Virus record (IMG/VR): IMGVR_UViG_3300017971_000261
Coordinates: 16,268-80,267 of that record
DNA: 64,000 nt
Origin: a virus
Strand: one strand, 5' to 3'
Part shown: positions 1 to 64,000 of the stretch, in pieces
How the letters are laid out: each line of letters opens with the position of its first letter
Position numbering within the stretch: position 1 is the first letter of the stretch
Notes under the pieces: model-generated
Databases searched by the model: none
Seen by the model: only the letters and a program-made list of their open reading frames with translations
Told to the model about the DNA's origin: nothing
Translations under genes and position numbers: made by a program

Positions 1-180
1 ATGATGGTATCCGCCAACCACTTTGCTGATTTGAAGAACTTGATCTTATCACTATCCCCGTCGGGGAGAGCCTCTGCTAGTCTTAGTTGGTAATAACCGC
101 ACAGCTGAGATATGCCGTCAAAGCAGGATAGATTCCGAAATTGCTCTTGATAGTTGGCATGACCGGCCCGCCCGGTAACG
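1..180 (+). CDS. 3' end of a possible gene entering from the left edge (59 codons open)
   Basis: Frame 1 is open from base 1 to TAA at 178-180 (…LKNLILSYYPRRGEPLLVLVG…) and overlaps the next gene; function not assignable. Confidence 0.3.
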
Positions 181-860
181 GAAAGACCATGGCGATTCGA
201 CACATACGAACACTTTGCCGCAAGCACAGGCTCTCGTATGACAACATCACGGCTAGCCAACTTGATGGAGCCTACAAAGAAGGAACGCTCTCTGATATCT
301 TCAACAAGGCAAACGTCATCTTTTTCGACGACATAGATATCTCTTTCTTCATGCGGAAAAGAGACGGTGATGCTAGGATGTGCTGTTCAATATTGGCTGC
401 TATGGATGGCGTAAATGCTGGCAAGCATTCGGTGAGAATCTTCACTACCAATGAAGAAATCAAATGCATCGATGACGCTTTTCTCCGGCCCGGTAGAATC
501 GATCGCATTTTCGATGTCGGGCCTCCGAGCCGCGAAATGAGAGGCGAATTGATACGAACGCGATGGAGTGAAGAAATCCTTGCAAACGTAGCAGTTGACA
601 AAATGGTCGACAGGACTGAAGATTGGAGCTTTGCTCAACTGGAAGCACTTAAGGGTGCTCTCGTTATCAATTGTCTGCTGACGGATCTCGGTTGGGATTT
701 GGACGCCGCCATTAACGAAGTTAACTCACGTGACATTCCTTCTCAACAGAAGACAAAAGCCGGTTTTGCTGCAATTACTGAGAAAACAGTAGCAGCAAAC
801 GCACCCGTTCTAGTGAATGGGAAACGTCAGATCGGTTTCTCTTCAGAATGGGACGACTAA
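141..860 (+). CDS. AAA+ ATPase (minimal, single domain)
   Basis: Walker A GPPGNGKT, Walker B VIFFDDID, sensor-1 FTTN, second region of homology DDAFLRPGRIDR. Confidence 0.9.
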   Translation: MLLIVGMTGPPGNGKTMAIRHIRTLCRKHRLSYDNITASQLDGAYKEGTLSDIFNKANVIFFDDIDISFFMRKRDGDARMCCSILAAMDGVNAGKHSVRIFTTNEEIKCIDDAFLRPGRIDRIFDVGPPSREMRGELIRTRWSEEILANVAVDKMVDRTEDWSFAQLEALKGALVINCLLTDLGWDLDAAINEVNSRDIPSQQKTKAGFAAITEKTVAANAPVLVNGKRQIGFSSEWDD

Positions 861-3211
861 CTACAACTGGACATCGCGCATCTCGGACAAACCAAACAAC
901 TGCCTCCCGGGACCATTTTGGTTACGATGTCTTCTTCCGCGCACTTGGGACACACCTTGTCACCTGATATCTCTTGGAGATCTTCTAGTGAGAGATACTT
1001 GGTTCTAAATATACGTCCAACAGCCTTACTGAAAGATGTGATGAACAGATTGGAAGCGTCTATCTGCTCTACAATAAATCTGGGATGGATGCCATGCCTC
1101 AACTCTAGGCTAAATCTACGGGTTTCGTAATTGATTCTGCGCCATGCTTCCTCAGTGGTTGGATCGACCTTTCCTTCGTCTTCAAGGATTCCCTCAATCT
1201 TGTCGGCCAAGATGTTGTCAACTATTGTGTTGCCATCCTTATCCTCTATTGAGTAGTGCCTGGAACGCCGTTTAACTACAACCCCTTCGTTTGGAAGTGC
1301 TGTCCTGCCGTTCATGGCGAAGACTTCGTATGGAACATCATTGACCTTGCCGATAATGATATGCCATTCGATTCCCTCTGCGGTAGACCTGAATATGTCG
1401 CAGTCCACTCGTTTTGGTCTTTTAAGAGCATTGTTCCAACCTAGATGTGTAACTTGTTTGCCCTTTGTCATCAAAACCTGTGTAGTCTTGCTTTCGTCCC
1501 GATAGATTGTGATTCCCTTACATCCTGACTTCCATGCGTACATGTAAGCATTGTAGACATCGTCCATCGTGGCTGAATTTGGCATGTTCACCGTCTTAGA
1601 AATACCAGAATCAACGAACTTTTGGAAAGCGGCTTGCATGTCAATGTGCTGTTGCCACGTTACCTCCCTCCCCTGTTTTTCAGGATCTACTGCACACCGG
1701 AAGTAACGCTTATCAGCCTTGGGATGCGGCATCTCATACTTGCCCGTATTATCATAGCGGTAGATGACGGGAGAGAAGATGGGCTCAATCGAGCTACTGC
1801 ATCCAGCCAAGAGACTAATAGAACCTGTTGGCGCGATAGTAAGAAGAGTTACGTTTCGTCTGTGATCAAGTTCGTCATGCTGGCATGATTTTGGTGTACC
1901 TTTCTCTTTAGCAAGTTGAACAGAGCATTTATGCGCTTCTGTATAGAAGAAGTCCATCAGACGCTGAGCAAGCTCAAGAGAGGTGTCGCTTCCGTAAGCG
2001 ATTCTCAAGGAAAGCAATAGATCGGCGAACCCCATAACACCCAGACCAATAGGACGATTGTCCTGGGCCCATGATGCGAAATCATCGGTTGGAAAGACGT
2101 TGGCGTCGATGATGTTGTCCAAGAACCGCACGGCCGTCCAAATGGCATCACGCAGGTTGTCCCAGTCCAGATCACGAGATGATGGGTTGTAGAACTTCGA
2201 CACATCAGTCGAACCGAGATCGCAACATGCCAGCTCAGGAAGGGGCATTTCACCGCATGGGTTGCAACAGTCTATCGTTTGTCCGCTGTATCTGTAAGGT
2301 GTCTTTTCGTTTATGCGATCTTTGAAAAGAAGACCGGGATCTCCGTTTCGCCATGCATTCTCAACGATGTGAGCAAACAGATCTTTCGCTTTGATAGTGT
2401 CGTAAACCTTTCCGTTGAAAACAAGATCGATTGTACCATCTTCTTCTACGGCTTGCATGAATTCGTCTGTTACCAGAACAGAAAGGTTGAAATTGTGCAT
2501 GAACTTATCAAGAATGACCTTTAGCTGGTCGCTTTGGTTGCTAAGAAAGTCATCATATTGCGAGAAGATGTCCTCACGTAGCATCGTCTTAAGAGCACGT
2601 TCTGACTGTTTGCACTGTATGAATTTGATGATGTCAGGATGATCGTGTCGCATCGTTGCAAGCATTGCCATTCCACGAAAGCCTGATTGGGTAATGCTCG
2701 TCATGACCTCAGAGATCATTCTCATATGCTCGATTGGGCCGCACGCTTTGGCATGCGTTGAACCGAATACAGGATCGCCTTCCGGTCGTATGTTGGATAT
2801 ATTGACTCCAGCACCGCCTCCTTGGCGTGCAATATCCCCAAAGGCCTCGATGTTCCTCACCATGGCTTTCCATGAATCTTCTGGGCTTTTGGCAACGAAG
2901 CAGGCTAGCAAACCGCGTGATTTGGTGTTGGTTCCAGAATTTACGAGACAAGGGCTGTTTGGCAAGAACTTCAATGAATGGATCAGGTCGAATGCCTTCT
3001 GTTTGTATTCCTTGGTGTCATCAGGGCATACATGATTAACCACCCTCCAACACATTTTGATCCAGTCTTCCGCTGGGTTCCCATCCGCGTCCTTCATGTA
3101 ATAACGTTTCTGACATATTGATTCCGCCATCTGGCTCAGGTGACCGTTGCTGCTTTCTTCCATCTCCATTCCCTTCTTGGTGTGTTTGATTTTCTTTTTG
3201 GCACGACTCAT
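857..3211 (-). CDS. nrdJ: Adenosylcobalamin-dependent (class II) ribonucleotide reductase
   Basis: FLPNSPCLVN, NPCGEMPL active-site loop, TIAPTGSIS, ISKTVN, GCKGITIYR, C-terminal Cys zinc ribbon; no ATP cone; no beta-subunit gene nearby. Confidence 0.9.
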   Translation of the reverse strand: MSRAKKKIKHTKKGMEMEESSNGHLSQMAESICQKRYYMKDADGNPAEDWIKMCWRVVNHVCPDDTKEYKQKAFDLIHSLKFLPNSPCLVNSGTNTKSRGLLACFVAKSPEDSWKAMVRNIEAFGDIARQGGGAGVNISNIRPEGDPVFGSTHAKACGPIEHMRMISEVMTSITQSGFRGMAMLATMRHDHPDIIKFIQCKQSERALKTMLREDIFSQYDDFLSNQSDQLKVILDKFMHNFNLSVLVTDEFMQAVEEDGTIDLVFNGKVYDTIKAKDLFAHIVENAWRNGDPGLLFKDRINEKTPYRYSGQTIDCCNPCGEMPLPELACCDLGSTDVSKFYNPSSRDLDWDNLRDAIWTAVRFLDNIIDANVFPTDDFASWAQDNRPIGLGVMGFADLLLSLRIAYGSDTSLELAQRLMDFFYTEAHKCSVQLAKEKGTPKSCQHDELDHRRNVTLLTIAPTGSISLLAGCSSSIEPIFSPVIYRYDNTGKYEMPHPKADKRYFRCAVDPEKQGREVTWQQHIDMQAAFQKFVDSGISKTVNMPNSATMDDVYNAYMYAWKSGCKGITIYRDESKTTQVLMTKGKQVTHLGWNNALKRPKRVDCDIFRSTAEGIEWHIIIGKVNDVPYEVFAMNGRTALPNEGVVVKRRSRHYSIEDKDGNTIVDNILADKIEGILEDEGKVDPTTEEAWRRINYETRRFSLELRHGIHPRFIVEQIDASNLFITSFSKAVGRIFRTKYLSLEDLQEISGDKVCPKCAEEDIVTKMVPGGSCLVCPRCAMSSCS

Positions 3212-3466
3212 CTATACGTCCCTTTCCTGACCGCATCTTCCAGTTTTTTGTCGAGCGAAATCAAATTTTGTTAGCCCTTACTACGACAAAAGATATGAGT
3301 TCGGCGATTTGGCATCGCGCCTTCTCGTCGTGAAACTCACTCATAAAGGTAGCGTTAACTAGCCTGCGGGAAGACCTCAAAGGGTCGGCTGGTAGGCTCT
3401 AGGAACTAACAAATAAGGCAACGGAATTATAGTGTGTGACGCATCGGAACCAGCTTGGCATTCGGT

Positions 3467-3928
3467 ATGAATCAGGAGAAAATCTCAAACAAGGAACCGT
3501 GGCAAATGACACTAGATGAATACCTGTCATCGATGCCTGAAACAGCACGAAACCAAACTGTTTCAGCGCGACTTCTAGTGCCCATACGCAACCCAATAGG
3601 CCCCCCAAATTGTATCGAAGAAGACCGCAACCATCAGTTGGGACATATGCTGAGGCTGAATGATGCTAACGGTGTAGGTCGAGCAATCGTTGTGGTCAAA
3701 AACGGTTACATCATTTACGCAGAAGTAGATCCTAAATTAGAGGGATATGGTTTGATCCATGCGTTGACTAGTGCCTTTGAGTCTGCTGGTGCGACACATG
3801 CTTCCATTGGCACTATTGGGGGCGCGAAGGCTGCCCACCGATGGCAGGTTTACCTTGCTGCACGAAAAGGGAAACAAATCCCGAACCATGTTCTATTGGA
3901 TTATCCTGAGTTATTCAATCTCATCTAG
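3467..3928 (+). CDS. Hypothetical protein with GNAT-like core flanked by PWQMTxxEY and GKxxPxxVLxDYPEL motifs
   Basis: YAEVDPKLEGYGL resembles a degenerate GNAT acetyl-CoA motif; the flanking motifs resemble those of phage polyvalent proteins. Confidence 0.45.
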   Translation: MNQEKISNKEPWQMTLDEYLSSMPETARNQTVSARLLVPIRNPIGPPNCIEEDRNHQLGHMLRLNDANGVGRAIVVVKNGYIIYAEVDPKLEGYGLIHALTSAFESAGATHASIGTIGGAKAAHRWQVYLAARKGKQIPNHVLLDYPELFNLI

Positions 3929-4903
3929 AAATTCAAGATCGTTTTCTAATTTGTCCCGTTGGATCATTATGACGTATTTGACTTTAGAAGCATCATCTTC
4001 CGTTATGATCTGCTCACGAATGCTGTCTGGAAAATCGAGCTGGATGAACTTCTCTACAGGATCGTAGCCTGTTACTATCAATTCGGTGCCTTCGGTGATC
4101 TGTCTACAGTCTGTGGACTTGAAGCAAGATGGTATCTTTTCGATGCATTCGTTGTAATAAGAACCGGGGTCGAAGTTAACTGGGCTCTTTGTTTTGACTC
4201 TTGGTTTTCTATCGGCATTCTGCTTCCTCCATTCTTGGATTCGTCGGTTTCGTTCCCTGTTAAGCTTTTCGAATGACTTTCCCCTCTCTTTGATCTCTCT
4301 TGGGTCTCTCTCGCCTTTTAGGTAGGCTATTTGCATTCCCAGAAGATATCGAACTCGTTTGTTCTCAAGTTCTTGGGCCTGTTGCGGGGATAGATCTAAG
4401 TTGTGTTTCTTGTTGAAGTTTTCGACATTTGTCTTGATTTGTGGCGGCGACATAGGCCCTTCAGACGAGTAGTCCTCGAACCACTTTGTTTCTCTTCCGG
4501 TGATCGCCATCTCTATCAACATGTCCACCGGATTCCAGTTAGGCTTTTGTGTTGTATCTGGCCCCACTTTAGTGTCTTCCATGTTTTGTCCTTTCATTTT
4601 GATTACACGATTGTGTCCGATTTCTGAGAGAATAGAGTTTGAGATTGATTGGATTTTCGGCAGCTCTCTTTCGAGAGCGTTTGATATACCTGTCCGCTCG
4701 TACTCACCAGCCAGAATCCAGAAGCACTCTGTTCCTAGTATCTCTTTGCCATCACACACAAAAACTGGCGTCTCGTGCTTGTACCCATCGAGATCTATTT
4801 CCCTGTATTCAAGGAACTCAGCATCTATAGACGTAGAACCAAAATCTCGTCTATAGACGATTTTGACAGAATCTCCGCTGTTTAGTCTCCTTCTCTTTGG
4901 CAT
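3911..4903 (-). CDS. Hypothetical protein
   Basis: 330-aa ORF in a minus-strand block; no recognisable motif. Confidence 0.75.
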   Translation of the reverse strand: MPKRRRLNSGDSVKIVYRRDFGSTSIDAEFLEYREIDLDGYKHETPVFVCDGKEILGTECFWILAGEYERTGISNALERELPKIQSISNSILSEIGHNRVIKMKGQNMEDTKVGPDTTQKPNWNPVDMLIEMAITGRETKWFEDYSSEGPMSPPQIKTNVENFNKKHNLDLSPQQAQELENKRVRYLLGMQIAYLKGERDPREIKERGKSFEKLNRERNRRIQEWRKQNADRKPRVKTKSPVNFDPGSYYNECIEKIPSCFKSTDCRQITEGTELIVTGYDPVEKFIQLDFPDSIREQIITEDDASKVKYVIMIQRDKLENDLEFLDEIE

Positions 4904-4921
4904 ATCGCTTTTGGATTATAG

Positions 4922-5671
4922 CTATGCGGCTGGTGTCCAGGCATCATCCTGATATGGATCTTCCACATCCAGTTGTTGTCGGATTTGTTCAATTCGTTCC
5001 TGTTCGGCAGGATTACCTTCGAAGTATGAACCTATAAGGGTTCTCTCTATATCGACTACTCTTGAGTGAGCCATGTGCCCTAATGTGTCTTCTAGTTTCT
5101 TGTTCGTCAATTCGCTTATCGCCCTTAGATAAACTGCTGGACCTCTATTCATACCATAGGAGCAATGAACATATATGAGACTTTGTTGGTCCGGAGGAAG
5201 TTGTGCTTGTGCTCTGATGGTCTCGGCCAACTTCCCCGCTGCCGCTGTATAGAGATTGTGATATTCGCGGCTAATCTCGTTCAATCGTTCGTCTCGGCTG
5301 TTGAAACCTAGACGAGGGGGTTCGGAAAGTGGGAAGTTATAGCGTTTTGTGACACCTTCAAGAGCTTCGTGGGATTGATCATCTGTCACATTGAACTCTA
5401 TAACCTCTGGTTTCCGGCCGTAGGTTTGTATGAACTTTTGCTTGGCGTCGTCCAGTTCGAGGTTATTTGCTCCCCCTACAAAGACAAACGGGAATTCCGG
5501 CGATTGGTATGCTGGGTTATAGATGTCTCCGTCATCTGCGATCTGAACCTGAGCACGTGGACGATCCCCTCTTGGGTCATAGAAGGTGTTTGTGCGCGGA
5601 TCGCTCCCTCTAATTCCCTGGTCTAGTTGATAAGCTAGTTTTCGTACCCAGTTTACGCGTCTTACTCGCAC
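4922..5671 (-). CDS. Cys-dependent protein tyrosine/dual-specificity phosphatase family protein
   Basis: P-loop IYVHCSYGMNRG (HCxxGxxR). Start placed at GTG 5671, overlapping the end of the upstream small ORF; the track ORF extends to 5755. Confidence 0.8.
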   Translation of the reverse strand: MRVRRVNWVRKLAYQLDQGIRGSDPRTNTFYDPRGDRPRAQVQIADDGDIYNPAYQSPEFPFVFVGGANNLELDDAKQKFIQTYGRKPEVIEFNVTDDQSHEALEGVTKRYNFPLSEPPRLGFNSRDERLNEISREYHNLYTAAAGKLAETIRAQAQLPPDQQSLIYVHCSYGMNRGPAVYLRAISELTNKKLEDTLGHMAHSRVVDIERTLIGSYFEGNPAEQERIEQIRQQLDVEDPYQDDAWTPAA

Positions 5672-5868
5672 TTTTGCTCTGATCCGGTCTTTGAGTTTTC
5701 TTCTTTTTTGCTCGCCTTTTCCTTCTTTGGTATTCGGTGGCGGCATGTTCGACATGACACCGATTTCGACGTGGGGGATCGGCGTTCAAACAGATCGCAC
5801 ATGTGTTTGTCTGCTACGTCGATTCCTCGTATTTCGCAAGTGTTTTTGCATCGTTTGCTTGGCTTCAT
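5662..5868 (-). CDS. Small Cys-rich basic protein
   Basis: 68 aa, AGAAAGG-type RBS before ATG, CxxxC and CxxC motifs. Confidence 0.55.
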   Translation of the reverse strand: MKPSKRCKNTCEIRGIDVADKHMCDLFERRSPTSKSVSCRTCRHRIPKKEKASKKEENSKTGSEQKCE

Positions 5869-6080
5869 GCCTTTCTCCGATCAAACGATCTATAGGACAT
5901 CTTGTGTCCCTAAGAGTTTAGGGCCATTGTCGTCTTTCGGATCTCAGGACTTACCCTCTGATTTCTTATACCCAGCCACAGATGACGAACCCTTGCTCAT
6001 ATCCTGTTAGTCTTAGGAACATAAGTTAGCAAACATAAACAGATTACGAGCCCCAATGCTTCGAAGGATGACCCTCTGGC

Positions 6081-6109
6081 TTGACAAAGCGGGAAAAGTA
6101 GGGTACTTA
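6081..6109 (+). promoter_or_regulatory. sigma70-type promoter (weak -10)
   Basis: TTGACA-N17-TACTTA upstream of ORF 6154. Confidence 0.45.
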
Positions 6110-6153
6110 TATTCATGGCAGTTCGTCAGTACCTGTGAATGTGAGGCATTTCC

Positions 6154-6525
6154 ATGACCACCAAGGCAAGAGGAAAAATCTCAATCAAGGCAAAAAGATG
6201 TCCGGGTTGCGGCCGATTCTTCTCGAAGAGGCCGCATGAAGGACCTAAGCGGTTTCAGCAACGCACCTTCTGTAACCGTGAATGTCAACGTAGATTGATG
6301 GTCAGAGATCCAGAGAGAATCAAGAAATATCGCCGCACCATGCGTAACAAGCGTGCGGAGCCCCATGCTGTCACACCAGAGGAAGTTGAGAAAACGATTG
6401 CAGAAATCAGGGCGGAGAAGATCGCAGCCGGGCAGAAGACTATTATGGAGAAGATGAATGACGAACGTTGGCACGCCAGAGTGGTGTCAACCAGGTTCAT
6501 TCCAAGGTCATTTTTGTCCGGTTAA
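6154..6525 (+). CDS. Single C4 zinc-finger protein (same finger type as 7074 array)
   Basis: KRCPGCGRFFSKR..E....F..R.FCNREC. Confidence 0.75.
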   Translation: MTTKARGKISIKAKRCPGCGRFFSKRPHEGPKRFQQRTFCNRECQRRLMVRDPERIKKYRRTMRNKRAEPHAVTPEEVEKTIAEIRAEKIAAGQKTIMEKMNDERWHARVVSTRFIPRSFLSG

Positions 6526-6534
6526 GGCACGCCC

Positions 6535-6966
6535 GTGGAAGCAAACGTCAAAGAGTTCGTACAAAAGCTATCAGAATTGATTGATCTTGCCGAGGCCACT
6601 GATGAAATCAAAGAATTCGATCGATTGATGGTTAAGCTCTGGCGTATGGTGCATAAGGTGTACGTTGCTTGTCTTCATTCGCCATCGGTTTATAACGATG
6701 TCAGCATCGAAGATCTTGACAAAATGATTGCTTTGCTGCAATCTCTTGAGAACAAGCTGAAGGTTAGGCCAGATAGCCTAAAAATGAGTAAGGAGAAGAA
6801 AGAGTATTACGACATGGTGATTGCATGCATAAAGATGAATCGCCTTCTGATTAGACGACGAAAACGTCGCATTCAGAAACTTCCCACAATGCCAATAGAT
6901 GACCCCAGAACGATAGGCCAGGAACCTGCTGAACCTGAGCCTGCTCCCAATCCAATCGGTCGGTAA
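6535..6966 (+). CDS. Hypothetical helical protein
   Basis: 143-aa ORF, co-oriented and closely spaced. Confidence 0.65.
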   Translation: MEANVKEFVQKLSELIDLAEATDEIKEFDRLMVKLWRMVHKVYVACLHSPSVYNDVSIEDLDKMIALLQSLENKLKVRPDSLKMSKEKKEYYDMVIACIKMNRLLIRRRKRRIQKLPTMPIDDPRTIGQEPAEPEPAPNPIGR

Positions 6967-6983
6967 AATTCAGCCTTATTGGT

Positions 6984-7012
6984 TTGACAAATCCGCTGCC
7001 CCGTTGTATACT
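6984..7012 (+). promoter_or_regulatory. sigma70-type promoter
   Basis: TTGACA(6984-6989)-N17-TATACT(7007-7012), intergenic. Confidence 0.75.
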
Positions 7013-7073
7013 TGTCATCCGTAGTCCGTTGCTGTCTAACGATGTCCACTCGTGTCCACTGTAGTCCAAACGG

Positions 7074-8810
7074 ATGCGACTTGAACAAAGCAAAACGTCG
7101 GTCGAAGAATCGATTGGGCTCACCGCAAACCAGACGGTACCAACCTTAGGACATTCCGACGATATTTCAGACGACGGCAGGCTCTCGAAAGAATGCAGGG
7201 TCTGTAAATCCATATTCTACAAAAGGAGCAAGCGAACACTCAAAGAGTGGGAGACCACCAAATGCTGTTCTAGAAGATGCAGCGCGATCCACATGCATCG
7301 TGTACTTGCTGCCCGCCGCAGACTCGCCGAGAAGGAAACCAAAACATACTGCAAGGTCTGCAGAAAACTCATCAAACGACGCGAAAATGAACCGCTTGCA
7401 ACCTATCGCCAGCGCAAAGTCTGTAGTGATGCATGTAGGATTCTTAGCATCAAGAAACAGGCTCAACGCCGCACCCAGCTACGTTCGACTCCAAAGAAAT
7501 GCATTGCCTGCGGCAAACGCTTCAAAAGACGTGCAAACGAGCAAGTGTCCAAATTCGAGGAAAGGCAAACATGCGGTCGAAAATGCACGTGGAAGCTAAA
7601 GGTCGTTCGTCCAACCAAGACCTGCTTAGCATGCGGGAAAGAATTCGCCAAGAACAAGAGGGACTCATTGGAGCAGTGGTCTAACAGAAAGGTCTGCAGT
7701 AGGAAATGTGTCGCTAAATTGGCTAGGGCTAGATCCAAATACTCACACAGCAAGATAAGCAGCAAGAAAACATGCAGCCCTACCAAGCGGTGTCTTGTCT
7801 GTGGAAAGAAGTTCTCGAAACGGCGAAAAGAGAGCATTACCAACTTTACATCACGCAAAACGTGTGGTATGTTTTGTGCGGATGAGTTGAACTCTCTGCA
7901 CATGAAGGAACGCTACAAGAAAACAGCTGAACAACGAAGAAAACGGACCAAGCAGTGGAAGAAATGCCGCATTTGTGAATCAAGGTTCTACAGGAGAGAA
8001 AACGAAACGGACAAGGAATGGAAAAAGCACTCATATTGTTCCAGCACGGAGTGCCGTGACAGACTTTTCAAGCTTGCTTCTGCTCGTCTCAACGAAAAAC
8101 GCCGTCAACGACGCCAGAAAATCGAGACGAAGCAGTGTGTCATCTGTGGCAAGAAGATCGAACGACGATGGGGAAAGGAAAGCGCAAGACGATGGAAAGA
8201 GAGACAGTGTTGTGGGCGTGATTGTGCCCAAGAACTTGGGGCTCGAACCAGACGACGTCAAGGTCTAGAAATCAAACGCCAATGCGTAATCTGTGGGAGA
8301 GAGCTGCCTGCTGGTTACACAAAGCGAAAACTCTGTGGTAGATTAAGCTGTAAAAAACGCTTGAGACGCCTCAGGCTTGAGGAAAGAAAGAAGAATAGAC
8401 CCAAGAAAACATGTCAAACCTGCGGCCGAATCTATATGCGTCCCAGCAATCTGTCTGATGAACAATGGAAGAAACGGAGCGCATGTAGTAGCAAGTGTGT
8501 TTTACTACTGAAACAGCAGAAAAACATGGTGAAAACGAAGGATGTCATTCGCTCCGAGGCGACGCCAAAGGCCAATTACGCGTCCTTCGTGGGTAAAGAT
8601 GCTGGATATGTCAAGTTAGCCGCCGAACTGGTCGGCGAAGAAATGATAAGGCAGCTTCTTTTAGACCAAATATCTCTTGATTCGGTGCTGCCGAAATACC
8701 CCATTACACCAGGAGAACCGGAAACATGTCACGCCGAAGAAGAAAAAGGACACGAAGAGACAGAAGGACAGATGGACCGGCCTCAGGAAGCAACGTCAAT
8801 CGCAGTGTAA
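7074..8810 (+). CDS. Basic protein with 9 tandem C4 zinc-finger repeats
   Basis: Nine copies of KxCxxCGKxF-x(2)-R-x(2)-E-x(4)-W/F-x(2)-R-x(2)-CSxxC separated by basic helices; no nuclease domain seen. Confidence 0.85.
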   Translation: MRLEQSKTSVEESIGLTANQTVPTLGHSDDISDDGRLSKECRVCKSIFYKRSKRTLKEWETTKCCSRRCSAIHMHRVLAARRRLAEKETKTYCKVCRKLIKRRENEPLATYRQRKVCSDACRILSIKKQAQRRTQLRSTPKKCIACGKRFKRRANEQVSKFEERQTCGRKCTWKLKVVRPTKTCLACGKEFAKNKRDSLEQWSNRKVCSRKCVAKLARARSKYSHSKISSKKTCSPTKRCLVCGKKFSKRRKESITNFTSRKTCGMFCADELNSLHMKERYKKTAEQRRKRTKQWKKCRICESRFYRRENETDKEWKKHSYCSSTECRDRLFKLASARLNEKRRQRRQKIETKQCVICGKKIERRWGKESARRWKERQCCGRDCAQELGARTRRRQGLEIKRQCVICGRELPAGYTKRKLCGRLSCKKRLRRLRLEERKKNRPKKTCQTCGRIYMRPSNLSDEQWKKRSACSSKCVLLLKQQKNMVKTKDVIRSEATPKANYASFVGKDAGYVKLAAELVGEEMIRQLLLDQISLDSVLPKYPITPGEPETCHAEEEKGHEETEGQMDRPQEATSIAV

Positions 8811-11590
8811 CCATTAAGCGGATGGGGTTAATTGCTCTGTCCGTGTCGTTATGCATTGGGATCGGCATTGCATGTGTTCACTCCGAAGGAGGCCGCTGGC
8901 GATCCGTTGACGAACAACTCAGGGCCGAGGCTGTGCAGCGTCTGATTGTTCCCACTGACTATCCAACGATACAAGCAGCAGTTAATGCCGCCGATAATAC
9001 TGATATCATTATCCTGGAGAATCGTGAGTTCACAGGAGAAGGGAACAGAGACATCGACCTCGGTGGCAAGTCTGTTACAATACAGTCTGTAAACCCAGAC
9101 ATGCCGACCATCATCCAGTCAACGATCATAGATTGCCAGGGTACTGAATCAGATCCTCATCGTGCCTTCATTCTGAATGAGGTAAATCAAGGCTATGCAA
9201 CAATCGAAGGCATAACCATCACAAATGGCACAGCATATGGTTCATCAAGTCCGGACGAAAGGGGTGGTGCTGTCCTTTGCCAGAATAGCAATGTCCATTT
9301 TAACTACTGCCGATTCATTGGCAATAAGGCCCAAAAGTACGGAGGGGTCATGATTGTTACTGGCAGTGGAGCACAGGTCATACGAAACTGCCTTTTTGAG
9401 AACAATCATGCCGGTAATGAAGGCGGATGTATTGATTCTGGTTCTACGACCATGATCATCGAGAACACCATATTCCGCAACAATCATGCATCCGGCGGTG
9501 ACAATACGATGGGTGGTGCTATTGCTTTCGGTGGGAATAGCTTGGAAATCCATAACAGTACCATCATCGATTGCTCTGTGGAAGGCAGGGGCGGTTCGAT
9601 TTCTACCTGGGGAACTGCTGCACTTAGCTTTCAGAATGTAAGCATTGTGGACAACAATGCAGGAAACAGAGGTGGCGGAATCTACCTGTCGCCGGATGCC
9701 AATCTGACTGCTGTTAACACGATCCTATGGGGAAACACAGATCAGGGCGGTTCGGATTGGAGTGCCCAGATCCACGATGGTAGACGCGGCACGTTTTCTT
9801 ACTCGTGTGTGCAAGGCTGGGACAGGGGAGGGGAAGCGAACATCAACACCGATCCTAAACTGACCGACTTCCATATTGCTGTTGATTCGCCCTGCAAGGA
9901 CGCCGGTGACGCGAGCCTTTCTTATGTCGAGCTTCAGAAAGACATTGACGGACAGATGCGTGTATCAGATGGACATGTGGATATTGGTGCTGATGAATAC
10001 GTCAGCCTCATCACGCGTCATGTTCCATCTGATCATACTACCATCCAAGAGGCAATTGATTCCTGCAATGATGGAGATACCGTCCTTGTCTCGGATGGGA
10101 CTTACAGTGGCCCGGGCAACCGAAGCATCTATCTGAGGGGCAAAGCTATCACTGTGGCGAGCGAGAATGGCCCATCTGCTTGCATCATCGATTGCGAAGG
10201 TCAAGCGAGAGGATTTTACCTACGCCAGGGAGAGAAAGACACAACAAAGATTAAAGGGTTTACAATCAAGAATGGTACTGCCTTCTACGGCGGCGGTGCC
10301 ATTTTCTGCTATACATCCAGCCCATGGATAGAAAACTGCGTCTTTGAGTCCAACACTGGCTCATGGGAAGGCGGAGCCATCCGATGTTCGACCAATTCTA
10401 GTCCGATCATCATGAACTGCAAGTTTGCACTCAACACCAGTACAAGCTGTGGCGGTGCTCTCGCGGCCAGGGGTGACTCCAGACCCACTGTGATGAACAG
10501 CCTTTTCGTGCTGAACAGTAGCGAGAAATTCGGCGGTGCGATCTACTGCGGTCGAGGCACAACCCTTACCGTTGTTGGTTGCACGATCTTGCGTAATGAT
10601 ACCAACCACATGGGCGGTGGTATTGCTTGTATCGGGGGCAACATCAATATCTTTGACACAATCATGAGAGAGAATACATGTGGAAACGTCAATCTGGCAA
10701 CGACACTTCCTGCCTATGGTATCTCTGGGCATGTTATGCACGAAGTGAACGGAACACCAATAAAGGATGTTGCCATCAACCCAGATCCCAACACAATGAA
10801 TGGTGCAACAACGGATGAATACGGATACTACGAAACCGCTGTCGCCGCGACCCTTACGCCTATCAACCAGGAGGAAACCACGGATGGGAAACAGCTGGCT
10901 CTGATAGGCGGCGGTGGCAGCGGCATCATGTTCCACTGCAATATCGAAGGCGGTATCGATGGTGTAGCGATTGATCCCAATTCGCCTCTCACACACCGGC
11001 CAGAGGCTACAACTGACGCTGATCCGCTATTTGTTGATTCAGATGGAGCAGATAACGACGCGAATACATGGCAAGATAATGACTACCATCTTACCGTTGG
11101 ATCACCTTGTATCGACGCCGGATATGAGGGCCTACTGCCGATATATGCTGGCTCAGTCGATCTGGACAATGAAACGAGAGTCCTTCAGGGGAAGGCCGAT
11201 CTTGGTGTCGATGAAGTCAATTACTTCAAGGTTGGAGGAAACGTTCCTATCGCCGCGTGTGAGATACAACCACCGCCTTACGTTACGAGCGGGGACGAAG
11301 TCGTAGCACGATACATGTCCGGTACGCAGCTTTCGATAGCAGTCACGGATCTTAAGGTTGCGGCACTGACTGAGGGATGGCTTGTCTGGGATGACCCTAA
11401 TCTCAGGGGAGACGCGAACTACGCCAGATCTTACATGGGTTCATCGCTCATTCTGGACGTAGACAGCGACAAACACATAGCCATCAAACTTCGCACCGGC
11501 CAGTGTGGGAAGGGCAATTTTGTTGCTATAGTAGGTGTTCTTCTCGTTCTCTCAATTGCCAGATTTTGTACCGGCAGAAGAGGACGATAG
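8726..11590 (+). CDS. Secreted/surface right-handed beta-helix protein (duplicated; GGAI repeats, choice-of-anchor-Q-like tails) with C-terminal CGxG-TM-basic sorting signal
   Basis: N-terminal hydrophobic segment, two VPxDxxTIQxA modules, GGAI/GGGI repeats, SPCxDAG and DxG.DE motifs, C-terminal GQCGKG + hydrophobic stretch + RRGR. Confidence 0.8.
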   Translation: MSRRRRKRTRRDRRTDGPASGSNVNRSVTIKRMGLIALSVSLCIGIGIACVHSEGGRWRSVDEQLRAEAVQRLIVPTDYPTIQAAVNAADNTDIIILENREFTGEGNRDIDLGGKSVTIQSVNPDMPTIIQSTIIDCQGTESDPHRAFILNEVNQGYATIEGITITNGTAYGSSSPDERGGAVLCQNSNVHFNYCRFIGNKAQKYGGVMIVTGSGAQVIRNCLFENNHAGNEGGCIDSGSTTMIIENTIFRNNHASGGDNTMGGAIAFGGNSLEIHNSTIIDCSVEGRGGSISTWGTAALSFQNVSIVDNNAGNRGGGIYLSPDANLTAVNTILWGNTDQGGSDWSAQIHDGRRGTFSYSCVQGWDRGGEANINTDPKLTDFHIAVDSPCKDAGDASLSYVELQKDIDGQMRVSDGHVDIGADEYVSLITRHVPSDHTTIQEAIDSCNDGDTVLVSDGTYSGPGNRSIYLRGKAITVASENGPSACIIDCEGQARGFYLRQGEKDTTKIKGFTIKNGTAFYGGGAIFCYTSSPWIENCVFESNTGSWEGGAIRCSTNSSPIIMNCKFALNTSTSCGGALAARGDSRPTVMNSLFVLNSSEKFGGAIYCGRGTTLTVVGCTILRNDTNHMGGGIACIGGNINIFDTIMRENTCGNVNLATTLPAYGISGHVMHEVNGTPIKDVAINPDPNTMNGATTDEYGYYETAVAATLTPINQEETTDGKQLALIGGGGSGIMFHCNIEGGIDGVAIDPNSPLTHRPEATTDADPLFVDSDGADNDANTWQDNDYHLTVGSPCIDAGYEGLLPIYAGSVDLDNETRVLQGKADLGVDEVNYFKVGGNVPIAACEIQPPPYVTSGDEVVARYMSGTQLSIAVTDLKVAALTEGWLVWDDPNLRGDANYARSYMGSSLILDVDSDKHIAIKLRTGQCGKGNFVAIVGVLLVLSIARFCTGRRGR

Positions 11591-11679
11591 AAGGCAGGGA
11601 TCATGTTTAACATGTTTGTAATCCTAAAGATGTGTCGTCCGGGGTCTACTCTCTCGGCACATACTCGTTGGAGGGTAGT

Positions 11680-12117
11680 ATGTGCAGTTCCGCGTCAAGC
11701 ACAGAGGATTTACAAGAGTTAGAAAGTCAAATCAGGTCTCAGGAAAGTCGGAGGGTTCGAACTGAATTCTCCAGGATGCTCCTTCCTTTAGCCGACATAT
11801 TACAGGAGATGCTTAACAAATGTCGTGATGGCGACGGCCATCTCGTCGTCAATTCTTTGACTGTGGGCACTCTTGTCGAGATGATGCAGGCCGTTCTTTG
11901 CGAGGAAGGCGTATGCAGATATGCTCCGTCATGCGGTGAGGAGTATAATCAAGAGATGCACGACGCCGTTGAGATAATACTGTCCGAGGAAGTATCCGAG
12001 GGACATGTCGTCACAACGGTTCAAGATGGTTATGAAATAGACCGGTCTTGCCTCCGAAAGGCAAGAGTCGTGATCTCGAACGGAGCCCAGATTGCACCTG
12101 AGAACACTGACGCATGA
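11680..12117 (+). CDS. grpE: GrpE-like nucleotide exchange factor
   Basis: LLPLADIL, GEEYNQEMHDAV, VVTTVQDGYEI...LRKARVVIS match the GrpE pattern; divergent. Confidence 0.75.
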   Translation: MCSSASSTEDLQELESQIRSQESRRVRTEFSRMLLPLADILQEMLNKCRDGDGHLVVNSLTVGTLVEMMQAVLCEEGVCRYAPSCGEEYNQEMHDAVEIILSEEVSEGHVVTTVQDGYEIDRSCLRKARVVISNGAQIAPENTDA

Positions 12118-12373
12118 GGAAGCGGAGTATCTAGCCGCAGGACCACAAGAATCGTCCCTGTCCAATACTGCCGAGATCGAAGATCTCCAGGCAACAATAC
12201 CTGATGATCATTGTCGTGAATACTACCACGGCATGGTACGCGGCCTCCAGCTCTCCGAAGTTGTCTGGAGGTTGATGTCAGAAGAAGAACCAGAGATGTT
12301 TCCCTTCATCCTTGGCCTTCTGATTGCTAGATCAGCGAATCTCTTCCTTGACAGCAGCGAATCATACCTCTAG
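12092..12373 (+). CDS. Hypothetical acidic protein
   Basis: 93-aa ORF overlapping the grpE end. Confidence 0.55.
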   Translation: MHLRTLTHEEAEYLAAGPQESSLSNTAEIEDLQATIPDDHCREYYHGMVRGLQLSEVVWRLMSEEEPEMFPFILGLLIARSANLFLDSSESYL

Positions 12374-12433
12374 GCCCAGGACAGGGATACCCCTCCAGAG
12401 AATATCAAGGTATCGCAAACAAGGAGATGCGTC

Positions 12434-12799
12434 ATGCTTAAGATCAAAAGTGCTGCTGTGCCCAAGAAAGAGACAGAAACGGTCCGTATAACAGAGAAGG
12501 TTAAATCTCGTGCTAATGCCGCCTTGGCCCCCTTTTTGAGCGGTTCTCCGATGAGAGAAATTCCTTTGGGTGACATGTTTGCTACTCTTAAGAATCTTGG
12601 TATAGTAGTTGTACAAGAGGATAATACACCATGGTCAGGCATAATAAGTGCCCCAACAGAGCAAGATACAAGGATGACTTTCGATCTATCATGGCAAGAC
12701 GAGGTTAAGGGTTTGGTTCCAATTAGCAATTCACAATTAGTTCTTTCGATCTACAAGTTTGCTACTGGGACATATGAGGTTACCGGCTACGTCGCGTAA
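12434..12799 (+). CDS. Hypothetical phage protein
   Basis: AAGGAG RBS; 121 aa. Confidence 0.75.
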   Translation: MLKIKSAAVPKKETETVRITEKVKSRANAALAPFLSGSPMREIPLGDMFATLKNLGIVVVQEDNTPWSGIISAPTEQDTRMTFDLSWQDEVKGLVPISNSQLVLSIYKFATGTYEVTGYVA

Positions 12800-12804
12800 T
12801 ATCA

Positions 12805-13635
12805 ATGGACACTCCCTACAAATCCAGCCAGGTCGCTGCGGTCGATTGGTTCCGTTACAATACGGTGCCGGGCAATGTTACCCTTCCGGACGATTGGGAG
12901 AGCCCATCAGATCGATGGACCACGAACTCTGAGTTCGACGTCCGAACATACAGGGGCGGAGAGCTGATCTATATGGGAGAACTCAACGGAGATTTGACCG
13001 ATGCATCAGGTAGATCTAACTACTATGTGACTGTAGTTATCCAACCACGACGTAATCTTGCTTTTGAAATACGAGGTAGACGTTCTAACGCATCAAATTA
13101 TGTTGCATTTCGTGTAGACTTTGACAACGACCTGATCTCTCTTCTGGAATGTAACGCAGGGGCTCGATCTACCATCGCCACATCAAGCCATACGCTATTT
13201 ACGAATATAGAAAGAAAGTATATCGTCTCTTTCTACATGTATAGCTCTCGACTCATAGGCCAGATACATGGATATCCGATTATCGAGAAAAGGACATCAC
13301 ACAACATAGGCGTTGAGGGTGTTTCACTGAACGTGGATGACTTCACAGACGACCCGTATAACGACACAACGTTTCATAGTCTGCATTTCTTCTTGGTACG
13401 TGGCCTTTACAGACAACCGCCGATGGCTCTTGAGGGTGACCCAACACGTCTGGATGTTATCTTCCGTAAGCAAATGAAGGAATGGATAGAGAATCCATAC
13501 CTCGACTATAGGTCATTTGCCGATGCTTATAGGATCAATAGAATTTACAATCCTGAATCAGTCGATATACCATGGAGACAATTAGGCTATCCTATCCGAG
13601 AACCCAGTACAGAGCAATGGGTAGACGTACTTTAG
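12805..13635 (+). CDS. Hypothetical protein, probable beta-sandwich domain
   Basis: 276 aa with alternating beta-strand pattern. Confidence 0.65.
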   Translation: MDTPYKSSQVAAVDWFRYNTVPGNVTLPDDWESPSDRWTTNSEFDVRTYRGGELIYMGELNGDLTDASGRSNYYVTVVIQPRRNLAFEIRGRRSNASNYVAFRVDFDNDLISLLECNAGARSTIATSSHTLFTNIERKYIVSFYMYSSRLIGQIHGYPIIEKRTSHNIGVEGVSLNVDDFTDDPYNDTTFHSLHFFLVRGLYRQPPMALEGDPTRLDVIFRKQMKEWIENPYLDYRSFADAYRINRIYNPESVDIPWRQLGYPIREPSTEQWVDVL

Positions 13636-13636
13636 T

Positions 13637-13665
13637 TTGCAAAACCCTGTGGCTTGTGGTATAAT
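13637..13665 (+). promoter_or_regulatory. sigma70-type promoter with extended -10
   Basis: TTGCAA-N17-TATAAT preceded by TGG. Confidence 0.75.
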
Positions 13666-13688
13666 CCTAAGTGAACAAGGAGGCCCAC

Positions 13689-14690
13689 ATGCCTGCAGGG
13701 AAAGAAGTTGATCCTCACGTCGTCTCGCTAGCAGTCAAGGGAGCACTATTAGGTTATCTCGTTGGAGATTCAGTGGCCTATCCATACCGCGATATGACGG
13801 CTGAACAAATCGGAGATCTCAAAAAGATCGATCCAACCAAGACGCACGAGAGCCAAGAATCCCCGGGCGTTTTTACTAACCATGGCTCTACGATGCTCTG
13901 TTCGCTGGCCATGCTCAATGATTGTTCGGCGGCTGATGCTTCAGTGCTGCTCGAAAAATTCCAAGCCTGGCATGTCGGATCTTCATTTGCACCAGAAGTT
14001 GAGTCGGCTGAATGTGTCGAGATTGACATTGCCACCTCAGAAGCGATCAAGAACTTCAACGACTCTATCCCTGCCGAAAGCTGTACCAGTCAAGGTGACA
14101 GCGCGTTGTCGAATGCGTGTTTGTCAAGAGTTCTTCCTGTTGCATTGTATTACGGGCCACTATCAGTCGACGAGACCATTGAAAATGCCATTGCTGTCTG
14201 TCGTGTAACTCACCCATGTGTCACAAGCGAAACGGTCTCTGCCGCGTATGCCCTAGCCGTTCGCAATCTCATGCTCCGCAAGAAGGAAAAAATCTTCGAT
14301 CTTCTTAAGGACTATCTCTCGTTTCGCAATCTGGAGGAACACCGACAAGAGGCCGAAAGAATCGCATCTTCCTCACGAGAACGCATGGCATCTCAGAACG
14401 TTCTTGACTGTTTCTGGGTGGGCTGGCAGGCCTATGCTGCTTCGGGTCTGAACTTCGAACAAGCCATAATCTCTGCCATATCGATTGGTTCGGACACGTC
14501 CGCATCTGCGGCTCTTGCTGGCTCCCTTGTTGGTCTCTCTATTGGTGCTTACGAGATACCACAACGTTGGGTTGACGAACTCAAGCTGGACGCCGAGTCC
14601 AATGAGGAAATATCGGGCTTCGTCAAAACGGTAACGAAGCGTGCGGTCAAGGCAATCTCCAAACCACAGGGGGTGCAAACTGATGCTTAA
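13689..14690 (+). CDS. ADP-ribosylglycohydrolase (DraG/ARH) family protein, degenerate active site
   Basis: GALLGYLVGDSVAYPY, SNACLSRVLPVAL, VTH, ALAGSLVG...IPQRW; the canonical TDD and DxDT motifs appear as TNH and DTSA. AAGGAGG RBS before ATG 13689. Confidence 0.85.
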   Translation: MPAGKEVDPHVVSLAVKGALLGYLVGDSVAYPYRDMTAEQIGDLKKIDPTKTHESQESPGVFTNHGSTMLCSLAMLNDCSAADASVLLEKFQAWHVGSSFAPEVESAECVEIDIATSEAIKNFNDSIPAESCTSQGDSALSNACLSRVLPVALYYGPLSVDETIENAIAVCRVTHPCVTSETVSAAYALAVRNLMLRKKEKIFDLLKDYLSFRNLEEHRQEAERIASSSRERMASQNVLDCFWVGWQAYAASGLNFEQAIISAISIGSDTSASAALAGSLVGLSIGAYEIPQRWVDELKLDAESNEEISGFVKTVTKRAVKAISKPQGVQTDA

Positions 14691-14931
14691 GGTCAAAGCG
14701 AAGGGCAATGAAGCTGCTGAACACATGTGGCGGCGTTTCCAGAAGATCTGCGAGAAAGAGGGCCTGATGCGCGACATTAAGCGTCGCATGTACTACGAGT
14801 CACCCTCTGAGGAACGCCGAAGGAAGAGGCTTAAAGCCAAACGCCGAAGAATCAAAGAAACCCAAAGAAACAAACAGAAGACGAAAAGACGTAAACCTTC
14901 GCGTGGAAGGATCGCATTCCGGTCTAACTAA
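14683..14931 (+). CDS. rpsU: 30S ribosomal protein bS21
   Basis: MLKVKAKGNE...RRFQKICEKEGL..DIKRR.YYESPSEERRRK matches the bS21 consensus; basic C-terminal tail. Confidence 0.9.
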   Translation: MLKVKAKGNEAAEHMWRRFQKICEKEGLMRDIKRRMYYESPSEERRRKRLKAKRRRIKETQRNKQKTKRRKPSRGRIAFRSN

Positions 14932-15928
14932 ACCCATGCTCGGCTAGAAGTTTTGCATATTTTGCTACGCAGTGTCTTATGTGTAGGAATTTGTCAAAGT
15001 GTGCTTTGGTTGATTTGCGCAGGCGTCGCAGTACCGGACGTTTTCGGATTAGTCGCCGTATTTGTTTCTGCACATCCTCATAGGTCTTGAAATAGATTCC
15101 ATTCACTCCATTTTGGACGAGTTCATTTGTTCCGCCCTTGTCACGGCAGAGTATTGGGACACCAAGTGACAATGTCTCCAGCACTGCCATTGATGAGCCT
15201 TCCGAGATCATATTGTCGTAGAAATAGAGGTGGAGCGACGACAGAAGTGACATTTTCCAGTCCTGATCGTCTATAACGCCTAGGTATCTGACATTGTCCA
15301 TCTCGTTGTGATAAGGTTTGCCTATCATGTAGTGAACGTGCCCCTTTATACCGTTCAGATATTCGGTTGCCTTATCAGAGAACTTTCCTCCGCACAGACG
15401 ATGACAACGACCCGTTCTAAACTTATCCTGCTCCAAGACGGGACATCCGGGTTTTAGCCCAGATTCTGGCGGCTCCCAGTATTCCATACCATTAACGATG
15501 ATGACATGCTTTTTCTTACGTGGATATCTAGCAATGCCATCCAAAAATGCAGAAACAGAGACAAAGACATCAGCTTCCTGGAATCTACGTAGTTCTCCTG
15601 GACCCTGCACTGTGTGGTTGACAACGATATAGAATGGGTCAATATCTTCAAGACATGGAGCACCGAAAAGCCTATGCTGTATGACAACATCGTACTTTCG
15701 GGCAATCTTCTTCTTGAAATCCTTGTAGCGATGGTAGCCTGCCACGTTAAGACCACTAGTTTCGATGAGATTCTTATTGGTGGTCTCGTCATCACCACGT
15801 TTGTTCACAACAAGAAGATCGCCATCAATGTCATAATACTTCTTGAGGCCACGTATTATCTGACAAACAGATGTCGTCCCGCCATTCAAATTGGGGTGAG
15901 CGATGATGTGTGCAATTTTAGCAGGCAT
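14924..15928 (-). CDS. GT-B (family 4-like) glycosyltransferase
   Basis: N-terminal GG motif, FVSVS, IVNG, EGSSMAVLETLSLGVPIL (EX7E), GGTNELVQNGVNG. Confidence 0.85.
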   Translation of the reverse strand: MPAKIAHIIAHPNLNGGTTSVCQIIRGLKKYYDIDGDLLVVNKRGDDETTNKNLIETSGLNVAGYHRYKDFKKKIARKYDVVIQHRLFGAPCLEDIDPFYIVVNHTVQGPGELRRFQEADVFVSVSAFLDGIARYPRKKKHVIIVNGMEYWEPPESGLKPGCPVLEQDKFRTGRCHRLCGGKFSDKATEYLNGIKGHVHYMIGKPYHNEMDNVRYLGVIDDQDWKMSLLSSLHLYFYDNMISEGSSMAVLETLSLGVPILCRDKGGTNELVQNGVNGIYFKTYEDVQKQIRRLIRKRPVLRRLRKSTKAHFDKFLHIRHCVAKYAKLLAEHGFS

Positions 15929-15938
15929 AAGCCCCTAA

Positions 15939-17039
15939 TTATACACCGTTTTCTTCCATGAGCTTCTTGACATCCACAAGTCCATAACCGGTTTTCTTGT
16001 CTTTTCCGGCCGAAGAAAGATCGATAGCGGTCTTTCTGAGATGCTCACGTATTTCTTCTACGGTATCGACAGGTGTAGCTCCGCCGAGTTTTCTGTGTTT
16101 CGCGATCATGAGTGCTACAACTCCGGCCACCCACGGTGTTGCCATGCTCGTTCCGCTCATAACTCCATATCTGTTCTTTGGCAGGGTGGACAGGACTTTA
16201 ACTCCTGGTGCAACGAAATCTAGATTAGGCCCAGTTTGGCTAAAACTCGCGCGACTCATATCTTTGGATACTGCACCTATGGAAATCGTTTCCTTCAGTC
16301 TGGCTGGATAATCTAGCTTGCCTATGTTCCCCGCATTGCCAGCCGCACATATGACAGGGACATTCTTGCTATATGCACGCTGGACAGCGGCACGCATGGC
16401 CTTATTGTTGTCCGGGCCACCGAGTGACATGCTGATCACATCAGCCCCCTTGGCTAAAGCGTAATCAATACCCGTCGCAATGTCTACGTATCTTCCGCAA
16501 CCGTTGTTGTCTAAGACTTTGATTGTGATTATTTTCGCATCCGGAGCCACTCCGACTACGCCGATGCTATTGTTGTTTGCAGTTACGATACCTGTGCAAT
16601 GTGTACCATGACCATCGCCATCATAAATTTTTGTTCTTATCTTCTTGATCTTCTTATTTACCGCACTAATCCTGCGCTGGTTTAGTCTGATGGATTTTCT
16701 CATTCTTTTCTTAGCACCTTTGCTCTTTGTTCGTCTGATTCGCTTCTTAAGTGTAGAAATTGATGATTTGTATCTTGACCTAGTCTTCAGAAGGTTTTTG
16801 ATACTACTATCTCCGCTGAAATTGTGTTTTGCACCAAATGAATTTTTGAGGTCTTTGTGTTTTGTGTCGCAACCGGTATCCAATATGGCAACAGTTACGC
16901 CCTCTCCTTTGGTTGTAGCCCAAATCTCTGGGATGTTGAATTTCGATATATGGTATCCGAGCCTTTGGGCACTGCTAGTCGAAATATCGTGTTTCACTAG
17001 ATCCGGCGGTAGTTCACATTCTGGTCTTTTTGCTGGCAT
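15939..17039 (-). CDS. Subtilisin-like S8 serine protease with basic insertion
   Basis: VAILDTG, DGHGTHCTG, AAGN, GTSMATP triad; no signal peptide. Confidence 0.92.
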   Translation of the reverse strand: MPAKRPECELPPDLVKHDISTSSAQRLGYHISKFNIPEIWATTKGEGVTVAILDTGCDTKHKDLKNSFGAKHNFSGDSSIKNLLKTRSRYKSSISTLKKRIRRTKSKGAKKRMRKSIRLNQRRISAVNKKIKKIRTKIYDGDGHGTHCTGIVTANNNSIGVVGVAPDAKIITIKVLDNNGCGRYVDIATGIDYALAKGADVISMSLGGPDNNKAMRAAVQRAYSKNVPVICAAGNAGNIGKLDYPARLKETISIGAVSKDMSRASFSQTGPNLDFVAPGVKVLSTLPKNRYGVMSGTSMATPWVAGVVALMIAKHRKLGGATPVDTVEEIREHLRKTAIDLSSAGKDKKTGYGLVDVKKLMEENGV

Positions 17040-17146
17040 GATTTCCCCCCTAAATACGTTTCTCCATGGAAAAGGCGCTATCCTTTACTTGCTCAAAGGG
17101 TCTATCTAAATAGATGGTGAAATCTATAGTAGACAGGAGGTTAGTT

Positions 17147-17521
17147 ATGAGAAGCTGGTTGTTAGCAACGTTGCTGATTGGTTTTCTTGCTCTTTCGTCC
17201 GGACAGGCATACGCCAGACCGCATCACGGAAGGCATCATGGACGTTCGTATACCACCTGCCGAAAACTTTGCCCTACGAAGTGCCACAAGCCACGGTTTT
17301 TGGCCTCTCATCATTGTTGGAAGGCACGATGTGAAGAACACAGACGCCTCACTGGTGGTTCTCTTGTTGTGGGTGGGCCCGGTGGATATCTGAGTATCCG
17401 AATCGGACGTGTATCACCAAGGCCAACTTGCGGCAATGGCAGATACTACTTCGAGCGAGACTATGGACATAGAGGCCCGTTCTATCACCAAGGTCTGGGC
17501 CGCATGCGAGGATGCAAGTAG
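17147..17521 (+). CDS. Small secreted protein
   Basis: AGGAGG RBS; signal peptide ending AYA; His/Arg/Cys-rich mature part. Confidence 0.65.
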   Translation: MRSWLLATLLIGFLALSSGQAYARPHHGRHHGRSYTTCRKLCPTKCHKPRFLASHHCWKARCEEHRRLTGGSLVVGGPGGYLSIRIGRVSPRPTCGNGRYYFERDYGHRGPFYHQGLGRMRGCK

Positions 17522-17538
17522 GCTACGTTAGATTCCGC

Positions 17539-17567
17539 TTGCAAACATCGCACGAATAGTGTATGAT
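17539..17567 (+). promoter_or_regulatory. sigma70-type promoter
   Basis: TTGCAA-N17-TATGAT, intergenic, upstream of the tRNA cluster. Confidence 0.6.
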
Positions 17568-17593
17568 TGGGTTGTACGCGAGGCCAACCCAAG

Positions 17594-17956
17594 ATGGAAG
17601 TAAGTCGCTCCGACACACGATATGTTTGTGTGCTTCATTGCAACAGGGCCAAGAAGAATTTGGCCCACAGTCTAGCCAAAACTCCCTATCAATACGAAAT
17701 CGAGCAGATTCCTGATTGCCCAACTCAGTACAGGGAAATCTTCGTTCGTGCCACCCTCGCTCGGTTAGCAGGATCGTTTCGGAACGGTAAACCGTTTGAG
17801 GTCATTCTGGATCATATAATGTCTTTGGACAATGCTGTAATTGTCGTTTTTGGACATGAAGATCTTTTACCACTGATTCAGTCATGGGCAGAGCAAAATT
17901 CTTGTAAGTTTCGTTGCTGGAAAACTTGCCACAGCGTCGATCTTGTGGTATCCTAG
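17594..17956 (+). CDS. Hypothetical protein
   Basis: ATG downstream of the promoter; 120 aa. Confidence 0.6.
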   Translation: MEVSRSDTRYVCVLHCNRAKKNLAHSLAKTPYQYEIEQIPDCPTQYREIFVRATLARLAGSFRNGKPFEVILDHIMSLDNAVIVVFGHEDLLPLIQSWAEQNSCKFRCWKTCHSVDLVVS

Positions 17957-17976
17957 GGTGTGCGGGAGCGTGAGCT

Positions 17977-18144
17977 ATGTCACACTCGAAGGGGAACAAG
18001 CATGCTGGCAAGCGAAATTACGTCCACCAGGGTTGGGTAGGATCAAAATGGTGGAAACAGGCTCGGTATGCTCGTTGGGATGACCACAGACAGAAGGATA
18101 GTGGCCTTCCTTTCAGGCGAAAAGACAAAAAGAAGAAACGTTAG
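17977..18144 (+). CDS. Small basic protein (55 aa, absent from ORF track)
   Basis: GGAG RBS; MSHSKGNKHAGKRNY...RRKDKKKKR; the stop codon overlaps the first base of the tRNA. Confidence 0.55.
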   Translation: MSHSKGNKHAGKRNYVHQGWVGSKWWKQARYARWDDHRQKDSGLPFRRKDKKKKR

Positions 18145-18356
18145 GTCGGGTGGCGAAATTGGCAGACGCGCAGCGACAAGCATTGGCGACAACTGTACCA
18201 GGCGTTGCCGTGCTGTCGACTCTACAACACCTTGCCGCCATCGAGTGGCGTACGACGCCACTGGTACCGGCGAACAGCCATGGCGGATGCCGTAGGGTCT
18301 ACATTGAGGACGCTGTGTCCCATAGGGGCGTGCTGGTTCGAATCCAGCCCCGGCCT
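18144..18356 (+). tRNA. tRNA-Leu-like gene with 128-nt insertion in the anticodon loop (GAG if insert 18176-18303 is removed)
   Basis: Acceptor GGTCGGG/CCCGGCC, D-arm GCG..TGG..CGC, anticodon stem CAGCG/CGCTG, long variable arm, T-arm GCTGG-TTCGAAT-CCAGC; U73; no CCA. Confidence 0.85.
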
Positions 18357-18391
18357 TTACTTCGCCCATTTTTTGCCGACTGGAGACAGAC

Positions 18392-19474
18392 ATGATCACA
18401 TTCGAAGTTTCGGATGCACCGCAAGTGAGGGGTCCTGCAACGGGCATCAACCCCAAGCAGTTCATCGAGGAGGGGCTGCTCAATGGCCCCATCGAACAGT
18501 GTTGCGATTATCAGGCGACACTCAGGCATGTCCCTACATCGCATCCCTTGTTCGGTGCGGCCTATGCTGCGTTCTGTGAGCACAAACCGCTGGTTCTCTC
18601 GCCGGACATGATCTGGATCACGATCATGCAGGGGTTGGCGAACCATATCAACCTCGACCCGGAGAAGTACAGACACCAGTTCGTGGAGCACGAAGGCAAA
18701 GAAGAGATCAAGATTCGTCATGACGGTCTTGTCAAAGGCAGCCCGGAGAATCCGTGGCACGAAGTAATCGGCATGTTCTCCGCTCAGCTGAGACCACGGA
18801 TCTTGAACAATGTTCACGATTATGTGGTCTGTGACTTCAGCACAACCGATCTCGTCGAGCGTGTTTCCTCAATCATGGTCTTGATGGATGCCATGCAGGG
18901 ATACTTCGACTACAGGGTGATGACTATCTGTGGTATTCCGAAGGTTACATTGGAGGGGGAACCGTCTGACTGGCAGGCAATCGCTGAGAGAGTCCCGAAG
19001 CTGAATGATTACGGCCTCGATTGGTGGACGCAGCGACTCGGGCCGGTGTGCGACGAGTTTGTGAAGGCCTCGCTCGGCGATGTCGACGAGGAACACTGGA
19101 TGAACATCTTCCAGGAACAAAGCATGGGAAGCGGCGGTCCTAACTTGTTTGGGTGGCTGTTCTACTTCTTGCCTTACACGAAAGACCATCAAACCAACGC
19201 CCCGACAGTCGTGAACCGGATGTTGACACAGCCGGAACGCAGACTGAGAAAAGGAAGCCATCGTGCTGGGCCAGGAGCGTCACTTGACACTGACGACATC
19301 CCGATGTCCCTTTCTAAGGTTCCCTTCATATGGGAATATCACGGGAATGTGTCCAATTACGAGTTCCTGGCGGGCATCATCGGAGCTACTGAGTCTGAAG
19401 AGGATTGCTCAATCCGACCGAAAGTCGGTTGGGCCGTCCGTCCGAAGCCGGAGGAACAGGCAGAACAAGCGTGA
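18392..19474 (+). CDS. DUF4419 domain protein
   Basis: HKPLVLSPDMIW, FVEHEGKEE, DFSTT, MDAMQGYFDY, CGIPKVTLEG..DW, GW motifs. Confidence 0.85.
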   Translation: MITFEVSDAPQVRGPATGINPKQFIEEGLLNGPIEQCCDYQATLRHVPTSHPLFGAAYAAFCEHKPLVLSPDMIWITIMQGLANHINLDPEKYRHQFVEHEGKEEIKIRHDGLVKGSPENPWHEVIGMFSAQLRPRILNNVHDYVVCDFSTTDLVERVSSIMVLMDAMQGYFDYRVMTICGIPKVTLEGEPSDWQAIAERVPKLNDYGLDWWTQRLGPVCDEFVKASLGDVDEEHWMNIFQEQSMGSGGPNLFGWLFYFLPYTKDHQTNAPTVVNRMLTQPERRLRKGSHRAGPGASLDTDDIPMSLSKVPFIWEYHGNVSNYEFLAGIIGATESEEDCSIRPKVGWAVRPKPEEQAEQA

Positions 19475-19554
19475 CTGACAGGTTCACGACTCGCAAGTAT
19501 CTACTGAAGGTGCGGCACAGGTGATGACAGGCTCTGCGGCCAGGAAACTTAGGA

Positions 19555-19974
19555 ATGCCGGATTGGGATCGTGTACATGACGTCATCCAGTCTCAACTGA
19601 AGATCGTTGCCGACGCTATTGTAGAACAGGGTAGCTCAGTCGACATCGAAATTCGGTTTGAGTCCGGGAAAACGAGCAGCGACTACTGTCATCTGCTGAC
19701 ATCTATCAAATTGATGCCACAGAGCCAAGATTGTATCGATCCAATCTTGTTGACCGTGAGCTTCGTGCCTGCTGGTGATGGCATGGTACAAGTGACAGGA
19801 GATGCTTCCGGAGAGAATCTGGGTGACATGATTGCCAGCTATGGCAGCATGGGTGCTGTACCGGACTTGGATGTATGGCTGCTATTCGCTGGCTGTCAGG
19901 TTGTAGGATACTTGGGGTCGCACATCAATGACATAACCAACGCATGCAGGGACCCCTCACGCACGAGCCCGTGA
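19555..19974 (+). CDS. Hypothetical protein
   Basis: 139-aa co-oriented ORF. Confidence 0.6.
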   Translation: MPDWDRVHDVIQSQLKIVADAIVEQGSSVDIEIRFESGKTSSDYCHLLTSIKLMPQSQDCIDPILLTVSFVPAGDGMVQVTGDASGENLGDMIASYGSMGAVPDLDVWLLFAGCQVVGYLGSHINDITNACRDPSRTSP

Positions 19975-19987
19975 CGAAAGGAATCAT

Positions 19988-20335
19988 ATGCGGGTTGAAC
20001 ATTGGAGAAGGAAAGTCTGCGAAGGTTTCGTAGATTACATTCACGGCGGTGGTTACATCATCGACGAGTTTGTAATACCTGATCTTCGATTGGTCGTCAA
20101 CAAAGAGGCCTTTTTCATACAAACGCCTGAGCAGTACACCCGTAAGGAAGAGGCAGAGAACGCCGAAGAATGGCAACCCAGGTTCGTTACGGCCGTAGAA
20201 GTCGAAGACGAGCAGGTCACCAACAACCTGAGAAGGCTCGCCGCATTCGCAGAGATGAAAGAGGAAGCGAAAAATGCTGAAACTCAAGTACTTACAGAAT
20301 TGAGTACCCGTTTCGGTGTGAATCTGTTGGATTAG
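19988..20335 (+). CDS. Hypothetical protein
   Basis: AAGGA RBS; 115 aa; ends 2 nt before a tRNA. Confidence 0.7.
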   Translation: MRVEHWRRKVCEGFVDYIHGGGYIIDEFVIPDLRLVVNKEAFFIQTPEQYTRKEEAENAEEWQPRFVTAVEVEDEQVTNNLRRLAAFAEMKEEAKNAETQVLTELSTRFGVNLLD

Positions 20336-20337
20336 TA

Positions 20338-20421
20338 GTCCCGGTGGTGGAACTGGCAGACACGCGGGCCCGAGGAGCCCGTGCTCGAAAGAGCGTGAGG
20401 GTTCGAATCCCTCCCGGGACA
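20338..20421 (+). tRNA. tRNA-Leu (anticodon GAG; unusual C33)
   Basis: GTCCCGG/CCGGGAC acceptor, CGGGC-CCGAGGA-GCCCG anticodon arm, long variable arm, TTCGAAT loop, A73, no CCA. Confidence 0.92.
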
Positions 20422-20447
20422 TTCATGCCGCAGTTCAAACGAATCTC

Positions 20448-20476
20448 TTGACATGAGCAGGATCATGTGGTATACT
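20448..20476 (+). promoter_or_regulatory. sigma70-type promoter with extended -10
   Basis: TTGACA-N17-TATACT preceded by TGG. Confidence 0.8.
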
Positions 20477-20608
20477 AGAAGCACGGATGAAGGTTCGCGC
20501 TCTGAGGTAACGGTAGCGATATAATGAGATGACGAATAAGGCAGAGCTGTAAAAAGAAAGGTGCCTGCCTCTGCTGTTTCGAATGTTAGTTTAACGGAGG
20601 AAACTAAC

Positions 20609-21391
20609 ATGACAGCAAGAAGCCGCAGACGATACAGCGAAAGCCAATTTCGTGAAGCCGTAAGAGAGTCGCGTTCAGTTGCAGAAGCATTGAGGAAACT
20701 TGGTCTTTCACCCCATGGCGGTGGAGGATATGAGTCATTCTACTCATATTGCGAGGAGACCGGAACGGATTGGAGCCATTTCAAGGGCCAGGGTTGGTTG
20801 CGTGGCGGTTCATGTTCGTGGTCTCAGTTCAAAGCAAGACCTCTTGAGGAGATATTAGTAGAAGATTCTACTTATCTTTCTACTGCCAATCTGAAGCGCA
20901 GGCTTATCAAAGAGGGCGTGTTTGAGGACAAATGTTACGAATGTGGTCTTAAGGAATGGCGTGGGAGCAAATTGCCGACTGAGCTGCATCATAAGAACGG
21001 CAACAGACGTGACAATAGGCTGTCCAACCTAATAATACTTTGTCGGAATTGTCACGGTCTAACACAGAATTTTCGCCAGCGTAACGGGAGATCGTCCAAT
21101 GGCGTCCTGGGACAACGGAAACACAAACCAGGGCGAAACAGAACAGGACGAAAACGAGAGCTTAATGACAGAACGTGCCCTACTTGTCATAAAGAATTCA
21201 GGCCTCGCCGTAGGGAACAGAGATTCTGTTCGTATACCTGCAGTTCTCTGTCGAGGCGAAAACGAGATCGGCCGAATAAGGCCGTCCTTTTGCGGATGGT
21301 TAACGAATCTTCTGTCTGTGCTGTCGCCAGGGACATGGGAGTATCGGACAACACTATACGCAAATGGATCAAATTCGGAGAAGACTGTTAA
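20609..21391 (+). CDS. HNH endonuclease with zinc finger and HTH (homing-endonuclease-like, between tRNAs)
   Basis: CYECG...ELHHKNGNRRDNRLSNLIILCRNCH; CPTC..FCSYTC; C-terminal HTH VARDMGVSDNTIRKW; GGAGG RBS. Confidence 0.9.
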   Translation: MTARSRRRYSESQFREAVRESRSVAEALRKLGLSPHGGGGYESFYSYCEETGTDWSHFKGQGWLRGGSCSWSQFKARPLEEILVEDSTYLSTANLKRRLIKEGVFEDKCYECGLKEWRGSKLPTELHHKNGNRRDNRLSNLIILCRNCHGLTQNFRQRNGRSSNGVLGQRKHKPGRNRTGRKRELNDRTCPTCHKEFRPRRREQRFCSYTCSSLSRRKRDRPNKAVLLRMVNESSVCAVARDMGVSDNTIRKWIKFGEDC

Positions 21392-21395
21392 ATTA

Positions 21396-21480
21396 GGCCC
21401 AGTGGCGAAACGGAAAACGCGGCACGCTCAAACCGTGTTGTCCCATCGTGGACTTGAAGGTTCGAATCCTTCCTGGGCTA
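21396..21480 (+). tRNA. tRNA-Leu (anticodon CAA)
   Basis: GGCCCAG/CTGGGCT acceptor, GCACG-CTCAAAC-CGTGT arm, long variable arm, GAAGG-TTCGAAT-CCTTC, A73, no CCA. Confidence 0.92.
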
Positions 21481-21501
21481 TTAAATTCAACAGGTGTAGT
21501 T

Positions 21502-22269
21502 ATGTCGGCCACCAAGGAAATCTACTCGAACTGCAGACTACTGTCTCCGGACGGTGTTCTCATGTGCTACTGCGGCCACGACAAGGTCAAGTGGTACTTG
21601 GACAGAGGCGTTGCAGAGGTCGTAGAGATACGGCCGCATCTAACGGTGCGTCTACTGTTCGAGCCTGAGGGTCTTGGCAAGGCCGGAGACCCCTTCTACC
21701 TGCAGGTGCGTGAGAACAAGTGCTGTGTGTGTGGTAGCAAGGAAGACCTAACGAAGCACCACGTTATTCCTTTGTGCTACAGAAGGCACCTGAATGGATC
21801 GCGAAACACGCACCATGATGTTCTGCCGATCTGTAGAACCTGCCACAACAAGTATGAGCGTGACTACGCGATCGAAGTAAGACAAAACTTCGCGAAGCGT
21901 TACAAGGCACCGCTGGGTGGTCTCGTTGGTGACGTTGATGCTGCAGTATTTGCACGCGTCAGCCGTTGTGCAAGTGCTCTGGTTCGATACGGCGACCGTA
22001 TTCCGGCAAACCGTCGTAACGAACTTCGGGATGTGATCGATCAGTTTCTCGGTCGTCTCGCTACGTGGGACGAAATCTTGGAGCTGTCGGAGAACTACCG
22101 AGAGCGTGATGACTATCTCAGCCATCCGGAGATCGTCGCACAGAAGATCACGGACTTGGATACGTTCTACAAGATCTGGAGACGACACTTCGTTCACACG
22201 ATGCGACCGCGCTTCTTGCCGGAGCACTGGTCCATCAATCGAAGTATCGTAGAGGAAACCATGAGCTGA
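21502..22269 (+). CDS. HNH-like protein resembling the C-terminal domain of eukaryotic EXD2
   Basis: YSNCRLLSPDG, WYLDRG, FEPEG, ENKCCVCG, HHVIPLCYRRH, HDVLPICRTCH, WRRHFVHTMRPRFLPEHWS. Confidence 0.8.
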   Translation: MSATKEIYSNCRLLSPDGVLMCYCGHDKVKWYLDRGVAEVVEIRPHLTVRLLFEPEGLGKAGDPFYLQVRENKCCVCGSKEDLTKHHVIPLCYRRHLNGSRNTHHDVLPICRTCHNKYERDYAIEVRQNFAKRYKAPLGGLVGDVDAAVFARVSRCASALVRYGDRIPANRRNELRDVIDQFLGRLATWDEILELSENYRERDDYLSHPEIVAQKITDLDTFYKIWRRHFVHTMRPRFLPEHWSINRSIVEETMS

Positions 22270-22568
22270 TGACGCATAGTGCTCACGATCCAATCAAGAT
22301 CGTCAAACTGCTAAGCCTGGGAGGGCCGTGCCCCACTCAGTGGGAAGCATGGGACGATCAGGGTCGTGAGTACTACATGCGTTATCGGTGGGGTCATCTG
22401 ACTTTCTGTCGTTGGGACGTGAGCCCTCCTGAATACTATCTGTCCGAGCAGATCGGAGACCAATATGATGGCATGTTAGACGATGACACCATGAAACAAC
22501 GTCTGATTGGCATCGTGGATTGGAGTGAATGCAAACAGGTCGACAACCGACCTGTTGATCCCTATTGA
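22269..22568 (+). CDS. Hypothetical phage protein
   Basis: TGATG-coupled start; CPTQWE..YMRYRWG motif. Confidence 0.75.
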   Translation: MTHSAHDPIKIVKLLSLGGPCPTQWEAWDDQGREYYMRYRWGHLTFCRWDVSPPEYYLSEQIGDQYDGMLDDDTMKQRLIGIVDWSECKQVDNRPVDPY

Positions 22569-22652
22569 GCCTCTGTGGCGGAACAGGCAGACGCGCGGAT
22601 TTTAAGAGTCCGTGTCCTTAGTGGCGTACAGGTTCGAGTCCTGTCAGGGGCA
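22569..22652 (+). tRNA. tRNA-Leu (anticodon TAA)
   Basis: GCCTCTG/CAGGGGC acceptor, CGGAT-TTTAAGA-GTCCG arm, long variable arm, ACAGG-TTCGAGT-CCTGT, A73, no CCA. Confidence 0.92.
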
Positions 22653-22654
22653 GT

Positions 22655-22906
22655 ATGAAGGCGAGCGTACCATTGGCCCTTAAGGATGCAGCCGACTTGA
22701 TGTCTTCCTTTCGGGATTTTAAGAAGGTAACTTTTCGTCCACAGGATGAAATAATCTTTCAATGCCTTGACCCCGGCATAGGTTACACAAGATGGAGGGG
22801 ACGAATAGGTTTGCGTTCTTTATGTGTACAAGAGGTATGGACGGATCATGAGCCTGAGGGCGTAAAGACATGGTTGCTTGCGGTCGAGAGAAAGCGTGAA
22901 GATTGA
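22655..22906 (+). CDS. Hypothetical protein (paralog of next gene)
   Basis: ALKDAADL ... TWLLAVE. Confidence 0.6.
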   Translation: MKASVPLALKDAADLMSSFRDFKKVTFRPQDEIIFQCLDPGIGYTRWRGRIGLRSLCVQEVWTDHEPEGVKTWLLAVERKRED

Positions 22907-23159
22907 TTTCAAACAGGCATTAACAGACGCTGCTGATTTGTTTTGTGCCTACATGTACTTGAAAATGCGATACGTCAGGGAACCAGACAGCATCGTAACC
23001 GGCAACCTTAAGCCAGAGAAAGGAACAATCAGGTTTACTCGCGGGAGAATGCAACTGCTGATCAAAGTGAAGTATGCTTCTTTGGCAGCAGATGCGACCA
23101 CTGGACTCTTCCCGCATACTTGGATTTTGGATGTCCAAAAGCAAGCCAAATCCGGATGA
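22896..23159 (+). CDS. Hypothetical protein (paralog of previous gene)
   Basis: GTG start; ALTDAADL ... TWILDVQ. Confidence 0.6.
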   Translation: MKIDFKQALTDAADLFCAYMYLKMRYVREPDSIVTGNLKPEKGTIRFTRGRMQLLIKVKYASLAADATTGLFPHTWILDVQKQAKSG

Positions 23160-25122
23160 GTACAGTGAAAAGTCAATCAAGATCCTTGAGGGTCTGACTG
23201 CTGTACGCAAGCGTCCATCCATGTATATCGGCGATGTCGGTCATGCCGGTCTCCATCATCTCGTTCAAGAAATCATCGACAACAGTGTAGATGAAGCACT
23301 TGCTGGGCACTGCACTGCAATACAGGTTGTTCTACACAAGAACGGCTCTTGTACGATCTCAGACAATGGCCGTGGCATCCCAGTCTACAAAATGAAGCAC
23401 GAGAACCCAAAGATCAACGGCAAGCCAGCCGCCGAGATCTGCCTGACTACTCTTCATGCCGGTGGTAAGTTTGACCGATCGATCTACAAGGTTTCCGGTG
23501 GATTGCATGGCGTCGGTGTCAGTGTTGTCAACGCCTTAAGCAAGTGGCTATGGCTTGAAGTAAAACGCGATGGCAAGATGTGGCAGATGGAATTCGAACA
23601 AGGCAAAACCACCAAACCGATGAAGTCCAAGGGTGCAACGAATGCAACTGGAACGACCATTCAGTTTCAGCCGGACCCGAAAATCTTCAAGAAGGATCGG
23701 ACCTTCTCATATGAGCTGTTACGGGATCGCTTGCGTGAACTTGCCTTCCTGAATGATGGACTCAGCATATCTATCAAAGACGAGAGAACTGGGAAAAAAG
23801 ATCGTTTCAAATTCAGGGATGGACTGAAACAGTTTGTCAAGGCGGTTGCCAGTGGAAGTGAGCCTATCCATCCCGTGCTTCGTCTTTCCGGCCGGGAAAA
23901 GGAAACCGGTCTTCAGATGGATCTGGCACTCCAGTATACCGATGAGTATTCAGAAAATACTCTCGTGTTTGCCAACAACATCCGCAACATGGATGGTGGC
24001 ACACATCTTTCTGGTTTGCGGTCTGCCCTGACACGTACCATCAACACCTATGGTAGAACTGCCGGTATCTTCAAGGATGGTATGAACCCAACAGGAGATG
24101 ATATACGAGAGGGTCTTTGTGCCGTTCTTTCTGTCCGAGTCCCGGAGCCACAGTTTGAGGCACAAACCAAAGTTCGCCTGATGAATCCGGAGGTAGGAAC
24201 CTTCGTAGAACAGACTGTAAACCGTCTCCTGTCCCAGTGGTTGGACTCAAACCCACATGATGCTAAGAAGATCGCCCTGAAGGGCCTGAGGGCCGCTAGA
24301 GCACGAGAAGCAGCCAGGAAGGCCAGAGAGCTGTCACGGAAGGGTTCCCAGGCCAAGGATGACATGCCAGCAAAGCTCTGGGATTGCACGAGCAGACGTG
24401 TCAGGGAGCGTGAGATCTTTTTGGTTGAAGGCGATTCGGCCGCTGGCAGTGCGAAGAGCGGCAGGGATAGTAAATTTCAGGCCATCCTTCCCTTGCGTGG
24501 CAAGATACTGAACGTTGAAAAGGCCAGAATCGACAAGGTCCTGTCAAACGAGGCCCTACGTCAAATGGTGACGGCAATCGGCTGCGGCATTGGACGTCTG
24601 GATTTTGATCTGAATAAGCGTAGATACGACAAGATCATTATCATGACAGATGCCGACGTTGATGGAAGCCATATCAGGACCTTGATCTTGACCTTCTTAT
24701 TCAGACACATGAGGCCACTGATAGAAGGTGGGCATGTCTATGTCGCGTTACCGCCGCTGTTCGAGATCAGAAAGAAAGGTGGCCGCAAAAGCATCTATCT
24801 AAAAGACGAATCAGACCTCAATAGATGGGCCCAATCTGAGGAAGTAGACATCAAGGAGTCAAAGGATTACGTGATGAAGCGTTTCAAGGGTCTCGGCGAG
24901 ATGAACGCTGAGCAGCTTTGGGACACCACCATGAATCCTGAGAATCGTCAACTTCAGAAGGTTGTCATGTGCGACAGGACGGATGATGAAAGTAGCATGG
25001 AATACCAGATGGATGCACGTGAGGCGGATCGAATGTTCAAGGTTCTGATGGGCTCAAATGCAGAAATACGAAGGACATACATCGAGGAAAACGCCTTGCA
25101 TGTTGGCCAGCTGGATGTCTGA
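23131..25122 (+). CDS. gyrB: DNA gyrase / type IIA topoisomerase subunit B
   Basis: VRKRPSMYIG, EIIDNSVDE, DNGRGIP, SGGLHGVGVSVVNALS, VEGDSAAG, PLRGKILNV, IMTDADVDGSHI, KRFKGLGEMN. Confidence 0.97.
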   Translation: MSKSKPNPDEYSEKSIKILEGLTAVRKRPSMYIGDVGHAGLHHLVQEIIDNSVDEALAGHCTAIQVVLHKNGSCTISDNGRGIPVYKMKHENPKINGKPAAEICLTTLHAGGKFDRSIYKVSGGLHGVGVSVVNALSKWLWLEVKRDGKMWQMEFEQGKTTKPMKSKGATNATGTTIQFQPDPKIFKKDRTFSYELLRDRLRELAFLNDGLSISIKDERTGKKDRFKFRDGLKQFVKAVASGSEPIHPVLRLSGREKETGLQMDLALQYTDEYSENTLVFANNIRNMDGGTHLSGLRSALTRTINTYGRTAGIFKDGMNPTGDDIREGLCAVLSVRVPEPQFEAQTKVRLMNPEVGTFVEQTVNRLLSQWLDSNPHDAKKIALKGLRAARAREAARKARELSRKGSQAKDDMPAKLWDCTSRRVREREIFLVEGDSAAGSAKSGRDSKFQAILPLRGKILNVEKARIDKVLSNEALRQMVTAIGCGIGRLDFDLNKRRYDKIIIMTDADVDGSHIRTLILTFLFRHMRPLIEGGHVYVALPPLFEIRKKGGRKSIYLKDESDLNRWAQSEEVDIKESKDYVMKRFKGLGEMNAEQLWDTTMNPENRQLQKVVMCDRTDDESSMEYQMDAREADRMFKVLMGSNAEIRRTYIEENALHVGQLDV

Positions 25123-25136
25123 TATGCAGGTTCCTT

Positions 25137-25165
25137 TTGACTTTCGGGCCAACGTGTGGTATAGT
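25137..25165 (+). promoter_or_regulatory. sigma70-type promoter with extended -10
   Basis: TTGACT-N17-TATAGT preceded by TGG. Confidence 0.7.
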
Positions 25166-25182
25166 AGAGGTAGGAGAACGGA

Positions 25183-25398
25183 ATGTACATATTGCCGATC
25201 ATAATTGGCATATACATAGTGATCGGTGTGATCATCGTCATTGCGATGATGTTCGACCGTGATATGCTTGTTTTCTTCTTCAACCCATCTGAGGCGTCCT
25301 ACGAGCATTCCTTCAAGCTGATCTTCTCTACGTTCCTCGCACCTGTTGCGTTGTTCGTTGGTGTATTGAAGGTCTGTGCTTCTCGATTAAGCAGCTGA
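25183..25398 (+). CDS. Small membrane protein (2 TM)
   Basis: AGGAG RBS; two hydrophobic segments. Confidence 0.7.
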   Translation: MYILPIIIGIYIVIGVIIVIAMMFDRDMLVFFFNPSEASYEHSFKLIFSTFLAPVALFVGVLKVCASRLSS

Positions 25399-26001
25399 TG
25401 CTGTATCCATCTCCCTGATGCGATCGATCAACTTCTCCAACCATAATCCAAGGGTTTGCAAAACTGATTCGGCCGAGGAAAGTGTAGATTTTGCAAGCTT
25501 AGACATGTAAGCAACATCATCATCGCTACGTTTAGGATCAGAAAGATCAACGATTTGAGGCATGAAGGTTTGCAGACTCAGATCTAGGATGGTTGTGTCT
25601 TTTGAAATGGACTCAACCAGACGTCGTATCGGCCAATGTTTCTCATATCCTGCTGATTCTATGTCCTGTTGAACTTTATCAAATGTTCCGCCGGACGAGA
25701 AGTGTTCGCCAAGAGCTTTCAGTATCGCATTTTTGATGTTACGGATTCTCCCCAATTCTTCCGATGTGATTCGCATCTTTTCTAGTAGCCCTTTGATGAT
25801 TTGAATCCCACGCTGCATTTCTAGGACGGACTGCCTACAGATCATCAGCTCGCCATTTCTGTAGCACATCTTATATAGCCCCTCCGCGAATCGATCGCGG
25901 GCCAGTTTTGACGAGATAATTTGTTTCATCACCACCCACCAAAACACTGTAACTTGATTCACTTTCATCCTTTGCTTCTGATCCTCCTGTATAATCAACA
26001 A
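25387..26001 (-). CDS. Hypothetical helical protein (start uncertain)
   Basis: 204-aa ORF filling the gap, convergent with the 25183 gene. Confidence 0.65.
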   Translation of the reverse strand: MLIIQEDQKQRMKVNQVTVFWWVVMKQIISSKLARDRFAEGLYKMCYRNGELMICRQSVLEMQRGIQIIKGLLEKMRITSEELGRIRNIKNAILKALGEHFSSGGTFDKVQQDIESAGYEKHWPIRRLVESISKDTTILDLSLQTFMPQIVDLSDPKRSDDDVAYMSKLAKSTLSSAESVLQTLGLWLEKLIDRIREMDTASAA

Positions 26002-26048
26002 CAGGGCATATCCGCCGAAAGGCCAATAAACTAGTAGAAGGAGACAGT

Positions 26049-28082
26049 TTGGATACCGTGCGCACCCAATCCATACCAGAAGTGAAAGGCTCTCTGAAAC
26101 AATGGCTTACGAAGCTCGCAGAGAATCCATACGCTGCGGCAGAGGACCCGTACGCTTGCGGAAACCCCCCACTCTGTTGGGCTGTCGAAATTGACGACAA
26201 CCTTCTACCAGATGCGTTGCATAACCTCACTGGTGAGAGGATCTTGTTTTGCTATAATGCAGATAATCCTGAGTCCTTATGGATTGCAAATTACTATGCA
26301 CGGTACCGATCGGTTCCATCAGACAACCTACTAGGTCTCACCGGGATCACTGTAGACCCTACTGCCGGGACCGGTGACCCGTGTTGGCCCGGAAGGACAA
26401 CCGAAGTTGTCATTGATGAGACGGAATTTGACATCCGGATACAGACTCCAATCTTGACCAAACTGATTGAGATGGATGTCGACCCATATTCTGTGTATCC
26501 TGCCATTTGGTGCATCATCACAGGATTCGATTTGCCACATGCTTACTATCCCGGCGACGACCCATATGCCCCACCAATCGGCATCACCAGCAGACTCAGC
26601 AGGGTCTATCACAGTGTAGATTACAAACATGCCAACCCTCTTTACAACAAGAAGGACACTTTCCGATTCTACAATGGCTCAGATGCCAATATCGCTTTGA
26701 TTACGTCTGTCATCGATGGACCAACGAGCTGCCATGCAAGACGAATCATAGATCGATCGACCGAGGTCAGCAGACAGAACGAGCTGACTGGAAAGATCTA
26801 TATTGATCCATACGGCAAGCGTGATACAGAAAACGAACTTGAGTACGAATCAGATATATTGGACTTCGTTACTAACGAACTTAGCAACTTAGGATTGACA
26901 AGTTTCACAACTTCAGTTGCCCAGTACTTCCTGCAGGACCCAACAATTCCAGAGCTAGACGGAGATAGCTTTTACTGGGGTTGGTATAGACCAAGATTCT
27001 CAAGCCAGCTTGTTGAAGCAACAAGCAATAAGAGATGCTTCTTGTACAATGCAGATGATGACTCGGCATCTGCGTTGAACGAACGTGTTGACACAAACGC
27101 CGGAAACAGGTGGTGCAACATCGCTATAGACACTGAGCCACCTTACGCGTCGACAGCAGGAGCGGTTTCAGCTCCTGGTTCTGATGCCCACCTCAGACCT
27201 AGGCCATTTTTCGAGGCTCTGCATCAGGGAGCATGTTTGGGTGAATGTTTTTTGTATGCTAGCCCATATGTTGATTGGAAAATCATACTGGTTGGCGACC
27301 CGTTGATGACGGCTAGATTCCCATCTGCTATTCCTGATGAGCAAGATCCTACTCATACAACCCTACACAACGACGAGCTTGTCGATCGAGCTAAACGTCG
27401 CATTGAACAATCTCTAGCATATGGCTATAGACAATGGCGTATTGCAGACCAGATTGTTCAACTGGTAGTCAACACAACCGAACTTGATGAGGAAATCAGG
27501 CTGTTAGAACCATCTGCTCTCTATCGCAGGTATCTAGATATAGCCAGGCAACGTGAAGGATTTGAGCTAGTGGTTGATTCATTTCTGAGATACATAAGCA
27601 GAACTACATTGAGAAGTTTTCAATACTGGCTAACATCAAACAACAAGCAGATTACGCCCCTTTTGTCGCAAGTAATCGAACGTCTTCCGCATGACAGTTC
27701 TATACCAGCTTCCTTGATATATAGCAGTGGCTACTGGGAATACATTTTCACATTCACTTATTATGGGGAAGATCGTCAGAACGTCCATTTTCAGATGCAG
27801 ATCGCATCTGACGACACGTTTGGCACTGTCATTTTTGACTTGGTGAGTTCCACTTCTCAAAGCGGATGGACGTATGAATCAGAGCTAAGAACCTTCGTGC
27901 AACTGCAATCAGCAGGTTTGCCATCCAATTTCAGCGGGCGACGAATCAAGTTCTCGGCCACATCCTCTGAGCATTTGTCAACTGGAGATCTGGTTTACGT
28001 TAGATGGCGAGTTACTGATGCTTCTGGTGTCCCTGCTTCAAGTTGGACTTCTGACACAGAGGGCATGATTGTCATAGCGTAG
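26049..28082 (+). CDS. TIGR03790-like protein with C-terminal beta-sandwich (Fn3-like) domain
   Basis: YNADNPES..IANYYA..RSVP..NLLGL, FYWGWY, TAGAVSAP, RP..FF..L..G..LGE, WKIILVGDPL. Confidence 0.7.
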   Translation: MDTVRTQSIPEVKGSLKQWLTKLAENPYAAAEDPYACGNPPLCWAVEIDDNLLPDALHNLTGERILFCYNADNPESLWIANYYARYRSVPSDNLLGLTGITVDPTAGTGDPCWPGRTTEVVIDETEFDIRIQTPILTKLIEMDVDPYSVYPAIWCIITGFDLPHAYYPGDDPYAPPIGITSRLSRVYHSVDYKHANPLYNKKDTFRFYNGSDANIALITSVIDGPTSCHARRIIDRSTEVSRQNELTGKIYIDPYGKRDTENELEYESDILDFVTNELSNLGLTSFTTSVAQYFLQDPTIPELDGDSFYWGWYRPRFSSQLVEATSNKRCFLYNADDDSASALNERVDTNAGNRWCNIAIDTEPPYASTAGAVSAPGSDAHLRPRPFFEALHQGACLGECFLYASPYVDWKIILVGDPLMTARFPSAIPDEQDPTHTTLHNDELVDRAKRRIEQSLAYGYRQWRIADQIVQLVVNTTELDEEIRLLEPSALYRRYLDIARQREGFELVVDSFLRYISRTTLRSFQYWLTSNNKQITPLLSQVIERLPHDSSIPASLIYSSGYWEYIFTFTYYGEDRQNVHFQMQIASDDTFGTVIFDLVSSTSQSGWTYESELRTFVQLQSAGLPSNFSGRRIKFSATSSEHLSTGDLVYVRWRVTDASGVPASSWTSDTEGMIVIA

Positions 28083-28101
28083 AACTAAACTATGGTGAAA
28101 T

Positions 28102-28485
28102 ATGACTGCAACAAAGATACATAGATACATGAATCTTATTGCTCTTTCTGTTCGTGCAGGCAACCGTAAGGCCGCAAGGATTGCGTCAGCGCGAACTGAC
28201 ATTGGCAATACTGATGTCTACAGCTTCCCGTCTGTTCGGGAAGCATATCGAGCAGTACAGCAATTTAGTGAAGACGCCTTTCGCACCTACAGTTCGTTTT
28301 CCAGTGCTGCTACAGAAGCCAATGGGCTTCGTTCTCTGGTTAAGGGATTATCTAAGTATATCATCGAAATCCTAGGAATGACTGTGGATTCATGGCTAAC
28401 TGCGAACGGTTTTCAGGTGCAAACGGAGTATGCGACATTGTCAAACTCATTGGGTTATCCTATTAGTTCGGCAAACATAGCATAA
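28102..28485 (+). CDS. Hypothetical protein
   Basis: 127 aa directly upstream of terminase. Confidence 0.7.
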   Translation: MTATKIHRYMNLIALSVRAGNRKAARIASARTDIGNTDVYSFPSVREAYRAVQQFSEDAFRTYSSFSSAATEANGLRSLVKGLSKYIIEILGMTVDSWLTANGFQVQTEYATLSNSLGYPISSANIA

Positions 28486-28491
28486 GGAAAT

Positions 28492-30375
28492 ATGCCAAAG
28501 CGAACAGTAAATAGATCCTTTTCAGATGTTCTGGGAGAATTACGTTCGGATGTTTCTATGAATCGAACTGGAGGAATCCCAGACATCATTGAATTCACGT
28601 TCAGTCCACATTGGTTGAACGTTCGTGCCTCAGGAATCGCTAATCTTTACCCGGTCCAAACGATTATTCTCAAGTCCTTTTATAGAGGAAGCATTGGCAA
28701 TGAAAATCTCACGCTGACCGAAGAGGAATTAGACAAGCTTAAGAAACTAAAGCACGACAATATCATTGACAAATATCACGACCTTGGAAATTTCAGGGAA
28801 TTGGTGCTTGTGCTCGGTCGTCGTTCTGGCAAGAACCTCATGACATCGATCGTTGCATTGTATGAAGCCATGAAGCTGATCGAGATTCCAGGCGGATCTC
28901 CTTACGAATACTATGGAATTGCTCGCGGTGCTCCTGTTTACGTGCTAGGAATCGCGAGTGCTGCCGAGCAGGCACAGCTTCTGTTCTCCGAGATTCGTAC
29001 ACGCGCTCAATCATCTGATTACTTCAAACGGCATATGGTGCCCGGTGCTATTGGTTCACAGACAATCAGCCTTCTAACACCAGAAGACAGGGAAGTCAAT
29101 AGGCAACTAGATAGGGATGGCTTGCCAGAGGCCAAGACAAAAGGCAGTGTTGTCATCTACAGCGGCCACTCGAACAGCAATTCGCTCGTTGGAAAACGTT
29201 GCATCATGCTGGTCATGGATGAAGTGGCGTCTTACCCACAAACTAGCGGACCATCATCCGGTGATGCCCTATATCAACAGCTCGTGCCCATGACCGCCGA
29301 CTTCAAGCGTAAGGTTGGTCAAACTGAGGACGGAAAAGACCGATATAGGCTTGACTCTAAGATTATTGCTATTTCGTCACCAAGAGGCGAGGAAGGTCTT
29401 CTTTTCCGCCTATATAGCAACGCCAGAAGACGAAAAAGCCGATTGGCCTACAAGTTACCAACTTGGGATGTTAATATGGGTGTAACTAAGGAGATGCTTT
29501 TTGAAGAATATCCAGAGTTACGTCCTGTTGAGTTCAATATGCAGTTTGGTGCTGAGTTCTCAGGAACTTCAGGTGAGAAGTTCATACCAGACCGTTATGT
29601 GGATGATGCAATCGAACTGGGACGCGTAATGGGCGTGCTCAAAAGACCTCTCGGCGAACGGGGTTTGGTTTACTATGCTCATCTGGACCCTGCGTCAAGA
29701 AGCCACAACTTTGCTCTCGTTATTTTACACATTGAGGAATACATCAGAGAAAGGGTGAAAGCTGACGGACGAAAGGCTAAAGAAGTAACAAAGGTATTCG
29801 TTGTCGACCACCTGATGGTGTGGGAGCCGGGGGTCAAAGAATCAATCAACGTCAAGGAGGTTGAGGATTATATTGTTGGACTCAGCAAGAAATTCAAGTT
29901 TGCCACTGTCACTTATGATGCCTGGAATTCACCATCTAGCAAGGATGTTTTGCAGAGGCACGGGATACCTAATAGGGAAACAGCATTCCGAAAACATTAC
30001 AAGATGGGCATTTATGACCAGCTAGAAGACCTTTTAGTCAATAATCAGATAGCTTTACCAGCAGGCTCGCCAAGGTACAAGGAAGCAGAATTGCTTGAAC
30101 TGGAGCTGAAATCCCTGAAGCGGCAATATACTGCTAACGGTTTTCAGATAAAGCCTGACGAAAACGGCCTTGTACAGACAGATGACTTATGTGATGCACT
30201 TGCTGGTGCTGTAGGTTCTGCCATGGGCGGAATCTATGATGGATACCCAAAAGGGGCCGTTGCGTATATGCCTGCTTTCAGATCTGGTGGAGCAAACAGG
30301 CCATGGTTGATCGGAAGAGGCGTATTTAACAACCAAGAGATCAAAACGCTGGGTGGCCGGTTTGGTATGTTCTAG
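28492..30375 (+). CDS. Terminase large subunit
   Basis: Walker A LVLGRRSGKN, Walker B MLVMDE, coupling motif ISSP, RNase H-like YYAHLDPA, YDAWNS, DDLCDALAG. Confidence 0.93.
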   Translation: MPKRTVNRSFSDVLGELRSDVSMNRTGGIPDIIEFTFSPHWLNVRASGIANLYPVQTIILKSFYRGSIGNENLTLTEEELDKLKKLKHDNIIDKYHDLGNFRELVLVLGRRSGKNLMTSIVALYEAMKLIEIPGGSPYEYYGIARGAPVYVLGIASAAEQAQLLFSEIRTRAQSSDYFKRHMVPGAIGSQTISLLTPEDREVNRQLDRDGLPEAKTKGSVVIYSGHSNSNSLVGKRCIMLVMDEVASYPQTSGPSSGDALYQQLVPMTADFKRKVGQTEDGKDRYRLDSKIIAISSPRGEEGLLFRLYSNARRRKSRLAYKLPTWDVNMGVTKEMLFEEYPELRPVEFNMQFGAEFSGTSGEKFIPDRYVDDAIELGRVMGVLKRPLGERGLVYYAHLDPASRSHNFALVILHIEEYIRERVKADGRKAKEVTKVFVVDHLMVWEPGVKESINVKEVEDYIVGLSKKFKFATVTYDAWNSPSSKDVLQRHGIPNRETAFRKHYKMGIYDQLEDLLVNNQIALPAGSPRYKEAELLELELKSLKRQYTANGFQIKPDENGLVQTDDLCDALAGAVGSAMGGIYDGYPKGAVAYMPAFRSGGANRPWLIGRGVFNNQEIKTLGGRFGMF

Positions 30376-30461
30376 CCGGTATATGACAGGACTAGAGGTA
30401 CAGCGTAACTAAGTTATAGTATGTACGCGCCTTATGGCCAAAGGATAACCGAGGTGATCAA

Positions 30462-31175
30462 ATGACCTTCAATTTCAACGAGCACGTAAAGCAGGCTCAG
30501 GTAAAGCCTTACGAAAAGTATCTTCGAGATGACAGTGTCGAAGGAGAGGCTGACGACAAACAGCCCGTTGTTGAAAAAATGCTTCCGGATCGCGAAGGCG
30601 ACAAAGTCGAGGTCGCTGAACGTATGATCTCTGAGGTCCGAGAGGATGTAACTGATGACACTGAGACTCAGGAAAGGCGTCTGGATACGGCAGAATCTCA
30701 ATATGACAAGAAGCATAGGGATGACAGTGCATCCATCTCCGTTCCTCCGTTAGCTGTTGTAGTTGAGAAACTTCGACAAGAACGAATGGCAGACTGGAAG
30801 ACCGACAAGCAACCAAACTGGACTCTTGAATTCGATGACAAGAAACAGCTTGGCGACTTGCCACGGTTCCCGAAATCTCCCGGTCAGCATACGGAAATCG
30901 CTCTGGAAAACGATCCCAGACGATTTGAGTCGGGCGGAGATCTACGCAAACAAGAGAAAGCTGAGCCGAAACCCCTTTCTGGTGATTTCACTACAGCAGA
31001 TGTTGATAGAGTTACTGAGAGAATTAAGATCGGCAAAAGCAGGGATTTCGATGCTGCCATTGCTGCTGTTCTCTGTGAGGCAGAAGATCAGAGGCGTGAA
31101 CTGACCGAAGAAGAGAGACAAGCAATCGTACAACTTAAAATAGCCCGAACCGAAGCCATGGTTAAAGAAGGCTGA
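30462..31175 (+). CDS. Putative head-associated protein (FNF..KQAQ N-terminus, xxEKxL repeats)
   Basis: GAGGTG RBS; shares peptide motifs with other head-module genes. Confidence 0.7.
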   Translation: MTFNFNEHVKQAQVKPYEKYLRDDSVEGEADDKQPVVEKMLPDREGDKVEVAERMISEVREDVTDDTETQERRLDTAESQYDKKHRDDSASISVPPLAVVVEKLRQERMADWKTDKQPNWTLEFDDKKQLGDLPRFPKSPGQHTEIALENDPRRFESGGDLRKQEKAEPKPLSGDFTTADVDRVTERIKIGKSRDFDAAIAAVLCEAEDQRRELTEEERQAIVQLKIARTEAMVKEG

Positions 31176-31190
31176 ATGAAGGTATAATTC

Positions 31191-31715
31191 ATGAGAACGG
31201 TGATCAGCAAAAAGGTTACCGCACTATGGAATCCGGATTGGGATCTTCTCACCGACTATGAAGACGAGAAGAGAAAGCAGATCGTTCGGGAGCGGGGCGG
31301 TCTACGTTCTGACCCGTTCAGGAAGAAAGACGAATACAACTTGCCGGACAAAACAAAGAACATCGGAGAATATGGCCAAGATCCCGGACTAGGCCAAAAC
31401 CGAAGAAAGCCACCTATAGGAGAACCTGGTATCTCAAGTTTGACGAGAGGCGAGGAACCAGAAGAAAGAAGCGGGACAGATGTGAGTTCAGGTCCCGCAT
31501 CGGATTCTATGCGATCGGAAGAGAATGAGACCAATCTTCGTCCGAATCGCATGAATCCTAATGATGTCTCCAGACAGTTTGCAAATGAGTCGGAGACGGT
31601 GCCGCCGGAACTAAAGACGCCCGGCTACACCAACCCCAGAGACATGTCGCCTAAGGATCGTGTCAGGTGGCATCTGGACAACATGAGGCAGAGGGGGCCT
31701 GTTCGTTACAGGTAA
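31191..31715 (+). CDS. Hypothetical protein
   Basis: 174-aa co-oriented ORF. Confidence 0.7.
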   Translation: MRTVISKKVTALWNPDWDLLTDYEDEKRKQIVRERGGLRSDPFRKKDEYNLPDKTKNIGEYGQDPGLGQNRRKPPIGEPGISSLTRGEEPEERSGTDVSSGPASDSMRSEENETNLRPNRMNPNDVSRQFANESETVPPELKTPGYTNPRDMSPKDRVRWHLDNMRQRGPVRYR

Positions 31716-31752
31716 TGGAAACGTGAAGTGAACTTGCTAAGGAGGTAAGTTA

Positions 31753-32544
31753 ATGTTCATCGTAGGCACAAAGAAGATTGGAAAAGGCATCCTGATGATT
31801 CCAAGTCTCAACTACAAGGTAAAGGCCGGTGGTAAATATCCTGTTTCAGACATGGATCTTAGGAATCCGGACGTTCGACGACCGCTTCAGGCAGGAAGCA
31901 TCAAGTTAGAGGGCGCTCCAGATGGTTTCAATCCCCTTTCCTTGGTCGAGTCAGACGACCTTGTCTTATGCAAGAATGTTCTGTGTAACTCTCTGGTCAT
32001 TGATGGCCATGACGGGGCCATACGTCGTGGTGCAGAATTCAAAGTCCATCGTTCAGCTCTCTCTGAACCCGGCCTCAAGAAACTGATCTCCAATCGACTA
32101 GTGGAGATCCTTGATGAGGGTGACGATCTTGATCTGGAGGAAGAAGCCGTTGTGGATCTTGGCCCAGATGAGCCAGCACTTGGTGCAGAGGCAAGTCCTG
32201 AACTAGAGACCAACGAAGAAATGGATATGCCAACAGATGTTCTTGAAGAACTACCACAAGAGGTCAAGTCGGTTCCTGACCCCAGAAAAAGTGCCGTGAT
32301 CTGGAATCCATCCGGAAACGAGCCAGTGGTCAAGAACAACCTGAAAGCCACTGTTTGGAGCAAAGGAAAGGCAGTACAAGCAGAACAGGGCCCGCCTCCA
32401 CAACAAACAGAAATTCTTTTCGTGGATCAGGAGCAGAGAGCCGAAGCAATCAAGAAGCATCCGGTTCTTAGCAAAAAAGCCGAGAAGAAAACAGATGAAC
32501 CCAACTTCGTATTAGAGGAAAATAACACCGAGGGGGAAGGATAG
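31753..32544 (+). CDS. Hypothetical acidic protein
   Basis: AAGGAGGT RBS; 263 aa. Confidence 0.75.
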   Translation: MFIVGTKKIGKGILMIPSLNYKVKAGGKYPVSDMDLRNPDVRRPLQAGSIKLEGAPDGFNPLSLVESDDLVLCKNVLCNSLVIDGHDGAIRRGAEFKVHRSALSEPGLKKLISNRLVEILDEGDDLDLEEEAVVDLGPDEPALGAEASPELETNEEMDMPTDVLEELPQEVKSVPDPRKSAVIWNPSGNEPVVKNNLKATVWSKGKAVQAEQGPPPQQTEILFVDQEQRAEAIKKHPVLSKKAEKKTDEPNFVLEENNTEGEG

Positions 32545-32545
32545 G

Positions 32546-32728
32546 GTGGAGAAGGACAGCAGAGTCATCTCGCTCAGTCCGTCAGTTTGGACAACGATTT
32601 ACGCTAAATTATCGCCTAAGAACAAGAAATTCTTAAGGCGTTACTATAAGTCCATTTATCCGAGAGAGTACGTCAAAGTACTCGTTTCTGCATTGGAACA
32701 ATATGGATTCTCAGAGAGATACGCTTAA
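32546..32728 (+). CDS. Small protein homologous to the C-terminus of 40960 ORF
   Basis: LSPKNKKFLRRYYKSIYPREYVKVLV. Confidence 0.65.
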   Translation: MEKDSRVISLSPSVWTTIYAKLSPKNKKFLRRYYKSIYPREYVKVLVSALEQYGFSERYA

Positions 32729-33473
32729 GGACCTTAGCCAAAAACAACTGCTTGAGGTTGAGATGCGCATCTTCGAAATTGGCGTAGATGATGGCAAGTA
32801 CTACACACATGCCGTTCGTGTCGGGGATGATTTTCGCGAAACCAATGACCTCAATGAGTGTGCTGGGCTTATCAAGAAATCGGTCGAAGAACTGAAGATG
32901 GAACTGTGGAAACAATGGGTCCACTTGGGCCATCTAGCAGATGAGCTGTCAAACAGTTATGGTTTCAACACAGGCTCTATAGAGAACCTTCTGTTCCTTC
33001 ACAACCTCAAAAAATGCTACATGCTTGCTGGCTTCTTCTCCTCGCTTGATGCCATACGAGACAAGGTGAGATCAATTTTCAACATAGATGTCGGAATAAG
33101 GGACCCTGATGTCATCGAGGAGTTCAACAATACAGCTCTGAGAATCCTGGTCCTGCACAGGTCCGTGATGCGGGAAACATATCGTGTCAAGTTGATCTCT
33201 GCATACAGCAGCTTAACAAAAACTGCCCAGATCTCTGGCCCATGGGCCAATCTTGATTTGCCTCTCAAAGAGCGTGTGTGGCAATGGGATGAGGAAGAAA
33301 GCAACCTGATGGAACGAGAGAAAGCACGCAAGAACCAGCTCCGGTATAACCCGGAGTATAACATTCAGGGCTTTTATTTCGTCTGGCAGGATCGTAATCG
33401 AGATCCATATCTGTTCGAGAAACGCCGGGAGGAGAGCCCATACCCACAACGAGAAAGGCTTCAGATACCATAG
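32703..33473 (+). CDS. Hypothetical protein (KTAQ motif)
   Basis: 256 aa; overlapping starts/stops with neighbours. Confidence 0.75.
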   Translation: MDSQRDTLKDLSQKQLLEVEMRIFEIGVDDGKYYTHAVRVGDDFRETNDLNECAGLIKKSVEELKMELWKQWVHLGHLADELSNSYGFNTGSIENLLFLHNLKKCYMLAGFFSSLDAIRDKVRSIFNIDVGIRDPDVIEEFNNTALRILVLHRSVMRETYRVKLISAYSSLTKTAQISGPWANLDLPLKERVWQWDEEESNLMEREKARKNQLRYNPEYNIQGFYFVWQDRNRDPYLFEKRREESPYPQRERLQIP

Positions 33474-33481
33474 GAATCGGG

Positions 33482-34303
33482 ATGGACAGGGAAACGACAA
33501 AAGAGACAACCAAGAATTCAAACTCATCTGTCGATGCTGTCGTGGAATCCCTGTCTCGTTTTGCTGATCTGTTTGATTTGCCACATCTCTTTCTGATGGG
33601 CGGTTATCCTCGTCACCTATACTACGAAAAGCCCTGTACGGATAACCGGTTGGATGTCGTTTGCGCTTACGATGATCTTACAGAGGAGATGGCTAATCTG
33701 TTTGCATCAGAGATTCTTGGCCGTCTTCCGTCCTTCAAAGGCCACAGGGGCGATATCATCATCAAGACATCGGACGACGAGCCGAACATCGAGCTGCATT
33801 TCCAGTCTTACAGCCCAAACTCTCATCTCTACAACCCTGACTTGAAAAATCATTTGGCTGCTAGCGAGGCTGACACCATCCCCATTATGCACAATGCGTA
33901 TGGAAGAGATTTTACTGTAGATACACTTGCTTATGCTTTAGATGATGGTTATCTCTACGACCCAACAGGTCGTGCATCTAGGGATTTGAAAGACAAAAAG
34001 CTGGACAGCATGCTCTCTCCAGAAACCCTGTTCAAGTTCTGCCCAAAAGCAGCTTTTAGGGCACTGAATCTTGCACTTGATGAGGATCTCGACATTTCTC
34101 CGAGACTTGGTAAAGGCATACGATCTGCCATACCGAGGATCATGGCTGTCATACCAGAAAACGAACGCACCAGAAATGCAATCAGGACAATAGTTAAGCA
34201 CCGGGAGGATGGCCTCGATTTACTGAAGAAGTATAACCTTGACCGGTTCCTAATCAATGATAAGGTCAAGAACATACTGAAACAGGAGGCTAAAGGTGCA
34301 TGA
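33482..34303 (+). CDS. tRNA nucleotidyltransferase/poly(A) polymerase family protein, degenerate
   Basis: FLMGGYPR, GRDFTVDTLAY, DPTGRASRDL; catalytic DxD appears as RLD and EDxxR as FCPKA. Confidence 0.8.
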   Translation: MDRETTKETTKNSNSSVDAVVESLSRFADLFDLPHLFLMGGYPRHLYYEKPCTDNRLDVVCAYDDLTEEMANLFASEILGRLPSFKGHRGDIIIKTSDDEPNIELHFQSYSPNSHLYNPDLKNHLAASEADTIPIMHNAYGRDFTVDTLAYALDDGYLYDPTGRASRDLKDKKLDSMLSPETLFKFCPKAAFRALNLALDEDLDISPRLGKGIRSAIPRIMAVIPENERTRNAIRTIVKHREDGLDLLKKYNLDRFLINDKVKNILKQEAKGA

Positions 34304-37028
34304 GTCCCAGTGCGTAATACCCGGGCTTAGAAACGTCCTGCCTTTCAGTGGCATTGTTGGTCGTTCTGCTCCCATCACTAACAAAGAAGCTCAGACCTTG
34401 ATGACTCTTTGGGAATCTGATAAGGACGAATATGGTGACCCGATTATACCGGATGGCGTAGACGACATTACGCTTGCTGGCCTCATCTCTAAAGGTTATC
34501 TATCCGGTCGCCACGCCATGGGCCATACAATGACACGTCCCAATACAACGCTTTCACTCACAGAGAAAGCGAAGATGGTCATCAGGAATATCGTTCTACA
34601 CGCAGAGAAATCGACGTTTGAGAAAGATGCGCAAGGCAATGTAGACTACGAAGCCATCTATGTTTCCATGCACAAACCGAAAGTGAAAACTTCCTGGGCC
34701 AAAAAGATCGCGCAAACATTGCCCGAAGATGGCGATGAAGACAAAGAAGATGAAATCTTCAATCTCATTGATATAGATCTTGAGTGGCTAGAAAGAAAGC
34801 TCAACGCCCTTAACAAGAGGGCACTTAAACTAGGTTTGAAGCCGCCTCCTGAATCCACAGAATGGTTGCCGGGCAAAGGTCAATTGAAACAGGTTGGTTA
34901 CGTTGTGCTTGGCCAGACACAAGTCAAAGACAAGGATAACCTTCGCGTCCATATCTTCAATCAAGTAAAAGTCTTCGGCGAACCACCAGTTCTGGCTGGC
35001 TGGAAATTCTTGGCTCGTCTCTATCCGGCCGAAGACCCAAACGTACCCGGCAATCTTATTAAGGCAGTCCCAGGTGTCGAATTACCTGAGAGATACCGTA
35101 CTGTACCACCAGATTGTGAGCACTGCCGCAAGAACCTAAGACGGTGTTCCACCTATGTTGTCCAGAACGTAGAAACCGGCGAGATGAGACAGGTTGGTAG
35201 CACCTGCTTGAAGGACTTCCTAGGCCATAAATCGCCAGAATCCTATGCCAGATATGCAGAAGGTCTGGCCGCACTGCTTGAAGAGATAGGTGCCAAAGAA
35301 GAAGAGGGGTTCGGTGGTGGAGGCGGTGGTGGAGATCGAGGATATTCTATTCAACCATTCGTTGAACTCGTTTGGGCTATGGTACGAAAATATGGATTCC
35401 TTGGCAGAGGAAAAGCATACGAATCAGGTCAGACTTCTACCGTTGACGCTGTTTTATCAATGATCTATGGGAAAGGTGAGGCGGACAAGCGTGCCCTAAA
35501 AGAATTGCGTGAATCCATTACAGCCGAAGATAGGGCTAACGCAGAACAGGCAATCATCTGGGCTCGTGGTCTGAAGGAAGGTGACGATGAATACATTAGC
35601 CAACTCAGTGACTACTTCTGGAATTTGTCCGTTGCGTGTTCATCTGAGGTTGTAACAGGCAAGACGGTTGGTATAGTTGGTTCACTTCCAACGGCTTACG
35701 AAAGAAACGTCCTACAACAAATCGGTGTACGACCAGAGGGTAGAGCAGGAGAAAAGGGAGAAGTCATAGCGGTCAAGGGAAAAGTTCGTGAGGAACTACC
35801 CCAGTATGACGAGGCCAACGACTTCTATGACATACTCACCGAACAAGGCACAATTGTACGATGTGCACTCCCAATGGAAACTTCTGTTGGTGAAGATGTT
35901 GCTTTAGAAGGTACCGTCGTTGGGTACGCAAGGCAGTTCCAAAACATTGTCACACTCTTGGCTAATATCAAAGTTTTGAATTCAGAAGAAGTCGCAGCAA
36001 GAACTCAAGAAATCCAACAAGAGAGAGAACAGGCACAACAAGGTGACGCACCGGAATATTCCACCGGTGAGAAGATTACCACTGATGTAACTGTTCTTAA
36101 GGCTGACGAGAGAGAAGGAAATTACGGACCTTATGTCCTCTATCAGATGGTTGATCCGTGGGGAACAAAACTCACCATCTTCTATAGTGGCAGCACATTC
36201 GATCTCGAAACAGGCGAACGTGCCAATATCTCTGCCAAAGTTAAGAAGGTTGGTGACTACAATGGTGAACCGAGTGTTGTACTAACGAACCCAAAGATTA
36301 ACAGCAGACTCATGTCCGAAGATGTGACAGATGTTAGGATGACCAACGCCCAAAGACGTGAAGCCAAAAAACAAGTCAAAACTCTTGAATCACAGAAACA
36401 AGGATTGATGGCCGGTTTCGAGACTCCAGACCAAGTGCAACAAACGGTGTACAACGCTTTGAATCCCATCTATTCTGTGTTCACTGGCGTTCGAGCCGAC
36501 AATTTTCTGACCACAGGAGTAGGAAATCCAGGAGACTATGGTCTTGAAGCGGAGTACAACTATCAACTCGGCGGTTATGCTGCGGTGCCATCGGCTCGGA
36601 TGGCAATGTTTCTCAATCCCGACGCTCTCCCTGAAATCTACGACCGTGCCCTCCAAGCAATACAAGAGGCCACCCAGAAAAACGAACAAAGACAACAAGA
36701 TCAACCAGATGACGATTACAACAACAGGGCACTGAGATCACAGCAAGAAATGCTTCAGGTTCTGCCACAAGTCAAGGACAGTATCATATCCGAGACACAA
36801 ACAGCCATCGCTCAGAGTCTGCCTGCTGTGCAGGAATTCCTACGCAACATACCGCAAAGAGAAGAGATAGATCGTCAAATAGAAGAAATACAGAAACGAA
36901 TTTCTGAAGCCGATCAACAGAAAAAGCAGTATGGACCACTGCCGGAACCAGAGAAAAAGACGCGTCGTAAGAAGATGCCAATGGCGCGAAGTTTTAGTTG
37001 GTTTAGGAAAATATCATGCAGATTATAG
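34296..37028 (+). CDS. Large multidomain protein with Zn-binding domain and OB-fold-like repeats
   Basis: CEHC..RR..TY.V....GEMRQVGSTCLKDFLG; two OB-like beta segments; WAKKIAQ and WFRKIS motifs near the ends. Confidence 0.7.
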   Translation: MHESQCVIPGLRNVLPFSGIVGRSAPITNKEAQTLMTLWESDKDEYGDPIIPDGVDDITLAGLISKGYLSGRHAMGHTMTRPNTTLSLTEKAKMVIRNIVLHAEKSTFEKDAQGNVDYEAIYVSMHKPKVKTSWAKKIAQTLPEDGDEDKEDEIFNLIDIDLEWLERKLNALNKRALKLGLKPPPESTEWLPGKGQLKQVGYVVLGQTQVKDKDNLRVHIFNQVKVFGEPPVLAGWKFLARLYPAEDPNVPGNLIKAVPGVELPERYRTVPPDCEHCRKNLRRCSTYVVQNVETGEMRQVGSTCLKDFLGHKSPESYARYAEGLAALLEEIGAKEEEGFGGGGGGGDRGYSIQPFVELVWAMVRKYGFLGRGKAYESGQTSTVDAVLSMIYGKGEADKRALKELRESITAEDRANAEQAIIWARGLKEGDDEYISQLSDYFWNLSVACSSEVVTGKTVGIVGSLPTAYERNVLQQIGVRPEGRAGEKGEVIAVKGKVREELPQYDEANDFYDILTEQGTIVRCALPMETSVGEDVALEGTVVGYARQFQNIVTLLANIKVLNSEEVAARTQEIQQEREQAQQGDAPEYSTGEKITTDVTVLKADEREGNYGPYVLYQMVDPWGTKLTIFYSGSTFDLETGERANISAKVKKVGDYNGEPSVVLTNPKINSRLMSEDVTDVRMTNAQRREAKKQVKTLESQKQGLMAGFETPDQVQQTVYNALNPIYSVFTGVRADNFLTTGVGNPGDYGLEAEYNYQLGGYAAVPSARMAMFLNPDALPEIYDRALQAIQEATQKNEQRQQDQPDDDYNNRALRSQQEMLQVLPQVKDSIISETQTAIAQSLPAVQEFLRNIPQREEIDRQIEEIQKRISEADQQKKQYGPLPEPEKKTRRKKMPMARSFSWFRKISCRL

Positions 37029-37420
37029 TAAGACCACACAATCGCAGAATCAAACAGAAGGTGGAGAAGGACTTGTACTGGTACAATCCGGACACTTCTG
37101 AAGTGGAACACTTCCGGGGCGGGAGTCTCAGCTTCAAATATGACCGATCTTTGGGACGCCAAGTTCCATATGTTGTTGATGACGAGTGTTTCGTATGGCA
37201 GAACTCATGGGATGAGATCAATTCGTGGATCAAGAAACATAACGGAACTCTTGCTATCAGCGAAATAGTACCAAGAGGCTATGCGGTCATTAAACTGAAT
37301 AGTGGTTTGTGGCCAAAACTGGAAAGAGAACTTAGACAACAAAACATTCTTTACGAGATCGAAAACGACGAAGACGAAGAGGAGGAGGCATTGGGTGCCA
37401 AATCAGGAAGCGCGGCTTAG
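37016..37420 (+). CDS. Hypothetical protein
   Basis: AGGA RBS; 134 aa. Confidence 0.7.
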   Translation: MQIIVRPHNRRIKQKVEKDLYWYNPDTSEVEHFRGGSLSFKYDRSLGRQVPYVVDDECFVWQNSWDEINSWIKKHNGTLAISEIVPRGYAVIKLNSGLWPKLERELRQQNILYEIENDEDEEEEALGAKSGSAA

Positions 37421-38267
37421 GGTCGAAATTGCAGACACGCCAAGCAAACACGAAGAAGGACTTATGTTCCGGAAAGACCTTCCGGGCAATTCCGGCATGG
37501 CTTTCGTGTTTCCAAGTCCGCGCCAATTAAGTTTTTGGGGCCAAAACACATATCTTCCGCTTGACATAGCTTTCATTAGTCCAAATGGAACAATACACGA
37601 AATTGAACACATAGCTCCTCTCAGCTCAAGGCCGGTTCAAAGCTCTGAGGCCTGCACGATGGCTATAGAAGCCAATGCTGGCTGGTTTGATAGCATGGGT
37701 GTAGGTCCGGGCGATTCTGTTTTCATAGATCGAGATCTTCCAACCATCACAGGATTGGCACAAGCAATCTTCCATGCAGAACCGGAAGCACATGCAACAC
37801 AAAACATTACCAAAGAAGCTGCTTCGAGTGCAGACGACTATGCATTCCATGCTGATATCGCAGAACAAGACAGATACACAACTGACCGCATGGAATGTGA
37901 TGTCTGGTTGAAGGGAAGCAGATGGGGATATACCGTTTCTGTTCTGCTGACTCATACCCAGACGGGTTTGGCCAGCATGCCAGCATATTGGAAATATGGT
38001 AACAACGAAAAGGCAGCGGCTCAGAGAAGTTTTCGTGAATGCAAGAGTTTAGTTCAGGACTTTCTTCGAGAATACGAACAAGAACTCTATCCATTTGCGT
38101 TAGTCTCACCGAAGATAAGGGGTGTTTTCCAATTTCATGATACCGATCACCGAGATACGACCTTCATACCGCTCGTGAATTACAGCACCAACATCAAGCG
38201 CGAGACCGATTGGAGGCAAACGATCTACGGAAACAGATATCCAGAAAAGCCTCTCGGAATACCTTAA
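37395..38267 (+). CDS. DUF192 domain protein with extra C-terminal domain
   Basis: VEIADTP....GLMFR..L....GM.FVF, FWGQNTYLPLDIAFI, AIEANAGWF...GV.PGD; GGAGG RBS before GTG. Confidence 0.85.
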   Translation: MPNQEARLRVEIADTPSKHEEGLMFRKDLPGNSGMAFVFPSPRQLSFWGQNTYLPLDIAFISPNGTIHEIEHIAPLSSRPVQSSEACTMAIEANAGWFDSMGVGPGDSVFIDRDLPTITGLAQAIFHAEPEAHATQNITKEAASSADDYAFHADIAEQDRYTTDRMECDVWLKGSRWGYTVSVLLTHTQTGLASMPAYWKYGNNEKAAAQRSFRECKSLVQDFLREYEQELYPFALVSPKIRGVFQFHDTDHRDTTFIPLVNYSTNIKRETDWRQTIYGNRYPEKPLGIP

Positions 38268-38278
38268 GAGGACCACAG

Positions 38279-39013
38279 ATGTTGACTATAATCAGCCACA
38301 AGACCTCATTGGTCCTCAGAAAACAAGCACAAAAAAGCTCTGATGATTTGCTCAGACTTTTAGAGTCGAAGGGCTATACTAGGCACAGACGGCCGAGTCG
38401 GCAAGATGTGTGGAATGCCGTGGGCGAACTTAAACGCGACCAACCTGATATGTATGGACAATATCAAGATGCATCTTGGTCATCCATTGTAGAGAATGTT
38501 TATCAGTATTTCAGAACAGCCTGGTCCGTACCATATGGCATGGAAACCAAACCATATCCGGGACCTGTGACAAAGATCGACAAGGACAACTGGCAGGAAT
38601 ATAGCCCCGAAAATGATGATGTAGATGCCCAATGGGAACAGCAAGTAGAACCTACTGATGAACCTAGAGAGACCCCAATCGCAATCGATCAAAAGGAAGA
38701 TACCTCAGGTGTCATCCCTGAATTCAAAGAAATCCCCTACTACACGGCCGAAGAACTCATCGAAGACGCAGAAAGAGAAAGGGAATTGATTGGATTTTAC
38801 TATACTACAATTGAAGGTACTCCAGTAGGTTACAGAATTGTTGAGCCCCACTATACTTTTGTAGCGGCCACAACGGGAAACCACATTCTTGTTTCCTACG
38901 ATCGTGTCGTCGATGACATAAGGGCTTTCGTGATAGGACCATCGATGTACGGCGGCGTACGGTACAGTGGTGCAAAATTCCAGCCTAAACCCCAGATTAC
39001 GGCTGGAGACTAA
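38279..39013 (+). CDS. Protein with C-terminal WYL-like domain
   Basis: IGFYY...G....RIVEPHY.........LVSYD....DIRAF. Confidence 0.65.
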   Translation: MLTIISHKTSLVLRKQAQKSSDDLLRLLESKGYTRHRRPSRQDVWNAVGELKRDQPDMYGQYQDASWSSIVENVYQYFRTAWSVPYGMETKPYPGPVTKIDKDNWQEYSPENDDVDAQWEQQVEPTDEPRETPIAIDQKEDTSGVIPEFKEIPYYTAEELIEDAERERELIGFYYTTIEGTPVGYRIVEPHYTFVAATTGNHILVSYDRVVDDIRAFVIGPSMYGGVRYSGAKFQPKPQITAGD

Positions 39014-39029
39014 GGAACGGAGAGGCGAT

Positions 39030-40865
39030 ATGGACGACGTGACATCCCATCTGGTCAATCTCTCAAATGCTCTTGACAAAGAGGGAGCAAAAGAAGTTGC
39101 TGACTTGGTCGACAATCTGCTTATCAGCACTGGCTCTCTACAAAAGACCGCTCAATATGTCGGTGTGATTGGTTATGTGCTGCGGCAGAATCGTGCTATG
39201 GCCAATTGTATCCGCAAAAAGCGTCGAGACATCGAAGGACCAATGCAAGATGTCGTACTTGGATGTCTCAAAGAGTATCAAACTTCTACACACTACCAGG
39301 ACAATGAGTGGGTTAGTAAATATGCTCAAACGATCGAGGCCCTACCGTTAGAGTTCGACGATGTCCTGCTCGCCTTCACAAACTCAGTAGCAGAACACAA
39401 TGATATACCTGAACATTTCGACAATGTATGGCGTGTTGCATCAGCATTGTCAGATCTGAGACGTCCGGACCCAGAGATTGACAAGGTTATTGCGTCAGTG
39501 AGAACACTTCATGCTAGCCTGGAGTCCGAGTCGACGACATTGGTCAAACAGGCTAAAAAAAAAATAGCCCAGCAGGGGCCTGAACAAAGAGTGCAAGAAA
39601 GGTGGTGGCGACGCCCCTTTCGCTCGATAACTAACAGGCCTCTTACCGAACGCGGTCGACATCAGCGAAGAACTAACGAGTTCGAGAACCTAGCAGCAAC
39701 AGCAAGACTCATTTCGCAATCTGCCAACGCAGCCATCAATAGCCTCAATCAATACGGACGCCTCATAGAGGGTATAAGATCTGAAGTGTCCGCTATGGCT
39801 GCTCGTCGCAGATATGGGCCGGTCATCCAAGGCATAGTAGATGTTCTGCAAAACCTCGATAGCTACAATGCGTCCTCCAATATGGCCAATATGCAGCGGT
39901 ACCGCAACCATATAGGCCGTCTAACCAGTGCAGAGGGTGCTCAGGCATCTGACTTAGCTCAGAGGGCGATTGATGCTTCGCAACAAATGCTTCAAAATGT
40001 TGGCTCTCAGATGTCGGATGACACATCTGGCACCGAGGGCCGTCTTGATACGCTTCTTGATGAACTCTATCAGCGGGACGCTGGGATCAAGCGTCTTTTG
40101 AGTGCTGTGCCTAACCCACAGATAGAATCAGTTCGACGTTATATCTCAAATCTCAAGAATCAAAGAATTCAATTGTCTAGGGACATGTTCAATCCTCAGC
40201 TTTGGCTGTCTATTGCAAATCAAGCCGATCAAATTGGCGAAGCTGCTACGGCAGAAGCAGAGGCATCGCCCGAACAACCAGCAACACCGCCACGAGGTTC
40301 TTATATGCCAAGCCCAGGTGAAGAGCCGGTCGGCGAACGTGAACGAGAATATCCTACACCCAGAAGACGAGAAGACAGTTCTGAAGGTGGTTCTCTCGAA
40401 CCCGCTGATCACCAAGCTAGAGTGAATTCCATTCTTTCGTCCATGGGAGCTTTAGTCCCACAAACACCCCCTAATCCACCAGAAGAGAGACCCGAGATTG
40501 CCAGAGCGGTTCTACGCGGTCTAACAATTGGGGATGTGAATTTGCTTAGCGTACTTTCTTCTGCCATGACAGGCACTCCCACAGAAGCCATAATTAACGA
40601 TGTACTCAATGAGTTACAGCGAATTGCATCTTCATCTACTACGACAGAGCCTGCCACAGAACCAGAGACAGCACCAACTGATGCAACCATCTCTAGCCGC
40701 CTTGACATGCTTGTAAAACTAGCCAATGCACTAGATCCGATTGATAGAGAGATTGCAGATCTCATTGATTCATACATTTACAAGGCGAAAGAGGCAAAAG
40801 GCGAACTCCCTGAATTGCCTGAATTTTCAGTACTTGTAAAGGAGAGGGAAGCCAAAGCGCAGTAA
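39030..40865 (+). CDS. Putative internal head protein (LxxLxNxLD motif at both termini)
   Basis: GGAGAGG RBS; terminal motifs, several KxAQ sites, internal A10 run. Confidence 0.7.
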   Translation: MDDVTSHLVNLSNALDKEGAKEVADLVDNLLISTGSLQKTAQYVGVIGYVLRQNRAMANCIRKKRRDIEGPMQDVVLGCLKEYQTSTHYQDNEWVSKYAQTIEALPLEFDDVLLAFTNSVAEHNDIPEHFDNVWRVASALSDLRRPDPEIDKVIASVRTLHASLESESTTLVKQAKKKIAQQGPEQRVQERWWRRPFRSITNRPLTERGRHQRRTNEFENLAATARLISQSANAAINSLNQYGRLIEGIRSEVSAMAARRRYGPVIQGIVDVLQNLDSYNASSNMANMQRYRNHIGRLTSAEGAQASDLAQRAIDASQQMLQNVGSQMSDDTSGTEGRLDTLLDELYQRDAGIKRLLSAVPNPQIESVRRYISNLKNQRIQLSRDMFNPQLWLSIANQADQIGEAATAEAEASPEQPATPPRGSYMPSPGEEPVGEREREYPTPRRREDSSEGGSLEPADHQARVNSILSSMGALVPQTPPNPPEERPEIARAVLRGLTIGDVNLLSVLSSAMTGTPTEAIINDVLNELQRIASSSTTTEPATEPETAPTDATISSRLDMLVKLANALDPIDREIADLIDSYIYKAKEAKGELPELPEFSVLVKEREAKAQ

Positions 40866-40959
40866 GCAATATAGTTTAGAGTGTCCGTACGAAGGGGCCG
40901 TGTAGCCTCGGAGGGATACCATAACCCTGCCTAGGGTCAGATAAAGGAGAGGTGAAACG

Positions 40960-41613
40960 ATGCGACTTTTCAGCTCGAAGATTGCGAATCCGGTAAGCGG
41001 AGGAACTACTTGGGACGAGTTTGTTGCCAAGACACTGTCAGCAATGAACAAGACCGAGGAAGAGACAAAGACCGCTGAGACGGAAGAGCAACCACAGAAG
41101 CAGGAAGAGGAAACCCAGGAAGAGGACGAGAAGACCGCTGCCAAGATCATCAAAGAAGACGGGGAAGAGGAAGTCAACGTCAACAACGAAGGCACCCCCG
41201 AGATGACAAATGATGATTACGAGAAGGACATCACAAAGCATCGCGAGAGCGAAGCTGAGTCCACAGAAGAAGTCAAAGAGGCAGAAACCGAAGAGACAAC
41301 CGAAAAGCAAGCTGAGACCAAAGAAGAGGAAACTGAAAAAACAGAAGACGAAGAGCCTGCGAAGGAAGAAGCCAAGAGCACCAAGGCTAGTATGCAGGAT
41401 AGTTTCCGTAAGATTGCTTCACTGGGACGACGAGAGAAGCTTATGACATTGGCAGCTCTTGCGGCCGACAAGAATAACCCGATTGAATACTGCGAAGCGA
41501 TGGTTGGAATCAAGTTGGCAGACATGACCGACGAGGAAAGACGTTGGTTTGCCGATTATATGTCCATCATCTATCCGCAGAAGTTCGTCGAGGAATTGGT
41601 CGCTAAGCGCTAA
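40960..41613 (+). CDS. Acidic Glu/Thr-rich putative head protein
   Basis: AAGGAGAGGT RBS; multiple KxAE/S motifs; C-terminal IYP module. Confidence 0.75.
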   Translation: MRLFSSKIANPVSGGTTWDEFVAKTLSAMNKTEEETKTAETEEQPQKQEEETQEEDEKTAAKIIKEDGEEEVNVNNEGTPEMTNDDYEKDITKHRESEAESTEEVKEAETEETTEKQAETKEEETEKTEDEEPAKEEAKSTKASMQDSFRKIASLGRREKLMTLAALAADKNNPIEYCEAMVGIKLADMTDEERRWFADYMSIIYPQKFVEELVAKR

Positions 41614-41655
41614 TCTTCTGGTTCCCTCGTCTTCGCTCGAAAGGAGTGTGGCCAG

Positions 41656-42318
41656 ATGATTGTGCCCGTAGGGTCTGTCAAGAAAGCGGTGGCACAGGCG
41701 GATTTTAAGAACGCCTCTGTCTTCGGCAGCGACCTCTTTCAGAAGTTCGCTTTCAGGGCTTCAGAAGAGGACATGGATGGTGTTTCGCAAGTTCAACCTG
41801 CTCCTGATGAACAGCAGCAAGTAATGGAGGAGGCACTGGGACCGGGCTCACAGAGTCCGTCCATAAGCGAACCTTTTCGCCAACAGGACCAAAACCAGTA
41901 TAATGTAGCCAAGATGTACGGCGTCGAATTCGACCAGGGCTTGGCTCAGCAGGTTGGTCAAGGTTTGGGCCAAGGTGTTCCTCTAAAACAGATGATCAAT
42001 GAATTCGTTGTAAAGAGCCTGCAGGACAAGTTCCCTGGGCTCAACGGCATCAACGTGCGTGTAGATACAAGCAACGTCAGTGGTGTTGAAGTTTACATGA
42101 ACGCTTTGCCGGGACAAACACCAGAAAACTTAGACGGTGGCCTCGTAGCAGAGGCAGCCGCTTTCTTTTTGGCCACGAATGGCGTCATTCAAGGGCCAAT
42201 GGAATTTGGCAGTACTACCGAACAGTCTGAGGCCCTTTTTGAAGCGTACGTCAAAGCAGGAAAGTCAGAAGAAGATGTTGGGCCCGAAGTAAAGAAACCA
42301 GGCAAAGGGAGTAAATAA
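41656..42318 (+). CDS. Hypothetical protein
   Basis: AAGGAG RBS; 220 aa. Confidence 0.75.
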   Translation: MIVPVGSVKKAVAQADFKNASVFGSDLFQKFAFRASEEDMDGVSQVQPAPDEQQQVMEEALGPGSQSPSISEPFRQQDQNQYNVAKMYGVEFDQGLAQQVGQGLGQGVPLKQMINEFVVKSLQDKFPGLNGINVRVDTSNVSGVEVYMNALPGQTPENLDGGLVAEAAAFFLATNGVIQGPMEFGSTTEQSEALFEAYVKAGKSEEDVGPEVKKPGKGSK

Positions 42319-43274
42319 TGACCCTCTCCAAAAACTCATCGGATAACGAAACAGTCGACGAACTTCTCGGACAACTCATTGACAAAGTAGAGGAAAAAAC
42401 GGCTGAATCAAGCATAGGAAGTCCCAGCGAACAGTCTGAGACTTTCTTCCAGTCATTCACAGAAGGTGATATGACCGGCGTGCGCCGTGAGTTCCTTAAT
42501 GATGTCGGCAAGGAACTATTGTACGCCGCGAATAGGGCCGGTGTCAATATCTCGGAAACAGATCTTGCTAAGTTTGCCACTGATGCATGGAATAACAACA
42601 CCAGAGGTCGAAATCTGGAACTCCAAGCCCGTGGCTACTGCAGAAAACTAGCAGATATTGAGGCCAACCCAAAGCCAGGGACAACAAGAGTTGCTGGCAA
42701 TTCTGAGACAGACCGTTTCAATCCTCACCGGATTACCTCTGGCAGCTTTGTGCCTAACGAGAATCGACAGGGATACATCGGGATGTCTAAAAGCCCTAAC
42801 TCCATCTGGGACTCTGAGGCCATCATTCGCCTCGCTCAGGAAAAGGGCGGTGACGAGAAGATCAAGGAAAGCCATCAAGCACGCCAAGATTACAAAGAGG
42901 CCCAGAAGTTCAAAGAACGGTTCCAGCGAGAAAACAAAGAGGCCCCGATGGACACCGGTGTACAGCGTTCTGCATCCGCTTTGGATGGTATGAATGAACG
43001 TAACGATCCGCCCGTATCCGGTCTCAGAATTCTTAGCGAGGATCGAGATTTCAACAATGTGCCTGATCTAACAGAAGGTGAGAAGATCAAAGCACGCAGG
43101 CGCGACGAGAAAGTTGCGAAGGCCAAGAAAGAACTCGAAATACTCAAAGGCACGACCAAGGTTGATAACTCGGCCAGCTCACTATTTGGGATCAACGAGC
43201 CGTCAGATGGAATGTCCTCAATTGAACGCAAAGGCATGGACAATCTTTTCGGCGGTGGTGAAGAAACCAAGTAA
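42318..43274 (+). CDS. Hypothetical protein
   Basis: TAATG-coupled; 318 aa. Confidence 0.75.
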   Translation: MTLSKNSSDNETVDELLGQLIDKVEEKTAESSIGSPSEQSETFFQSFTEGDMTGVRREFLNDVGKELLYAANRAGVNISETDLAKFATDAWNNNTRGRNLELQARGYCRKLADIEANPKPGTTRVAGNSETDRFNPHRITSGSFVPNENRQGYIGMSKSPNSIWDSEAIIRLAQEKGGDEKIKESHQARQDYKEAQKFKERFQRENKEAPMDTGVQRSASALDGMNERNDPPVSGLRILSEDRDFNNVPDLTEGEKIKARRRDEKVAKAKKELEILKGTTKVDNSASSLFGINEPSDGMSSIERKGMDNLFGGGEETK

Positions 43275-43288
43275 CGAAGGGAACGCTC

Positions 43289-44794
43289 GTGTTCAATCTG
43301 ACCAAGTTTAGCCAAGAAGAAGGCGAGGGGCCTCCCACCGAAACAGAGTTCAGTACAGATGTCGAACAAGAGGCCACAGATATAGGTCAGGAATCCGAGG
43401 AGCCGACAGAACCAACAGAAACCCTAACTGGGACTAGGTTGTTCAATGCACTTCTGGTCGGAAAGCTCCAGGATTACTACGACCCGGGCGTATTCCAGGC
43501 TCTCATGGCGGGCGTCTCCCCTCCGCACAATGTAGACGCGATCGAAGGCGATGTCCGTCGTCTTCCTGAAATCCAGAATACCAATCCAGAATACTTTCAA
43601 TGGGACCAAAACGCAAACCGAGCGTTTCAGCAGGTTAAGGCAATTCTTGATTCGGGTGGCACACCAGTTGTCCCACTTCGAGCAGCCAGCTCTGATGAAA
43701 TCGTCAAGGAAGGCCAAATAACACCAGAACCACAAGAAAACCAAGGACCTATGGCATCAGAGGACGCATTTGTTGCTACGTATTTGGCACCCCTAACAGG
43801 GTATGACCACGAGAAAAATGCGACCATAGAGACTTCAGAATCCGCACGGGCCCAGATACTTGAGAACATTTGTCCAATTGGCGAAGAGGAAGCCAATAGC
43901 GAACTCGAAGAAATACAAAGGCTAGACCCAAAACTGAATTCGCAGGAAGCAGATCAACAAATGCGGAAGTTTTATCAAAGGTGGATTCCGCCTGCACTTA
44001 GGCGAGCCCCCCAAATGGAGCAGACAGTCATGAGCGAAAATACGCCGGAAGGCATCATCAAACATAACCTCTGCAAGTTCTGCTCACAGTCAGACGATTG
44101 TGGGAAGAAAGGCATGAAGAAGGAAGCCTCCGTTGCGTTCTATGGGCAACCTTACTTACTCTATGGCCCAACAGAGAAACGAAAGTGTCCCAAGATGAGC
44201 GGCAAGAATATGGGAGACTTCGTATCGGAATACATCTGCCGACACCACTGTCTAGACGGCATTGTCATTGATGATAACAAAACGGTTTGTGGTGAAGCGC
44301 TATGGCGTGCGAACGTTATGGACAAGTACAGCCGTGACTATGTTGATGCGGATGGCAACTTGGTAGGCGGTTATATCAACAAGCGGTTTGAGGTGAATTA
44401 CAATGTCCCGGAAGACAATAACATTAGACTTAAACCTGGTGAAGTCCGCAAACCGTCAGAACGGTTCTGGAACTACGAAGCCAGGATGCAGCACATGCGG
44501 GAGACAGAGGGGAAAAAGAGGGGATACCGCCCGACCACAGACACCTCCCCGCCTTTTAACTGGTCTAGAGATGTGGAACAAAACAACGTAGAGGCCTCGC
44601 AAGAAGAGAGAGATCGCCGAGAAGAAGCCAGCGGCCATCAGACCGTACAGTACACCAACAGGGATCAGGGTGAGAATCAACCCAAGAAAGCGTTCAATCT
44701 CAACGCATTCAAGGAAGTTACAGCAAGCACAGACGAAACAACGATCATTACGACCAGTGCCGTCGATACGGAAGATCCAAAAAAAAAAGACTAG
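43289..44794 (+). CDS. Putative head protein (FNLTKFSQ N-terminus, Cys-rich domain); ends just after an A10 run
   Basis: 501 aa; YGPTEKRKCP..CRHHC..CGE domain; ends PKKKD-stop. Confidence 0.8.
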   Translation: MFNLTKFSQEEGEGPPTETEFSTDVEQEATDIGQESEEPTEPTETLTGTRLFNALLVGKLQDYYDPGVFQALMAGVSPPHNVDAIEGDVRRLPEIQNTNPEYFQWDQNANRAFQQVKAILDSGGTPVVPLRAASSDEIVKEGQITPEPQENQGPMASEDAFVATYLAPLTGYDHEKNATIETSESARAQILENICPIGEEEANSELEEIQRLDPKLNSQEADQQMRKFYQRWIPPALRRAPQMEQTVMSENTPEGIIKHNLCKFCSQSDDCGKKGMKKEASVAFYGQPYLLYGPTEKRKCPKMSGKNMGDFVSEYICRHHCLDGIVIDDNKTVCGEALWRANVMDKYSRDYVDADGNLVGGYINKRFEVNYNVPEDNNIRLKPGEVRKPSERFWNYEARMQHMRETEGKKRGYRPTTDTSPPFNWSRDVEQNNVEASQEERDRREEASGHQTVQYTNRDQGENQPKKAFNLNAFKEVTASTDETTIITTSAVDTEDPKKKD

Positions 44795-45123
44795 CTAGTA
44801 CCCTCCAGAAGCACGGCCCGACGGAGGCGATTTCGCCGTCGGGCTCTTCTTGTTTCAACCTGAGCAAACAACCACAGGTAGCAGACCCGATTCTAGAGGT
44901 TGACGCCAAAGTTTGTGTCACTCCAGAATTCCTTCAGCAATTCATAGATGAAGATGGCGATTTTGATGAAGAGCAGTTTGATCTCTTTATTGATTCCCTA
45001 AGCGACTCTGAGAAGTCTATAATGGAACAAAACCTGAACAATATCGGTGAACTGCTTCGACTTAAGGCTTTGGTTGATTCAGATCATGAAGAGTCCGCCA
45101 AAGACCTTGAGATGGATGGGTAG
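44788..45123 (+). other. Start-less -1 frame extension (111 codons) of the 43289 gene, candidate programmed frameshift/slippage
   Basis: Frame open from the A10 run to TAG 45121-45123; encodes HGPTE and FNLSKQPQ, echoing motifs in the zero frame. Confidence 0.7.
44807..44850 (+). terminator. GC-rich hairpin (possible terminator/attenuator or slippage-associated pause)
   Basis: GCCCGACGG/CCGTCGGGC 9-bp stem plus AGAAG/CTTCT, followed by TGTTTC. Confidence 0.45.
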
Positions 45124-45143
45124 TCCGCCGGTGAGGTGACCTT

Positions 45144-48100
45144 ATGTCAAAACTAATACTGCCTGATGATCCTGAGTTCCACCAGCCCACAGTGTGGGGT
45201 GATGCAATCGCCAAGGGGCTTACGCCAAAGTCGGCATCCGATAAAATCGTCAAGCAAGCTTCACAAGAAGCAGCCAACCAAGTTCGTTATGCCCAGACCA
45301 TGCTTACGCCAACCCAAGAATGGTGGTACAAGCAAGCCCAAATGGCTAGTCCCGGCATCAACAACATGGTGACGAGCCCCATGTGGTTCTCTCCGATACA
45401 TACACCAATGAATTGGCAAATTGCCTCAAAACGGAGAGAGATATATAATTGGTGCAGGTTCTTTTATACCAATGAAGCTAAAGTTGCTGCTGCTATAGAT
45501 TTCTATTGTTTCGATCCCACCATGCAAGTGCTGCTCGCAGATGGTAGACAAAAAGCTATCTCATCTGTTCAGCCTGGCGATCTCGTACGTTCACATGATG
45601 GCTCGTCTAATGTTGTCAAAAACAAGTTCGTGCGCCGCACCAGAGAAACAATGTTGAGCGTCGCTGTTTCTGGAATATGCGGTGGAAAAACAATGAGGGT
45701 AACAACTGGCCACGAAATACTTACCGAACGTGACGGAGAGATCACGTTCGTTAAAGCTGGCGAACTTCGAAAAGGTGATTATCTTCTTACCCCTATTCTT
45801 TACGATAGTATACCGGACTGCGAGACAATAAATAAAGATCTAGCATGGCTGCTCGGCGTTTACGCTGCCGAAGGTTGTGGAATACCCTATGAAAAAGAAC
45901 TTTCAGATGGCTCGGTCCACAAGAGATTCAAGGGTGTCTATTTTACTATTAGCATTGATGAAAGAGATTTCGCTGATCGTATACGTTCTGCGGTACACCG
46001 AGTATACGGGGAAAATAAAGTAACTATTACAGAAATACCGGAGAAAGGCAAAATAAGGATATCAGCATATGGTTTGCAGATAGCTGACGACCTGATAGGC
46101 CTTTGTCCTGGTATGAGTAGAACAGGAACGAAACGATTTGCACCGGTCGTCATGGGATTTGGCAAAAAAACTCTACTGTCCATCCTGTGCGGCTTCCTGG
46201 ATGGTGATGGATGTTTCAATGCTGCCAACGGTTTCCAGGGTGTTGGTGTTTCCAAAACTCTGTGCGAGCAGATAGCTAATATTTGTGACATACTAGGACT
46301 TGAGTACAGCTTCACAAGCACGCGGATCTCTAAGGGAAATCGTCAGACGTGTTACAACATAAGAATCTCACGTCGAAGTTGTGACCTGTTGTCTGACGCC
46401 TGTTATAAGATTTACGAACATCAAATAGATGAAAGCAAAATACGCAACACACCTTATTTTGCAAAGGGAAAATACATATACCGTAAGATTAGATTTATCA
46501 AAGAGTACGAATATGAAGGAAATGTTTATGATCTTGAAATAGAAAACTCCCATTCCTATGTTGTAAACAGGGTTGCTGTACACAACAGCGGCTTTCCGCT
46601 TAACGGGTTTGATCTGGCCTGCAAAGACAATAACGTTCTCAAGTTTTTCGAGCATAAGATAGTAAGAAAGCTTGATCTACTCAATATTCTAAGGCAAGTT
46701 GCGTCCGAGTACTATATGCTAGGTGATGTCTTTGTCCACACCGACATCGAATGTCCGCACTGTGGTGGTACGGCCAGAGACCCGAAGACCGGACGCATGT
46801 GCAATCACCCGGACGGGATGATCAGCAAGCTTCGGATACTGAATCCGGACTGGATCGAGGTGCACCAGCCGGTCATATCTGATGAGCCGTACATCGTACT
46901 CATACCGGACGAAGAACTCACTACGATTGTGATGCGACGTCGACCGAGACAGATCTATGATAGCTTGCCGGACTACATCAAACAGTACGTCGCGGCCCAC
47001 CAGCCGATCCCGCTCTCGAACCGCGTAACGTCACACCTTAAGCATATGCCCGTTCCATACGGAACCTACGGAACAAGCCTCATTCGTAGGCTTTTCCAGA
47101 CGTTGGCATACAAGACAAAAATCATGACTGCGAACTGGATTGTCGCAGAGAGACTAATCGTTCCGGTACGTATCGTCAAGATCGGTAGCGACCAGCGTCC
47201 AGCATCGTCTGCCGACATCTCTGATGTCCAAATGCAGTTAGCTGCAACGGCTAATGATCCTAATCTGACCATAGTGACCCACCACAATTTCGAACTCGAA
47301 TGGTATGGTGCCTGTTTTCCGCAAACCAATGATATACAAGTACTTACGCCAGAAGGATGGAAAACATACGAAGAAATCAATGACGATGATCTTGTCGGAA
47401 CATTTAACAAGGAATCTGGTATTCTAGAGTTCCAGCAATTCACACAAAGACATGAATACGAATATGATTCATCACTATACGGGCCGCTTTATTCATTTGG
47501 TGATAAATTGATGGATATACCAGTTACGCCGAACCACCGCATGCTAGTAAGGAAAGGAAGATGGACTGATCGCTATGACACTGTAATGTCTCAGGATGTA
47601 AAAAGACACCATAAAATCCCGTGCCGAGTTGGCTGGAATGGCAAACTTCCCCCATCTTTGCCTTATCGGTCTTGCTCGGCTTTGTCGAATATGTCGCTCC
47701 ATGATTTCTTGCGTTTTGCTGGTTACTATGTCTCTGAGGGGCACGTACAAAAGTGGTTCAAGAGCAGGGTATCGACTGAAAAGGTTCCACAATCTATAGG
47801 AATAAGCCAGAATGTTGACCAGCCAGCCTACGAAAAGATAAAGTCGCTTATGTACGGTATCTCAGATCGTGCGTATATACACAAAGACGAGCGTCGTGAG
47901 GTAGCAACCCATACAGTAAAAATTTCCGATGTTCGTTTGGCTGATTATATGGTACAAGAGTTTGGTGCCGGGTCTTCAGAAAAACTGGTGCCACGTTGGA
48001 TTCTGGATCTGCCTAAAGCTGAACTCCGTATTTTCCTTAATGCAGCTATGGAAGGAGACGGGCAGACAAGAGAAATGAAAACCGGCCGCAGATTTCGATA

Positions 48101-49574
48101 TTCTACAGTCTCTAAGCATCTGGCTGATGACATTTTCGAAATCGTTCTAAAGCTTGGATATACTCCATATGTTACCGTAGAATCTGTGAAATCTTTACAT
48201 AGATCTGATATCTACCGTGTATCATGGAGCAACCTAAATAGAACGAAGGAACGTCAGGTCCAAGATATATCACGCCGTGACTACAAGGGAAAAGTGTGGT
48301 GTTTGACCGTGCCCAACGAATACCTTGTTGTTCGTTTTTCGGGTAGATGTTTTATAGTTGGCAACTCTGGTAAAATCCTCCAAGTCACGTCCGAGATGGA
48401 GTATGTCGGCAAGGAAATTTTAGACGGCTTTATGCTGAATCAAGCACTCCTAAATGGTGAGATGGCGTCCTACAGTTCCGCCCAAGTAGGTGTTGAAACT
48501 CTTATTCGTCGTATTGAATCATTCCGCTACATCTTGGCCGAATGGGTTCAAGAGAACATTTTCCGGCCGGTTGCTGAAATGCAGGGATTTGTTGACGAAG
48601 CCGAGAGCGAGAAGATCGGTGAAAAGGTTTATCTGTATCCAAAGCTCAAGTGGTTTGACCTTAATATTCGTGACAAGACACAGTATCATCAGATTCTTCT
48701 GCAGTTGCATGACAAGCAGATCATCTCGACCCAGACGCTGTGTGAGGAACTGGACATCGACTACGATCAGGAAGTGGCACGTCTGCGTTACGAGCAGATA
48801 CAGGGCGGTGGAGCAGCGATGATGGCTGGTGGAGCACCGGGTGCTGGTGGAATGGGACCCATGCCGGGTGGAGGCGGTCCGGCGGGTGGTCCACTTGGGC
48901 CCGCTGCCGGTCCCGGTGGTGAAATGGCTCCAGGCGGTGACATGGGAGGGGCCGGGGGTATGCCCGGTGGCGATCTTGGAGGCCCAATGGCACCGGCCGC
49001 TGGCGTTCAGAAGGTAACCAAGAAGGGGAAAGGTGGTCAGCAAGAGGATGTTGCACCGGCGACACCACCCACGGTCAGGCTGACGAGCCTTGAACAGAAG
49101 ATGGCTCAGATGCTGTTCCGATCTGTGGATGCTCAGGGTATTCACCGAGATCAAGTCAGGGCCCAGTTCCCAGTTGAGAACCCACATGGCGGCAAGCCAT
49201 ATTCTCTCGATTTCGCCCTGCCAAAGCTTAAATTGGCCATCGAGGTGGATGGCGAGGTGTGGCACAACAGCCCGAAAAAGATCGCATCTGACAAAGAACG
49301 CGATTATTTGTTAGCACAAAGAGGATGGACCGTTCTTCGGTACGATGATAGCACCATCGAGGAAGCTCCTAAGGCAGTTGAGCAGTCCGTCTTTGAGTAC
49401 ATCAAGAACATGGCTGACAAATACCGTTCCGGGTTGAAGACTGCGTCCATCGACGAAGGAGCAGGCATCAATCTTTACCAATTAAAGAAAGGCAAGTTAT
49501 CGAACCTTGATGATGATTGGGGCCGTTACGTGCGTCCTACACACAAAACCAAAATAGGGGATCTCTCGCGGTAA
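45144..49574 (+). CDS. Portal protein precursor with two inteins and a C-terminal DUF559/Vsr-like nuclease domain
   Basis: Position between terminase and protease/MCP; extein motifs RFFY....V.AAIDFY-S.FP, EYY.LGDVF, ILNPD.IEV, YGTS.I, PVRIVKIG; Gly/Pro-rich linker. Confidence 0.85.
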   Translation: MSKLILPDDPEFHQPTVWGDAIAKGLTPKSASDKIVKQASQEAANQVRYAQTMLTPTQEWWYKQAQMASPGINNMVTSPMWFSPIHTPMNWQIASKRREIYNWCRFFYTNEAKVAAAIDFYCFDPTMQVLLADGRQKAISSVQPGDLVRSHDGSSNVVKNKFVRRTRETMLSVAVSGICGGKTMRVTTGHEILTERDGEITFVKAGELRKGDYLLTPILYDSIPDCETINKDLAWLLGVYAAEGCGIPYEKELSDGSVHKRFKGVYFTISIDERDFADRIRSAVHRVYGENKVTITEIPEKGKIRISAYGLQIADDLIGLCPGMSRTGTKRFAPVVMGFGKKTLLSILCGFLDGDGCFNAANGFQGVGVSKTLCEQIANICDILGLEYSFTSTRISKGNRQTCYNIRISRRSCDLLSDACYKIYEHQIDESKIRNTPYFAKGKYIYRKIRFIKEYEYEGNVYDLEIENSHSYVVNRVAVHNSGFPLNGFDLACKDNNVLKFFEHKIVRKLDLLNILRQVASEYYMLGDVFVHTDIECPHCGGTARDPKTGRMCNHPDGMISKLRILNPDWIEVHQPVISDEPYIVLIPDEELTTIVMRRRPRQIYDSLPDYIKQYVAAHQPIPLSNRVTSHLKHMPVPYGTYGTSLIRRLFQTLAYKTKIMTANWIVAERLIVPVRIVKIGSDQRPASSADISDVQMQLAATANDPNLTIVTHHNFELEWYGACFPQTNDIQVLTPEGWKTYEEINDDDLVGTFNKESGILEFQQFTQRHEYEYDSSLYGPLYSFGDKLMDIPVTPNHRMLVRKGRWTDRYDTVMSQDVKRHHKIPCRVGWNGKLPPSLPYRSCSALSNMSLHDFLRFAGYYVSEGHVQKWFKSRVSTEKVPQSIGISQNVDQPAYEKIKSLMYGISDRAYIHKDERREVATHTVKISDVRLADYMVQEFGAGSSEKLVPRWILDLPKAELRIFLNAAMEGDGQTREMKTGRRFRYSTVSKHLADDIFEIVLKLGYTPYVTVESVKSLHRSDIYRVSWSNLNRTKERQVQDISRRDYKGKVWCLTVPNEYLVVRFSGRCFIVGNSGKILQVTSEMEYVGKEILDGFMLNQALLNGEMASYSSAQVGVETLIRRIESFRYILAEWVQENIFRPVAEMQGFVDEAESEKIGEKVYLYPKLKWFDLNIRDKTQYHQILLQLHDKQIISTQTLCEELDIDYDQEVARLRYEQIQGGGAAMMAGGAPGAGGMGPMPGGGGPAGGPLGPAAGPGGEMAPGGDMGGAGGMPGGDLGGPMAPAAGVQKVTKKGKGGQQEDVAPATPPTVRLTSLEQKMAQMLFRSVDAQGIHRDQVRAQFPVENPHGGKPYSLDFALPKLKLAIEVDGEVWHNSPKKIASDKERDYLLAQRGWTVLRYDDSTIEEAPKAVEQSVFEYIKNMADKYRSGLKTASIDEGAGINLYQLKKGKLSNLDDDWGRYVRPTHKTKIGDLSR
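45507..46586 (+). mobile_element. Intein 1 in portal (360 aa, LAGLIDADG)
   Basis: Starts CFDPTMQVLLADG, block B VTTGHEIL, LLGVYAAEG and GFLDGDG, ends VYDLEIE..HSYV....VHN followed by Ser. Confidence 0.93.
47313..48365 (+). mobile_element. Intein 2 in portal (351 aa, LAGLIDADG, GN terminus)
   Basis: Starts CFPQTND..VLTPEGWK, VTPNHRML, FAGYYVSEG and AAMEGDG, ends VWCLTVPN....IVGN followed by Ser. Confidence 0.92.
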
Positions 49575-49594
49575 CGCAGCATCACGAGGAAGCT

Positions 49595-49999
49595 ATGCTC
49601 ATCACGACAGCAGCCAAGAGAATACGGGATAGAGGGATTAGATGGAAGGAAGTTTACCGCGAGAGGTCCCTCGAAGCCAAGAAGAAGTTCGAGAAAATAC
49701 TTCCCGGATCTTACTTCAGGTGGGAGGGAATGGATTACACCAGTGGACGTCCCTACTACGTCGTAATTGCTCCCTCCGTTTCACGCCGGTTTGGCAAAGC
49801 ATTCTTTGCTGGGGTCAAGAAAATGCCACGAGACCCCAAGAAGAAGGCCTATGCACCTACCGGCAAATACTTTGCCACATTAGCTGCTGCATTACGACAC
49901 GCAAAAGAAATGTGGGGAACGCCTTGGCCGGATGATGCGGCCCAGTACAACAAGCAAGACTTGATGGCAGTAGAGATCCCTAGACACATCAAGGTATAG
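49595..49999 (+). CDS. Hypothetical basic protein
   Basis: GAGGA RBS before ATG 49595. Confidence 0.75.
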   Translation: MLITTAAKRIRDRGIRWKEVYRERSLEAKKKFEKILPGSYFRWEGMDYTSGRPYYVVIAPSVSRRFGKAFFAGVKKMPRDPKKKAYAPTGKYFATLAAALRHAKEMWGTPWPDDAAQYNKQDLMAVEIPRHIKV

Positions 50000-50002
50000 A
50001 GA

Positions 50003-53000
50003 ATGGCATTCAACCTGTCAAAGAATAGTTCTGACAAGATACGAATCGAACCGTTAGAGAAACAGTCCGCGCTTTCCAAATCGGCCATGTCTTTCAATAC
50101 CGGGCAGAAGAATCTGCTCAATTCACAAGACAATACGACATGGGCATGGGCTGGAGACTTGAGCCAAAGAATTCAAGCGGTCCAACAGGACATCGAACGA
50201 CGATTCGCGGCCTACTTTCATGTCTATGCACGAAATACTGCCAACAGACGAAAGGCGATGAGCTTTGATCCAGGTGTCTACAAAGAGGTAGCTGCACAAG
50301 AACAGGAAGAAGCGGAGCGCGGGACCGACGTTGAGATCGAAACTAAGGAAGAGACAGAATCCGGCGGTCCCCTTGCTCATATCTGTTTCAGATTGAACTA
50401 CATTAGAGACATCATGCCATCCCAGAATAGCGACAGCTGGGATCGTGCCAATTCTGCAGTTGAGATGCTCAACACATATATGGCCGCACGAGGTGCTCCT
50501 TTTGATGAGTTCATGAATGATGTCATGTCAAACAATGTTCCTCTTGTCTATTACTTTGACAACCTTGAAGCAAGCGGGTCCAGGGGTCAAACCAGCCCAG
50601 AAACAAGAGCAGATTATGTCGCTGCAGAGAGAGAAAGAAGCCAAAGAGGAATGCACCGCATGCCGGGTGGCGAGCCTGTTCTAGGCAGCGAGGATTACTT
50701 CGCTTATCATTCAGAGTTTCTTGATAAGTTTGGAAAGATACCGACGACCTACAATCAAAAAGAGGGCTTGCGAACGAAATACAAGTCCCGCGAAGAGGAA
50801 TGGCAACGCCCAACCTTACACGAGCCACGCAAAGCATATCGAGTTTTCCAACCCGGGTATCTGAATGCTGCAATCGATCATGCTATTTCTCAGGGTTCCA
50901 AACTAGACCAGGAAGCACTTGAAAAAGAGATCAACGGCTTTCTTCAAAGAGACCTGCTGGCCAAAAAGGGATTCGACATCAAAATGTTCCCGGCAGGTGT
51001 TCTCGATATGAAGTCAGTTCCCAAGGAACTTCAAAATCAGGCAGAGGCTCAGATTGTCTTCTATAAGAAGACCGTACAACGTATCATTGAGGACTTCAAC
51101 CGTAGATCCGGGCAAAAGGCAGCTGCCAAATCAGAGGAAAATGGTTTGACAGCCTTTGAGTCCCAGTGTCTTCTCTACAACCTTTCCAGTCCTCGTGGGT
51201 TCTTCATTATTCCTGGTTTCAAACATAGGATCAGGGCCAACGGATTTGATAAGCTTCGTGGCAATTACCGTAAGAAAATGCCGCCCGGTTCCCCTATGCC
51301 AATCATGCCTCTACTTCGCAGTGTCCCTGCCCCTGGCGGTCGCGATATGGCCGTTCCGAACAGAGATGACGGAAATGGCGGAAGAAGGCAGCTTACAAAA
51401 AACTGGATTTCCAAGGATGGTACAGGTTTGGCGTCGCTTATGTCTCGTTACGGATCGACATGTGATGCTTGGTTCAAAATGCTTCTCGACGAGGGATTCC
51501 ATGCAGAGATGAAACGCCAAATTACAGGTCGTGGCAACGATTTTCAACCTGCCCAGATCATTTTGGACACCATCAATTGTGTTTTAAGGAACAGAACTAA
51601 CGCGGATGCTTTGCTTGATGCTCTTCAGGCCTACCCTACGTACGAAGAATTCGAGCAGAAACATCTACGTAAGGGATTCGTTTCGGCAGCACAACTTACC
51701 AATGATCTGCGTCAATCAGGTGGACGTGACAAACTCCCAGTCAGACCGAAAGGCATGGCTCCGGAGGGTGGAGACGCATATGAGGAACTTCGGGCGATAA
51801 CGCCCGACAAGGCCACGCACCAGTTTGACAAGGCTGTGGAACTCGCTAGTACCATCGGTGATGCAATCAGAGATGTGGTCATAACACAACGCGCGAGTGC
51901 TGGTAAGACAAATCAAGAAACAATACAAGCCCTCGAAGCCGAGAAAGAAGAACTCTTATCTGACGTCAATCTGTCGATGCAGTACAAAGCGAATGTCCTT
52001 CGTACGAAAAACGAGAGAATTTATGCACTCCAAATGGCTGATCGTCTTGGAAACGCAGAGGCGATGAATGTGTTTCGTACGAGGCTTTATGATATAGCAA
52101 AGTATCTTTATTCGCTATACGAAAACATCCAATCAGCCGGTTACGACGATGACATCCGAAGATGGAACAAGCTGACTGACGCCCTTCTTTCTCTAAGCCA
52201 CGCTGACCGATCGGCCACTGCGGGTATGACCAAACCTGAAAAGAAGAAAGCCGCATGGACTCCGGTACAGACCACAAGCAAGACCGATGAAGAAACCATG
52301 ATGAGAAAGGACGATTTCGAACTACTTAAGTCATATGGCTATCAGACAGCGAAAATGATGGACTTTCTTTCTGCTCTTATGATCCGTTCCTGCCGCAGCG
52401 GACCGCCCGGTGCCGAACTGCATGGTGGAGATTATTCATCTACGATCGGAAAGAGCGAGAAAGGACAGATATACTTCGGTGTCAAGTATGCCTATAGGTT
52501 GCATGGTTACAAGCCATATGTCCAGGGCGAACTTCAAACCGGGCCATTTGAAGGGCAGGCAGTCCAACAGATGAATCGTGACGTCACTAAATCTATAGGA
52601 AGTAAGGTCATCGAAAATAGACGTCTCAGATCGACGCCTGAGATGGCCCTATTACCTGCAACCCGTCATCTACGTGAAGACCAGGAACAACAAGGCAAGG
52701 GTGATGTGCGTCAGGAGAGACCATTTAGTAGCGGCGATTTGGAGCGGCTCCAAACTGTTACAGGCCAGGATTGGCCACGAGGATGTCAGACTGTCGTTGA
52801 GAACATTACATATATGGTAGGTGGAACAACTTCGCCAAGCCAATTTCTGAACACAAGAATGGAAAGCGCCTCACATCGCGATGTGCTTGACTATTTCTAT
52901 CGCACCTATGGCGACGTCATGAGCGACCTAGGTATGTTTATCGATCCGCTCGCTGCAAACCTTGAGCGTCTAGAAGTTGCGACACGGGCAGCTATTTCGG

Positions 53001-53623
53001 CCGCTTTCGACAAGGCTATGGAAACCCTTAGGGCAGATAGAAACTTCGTTGGTTTCTTGCCGCCGATGGACTGTGTCATAGAAGACGAAACTTTAGGAAG
53101 CCATGAGGTACTTAATAGTGGCGTTCTGAATACGTCGCTTGCAGAGTCGTCATACGAAGCAGATTCACAGCTTTCCAACCTATTGCCGCAGGAGAAGACT
53201 GTTGAGGTCGGAGATGATGACCAGAGCCAGGCACCATTCATAGCAATCCAAGACACCATGGCAGGTGTTGGTCTCGCTGCTATGCCGGAACAAGAAGATC
53301 AACCCGCACAACAACCTCAGCCTGGCAGATTCAATATGGAAGAGTATATGCGTCAGCAAGAACCAACACAGATACCCGGCTATGACCCAGGAACTTGGGG
53401 AACTATACCGGAAGGTGCAGAAGAGACGCAGACAGAAGAAGATATAGATGAGGAAGAAGAAAGAAGACGAAGAGAAAACCAAGCTCCAGGCACTGAGACC
53501 GAATATCTGGCAGAAAAGTCGCTTCAGGAGCTTATACGTCTAGCAGACGCCTATGATAAGAAAAACCTCAAAAGCGTCGCTGACAAGATAGACCGCGTTA
53601 TAATGGGTATCATAAATGCCTGA
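50003..53623 (+). CDS. Large putative internal virion protein (1206 aa)
   Basis: N-terminal MAFNLSK, C-terminal LIRLADAYD..VADKID motif; lies between portal and protease. Confidence 0.65.
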   Translation: MAFNLSKNSSDKIRIEPLEKQSALSKSAMSFNTGQKNLLNSQDNTTWAWAGDLSQRIQAVQQDIERRFAAYFHVYARNTANRRKAMSFDPGVYKEVAAQEQEEAERGTDVEIETKEETESGGPLAHICFRLNYIRDIMPSQNSDSWDRANSAVEMLNTYMAARGAPFDEFMNDVMSNNVPLVYYFDNLEASGSRGQTSPETRADYVAAERERSQRGMHRMPGGEPVLGSEDYFAYHSEFLDKFGKIPTTYNQKEGLRTKYKSREEEWQRPTLHEPRKAYRVFQPGYLNAAIDHAISQGSKLDQEALEKEINGFLQRDLLAKKGFDIKMFPAGVLDMKSVPKELQNQAEAQIVFYKKTVQRIIEDFNRRSGQKAAAKSEENGLTAFESQCLLYNLSSPRGFFIIPGFKHRIRANGFDKLRGNYRKKMPPGSPMPIMPLLRSVPAPGGRDMAVPNRDDGNGGRRQLTKNWISKDGTGLASLMSRYGSTCDAWFKMLLDEGFHAEMKRQITGRGNDFQPAQIILDTINCVLRNRTNADALLDALQAYPTYEEFEQKHLRKGFVSAAQLTNDLRQSGGRDKLPVRPKGMAPEGGDAYEELRAITPDKATHQFDKAVELASTIGDAIRDVVITQRASAGKTNQETIQALEAEKEELLSDVNLSMQYKANVLRTKNERIYALQMADRLGNAEAMNVFRTRLYDIAKYLYSLYENIQSAGYDDDIRRWNKLTDALLSLSHADRSATAGMTKPEKKKAAWTPVQTTSKTDEETMMRKDDFELLKSYGYQTAKMMDFLSALMIRSCRSGPPGAELHGGDYSSTIGKSEKGQIYFGVKYAYRLHGYKPYVQGELQTGPFEGQAVQQMNRDVTKSIGSKVIENRRLRSTPEMALLPATRHLREDQEQQGKGDVRQERPFSSGDLERLQTVTGQDWPRGCQTVVENITYMVGGTTSPSQFLNTRMESASHRDVLDYFYRTYGDVMSDLGMFIDPLAANLERLEVATRAAISAAFDKAMETLRADRNFVGFLPPMDCVIEDETLGSHEVLNSGVLNTSLAESSYEADSQLSNLLPQEKTVEVGDDDQSQAPFIAIQDTMAGVGLAAMPEQEDQPAQQPQPGRFNMEEYMRQQEPTQIPGYDPGTWGTIPEGAEETQTEEDIDEEEERRRRENQAPGTETEYLAEKSLQELIRLADAYDKKNLKSVADKIDRVIMGIINA

Positions 53624-55028
53624 CATGGACAGAAACCCGGAAAGAGGCTTCTTCAAGATAGCCAAGCAGTTCATCACTCCGTCTGAAATAGAAGCTCTCA
53701 ATCGCCCGGACTTGAGTGACTCTGTTTTCAAGGATGTAGGTCTTTCTGTTCGTGCCAATGTTGTTGAGGATACAGCAAACGAAATCAAACAACATGAGGA
53801 ACACTTGGCCGAAAGCGATTTCAATCTTGAGGCCGAAGTCCGCGATCATCCCACCAGTCTGTACATCAAATGTTTCGCCATCAAAGCAAACGAAATGAAC
53901 GATAATGGCGACTGGTTTTCTAGGGATGAACTAAAGAAAGCCTATAGAACCTTTATCGGCTGTCCGGTCTTTACAAACCACCAAAATACCGACGTTGACA
54001 ACACTCGCGGCAAAGTTCTCCATTCATGGTATGACGATGACAAAGACGGCATCATGATCATTGCCCGCGTGGATGCAGAAGCCTATCCACAGCTTGCTCG
54101 TGGCATTAAAGAGAAGTATGTCATTGGAACAAGCATGGGTTGCCAGGTTCAGTATTCAGTTTGCTCTATTTGTCATAATTATGCTGAATCACAAGACCAA
54201 TATTGCGAACATATCAAAGAACGCAAGACACGACAAGTTGTCGCTAAGAAACAGAAATGCATGTATCACAAGCATGGCACAGAGGATCGGTGCCCTGTTT
54301 GTGGTTCACACAAGAAAAAGCCCAAGATCTTTGATGTTGAAGACAAGGCTTACGAAAGAAACTATGGGCTCAGGTTCATAGAGAATTCATTTGTTGTAAA
54401 TCCGGCATGTCATGATTGTGGTATCACGGACATCATTGATACCCAGATCTTCTTGAAGAAGGTTGCGGAGATCAGTAGCCGTCTTCCTGGTCTGTTAAAG
54501 GTGGCATCGCAAACGGACATCATGTGCGATGATCGATCATGTGTAAAACTAGCCGGTCAGAAAGAATTAGATGATCTTGGTCAGGCCCTTGAGCTTATCA
54601 CCGGCGTTTCCAAGACAATGCTAGACCAGAAGAATCAAATCGACTTGGAGTTCTTGAGCGATCTCGTGAAAGTTCTCGCAGACCTACAACAGGTTACTGA
54701 CGAACTAACCCAGCAAGGTTTCGGTAGACTGGAATCCCCAGGAGCCGGTGCCGTAGAAGAAGGCACCCCTCAACCAGCCGAAGGAACGTTACCCACTGAA
54801 CAGCCAGCACTTGAGCCGGTTGCACCTACTCCTGGTGGCGGCTCAAAAGTGATGAGCGGACCTGCTGGAAACGTCGGAACAGTGACCATGCCGAATGCAT
54901 CTGCAAGGTTCGATCTGTCGAAGGTGGCCAACATTTTCAAAGGTGCTGAAGCGAAACGCCGTATCAGCATCGCACATAGGTTGGCCAAACGATCCACGAT
55001 CGATCATAAGTTCAGATTTAGCAAATAG
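53616..55028 (+). CDS. Prohead maturation protease
   Basis: NDNGDWF..EL....TFIG.PVF.NH, GTSMGC, CSICHN..CEH, FIENSFVVNPA; upstream of scaffold/MCP. Confidence 0.85.
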   Translation: MPDMDRNPERGFFKIAKQFITPSEIEALNRPDLSDSVFKDVGLSVRANVVEDTANEIKQHEEHLAESDFNLEAEVRDHPTSLYIKCFAIKANEMNDNGDWFSRDELKKAYRTFIGCPVFTNHQNTDVDNTRGKVLHSWYDDDKDGIMIIARVDAEAYPQLARGIKEKYVIGTSMGCQVQYSVCSICHNYAESQDQYCEHIKERKTRQVVAKKQKCMYHKHGTEDRCPVCGSHKKKPKIFDVEDKAYERNYGLRFIENSFVVNPACHDCGITDIIDTQIFLKKVAEISSRLPGLLKVASQTDIMCDDRSCVKLAGQKELDDLGQALELITGVSKTMLDQKNQIDLEFLSDLVKVLADLQQVTDELTQQGFGRLESPGAGAVEEGTPQPAEGTLPTEQPALEPVAPTPGGGSKVMSGPAGNVGTVTMPNASARFDLSKVANIFKGAEAKRRISIAHRLAKRSTIDHKFRFSK

Positions 55029-55158
55029 GTGAAGCCGATTTTTTTGGTGAAATACGGAGGGGGAGGAAACCTCCTCTACGAATGGTCAAGTTAACGACTT
55101 GTACCAGGACCGCCTAATTTCAGGCTTCTTGTGTACTTAGACAGATAGGGAGAGTAAA

Positions 55159-58100
55159 ATGGACCCTAAGTCTCGCGATGGATTGATCGAAAAACTGTCG
55201 ACTACAGCACGCCGTGCTTCTACGAAAGTATCCACTGAAGTGAAGGCTTCACGTGGAGACTATCAGGTCGTAATTGGTACGGACAGCATTGATCATTTCT
55301 ACCGAGGAACACCAGTAGGGAGTATTAAGGTCGCAGAGCTGGATAATGAGGTAATCGAGGCTTGCAATGAAGATCCCAGTGACTTCGCAGGGGAGTATCT
55401 GGGACATTTTATTTCTAGCTTTGATGCCGACGCCTGGACGCGTGAGGCAGCTCATGCTACGCAGAGCGAAGAAACGCTCAAGGTTGTAACAGAGAAACAG
55501 CTCGCCAACCAGAAGATTGATTACCACCCGCGACCTGGCGCAGCCTATGACAACATCACCGAAAAGCAGCTTCCTGAAAATGATGAACGTCATGGCACCT
55601 ACGATCAGATCACCGAAGGCCAGCTTCGAGACGAGGACACAACCTTCAAGGATGAGCCAATGGCTCATGACCGACAGGATGAGTCCCGAAACACAGTCAC
55701 GGAGCGTCAACTCGAAAATGCTTCAGAATACAGTGAGCATCAGCAGACCGAACGCGGTCAAACTGGTTCACAGTTTGACGGTGGCATGGATGCCCAACAG
55801 CGTATGATCGGCGAAAAGCAGCTCATCGAACTTCTAAAGCACCACGAGTGGACTGAGCCCAAGACAATCACCGAAGGTGATGATCAGCTTGGTCAGCAGG
55901 ACGGAGAATTGAGTCGCCTTGATCCTGAATGGGTTGAGGAAATCATCCAGAAGGCAACAACCGCCCTCGGAAGAACCGTTCTTGCCAGTGGTACTGTCCC
56001 ATCTGATTTGGCCCTTATGGTCAGACGCCTTGTCTCCCACGAAAGCAAGTATCCCGTTCTTGCAGACACCATCAAGAAGTATGCCGGATCGAAGGTCAAC
56101 GATGTTGATTCGAAGATCAAGTGGATGCGTCACTGGAAGTCTGCAAGCGGAGTAAGCCCGATGTCGGTCAACGACACAGCGAGCGTACTCATGAGGGAAC
56201 TGTCTCAGATAGAAGCGGACCCAAGACATCTTGTTTACAGTCTAGTTGGTCTGGCATCTCAGGGCGATTTGCTTTCTGAGCGAATCGATAAGGCCTCACA
56301 AGATGTCCTTGCGGGCATCGAGCCAGAGATTGAGAAGACCCCGACTGCTGTTGATGTATTCAAGTCTGTCGCTGCTGGTGAGCACAAAAAGCCCATCGTC
56401 GAAGGCAGCGCAGAAGACGATGGCATGTACGAGTACGTTGGGCATGTCTCTGAGGTCGATGCGGACATCAATGACAAGGAAGCATTCAGTGATGCGGCTA
56501 TCAAAGTCGCTTCCGCTGAGATTCATAAGAACGTCGGCGAGAAAATTGATCTTGTCAAGGTTTGCGTGAGCGTAGACGGCGACAAGAGCGAATTTCGTGC
56601 CGTCATGAAGGATGCCAAGAAGGCTAAGGATGAAGACGAAGACGACGAAGAGCTTAAGGCCAGGGCTGAAAAACGCCAAACGATGGCCAAAGAGGCATCC
56701 GTCAAGGAAGCACAGGTTCCGCCCGGTGGCGACATGACGCCTCCTGGTGCTGGTGGGGCCCCAATGATGAATCCCGAGATGCCGGGTGGAGATCCCGGTG
56801 CAGCAGCACCTCCGGGTGAAGCTCTCGGAACCCCGCCGCCCGCCATGGACGAAGGTGAACCCGGTGAAGGCGAGCCAAAGCCGCCCGGAACCATTTGCCC
56901 GTCTTGTGCCAGCACGGACGTCGATGTGGACAACGGCGAGTTCAGATGTAATACCTGTGGTGCCGAAGGCAACATGAGTGTTCGTCTTGAGCTTACTAAG
57001 TGGCCTGAGACGCTGCACGAGACTGAAACAGAGGAAGAGGAAGGCCTACCGGCCGAAGAGGGCCTGGAACCAGGCGCACCAATGCCTGCTCCTGAGGAAG
57101 AGGCAGGTACCACCATGCCAAGCGTACCAGTTGGTGCCTCAATCCATCTGACACCTCTTTATCTTGAGAAGGTTGCGGAAGGCTTCGCGGTCGACAAGAA
57201 GGGTAACAAACACGAAATCAAGATGGGATCGCGATGTCCGCGTTGCGGCAGCCACGACACCTATCTGCACAAAGCAGCTAAAAGAGCAGGTTATGACGGC
57301 GTTTGCTGGTCCTGCTTCAATGAATACAACTTTAAGGTCAAGGCCAGCAAGGACAAGAAGAATGAGGTCTATGCTGAGTGGATCTGGCTACCGAAGGAAG
57401 CAGAAGATTGCGAAGACTGTAACAAGCTCAAGACAGCCTTCAAGAAGTCTTTGGCTAACTACGGCGTCAAGTGGGACGACTTCGTTGCTCTCAACGATAC
57501 CAGAAAGCAGGCTGACACGATCCTCAAGATGGCAAAATCAGGTTCGCTTGAGATCTCCGATGCGATGGCACAACCACTTGACCTAATCAAGGTTGCAGCA
57601 AGCCCACGCTGGACAGGTTATGAGAACGTCGACAAGTTCCCATCAGCAAGTTGCCGTGAGATGCTATCACGCAGATTCGGTGAGAACGCTACCGCGATGG
57701 CCGGACCTTGCCAGGGTGAAAAGTTGGCAGACTGTGTCTGTGGACAACTGGAAACCCTTGGAATTTACACTGACGGATTGGCTGCGAAGGTCGCAGCTTC
57801 TCTGGCAGACAAAGATCCCGAAGAGCACAGTCCGACCGAATCCTGCGTCGAGATGCTTGTTCGTGCAAACTACTCGATCGACGATGCCTGCATTGCGTGT
57901 GACGGTCTAAGAGCGGCCATTGCAGGCTATGAGGATCTCGTGATTGAGAATATCGGACGCGTCAAGCCAGAAAAAACTGCTCAGCTTGCTCTGGAAGCCC
58001 CGGAGACGGATGTTCTGAGCGATGAGGTTCCTTCTGAGGGACCCGAACTTGACGATGCCCCAATAGAGGATGAGGTTCCCGTCACTGACGAGGTTCCTGA

Positions 58101-60024
58101 GGGAGGCATGGGCGACATGGTAGAAGTTGAATTCGCACCGGGCCCGTCTGAACTCGAACCGGAACTCGGTGAGGGCGGCATCAGCGTCAAGCTCGATAGC
58201 CTCTTCGACCAGATTTCAGAGTTGGTTGATGTCCTTAAGCGTGCAATCAATGCAGATCTTGGAGAAGGTGAATTCGAGGATCTTGGTGCAGAACCAGATC
58301 TTGGTGTCGAAGAGATTACAGATGATACGGTGGGCGACGAAGGCGAATCCGAGATTATCGAGATCGATGAGGGCGGAGAGGAATCAGAATCCTTGCCTCC
58401 TGAGGCCGAAGAGGAAGAGTCTGGCCCGCCAGACTTGGAAGACGAAGTAGAGGAAGACAAAGAATGCGGCATGGCTCCGGCGGAGTCCAAAGAATGCGAG
58501 GATAAGCCAATGGAGAGCGATAATAGCGATAGCAAGGAATGTTCTGACTCCAAACCTATGGAAGAGAGCAAGTCCGATGAAAAAGACAAAACCTGTCCAA
58601 CATGCGGCCAGACAGTATGTGCATGCACTACTCCGGCCAGTGCGGAGCAACAAGAGAAGATTGCTGCCCAACTTGATCAGGAACTGATGAGGATGAAGCA
58701 GGGCACAATCACAACTGAAAATGCTGGTACGAGTCGTCTTTTCGACGCCCTGATGAAGAGTGCAAAGGTTGAGGGTGATGGCGAGAAAGAGTTCAAGTAC
58801 ATCCCCCTCAAAGAGAAAAAGCCGCCTGTCAAGCCAGCACAAGACGCAGAAGATGTTGGTAAGGTTAAGGATGGCAAGACCATTGGCGATGAAGATAAGT
58901 TCACTGATGGCGTAGAGGACGGCTTTGATGCCCCTCGTGCCCAGGCCACGATTGGCCGTGAGGATGCGTCCAATACCGTGAGCGAAGAGCCTCCTAGCGT
59001 TCCACAGGGTTCTTCTAAGCTGGATGGAGAGAAGGACTACGATGCCGGTGCTGCAGTTCTTGACGGTAATCAAGGCGGTGGCGTTCAAGTGACTGCCGAG
59101 GAGAAAGAAGAAGTCAAGACTGCCGAGACGGAAGAGGAAGAGACCAAAACTGTCGAGGCCAAGACATATACCGTCGGCCCGGACCACAGCTTGTATCCAC
59201 GCCTAATTGAGAAGACCGCTTCCGGTCAGGATTCGGTCAACCTCAAAGATGGCTACACATACAACATCGACGTTGCAGAGAATAAGACTGTAACTCTGAC
59301 ACGTACAGCAAAGGCAGAAAAAACAGAAAGTCTTGAGAAGGAAGCCGATATGGCTACAGTGAAAAGAACTAAGGAAGTAGAAGACCTTCCCAATATCGAT
59401 AACACGAGCGGAAACGAGACGCACCCACGAGCAGTGACAGAAGAAAAGCCGAGGGCAGGTCTAGCAGACCCGGAAGTACCCACCGCACCTGACGACGGAC
59501 GTCTTTCGAAAGAAGAGACGTCGGAGACCCCAAAGGATCTCCCTGATGTGCCAGTAGGTGGCGGGATGCATCCGGATTACGATAAGAACAAGAAGAACAC
59601 TCCCGAGTTGCAAGAAGACATCACGGGAGTCGACAAGGCAACAACCCTTGCATCCACTAAAGATCGAAAAAAGGCAGCCCAGGTTGCTGGCCTCATGCTG
59701 AAAGCCGGTCGAATCGAAACAGAAGACCTAGAGACCAAGATCGAAGAACTGGCCAAACTGGAACCGGGCACACTAGCCGCTATTGAGGACTCGCTGAAAG
59801 AGGCATCCAATGCCGACAATAAAGGATTGCAGAAAGAAGCAAGTGGTGTCGCAGAGACTGGCCTCCCGGTAGTGCAGGCGAGTGCCAAGTCCGAAAGTGG
59901 CAGTGGTTCGGCGGAGAACCTTATAGAAGCCACACAAAGCTTGTTCACGCTTTCCGAAAGGAATAGTGAACACGAGGCAATGCAGAAAGATCTTGATGAC
60001 TTTGGGATCTTTCGTCACAAGTAA
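55159..60024 (+). CDS. Very large scaffold/prohead core protein
   Basis: 1621 aa, highly acidic, located between protease and capsid genes; TEKQL repeats, CxxC ribbons, many KxA motifs. Confidence 0.7.
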   Translation: MDPKSRDGLIEKLSTTARRASTKVSTEVKASRGDYQVVIGTDSIDHFYRGTPVGSIKVAELDNEVIEACNEDPSDFAGEYLGHFISSFDADAWTREAAHATQSEETLKVVTEKQLANQKIDYHPRPGAAYDNITEKQLPENDERHGTYDQITEGQLRDEDTTFKDEPMAHDRQDESRNTVTERQLENASEYSEHQQTERGQTGSQFDGGMDAQQRMIGEKQLIELLKHHEWTEPKTITEGDDQLGQQDGELSRLDPEWVEEIIQKATTALGRTVLASGTVPSDLALMVRRLVSHESKYPVLADTIKKYAGSKVNDVDSKIKWMRHWKSASGVSPMSVNDTASVLMRELSQIEADPRHLVYSLVGLASQGDLLSERIDKASQDVLAGIEPEIEKTPTAVDVFKSVAAGEHKKPIVEGSAEDDGMYEYVGHVSEVDADINDKEAFSDAAIKVASAEIHKNVGEKIDLVKVCVSVDGDKSEFRAVMKDAKKAKDEDEDDEELKARAEKRQTMAKEASVKEAQVPPGGDMTPPGAGGAPMMNPEMPGGDPGAAAPPGEALGTPPPAMDEGEPGEGEPKPPGTICPSCASTDVDVDNGEFRCNTCGAEGNMSVRLELTKWPETLHETETEEEEGLPAEEGLEPGAPMPAPEEEAGTTMPSVPVGASIHLTPLYLEKVAEGFAVDKKGNKHEIKMGSRCPRCGSHDTYLHKAAKRAGYDGVCWSCFNEYNFKVKASKDKKNEVYAEWIWLPKEAEDCEDCNKLKTAFKKSLANYGVKWDDFVALNDTRKQADTILKMAKSGSLEISDAMAQPLDLIKVAASPRWTGYENVDKFPSASCREMLSRRFGENATAMAGPCQGEKLADCVCGQLETLGIYTDGLAAKVAASLADKDPEEHSPTESCVEMLVRANYSIDDACIACDGLRAAIAGYEDLVIENIGRVKPEKTAQLALEAPETDVLSDEVPSEGPELDDAPIEDEVPVTDEVPEGGMGDMVEVEFAPGPSELEPELGEGGISVKLDSLFDQISELVDVLKRAINADLGEGEFEDLGAEPDLGVEEITDDTVGDEGESEIIEIDEGGEESESLPPEAEEEESGPPDLEDEVEEDKECGMAPAESKECEDKPMESDNSDSKECSDSKPMEESKSDEKDKTCPTCGQTVCACTTPASAEQQEKIAAQLDQELMRMKQGTITTENAGTSRLFDALMKSAKVEGDGEKEFKYIPLKEKKPPVKPAQDAEDVGKVKDGKTIGDEDKFTDGVEDGFDAPRAQATIGREDASNTVSEEPPSVPQGSSKLDGEKDYDAGAAVLDGNQGGGVQVTAEEKEEVKTAETEEEETKTVEAKTYTVGPDHSLYPRLIEKTASGQDSVNLKDGYTYNIDVAENKTVTLTRTAKAEKTESLEKEADMATVKRTKEVEDLPNIDNTSGNETHPRAVTEEKPRAGLADPEVPTAPDDGRLSKEETSETPKDLPDVPVGGGMHPDYDKNKKNTPELQEDITGVDKATTLASTKDRKKAAQVAGLMLKAGRIETEDLETKIEELAKLEPGTLAAIEDSLKEASNADNKGLQKEASGVAETGLPVVQASAKSESGSGSAENLIEATQSLFTLSERNSEHEAMQKDLDDFGIFRHK

Positions 60025-60040
60025 TAGGAGTTAGTCACAG

Positions 60041-60727
60041 ATGGCTCTTATCGAAGTCTTTCACGTAGTCGCCGGTCAGTATCAGCTGAACCCGGATGAT
60101 ACTCCAGATACAGCCTTTGACATTCCTCAGGGAAGCGTCATTGGTCTGGATGCCAATGGGTTCTGCGTTTTGGCCAACGACAACAACACGATTACCCCGC
60201 TAGCTGTCGCTGGTGACTCCAGGTCTTGGGGCACTACGTCCTACACGCCTGAATCTGGTTCGGCTCTCAGTCGAGATCCGACAACCACGATGACGGGTGC
60301 GTTGGTCACAGGTGGCTGGGGACGCGGACAGCGTTTTACGCAAAACCGCGTGCCTGACAACTATGACGAGACCCTGGCTTCCCAGAAAATGACGGCTTAT
60401 GTCCATGGTGTATTCTGGACTGATCAGTATGAAACCATCGACATCAGCGGAAACGTGTGTGCGTTCACTCCTGGTGATCCGCTCTATGCCTCTCCGCAGC
60501 AAGGTGCTCAGGTTGGTGCTGGTGGCGTCGTAGACGTCGCGAGCAACGGCGGAAAGTTTACCTGCACGGATGATGGCGGAACGAGAAGCCGTGTCGTCGC
60601 TTATGTTCTAACCGACGAGACGGACTATCCGAGTGGTGTTCCCGGAACAACGACTGCAATGTTGGCTTTGCCTGAAGGCGGAAACAGCCTGTCCTGGGGT
60701 ACGTTCATCCAGGTTCAGCTCGTCTAA
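60041..60727 (+). CDS. Probable capsid decoration/cement protein
   Basis: Directly upstream of MCP; Gly/Thr-rich beta pattern (KMTAY..G.F.TDQY, PGD.LY). Confidence 0.65.
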   Translation: MALIEVFHVVAGQYQLNPDDTPDTAFDIPQGSVIGLDANGFCVLANDNNTITPLAVAGDSRSWGTTSYTPESGSALSRDPTTTMTGALVTGGWGRGQRFTQNRVPDNYDETLASQKMTAYVHGVFWTDQYETIDISGNVCAFTPGDPLYASPQQGAQVGAGGVVDVASNGGKFTCTDDGGTRSRVVAYVLTDETDYPSGVPGTTTAMLALPEGGNSLSWGTFIQVQLV

Positions 60728-60804
60728 GGCGATTTCAATAAGGCAGTGAAACAAAGGAGCTGATATTCCAGGCCACCTGGGATTTAGCAAGGAGCAAACA
60801 AACA

Positions 60805-61680
60805 ATGGCAATCGAAAAGTCGCAACTGACTGAGGCCGAGAAGCAGGTCGTCATTGCTCAGGCTTTGGATACGGATGAGGGTCGTGTAGCCTTGGCTCAG
60901 GCCATGGTTGAGCCCATCCGAAGAAGCCTTGAGTATCAGGCCGTGGGCAGGAAACTTCTGCTCATCGACCAGCTACCGCAAGGCGCTCTACCAAGGTACG
61001 AGCGAGACGTCGCTGCAATCGCCCATGTCCTTCCTCGTCGTGGTGCTGTACCTGATCAGATTCAGGAAGGTGAGGAAATCCTGGTGCCCACATTTGAGAT
61101 CGCGGCCAACCCGCAGATCAGAATGTCTGAGATCCGTGCAAGGCGATTCTACATCGTCGACCGTGCACAGATCAAAGCCAAAGAGGCTATTCAAAAGGAA
61201 GAGGATGCATGTATCTTCCGTAGCCTCATTGCGGCGGTCACCAACAACGGAACCCAGATCGTTCAGAACGGTCCAGCGGCCCTGGCCCCTGGTTCACTGA
61301 ACGAAGCCTTCAGAATGATCGAGCAGCATGACCTGGTCGCGTCCAAGGTTATTGTCCACGCGAATATCTACGCCAATATTCGTTTCTTCGGACAGAACTT
61401 CTACGACCCGGCCACCACGCGTGAGATCATCACTTCCGGACTATTCGGACATATCTGGACCGCTGACATCCATGTCTCGTCCAAGATGGACCCGGATACG
61501 GTTCTGGTGGTTTCGAGCCCTGATACAGTCGGAGTTTTCCCGATTAGGCAGGATATTACTGTTCTTCCTGCAGATGACCCGAAAAAGCTAAGACTCGGTT
61601 GGGTGATATACGAAGAGGTCGGAATTGTCATCATCAACGACTATGCTGCAAGCATGGTCGAGATGACTACAACCTCCTAG
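60805..61680 (+). CDS. Major capsid protein (HK97 fold)
   Basis: Strong RBS; ALAQAMVEPIRR.L.YQ..GRK, VPTFEIAANP, C-terminal GWVIYEEVG...N; followed by a terminator. Confidence 0.9.
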   Translation: MAIEKSQLTEAEKQVVIAQALDTDEGRVALAQAMVEPIRRSLEYQAVGRKLLLIDQLPQGALPRYERDVAAIAHVLPRRGAVPDQIQEGEEILVPTFEIAANPQIRMSEIRARRFYIVDRAQIKAKEAIQKEEDACIFRSLIAAVTNNGTQIVQNGPAALAPGSLNEAFRMIEQHDLVASKVIVHANIYANIRFFGQNFYDPATTREIITSGLFGHIWTADIHVSSKMDPDTVLVVSSPDTVGVFPIRQDITVLPADDPKKLRLGWVIYEEVGIVIINDYAASMVEMTTTS

Positions 61681-61708
61681 TATACAAGAAGTTAAGGTAA
61701 AACCTTCG

Positions 61709-61742
61709 AAGAGAGGGCTTCTCTGAACCCTCTCTTTTTTTT
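61709..61742 (+). terminator. Intrinsic terminator after MCP
   Basis: AAGAGAGGG/CCCTCTCTT stem followed by a T run. Confidence 0.85.
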
Positions 61743-61849
61743 GTTGTTGTCACAGTATTGTTGCGACAGTTTTGTATATACAAAAGGAGGCCGTCCTTTA
61801 CGTTTTCTTGTATAATCTAGCATTGGCTTCAGTTTGGAGAACGGATAAG

Positions 61850-63748
61850 ATGGTCACAAGACACAATGACGAAGTCCACTTAGACACAAGCAATACGATT
61901 AGCAGTGAAAGCACAAATGTATATACAACAGAAGATGCCGATTTTGCATATCTGCTCGGTGTTTATTTTGGCGACGGCCATATCTATTATGTTCCAGGAA
62001 GCTACCAGTTAACAATCGTATCTTCTGACCGGCAGCTTTGTGAAATATCATCATCAATTTGTAGTAGAATATGTGGCAATTCTGGAACTATATCTCCTGT
62101 CCGGAACTACTTTAAGCTTGTCGTTTGTTCTCAATCTTTGTGTGACAGCATCCTTGGCCGCATGTCAATCAACAAGGATTACATATCTGCAAACAAATAT
62201 GAGAAAAAGTCTGTGCTGGGTAGTCCTGATAGTCATATTAAGGATTTTTTGATTGGACTGATGGATTCAGATGGATGGATTAGTCGTAGGAGGAACGGAT
62301 CATACTTCAAGTACGAAGTCGGATTCAAGAACACATCACACCTCTCAGAGGAAATATACAAGCTGATGCTTTTACACGGACTGAAATGCAGCAAATTAGA
62401 CCATAGAAACCAAACACGGAATGGCAAAGAATGCAAGAAGTGCTGGTGCTGGACTATTAACCCCAAAAGCTATTCTGACCTGATGTCGTTTAGGCTGACA
62501 CGAAAACAGCAACTTTTGGAGCAATACAAGATCGAACGATCAGAAAAAAGGCTCAAAAAGGGAAACAACATAATACTTAGAGTATCGGACCAAGAAAAAT
62601 CGGCTCTCCGTCTTAAGAGCGAGATTTGCGGTCTAAAACTTTCAAAACTGATACGCAGTGCTGCTTTTGATTATTGGCCTGAGACCAATTTAGATTCTGA
62701 CGCTTTGCTATCAATTTATAGAAATGGAGATTACAAAAGAAAGCGTGATGTTGTTGAGGTGATCTTTCGTTACCTAAGAATTTCCGGCTATCCTCATAGG
62801 AAATTGTCATCGTCTGACCTTTCTGGGGCCATGCTTCGTCTTTCGAGGACCAAGCACCCTTTACTGGACGACAATCATCTGCAGGTCAATACCACGGGGT
62901 TAGAGTTAGCAAACTACTTTCACCCACATATGATGTCTGTAAGGTGCCGAAACGGACGATTGAGCCCACAGGAATGTTTTGATGATGATGACAGTCTTAG
63001 GGATGCAATAAATAGATGGCTGGAACTCGGTAACAAACCGTCCTTTTCTGGCCTTAGAAGAATATTGCGTATAAGAGATGGAGTTAGAAGTGTTGTCAAT
63101 TTCAAGCCTGCTATTGCGAAGTACTTCTATGACACCTATTGCAATAAAGGAGCGCAAGTTCTGGACCCTTGTATGGGGTTTGGAGGACGCCTGTCCGGGC
63201 TTATATCTTCCAACAAATGCCTTCGCTACGTTGGAATAGACCCATGGGGTGATATTGTAGAAGGAAATTCAAAAATGGCGTCTTTCTTTTCGTCTTTGAC
63301 CTCAGACAGCATTGAGGGCAAAGAGCAAGTTTGGCAATTCCAGTTTACTGCTCATCTTGGCGCATGCGAAGATATAATGCCTGATATGGAGGATCAATTC
63401 GACTTCATATTTACTTCGCCCCCTTTCTTTAACGTAGAAAAGTACGATGCTGGTTCTCTGTCTCAATCTCATAAACGCTATCCGCGTTACAGTGATTGGA
63501 AACTGTATTTTCTTACGTCTTTGATTAGTGAATCAGAGAGAATCCTAGCCTCCGACGGACGTTTTGCTCTGAATGTTAAGAACTACAGTTTTGCGCCGAT
63601 TGCAGATGACGCAGTCGAGATTGCGTCAAAGAGCGGGCTGATACTTGAGAAAACGTACCATATGAGACTTGCAAACTCTGAATATGGAAGAAGTGAAGCT
63701 GGCCCAAAGTTTCACACAGAGCCGGTATTCCTTTTTCGATGCAGATGA
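61850..63748 (+). CDS. Fusion: LAGLIDADG endonuclease + ribbon-helix-helix + amino-DNA methyltransferase
   Basis: YLLGVYFGDG and FLIGLMDSDG; IILRVSDQEK....GLKLSKLIRSAA; VLDPCMGFGGRL, YVGIDP, FTSPPFFNVEKY. The track ORF starts at 61772. Confidence 0.8.
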   Translation: MVTRHNDEVHLDTSNTISSESTNVYTTEDADFAYLLGVYFGDGHIYYVPGSYQLTIVSSDRQLCEISSSICSRICGNSGTISPVRNYFKLVVCSQSLCDSILGRMSINKDYISANKYEKKSVLGSPDSHIKDFLIGLMDSDGWISRRRNGSYFKYEVGFKNTSHLSEEIYKLMLLHGLKCSKLDHRNQTRNGKECKKCWCWTINPKSYSDLMSFRLTRKQQLLEQYKIERSEKRLKKGNNIILRVSDQEKSALRLKSEICGLKLSKLIRSAAFDYWPETNLDSDALLSIYRNGDYKRKRDVVEVIFRYLRISGYPHRKLSSSDLSGAMLRLSRTKHPLLDDNHLQVNTTGLELANYFHPHMMSVRCRNGRLSPQECFDDDDSLRDAINRWLELGNKPSFSGLRRILRIRDGVRSVVNFKPAIAKYFYDTYCNKGAQVLDPCMGFGGRLSGLISSNKCLRYVGIDPWGDIVEGNSKMASFFSSLTSDSIEGKEQVWQFQFTAHLGACEDIMPDMEDQFDFIFTSPPFFNVEKYDAGSLSQSHKRYPRYSDWKLYFLTSLISESERILASDGRFALNVKNYSFAPIADDAVEIASKSGLILEKTYHMRLANSEYGRSEAGPKFHTEPVFLFRCR

Positions 63749-63750
63749 AC

Positions 63751-63779
63751 TTGCAAAAGCCACATGATGACCGTATAAT
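63751..63779 (+). promoter_or_regulatory. sigma70-type promoter
   Basis: TTGCAA-N17-TATAAT. Confidence 0.75.
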
Positions 63780-63934
63780 AGGCTATCGCACTGGGTCAAG
63801 ACTGGCCGTGTGCCCTGTTTTAGGGCATCTGAGAAGGGTAAGCCACGATTTCTTCCGGAACACATCAATGCGATTAGAAGGCAAGCAAAATCGGACACGA
63901 TTCAGGTAACGATTTAAGAAAAGGAAAAGGAGCA

Positions 63935-64000
63935 TTGCAGGCAAGACGAATCAAACAAGAGTTTATTCGAGAGTCGAGCGAAAACCCCTACGTCTTTAGC
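63935..64000 (+). CDS. 5' fragment of a gene running off the window
   Basis: AAGGAG RBS then TTG; open to the window end. Confidence 0.5.
   Translation, partial: MQARRIKQEFIRESSENPYVFS

What the first reader, a model, noticed from the sequence alone, without database searches (positions are those of the whole stretch)
18144..18356. tRNA-Leu scaffold carrying a 128-nt pseudoknotted RNA in the anticodon loop
Seen: every arm of a class II tRNA is intact, but 128 nt (18176-18303) sit between the 5' anticodon-stem strand CAGCG and TTGAGGA-CGCTG. The insert is almost fully paired. Arm 1 is AGCA-T-TGGCGAC (18179-18190) with GTTGCCG-TGCT (18204-18214) closing a 13-nt loop. Arm 2 is GACTCTAC/GTAGGGTC (18218-25/18292-99) and CCGCCAT/ATGGCGG (18235-41/18280-86), enclosing the hairpins AGTGGCGT/ACGCCACT and GGC/GCC. 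The arm-1 loop GTACC(AG) is complementary to (CT)GGTAC in the arm-2 junction, forming a pseudoknot. Excision could leave TT-GAG-GA or AC-AAG-GA, both Leu anticodons. The discriminator is U73, and A18143 could extend the acceptor stem to 8 bp. Established: LeuRS prefers A73, and bacterial tRNA group I introns are usually around 200 nt or more; I cannot see group I/II cores or a clear bulge-helix-bulge. An uninterrupted tRNA-Leu(GAG) lies 2 kb away, so this copy is redundant as an adaptor. Inference: a new small intron/ribozyme class, or a tRNA-scaffolded ncRNA (decoy for anticodon nucleases or synthetases, or a ribosome-acting RNA).
Basis: partly seen in the sequence, partly recalled or inferred. 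Interest (0 to 1): 0.9.

Follow-up and report, generated by a model that had tools for sequence, protein, structure and literature searches.

The report
Orphan structured insert splitting phage tRNA-Leu
A leucine tRNA gene of an uncultured marine/sediment phage is split at the front of its anticodon loop by a tightly folded 128-base RNA that matches no known intron or ribozyme; it is real, but no relative was found, so how or whether it is removed is open.

Summary
ARAGORN in intron mode calls tRNA-Leu(GAG) at 18143-18357 with a 128-nt insert (18176-18303) between positions 31 and 32. Contigs from a second study carry the same sequence, so it is not an assembly chimera.

Removing the insert gives an anticodon arm identical to that of a real bacterial tRNA-Leu(GAG). 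It is not group I (no core match, no U-1/G-omega option, too small), not group II, not bulge-helix-bulge, not any Rfam ribozyme, and not like the phage's own TnpB guide-RNA region.

They found no homolog, no intron-less allele and no close relative of the phage. So there is no covariation evidence, and no RNA data exist.

Best reading (0.4): an intron-like element cut out and rejoined by an undescribed route. Rivals:
- a retained domain in a non-decoding tRNA look-alike (0.3), favoured by the U73 discriminator;
- a recent selfish insertion in a now-dead gene (0.2).

This scan has noted comparable unclassified inserts in other phage tRNAs. In print, only the 'enigmatic' introns of Lak megaphages are close.

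The parts
17926..17954 (+). Promoter-like site (TTGCCA-17-TATCCT, TG extended) 190 nt upstream of the tRNA
   Evidence: Consensus scan. This is a match to a consensus only. The leader 17955-18143 is not significantly structured (z -1.5).
18144..18175 (+). 5' exon: acceptor 5' strand, Leu-type D arm, 5' strand of the anticodon stem (CAGCG)
   Evidence: ARAGORN -i; sequence
18176..18303 (+). 128-nt structured insert between tRNA positions 31 and 32. A 1-nt shift (18177-18304) is equally possible and would give loop ATGAGGA.
   Evidence: It is 60% G+C in a 48% G+C genome and occurs once in the 80-kb record.
18179..18214 (+). Arm 1: 4 bp, a 1-nt bulge and 7 bp, closing a 13-nt loop
   Evidence: Two G.U pairs fit RNA on the + strand only.
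18195..18201 (+). Pseudoknot strand 1 (GTACCAG), in the arm 1 loop
   Evidence: 7 bp with 18261-18267, -9.1 kcal/mol; 3.4% of loop shuffles do as well
18218..18299 (+). Arm 2: 8-bp outer helix, a 9x5 internal loop, and a 7-bp inner helix that opens into a three-way junction with hairpin A (18244-18262) and hairpin B (18269-18279)
18261..18267 (+). Pseudoknot strand 2 (CTGGTAC), spanning the base of hairpin A and the junction between hairpins A and B
18304..18356 (+). 3' exon: complete 7-nt anticodon loop TTGAGGA, 3' stem strand CGCTG, variable arm, T arm, acceptor 3' strand, discriminator U73. No CCA is encoded.
   Evidence: The same joined 17-nt anticodon arm occurs in a Ramlibacter tRNA-Leu(GAG) and in an unrelated contig of run X4.
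20338..20421 (+). Uninterrupted tRNA-Leu(GAG), A73
21396..21480 (+). tRNA-Leu(CAA), A73
22569..22652 (+). tRNA-Leu(TAA), A73

Best explanation
The 128 nt are an intron-like RNA element sitting in a working-type tRNA-Leu(GAG) gene of a phage rich in mobile elements. The gene is probably transcribed with its neighbours.

Shown or predicted from the sequence: the tRNA body folds normally. The insert forms a three-way junction with the anticodon stem (anticodon stem, arm 1, arm 2). A distal pseudoknot ties the loop of arm 1 to the inner junction of arm 2, so the two arms would lie side by side. Both predicted cut sites lie at this junction: G18175|A18176 at the foot of arm 1, and A18303|U18304 four bases past the foot of arm 2. 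The seven mature loop bases are left single-stranded.

Inferred: the folded insert presents these two sites for cleavage, either by its own chemistry or by a host or phage nuclease that reads the shape. The exon ends, held together by the anticodon stem, are then sealed by reversal of the cleavage or by a host ligase of the RtcB kind. The product would be an 85-nt tRNA with the canonical loop UUGAGGA.

The route is not group I, group II or bulge-helix-bulge splicing. Only the architecture and the exactness of the restored anticodon arm are shown. Cutting, joining and any catalysis are inference.
For: 1. Deleting exactly 128 nt restores a 5-bp stem plus a 7-nt loop with U33, anticodon GAG and G37. 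This 17-nt arm is identical to that of a genuine bacterial tRNA-Leu(GAG) with A73 and CCA (L153) and to an unrelated metagenomic tRNA (X4 loose end). A free linker would not be expected to keep this.
2. All other tRNA arms and the long variable arm are intact.
3. The insert has 37 standard pairs with no mismatch, and 3 G.U pairs that fit only the sense strand. Its z-score is -3.8, and it is 60% G+C in a 48% G+C genome. This is selection-like quality for an RNA fold.
4. The anticodon loop is the classical home of bacterial tRNA introns (Williams 2020).
5. The genome carries many selfish elements: two HNH genes between the tRNAs, and a LAGLIDADG gene and TnpB upstream.
6. CUU plus CUC make up 43% of the phage's leucine codons, so a second GAG decoder has a plausible use.
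7. The sequence is identical in assemblies from two studies.
Against: - No homolog, so no covariation and no proof that either the fold or the exons are under selection.
- No known splice signals, and no ribozyme family matches.
- The discriminator is U73. The other three phage tRNA-Leu genes and the Ramlibacter gene have A73. From established knowledge of LeuRS identity, A73 is a major determinant, so the spliced product may be a poor leucine acceptor.
- An intact tRNA-Leu(GAG) lies 2 kb away.
Confidence: 0.4

Rival explanations
1. The insert is never removed. The gene makes a tRNA-shaped RNA of about 213 nt. It is processed at its ends like a tRNA and so is stable, and it displays a folded 128-nt domain where the anticodon loop should be. 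It would work as a decoy or scaffold, for example for a tRNA-targeting nuclease, a synthetase or a modification enzyme, and not as an adaptor.
For: - U73 occurs in this copy only; the three sister tRNAs have A73.
- An intact tRNA-Leu(GAG) lies nearby.
- There are no splice signals of any known kind.
- My IMG/VR scan for a Leu-type D arm and T loop held 150-180 nt apart found about 15 distinct phage genes with good Leu-type acceptor, D and T arms and central domains of 106-147 nt. One family of three (L110, L133, L137) shows compensatory changes in the acceptor stem and in the helix that closes the domain. So phages do make tRNA-Leu-shaped RNAs with cargo.
- From established knowledge, LeuRS does not read the anticodon.
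Against: - A retained domain gives no reason to keep an exact canonical 7-nt loop, a 5-bp anticodon stem identical to a real tRNA-Leu(GAG), and an intact variable arm.
- None of the cargo-bearing RNAs resembles this insert in sequence or by covariance model. They mostly lack a clean anticodon arm, so this is an analogy, not membership.
Confidence: 0.3
2. This is a recent one-off insertion of a selfish or stray structured element into one of two redundant tRNA-Leu(GAG) genes. The gene is now dead or dying, U73 is early decay, and the intact look of the exons only reflects how young the event is.
For: - It is a singleton in every collection searched.
- The gene is redundant.
- The genome carries many mobile elements.
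- U73.
Against: - No second copy of the element exists in the 80-kb record or anywhere else, so no source is visible.
- It has no terminal inverted repeats and no target duplication.
- It does not resemble the 3' guide-RNA region of the resident TnpB.
- The fold is mismatch-free, with G.U pairs that fit the transcribed strand only. A decaying or DNA-level element need not show this.
- The sequence is identical in samples from 2018 and 2021.
Confidence: 0.2
3. It is a degenerate or miniaturised member of a known class (group I, group II, archaeal bulge-helix-bulge, or a pair of known self-cleaving ribozymes) that the models failed to recognise.
For: Anticodon-loop position. A pseudoknot is present.
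Against: - No Rfam hit even at E<=10 over 401 nt.
- None of the eight loop registers gives U(-1) with G(omega), which 98.5% of tRNA group I introns show.
- 128 nt is well below the roughly 200 nt that I recall for the smallest natural group I introns (my own knowledge).
- There is no GUGYG start.
- The 4-nt strands that would have to form the central bulge-helix-bulge helix (GCAG with TCTA, or CAGC with CTAC) do not pair.
Confidence: 0.04

Closest known systems
[quoted passage not shown]
   Same: A structured, ORF-less insert in the anticodon loop of a bacterial-type tRNA gene. A pseudoknot is present. It occurs in a genome with free-standing homing endonucleases.
   Different: No match to the catalytic core model. 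No U(-1)/G(omega) in any register. 128 nt. The pseudoknot topology (a hairpin loop paired to the junction of another arm) is not P3-P7. The insert sits before the first loop base, following a G.
'Enigmatic' introns of Lak megaphage tRNAs (Devoto et al. 2019, PMC6784885)
   Same: Inserts in phage tRNA genes that fit no Rfam family and have no known splicing route.
   Different: Those are in 540-kb, 26% G+C gut phages. They recur identically across cohorts, and one looks like a nested tRNA. This one is in a marine/sediment phage (80-kb partial record, 58% complete by CheckV), is G+C-rich, has a three-way junction plus pseudoknot, and has no relative. I did not compare sequences.
Archaeal and eukaryal protein-spliced tRNA introns, including non-canonical positions (bulge-helix-bulge, EndA plus RtcB)
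   Same: The insert would have to be cut at two sites and the exons resealed inside the anticodon arm. Introns at non-canonical positions are known in Archaea (my own knowledge).
   Different: No bulge-helix-bulge can be drawn at either register. The tRNA is bacterial in type. No EndA or RtcB was found in the 58% of the phage genome that is held.
Phage tRNA-Leu-shaped RNAs with a large central domain (loci found here; also noted earlier in this scan), and bacterial YrlA tRNA-like Y RNAs and engineered tRNA scaffolds (my own knowledge)
   Same: A Leu-type acceptor, D and T frame carrying a folded domain of 100-150 nt. A tRNA frame can stabilise a passenger RNA.
   Different: Those lack a clean anticodon arm, and in the one family aligned the domain is closed by a covarying helix of its own just before the T arm. 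Here the anticodon stem, loop and variable arm are all intact, and deleting the insert gives a perfect tRNA.
Hammerhead-type architecture (a three-way junction whose core is activated by a distal contact between two arms)
   Same: Works-like only. Both predicted cut sites lie at a three-way junction, and a distal tertiary pairing ties the two non-tRNA arms together.
   Different: None of the hammerhead core sequences (CUGANGA, GAAA) is present, and Rfam gives no hit. Cleavage is not shown.

Membership tests
Class II tRNA-Leu | Cloverleaf with 7-bp acceptor, 3-bp D stem with a Leu-type D loop, 5-bp anticodon stem, 7-nt loop with U33 and a Leu anticodon, long variable arm, TPsiC loop | tested here: met
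   ARAGORN -i after removal of 128 nt. The anticodon arm is identical to that of a Ramlibacter tRNA-Leu(GAG).
Class II tRNA-Leu | Discriminator A73 (LeuRS identity element) | tested here: not met
   T at 18356. The three sister genes and the Ramlibacter gene have A.
Group I intron | Match to the catalytic core (Rfam RF00028 Intron_gpI) | tested here: not met
   No hit at the gathering score or at E<=10 on 401 nt
Group I intron | U (rarely C) before the 5' splice site and G as the last intron base, in one of the eight anticodon-loop registers | tested here: not met
   The -1 bases are G,A,C,A,A,G,C,A and the omega bases are A,T,T,G,A,G,G,A. There is no U/G pair. The only C/G register gives loop ACAAGCA, with C33 and C37. 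The rule is from Williams 2020.
Group II intron | 5' GUGYG, domain V, 3' AY | tested here: not met
   The insert starts ACAAG and ends CTACA. No Rfam group II hit.
Bulge-helix-bulge (archaeal-type) intron | Two 3-nt bulges holding the cut sites, separated by a 4-bp helix | tested here: not met
   By hand: the strands required are GCAG with TCTA, or CAGC with CTAC in the shifted register. Neither pairs.
Bulge-helix-bulge (archaeal-type) intron | Splicing endonuclease (PF01974) and RtcB (PF01139) available | tested here: inconclusive
   Neither is in the 80-kb record, but the record is 58% complete and the host is unknown
Known small self-cleaving ribozymes (hammerhead, twister, twister-sister, pistol, hatchet, HDV-like, hairpin) | Match to the family's covariance model | tested here: not met
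   the only hits at E<=10 are tRNA-Sec (16 bits, on the 3' exon) and Moco-II (14 bits, minus strand)
IS200/IS605-type non-autonomous element or TnpB guide (omega) RNA | Likeness to the guide-RNA region of a resident TnpB, several copies, or subterminal hairpins set back from the ends | tested here: not met
   TnpB is present, but its 3' region is unlike the insert (model R1 scores 5.4 bits or less). The insert is single-copy. Its hairpins start 3-4 nt from the ends.
tmRNA | tRNA-Ala-like domain with G3.U70, a tag reading frame, no anticodon arm | tested here: not met
   ARAGORN -m finds none. The pair is U3.G70, and the anticodon arm is intact.
Unclassified ('enigmatic') phage tRNA introns | An insert in a phage tRNA gene, matching no intron family, whose removal restores a tRNA | tested here: met
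   This is a descriptive group and not a homologous family (Devoto 2019).
Unclassified ('enigmatic') phage tRNA introns | Actual removal of the insert from the RNA | not testable with these tools
   No RNA run is listed for this sequence

The most novel reading that the evidence does not exclude
The insert is the first seen member of a new class of small RNA-catalysed or RNA-guided tRNA introns in viruses of bacteria. It would be a 128-nt three-way-junction ribozyme, clamped by a pseudoknot, that cuts at both edges of the junction it forms with the anticodon stem. The exons would then be rejoined by reversal of the cleavage or by a host RtcB-type ligase. That would give bacteria's widespread RtcB a natural splicing substrate and let the phage time, or protect, the maturation of a tRNA.
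Probability: 0.12. Interest if true: 0.9.

Novelty: new variant of a known kind. Interest (0 to 1): 0.55.

Why it matters
Bacteria and their viruses are thought to remove tRNA introns only by group I self-splicing. A clean tRNA gene split by a small, well-folded RNA that is not group I points to one of two things, and both can be tested at the bench with a single 300-nt transcript:
- another way of cutting and rejoining tRNA exists in this world;
- phages build tRNA-framed RNAs for other purposes.

Leucine tRNAs are the only tRNAs in the part of this phage genome that is held, so the element may also bear on conflicts over tRNA between phage and host.

The weakness is that this is one sequence from one phage lineage, with no relatives and no RNA data.

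Tried and rejected
Homolog searches, all negative:
- Phage GenBank BLAST with the 6-kb region, the insert and the whole gene. Only generic tRNA-Leu D-arm matches came back, and no two-piece hit.
- IMG/VR scans:
  - a 22-mer of the insert;
  - exons with a 110-140 nt gap (96 hits, none a tRNA by ARAGORN);
  - the joined anticodon arm (one chance hit, not a tRNA);
  - a 20-mer of the neighbouring tRNA-Leu(CAA) (one chance hit);
  - the pseudoknot pattern (15 hits, all in unrelated sequence).
- JGI metagenome contigs: two exon-plus-gap patterns, 0 hits.
- 185,579 species genomes: D arm plus gap plus loop plus T loop, 0 hits.
- Neighbour-gene routes:
  - The DUF4419 protein has no phage relatives. 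Its best homologs, at about 45% identity, are bacterial, and the named ones are Planctomycetota.
  - GyrB relatives are at 28-41% identity. They have no tRNA nearby and no hit to covariance model R1 in their whole records.
- Model R1 (a single sequence with the nested structure) found only itself.

RNA evidence: no RNA holder is listed for this stretch. The laid runs were DNA contigs only.

Splicing and repair enzymes: RtcB, Rnl2-type ligase and splicing endonuclease were not found in the 58%-complete record. The T4 Rnl1 family search rang nowhere, not even in the controls, so it says nothing.

The basic 55-aa ORF that ends at the tRNA's first base (17977-18144) has no PHROG family and no homolog. 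It may not be a gene.

Considered and rejected: TnpB guide RNA or IS605-type element, bulge-helix-bulge, tmRNA, a nested tRNA inside the insert (ARAGORN calls none), and a phage attachment site (no duplicated tRNA half).

The other two contigs that carry the identical DUF4419 protein could therefore not be compared.

Full report
WHAT IS THERE. The window is bases 16268-80267 of an 80,267-bp IMG/VR virus record that CheckV rates 58% complete. Default ARAGORN finds three tRNA-Leu genes, with anticodons GAG, CAA and TAA. With introns allowed it adds a fourth, tRNA-Leu(GAG) at 18143-18357, with a 128-nt intron between the 5' strand of the anticodon stem and the loop ('cagcg-Intron-ttgag', and for the whole record). 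Read directly, the exons give:
- a 7-bp acceptor stem (with U3.G70);
- a 3-bp D stem with the D loop typical of bacterial tRNA-Leu;
- anticodon stem CAGCG/CGCTG;
- loop TTGAGGA (U33, GAG, G37);
- a 5-bp variable arm and a standard T arm.

The discriminator is U. A18143 could pair with it. No CCA is encoded in any of the four genes.

THE INSERT. There are 37 standard pairs, three of them G.U, and no mismatch. The G.U pairs would be A.C on the other strand, so the fold belongs to the transcribed strand of the tRNA.
- The minimum free energy is -57.1 kcal/mol, against -43.3 +/- 3.6 for dinucleotide shuffles (z -3.8).
- The insert is 60% G+C in a 48% G+C genome.
- In the whole precursor the anticodon stem, arm 1 and arm 2 form a three-way junction, and the seven loop bases stay unpaired.
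- The loop of arm 1 can pair over 7 bp (-9.1 kcal/mol) with the strand between the two inner hairpins of arm 2. Only 3.4% of loop shuffles do as well, so the pseudoknot is plausible but not proven. Two of its pairs compete with hairpin A.

IS IT REAL DNA? Logan contigs from two different studies (sediment 2018, seawater 2021) cover 17600-18317 with no difference. The JGI contig spans the whole gene. One of the two runs may be the source sample, so I count this as one independent confirmation.

WHERE WOULD IT BE CUT? Only two registers give a 7-nt loop: 18175|18176 with 18303|18304 (loop UUGAGGA), or one base to the right (AUGAGGA). The first gives a 17-nt anticodon arm identical to that of a Ramlibacter tRNA-Leu(GAG), which has A73 and CCA. 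A contig of an unrelated organism in run X4 carries the same joined arm.

WHAT IT IS NOT.
- Rfam has no intron, ribozyme or riboswitch hit, at the gathering score or at E<=10.
- Group I: there is no core match. None of the eight registers has U(-1) with G(omega), a rule met by 98.5% of 5,292 tRNA group I introns. And 128 nt is too small.
- Group II: the ends are wrong.
- Bulge-helix-bulge: the strands that would have to form the 4-bp central helix do not pair in either register.
- tmRNA: none called.
- TnpB guide RNA: the record does carry a TnpB, but its 3' region has nothing in common with the insert. The insert is single-copy and has no terminal repeats.

RELATIVES. I added a covariance model of the insert, three BLAST searches of GenBank phages, and two neighbour-gene routes. 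Nothing resembles the insert. No intron-less allele of this tRNA exists in the collections, and the phage has no close relative (GyrB at most 41% identical). Details are under Tried and rejected. There is therefore no covariation evidence for or against the fold, and no way to tell whether the exons are under selection.

CONTEXT.
- All four tRNA genes in the record are leucine acceptors. Each starts within a few bases of an upstream stop codon, and two HNH endonuclease genes lie between them.
- A LAGLIDADG gene and a TnpB lie upstream.
- CUU plus CUC, the codons read by anticodon GAG, are 43% of the leucine codons in 44 long ORFs. A second GAG gene is therefore not obviously superfluous.
- The downstream DUF4419 gene has its nearest homologs (about 45% identity) in bacteria, and the named ones are Planctomycetota. 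This is a weak hint about the host.
- No RtcB, Rnl2-type ligase or splicing endonuclease is encoded in the part of the genome held.

A WIDER PATTERN. A scan of IMG/VR for a Leu-type D arm and a T loop held 150-180 nt apart returned 49 loci. About half are tandem tRNAs. About 15 distinct genes have pairing acceptor stems, Leu-type D and T arms, mostly A73, and a central domain of 106-147 nt. Three of them form a family, with compensatory changes in the acceptor stem and in a helix that closes the domain just before the T arm. None is like the present insert. ARAGORN gives them arbitrary anticodons, so they probably do not decode. They show that phages build on the tRNA-Leu frame, but this gene differs: its anticodon arm and variable arm are intact. 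Earlier notes of this scan list many unclassified inserts in phage tRNAs. I could not test whether any is related. In print I found only the 'enigmatic' introns of Lak megaphages and nothing later.

READING. Three readings remain.
- (a) An intron-like element that is cut out, 0.4. Best supported by the exact restoration of a genuine anticodon arm and the quality of the fold. I propose that the junction formed with the anticodon stem presents both cut sites, that the distal pseudoknot fixes the geometry, and that the ends are rejoined by reversal or by a host ligase. All of this is inference.
- (b) A retained domain in a non-decoding tRNA look-alike, 0.3. Best supported by U73 and by the cargo-bearing Leu-type RNAs of other phages.
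- (c) A recent selfish insertion in a dead gene, 0.2. Best supported by its being a singleton.

A hidden member of a known class or an artefact takes the rest.

VERDICT. The element is real, well folded and unclassifiable with present libraries. It is a cheap and well-defined bench target.

Noticed in passing
L104, L105, L106, L107, L110 (same as L111, L112), L113, L125, L130, L133, L137, L141, L142, L143, L149, L152 (IMG/VR loci): About 15 distinct phage genes have a pairing acceptor stem, Leu-type D arm and T arm, mostly A73, and a central domain of 106-147 nt in place of a clean anticodon and variable region. ARAGORN assigns them arbitrary anticodons. None resembles the insert studied here.
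   Followed up: partly
L110:6255-6461:+, L133:9505-9731:-, L137:4076-4293:-: These three tRNA-Leu-shaped RNAs form a family. The acceptor stem has 5 pairs changed on both sides. A 6-bp helix (GAGTGG/CCACTC versus GATAGG/CCTATC) closes a domain of about 135 nt just before the T arm. L133 and L137 encode CCA.
   Followed up: partly
window 18144-22652: The only tRNA genes in the 80-kb record are four leucine acceptors (GAG interrupted, GAG, CAA, TAA). None encodes CCA. Each starts 0-4 nt after an upstream stop codon, and two HNH endonuclease genes (20561-21391, 21448-22269) lie between them. CUU plus CUC are 43% and UUG plus UUA 23% of the leucine codons.
   Followed up: partly
G000:C1:8734-12751 (upstream of the window; L007:735-4752): A TnpB (OrfB_IS605 plus Cas12f-like TNB domain, 393 aa), a LAGLIDADG endonuclease and a MerR-type HTH protein lie on one strand. 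The 3' end region of tnpB folds well (z -3.0) and is probably its guide RNA.
   Followed up: partly
window 18392-19474: A DUF4419 protein is encoded directly after the interrupted tRNA. Its nearest homologs (about 45% identity) are bacterial, the named ones Planctomycetota (Aeoliella, Planctomycetaceae), and it matches no PHROG family. It looks like a host-derived gene and gives a weak hint about the host.
   Followed up: partly
window 17977-18144: A 55-aa, very basic, Trp-rich ORF has its stop codon overlapping the first base of the tRNA. It has no homolog and no family, and may be only a leader. A promoter-like site lies at 17926-17954.
   Followed up: partly
window 14924-17039: A group 1 glycosyltransferase and a subtilase (Peptidase_S8, E 9e-62) are encoded on the minus strand just upstream of the tRNA region.
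   Followed up: no

Follow-up and report, generated by a model that had tools for sequence, protein, structure and literature searches.

What fills the space in front of the portal gene of this uncultured phage, and how would translation reach it? The window, i.e. the whole 64,000-nt stretch of DNA analysed here (positions 16,268 to 80,267 of IMG/VR record IMGVR_UViG_3300017971_000261), carries closely spaced same-strand genes from about 26 kb to its end at 64 kb, and because these neighbours are so tightly packed, the apparent gap of 349 nt before the portal-like gene is conspicuous. The ORF upstream of the gap (P0001) runs into a homopolymer and stops: positions 44777–44794 read CCA AAA AAA AAA GAC TAG and the protein ends in PKKKD. 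In the −1 frame, with codons counted from 44788, 111 codons (P0002) are open as far as a TAG at 45121–45123, reading RLASTLQKHGPTEA...ESAKDLEMDG, and the ATG of the portal-like ORF lies 20 nt past this stop. The +1 frame is closed within two codons after the run. The first ATG, GTG or TTG of the −1 frame is the ATG at 45022, which would give only 33 aa and lies inside the conserved domain described below, halving it. A first-pass annotation, made from the letters alone, had reported the ending of the ORF, the A10 run, the open frame up to the portal start and the lack of an early start codon in that frame, and re-reading of the sequence returned each of them as claimed. Read-through of the TAG was rejected as a way out of P0001, since the zero frame meets a TGA about 20 codons further on. 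The features are compiled in Table 1.

Table 1. Features at and around the A10 junction, in coordinates of the window
Feature	Position	Strand	Remarks
Zero-frame ORF, 501 aa (P0001), putative short isoform	43289..44794	+	GTG start, then FNLTK
Frame-switch site, A10 run	44779..44788	+	would join ...DPKKK to RLAST... by one extra A in the mRNA or a −1 ribosomal shift
Zero-frame stop TAG, one codon past A10	44792..44794	+	
−1-frame linker, extension residues 1–44, non-conserved	44788..44919	+	predicted disordered; FNLSK at 44854–44868
Conserved C-terminal domain, extension residues 45–111, four predicted helices	44920..45123	+	ends ESAKDLEMDG
Hairpin and U-rich stretch	44807..44856	+	within linker; terminator-like
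Portal-like gene, 1476 aa	45144..49574	+	intein, LAGLIDADG and DUF559/Vsr-like inserts

Searches of metagenome protein collections retrieved 91 homologs of P0001 at E ≤ 1e-3, and an IMG/VR scan with an alignment succeeded where a scan with the single protein matched nothing. Neither the ORF nor its extension matched any of 50,697 records of cultured phages in nucleotide- and protein-level searches; the nearest cultured-phage terminase is about 25% identical. The called homologs nearly all end in KKK plus one residue (T, S, R, I, K or N, with a codon that begins with A), their tails being otherwise unrelated. We fetched 73 homologous loci and identified 42 distinct loci with a pure A-run at the junction, of A10 in 37 to 38 loci, A11 in three, and A12 and A9 in one each. 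The extension is in the −1 frame in 36 loci (A10, n = 33; A11, n = 2; A12, n = 1), in the +1 frame in three (A10 in L030 and L049; A9 in L034), and in frame with the run retained in three (A11 in L004; A10 in L012 and L013). Throughout the 42 loci, the KKK at the junction is written AAA AAA AAA plus a flanking A and is never interrupted by AAG, a codon that makes up 26% of the lysine codons elsewhere in the same genes. The A-run is conserved at the nucleotide level beyond the need of the protein, and this in a long-branched clade.

The extensions differ in length (63–281 codons) and share an end domain of about 70 residues, in all of them with a tail motif like E-[ST]-A-K-D-L-A-M-[ED]-G. The −1 frame of the window scored 68.8 bits (E = 3e-23) against an HMM of the extensions of the other loci, compared with 4.9 bits for the best of 200 shuffles and less than 0 for the other five frames. 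Two close pairs of loci differ at 66 nucleotides of the extension, 41 of them at codon position 3 of the extension frame, with 38 synonymous versus 17 non-synonymous changes in its codons; judged by these substitutions, purifying selection acts on the extension. In the window and in at least 35 relatives the portal is the next gene downstream, and its start is 1–35 nt past the extension stop in at least 35 related loci. The tree built from the main ORF places every run-bearing locus but L012 in a 41-member clade (SH-aLRT 98) with end branches of mostly 0.1–1.3 changes per site, in which the window occupies one of the deepest branches, beside L009. A10 with the extension in −1 is the common state across this clade, and the other states are scattered single tips nested within it. 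The remaining run-bearing locus, L012, is long-branched and stands outside the clade, and the more distant homologs (L056–L073) have neither the run nor the C-terminal motif. Relatives of the window's phage have retained the A-run and the stop just past KKK, and their downstream frame is likewise open and conserved, as would be expected from the first-pass reading of the locus. Such conservation among genomes shows a conserved, selected frame switch at the A-run, and on the same comparative grounds A10 with its open −1 frame is neither chance nor sequencing error.

The aligned loci also locate the entry into the extension frame. In 24 of 30 of them this frame is closed by a TAA that abuts the run and is made of the base before the run and the run's first two A's (typically TCT-A10). 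Downstream of the run, the linkers of relatives span 10–151 codons and contain no stop in 1,845 codons (30 loci). Ten of the 30 loci lack any ATG, GTG or TTG upstream of the conserved domain; in 18, ATG is missing and no other start follows a Shine-Dalgarno (SD)-like motif. A library of 1.84 billion representative proteins has 99 with the domain, C-terminal in every case; about 92 of these proteins are orphan ORF calls of 33–294 aa, many of which begin inside the domain, and only four or five are long fused forms. KKK is kept at the junction in five of six long forms. Read from the genomes, this pattern shows that translation of the extension enters at the A-run, and the start-less loci, together with the starts internal to the domain, exclude an independent small gene as a general explanation. 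For the window's own phage, Logan contigs from three runs of three different studies all have A10 without an indel over the run; two of them span the whole stretch and the third is a 151-nt piece (44751–44901), one or two may come from the source sample, and run length is judged here on contigs, in which rare variants are hidden. A homopolymer error concealing A11, and with it one continuous gene, had been an objection foreseen in the first-pass annotation, and the independent assemblies give A10, not A11.

One gene most likely gives rise to a common protein of 501 residues and a rarer one of 611 residues with an extra small helical domain, and we lean towards slippage of RNA polymerase at A10 as the programmed frame switch, in preference to −1 ribosomal frameshifting. 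Standard decoding of an A10 mRNA would produce the 501-aa protein ending in PKKKD. RNA polymerase would stutter on the run and add one untemplated A in a fraction of the transcripts, which would then be read in the −1 frame to yield a form of roughly 611 aa, composed of P0001, a disordered linker with a further FNLxK and, reaching almost to the portal gene, the helical C-terminal domain of 67 residues. The short form is presumably the major product. That the shift takes place at the level of RNA polymerase, not the ribosome, we infer from the following properties of the site. The one conserved feature of the nucleic acid is a pure stretch of 9 or more A's, usually 10, which about equals the RNA-DNA hybrid in length and exceeds the heptamer needed for a ribosomal shift. 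AAG never breaks it in spite of the share of this codon elsewhere, and it is accompanied by neither a conserved downstream structure nor an upstream SD-like stimulator, all of which favours slippage. The two non-productive frames, each of which meets a stop within a few codons, point the same way, an arrangement also known from Thermus dnaX (PMC1088944).

The exceptional loci bear on this as well. In L030, L049 and L034, each on a branch of its own, the extension can be reached by the opposite shift only, and the run or KKK persists in six fused forms. Such loci fit a stutter that makes both insertions and deletions, and the opposite-shift loci do not fit a one-directional ribosomal slip; these and the fused loci could also have arisen in assembly or by recent mutation of the mutable tract. 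In reporter work, bacterial (E. coli) RNA polymerase required at least 8 A's for detectable slippage, and its slippage on A-runs was low (PMC6260861). T7 RNA polymerase on poly(A) favoured insertion over deletion (PMC6260861), a bias that matches the prevailing need for one extra A in the phage loci. A search of the 80-kb record for a T7-like RNA polymerase gave no match; the same search matched nothing in control genomes. An upstream hairpin boosts slippage in some IS elements. A hairpin abutting the run on its upstream side is clear in about six to eight of 39 loci (L042, L008, L027, L032, L054, L038) and absent in the window, and the trend is weak (KS test, p = 0.024 with 24-nt windows and p = 0.42 with 32-nt windows). 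With run and frame conserved in homologs, short and long isoforms made by recoding outside the tail-chaperone position, as proposed in the first-pass annotation, are the best reading of the locus.

Programmed −1 ribosomal frameshifting, in which tRNA-Lys would slip back by one base on A_AAA_AAA in a uniform A10 mRNA, is possible but rather unlikely. Any A10 contains such a heptamer in phase, whichever phase the run is read in; at the window's run it is in phase with the zero frame, and as a ribosomal slip site in its own right it could contribute to the shift or dominate it. The preponderance of loci that need a shift of exactly −1 (36 of 42) agrees with a ribosomal slip, the zero-frame stop, which in 36 of 39 loci begins within 0–5 nt of the run's end, could pause ribosomes nearby, and strong downstream hairpins are present in the window, L009 and L036. 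Downstream structure is, however, not conserved: the 70 nt past the run have a family mean z of −0.57 versus −0.53 for control windows (p = 0.87) and are essentially unstructured in many loci. Upstream, an SD-like 4-mer within 18 nt of the run was found in 2 of 39 loci, more rarely than in control windows (a fraction of 0.18). The run is never cut down to the heptamer and never ends in AAG, and the +1-frame extensions of three loci, if genuine, are beyond the reach of a −1 shift.

The hairpin of the window, also named in the first-pass annotation (at 18–27 nt downstream), has a core of 10 bp (44815–44824 with 44836–44845) and an outer stem of 5 bp (44807–44811 with 44846–44850). It is followed by UGUUUC, and the U-rich stretch extends into Phe-Asn codons. 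The hairpin is real and begins 18–26 nt past A10, beyond the 5–9 nt spacing of classical frameshift stimulators; the 131-nt stretch as a whole folds no better than shuffles (z −0.94). We rejected it as a frameshift stimulator because the spacing is too long and the structure is not conserved in the family, and a family-wide stimulatory role was thereby dropped. At the same place, the sister locus L009 has a hairpin of different sequence (z −4.5) with UUUUU, just before the Phe-Asn-Leu codons of its linker, and most relatives have no hairpin at the equivalent place. The two hairpins look like intrinsic terminators in the non-conserved linker, confined to this sub-lineage, where, as a conjecture, they might attenuate transcription into the portal gene. 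No Rfam family matched positions 44600–45300.

A switch at the level of DNA, by which the A-tract would mutate between A10 and A11 during replication and both forms would be held by the phage population and not by each cell, appears highly improbable. It is favoured by the single in-frame, run-bearing tips among −1 relatives (L004 with A11, L012 and L013 with A10) and by the occurrence of run lengths of 9, 11 and 12, and a small A11 subpopulation could be hidden in contigs. The out-of-frame state nevertheless prevails in 39 of the 42 loci and on deep branches alike, and A10 recurs for the window's phage in contigs of all three studies; combined with purifying selection on the extension, out-of-frame genomes across deep branches require regular expression of the extension from such genomes. 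We give next to no credence to a sequencing or assembly error, a decaying pseudogene or an independent small gene in the gap: homopolymers are error-prone on some platforms and the ATG at 45022 could begin a 33-aa peptide, but the out-of-frame A10 is found in 33 distinct loci from many samples as well as in three studies of the window's phage, the small-gene starts are missing in the 10 and 18 of 30 loci counted above, that ATG falls within the conserved domain, and database ORF calls that start inside the domain are the typical mis-annotation of recoded genes.

Polymerase slippage at uninterrupted A- or T-runs of about 9 or more within coding sequences has precedents among characterized recoding systems, IS630-type genes being one kind. 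Thermus thermophilus dnaX (tau/gamma) uses transcriptional slippage on an A9 run (PMC1088944, PMC5009743) and resembles the phage gene in its pure sense-strand A-run of 9–10 in the 3′ part of the gene, in the stops near the run in the non-productive frames and in needing no elaborate stimulator. In Thermus dnaX, however, the templated frame is the long and the slipped frame the short one, which is reversed in 39 of the 42 phage loci and shared only by the three fused variants, e.g. L004. The protein families are moreover unrelated, and mRNA heterogeneity has been demonstrated for dnaX, whereas the phage run was read in DNA. Transcriptional slippage also operates in mxiE and spa13 of Shigella flexneri, where 25–30% of the spa13 product carries a 112-aa extension (PMC1088944, PMC5009743). 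As proposed for the phage gene, overlapping frames are joined by one untemplated base at a homopolymer, and it is the longer protein that is made in the smaller amount; in contrast, the run of mxiE consists of U's in the mRNA, and both are cellular or plasmid secretion-system genes without homology to the phage gene and are not part of a phage structural module.

Ribosomal systems provide further points of comparison. The lambda-type tail assembly chaperone G/GT, which makes short and long isoforms at a fixed ratio by a −1 ribosomal frameshift (PMC5009743), shares with the present gene, as we read it, the conserved recoding in phage morphogenesis, the major short and minor long isoform and the extension domain. 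It differs in its location between tail tube and tape measure, where the present gene directly precedes the portal, and because of this difference in position the phage gene is not a tail-chaperone system; G/GT also uses ribosomal slippage on a G_GGA_AAG-type heptamer, has no A10 run and shows no homology. The A_AAA_AAG frameshift sites of E. coli dnaX and of IS elements (PMC5009743) are similar in their lysine-codon slippery sequence but require an SD-like element upstream and a stem-loop downstream, and the phage clade conserves neither of the two. By analogy, the site would be closest to Thermus dnaX in function and to Shigella mxiE/spa13 in polarity, and its biological role may parallel that of lambda G/GT.

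P0001 has a strongly conserved core (about residues 245–470) with invariant Cys300, Cys317, Cys321 and Cys334. No family was found for P0001 or the extension in comparisons with Pfam, PHROGs and a PDB sequence profile, and the core had no match in the protein atlas. AlphaFold modelled P0001 poorly (mean pLDDT 55), and this model was therefore left out of the fold search. The last 67 residues of the extension are predicted to form a small four-helix unit (pLDDT 76–90), and the search of PDB and BFVD with the extension model returned nothing at E ≤ 0.001. A Cys-rich, zinc-ribbon-like insert is present in the extensions of L010, L052, L042, L044 and L054 and absent from that of the window.

The gene is embedded in a head module with the terminase at 28492, the portal at 45144 and a protease-like ORF at 53616. 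Its family N-terminus, M(x)FNLxK, is common to the window's ORFs 30462, 43289 and 50003, and FNLxK recurs family-wide at the N-terminus, before the run and in many extension linkers. The first-pass annotation had taken two echoes between the extension and the zero-frame protein as support for coding: FNLSK proved to be a real instance of the family-wide FNLxK, whereas the resemblance of HGPTE to YGPTE lies within the non-conserved linker, is probably coincidental and was rejected as coding evidence. The proposal that the gene encodes a head protein fits its position and the shared N-terminal tag, and on these grounds we regard the products of P0001 as putative head proteins. As a guess from analogy, the long form, as the minor product, may tether the more abundant short form to a further part of the head, e.g. 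the portal. A more elaborate and doubtful version is that two-way polymerase stutter sets the ratio of a bulk head-internal protein to a minor portal- or shell-docking form, with the FNLxK tag, which stands N-terminally in at least three head-module proteins as well as at borders between domains, being cut by the prohead protease. If this were true, head assembly and cargo loading would follow a scheme peculiar to one large clade of big phages, all of them uncultured, and in the window's sub-lineage the terminator inside the extension would be a second layer of control on the long form and the portal.

We found no description of this gene family or of its site in the literature, including a 2016 review of recoding. 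The recoding mechanism is of a known kind; what is new is the gene family, together with its almost universal mis-annotation. Gene callers mis-call the family, with the main gene nearly always ended at KKK-x; once the slip site is recognized, a conserved long isoform can be annotated throughout a widespread clade of uncultured phages. Few programmed frame switches are listed outside tail-chaperone genes, and the A10 site is a deeply conserved, stimulator-free addition to them; the gene in front of the portal thereby becomes a putative two-isoform morphogenesis component worth study. The site in this clade is also a natural test case for parting polymerase from ribosomal slippage. Members of the clade derive from sediment, seawater, groundwater and saline-lake metagenomes, on contigs of up to 580 kb.

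The A10 run at the 3' end of ORF 43289 and its homologs is usually followed by an extension in the -1 frame, but two loci, L030 and L049, have a different arrangement at this same site. Here the zero frame runs on for 11 codons after A10, ending in similar tails (..QPFRR and ..EPFRR, respectively), and it is the +1 frame that holds the long extension. The two loci are not sisters and derive from different samples; the alternative layout recurs in separate branches. The short contig L070:1-776, a relative of L012, has its main frame broken just after STKKK, where there is no A-run of at least 7, and beyond this point the -1 frame is open for 172 codons, up to the family's C-terminal motif. Either an additional frame break at a different position or an assembly error could account for this.

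In some extensions (L010, L052, L042, L044, and L054), the linker is separated from the conserved C-terminal domain by a Cys-rich CxxC...CxxC insert that resembles a zinc ribbon (columns about 95-290 of the extension alignment A2); the window extension lacks this insert. Three head-module proteins of the window (ORFs 30462, 43289, and 50003) share an N-terminal M(x)FN[LF]xK tag. This FNLxK motif was also found upstream of the A-run, in the extension linker, and repeatedly at domain borders throughout the family; it may serve for capsid targeting or as a site for the prohead protease.

Features of the window and of homologous loci L030 and L049
Feature	Position	Strand	Remark
FNLxK motif	44693-44707		upstream of main A-run
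FNLxK motif	44854-44868		extension linker
Alternative layout at the A10 site	L030:2570-2612		
Alternative layout at the A10 site	L049:5500-5542		
A10 run	39555-39564	+	in frame within ORF 38967-40865
Portal-like ORF, 1476 aa	45144-49574		Pfam and PHROGs matches

Besides the run at 44779-44788, the plus strand of the window has a single A/T run of at least 8, likewise exactly A10 (surrounding ORF sequence ..LVKQAKKKIAQQ..). L053 and L022 lack this run in their homologous regions. One alternative frame is closed by a TAG abutting the run and the other reaches a stop after 8 codons; slippage would yield a truncated product. The portal-like ORF has matches to intein splicing/Hint, LAGLIDADG, and Hom_end domains, and a DUF559/Vsr-like endonuclease domain at its C-terminus.
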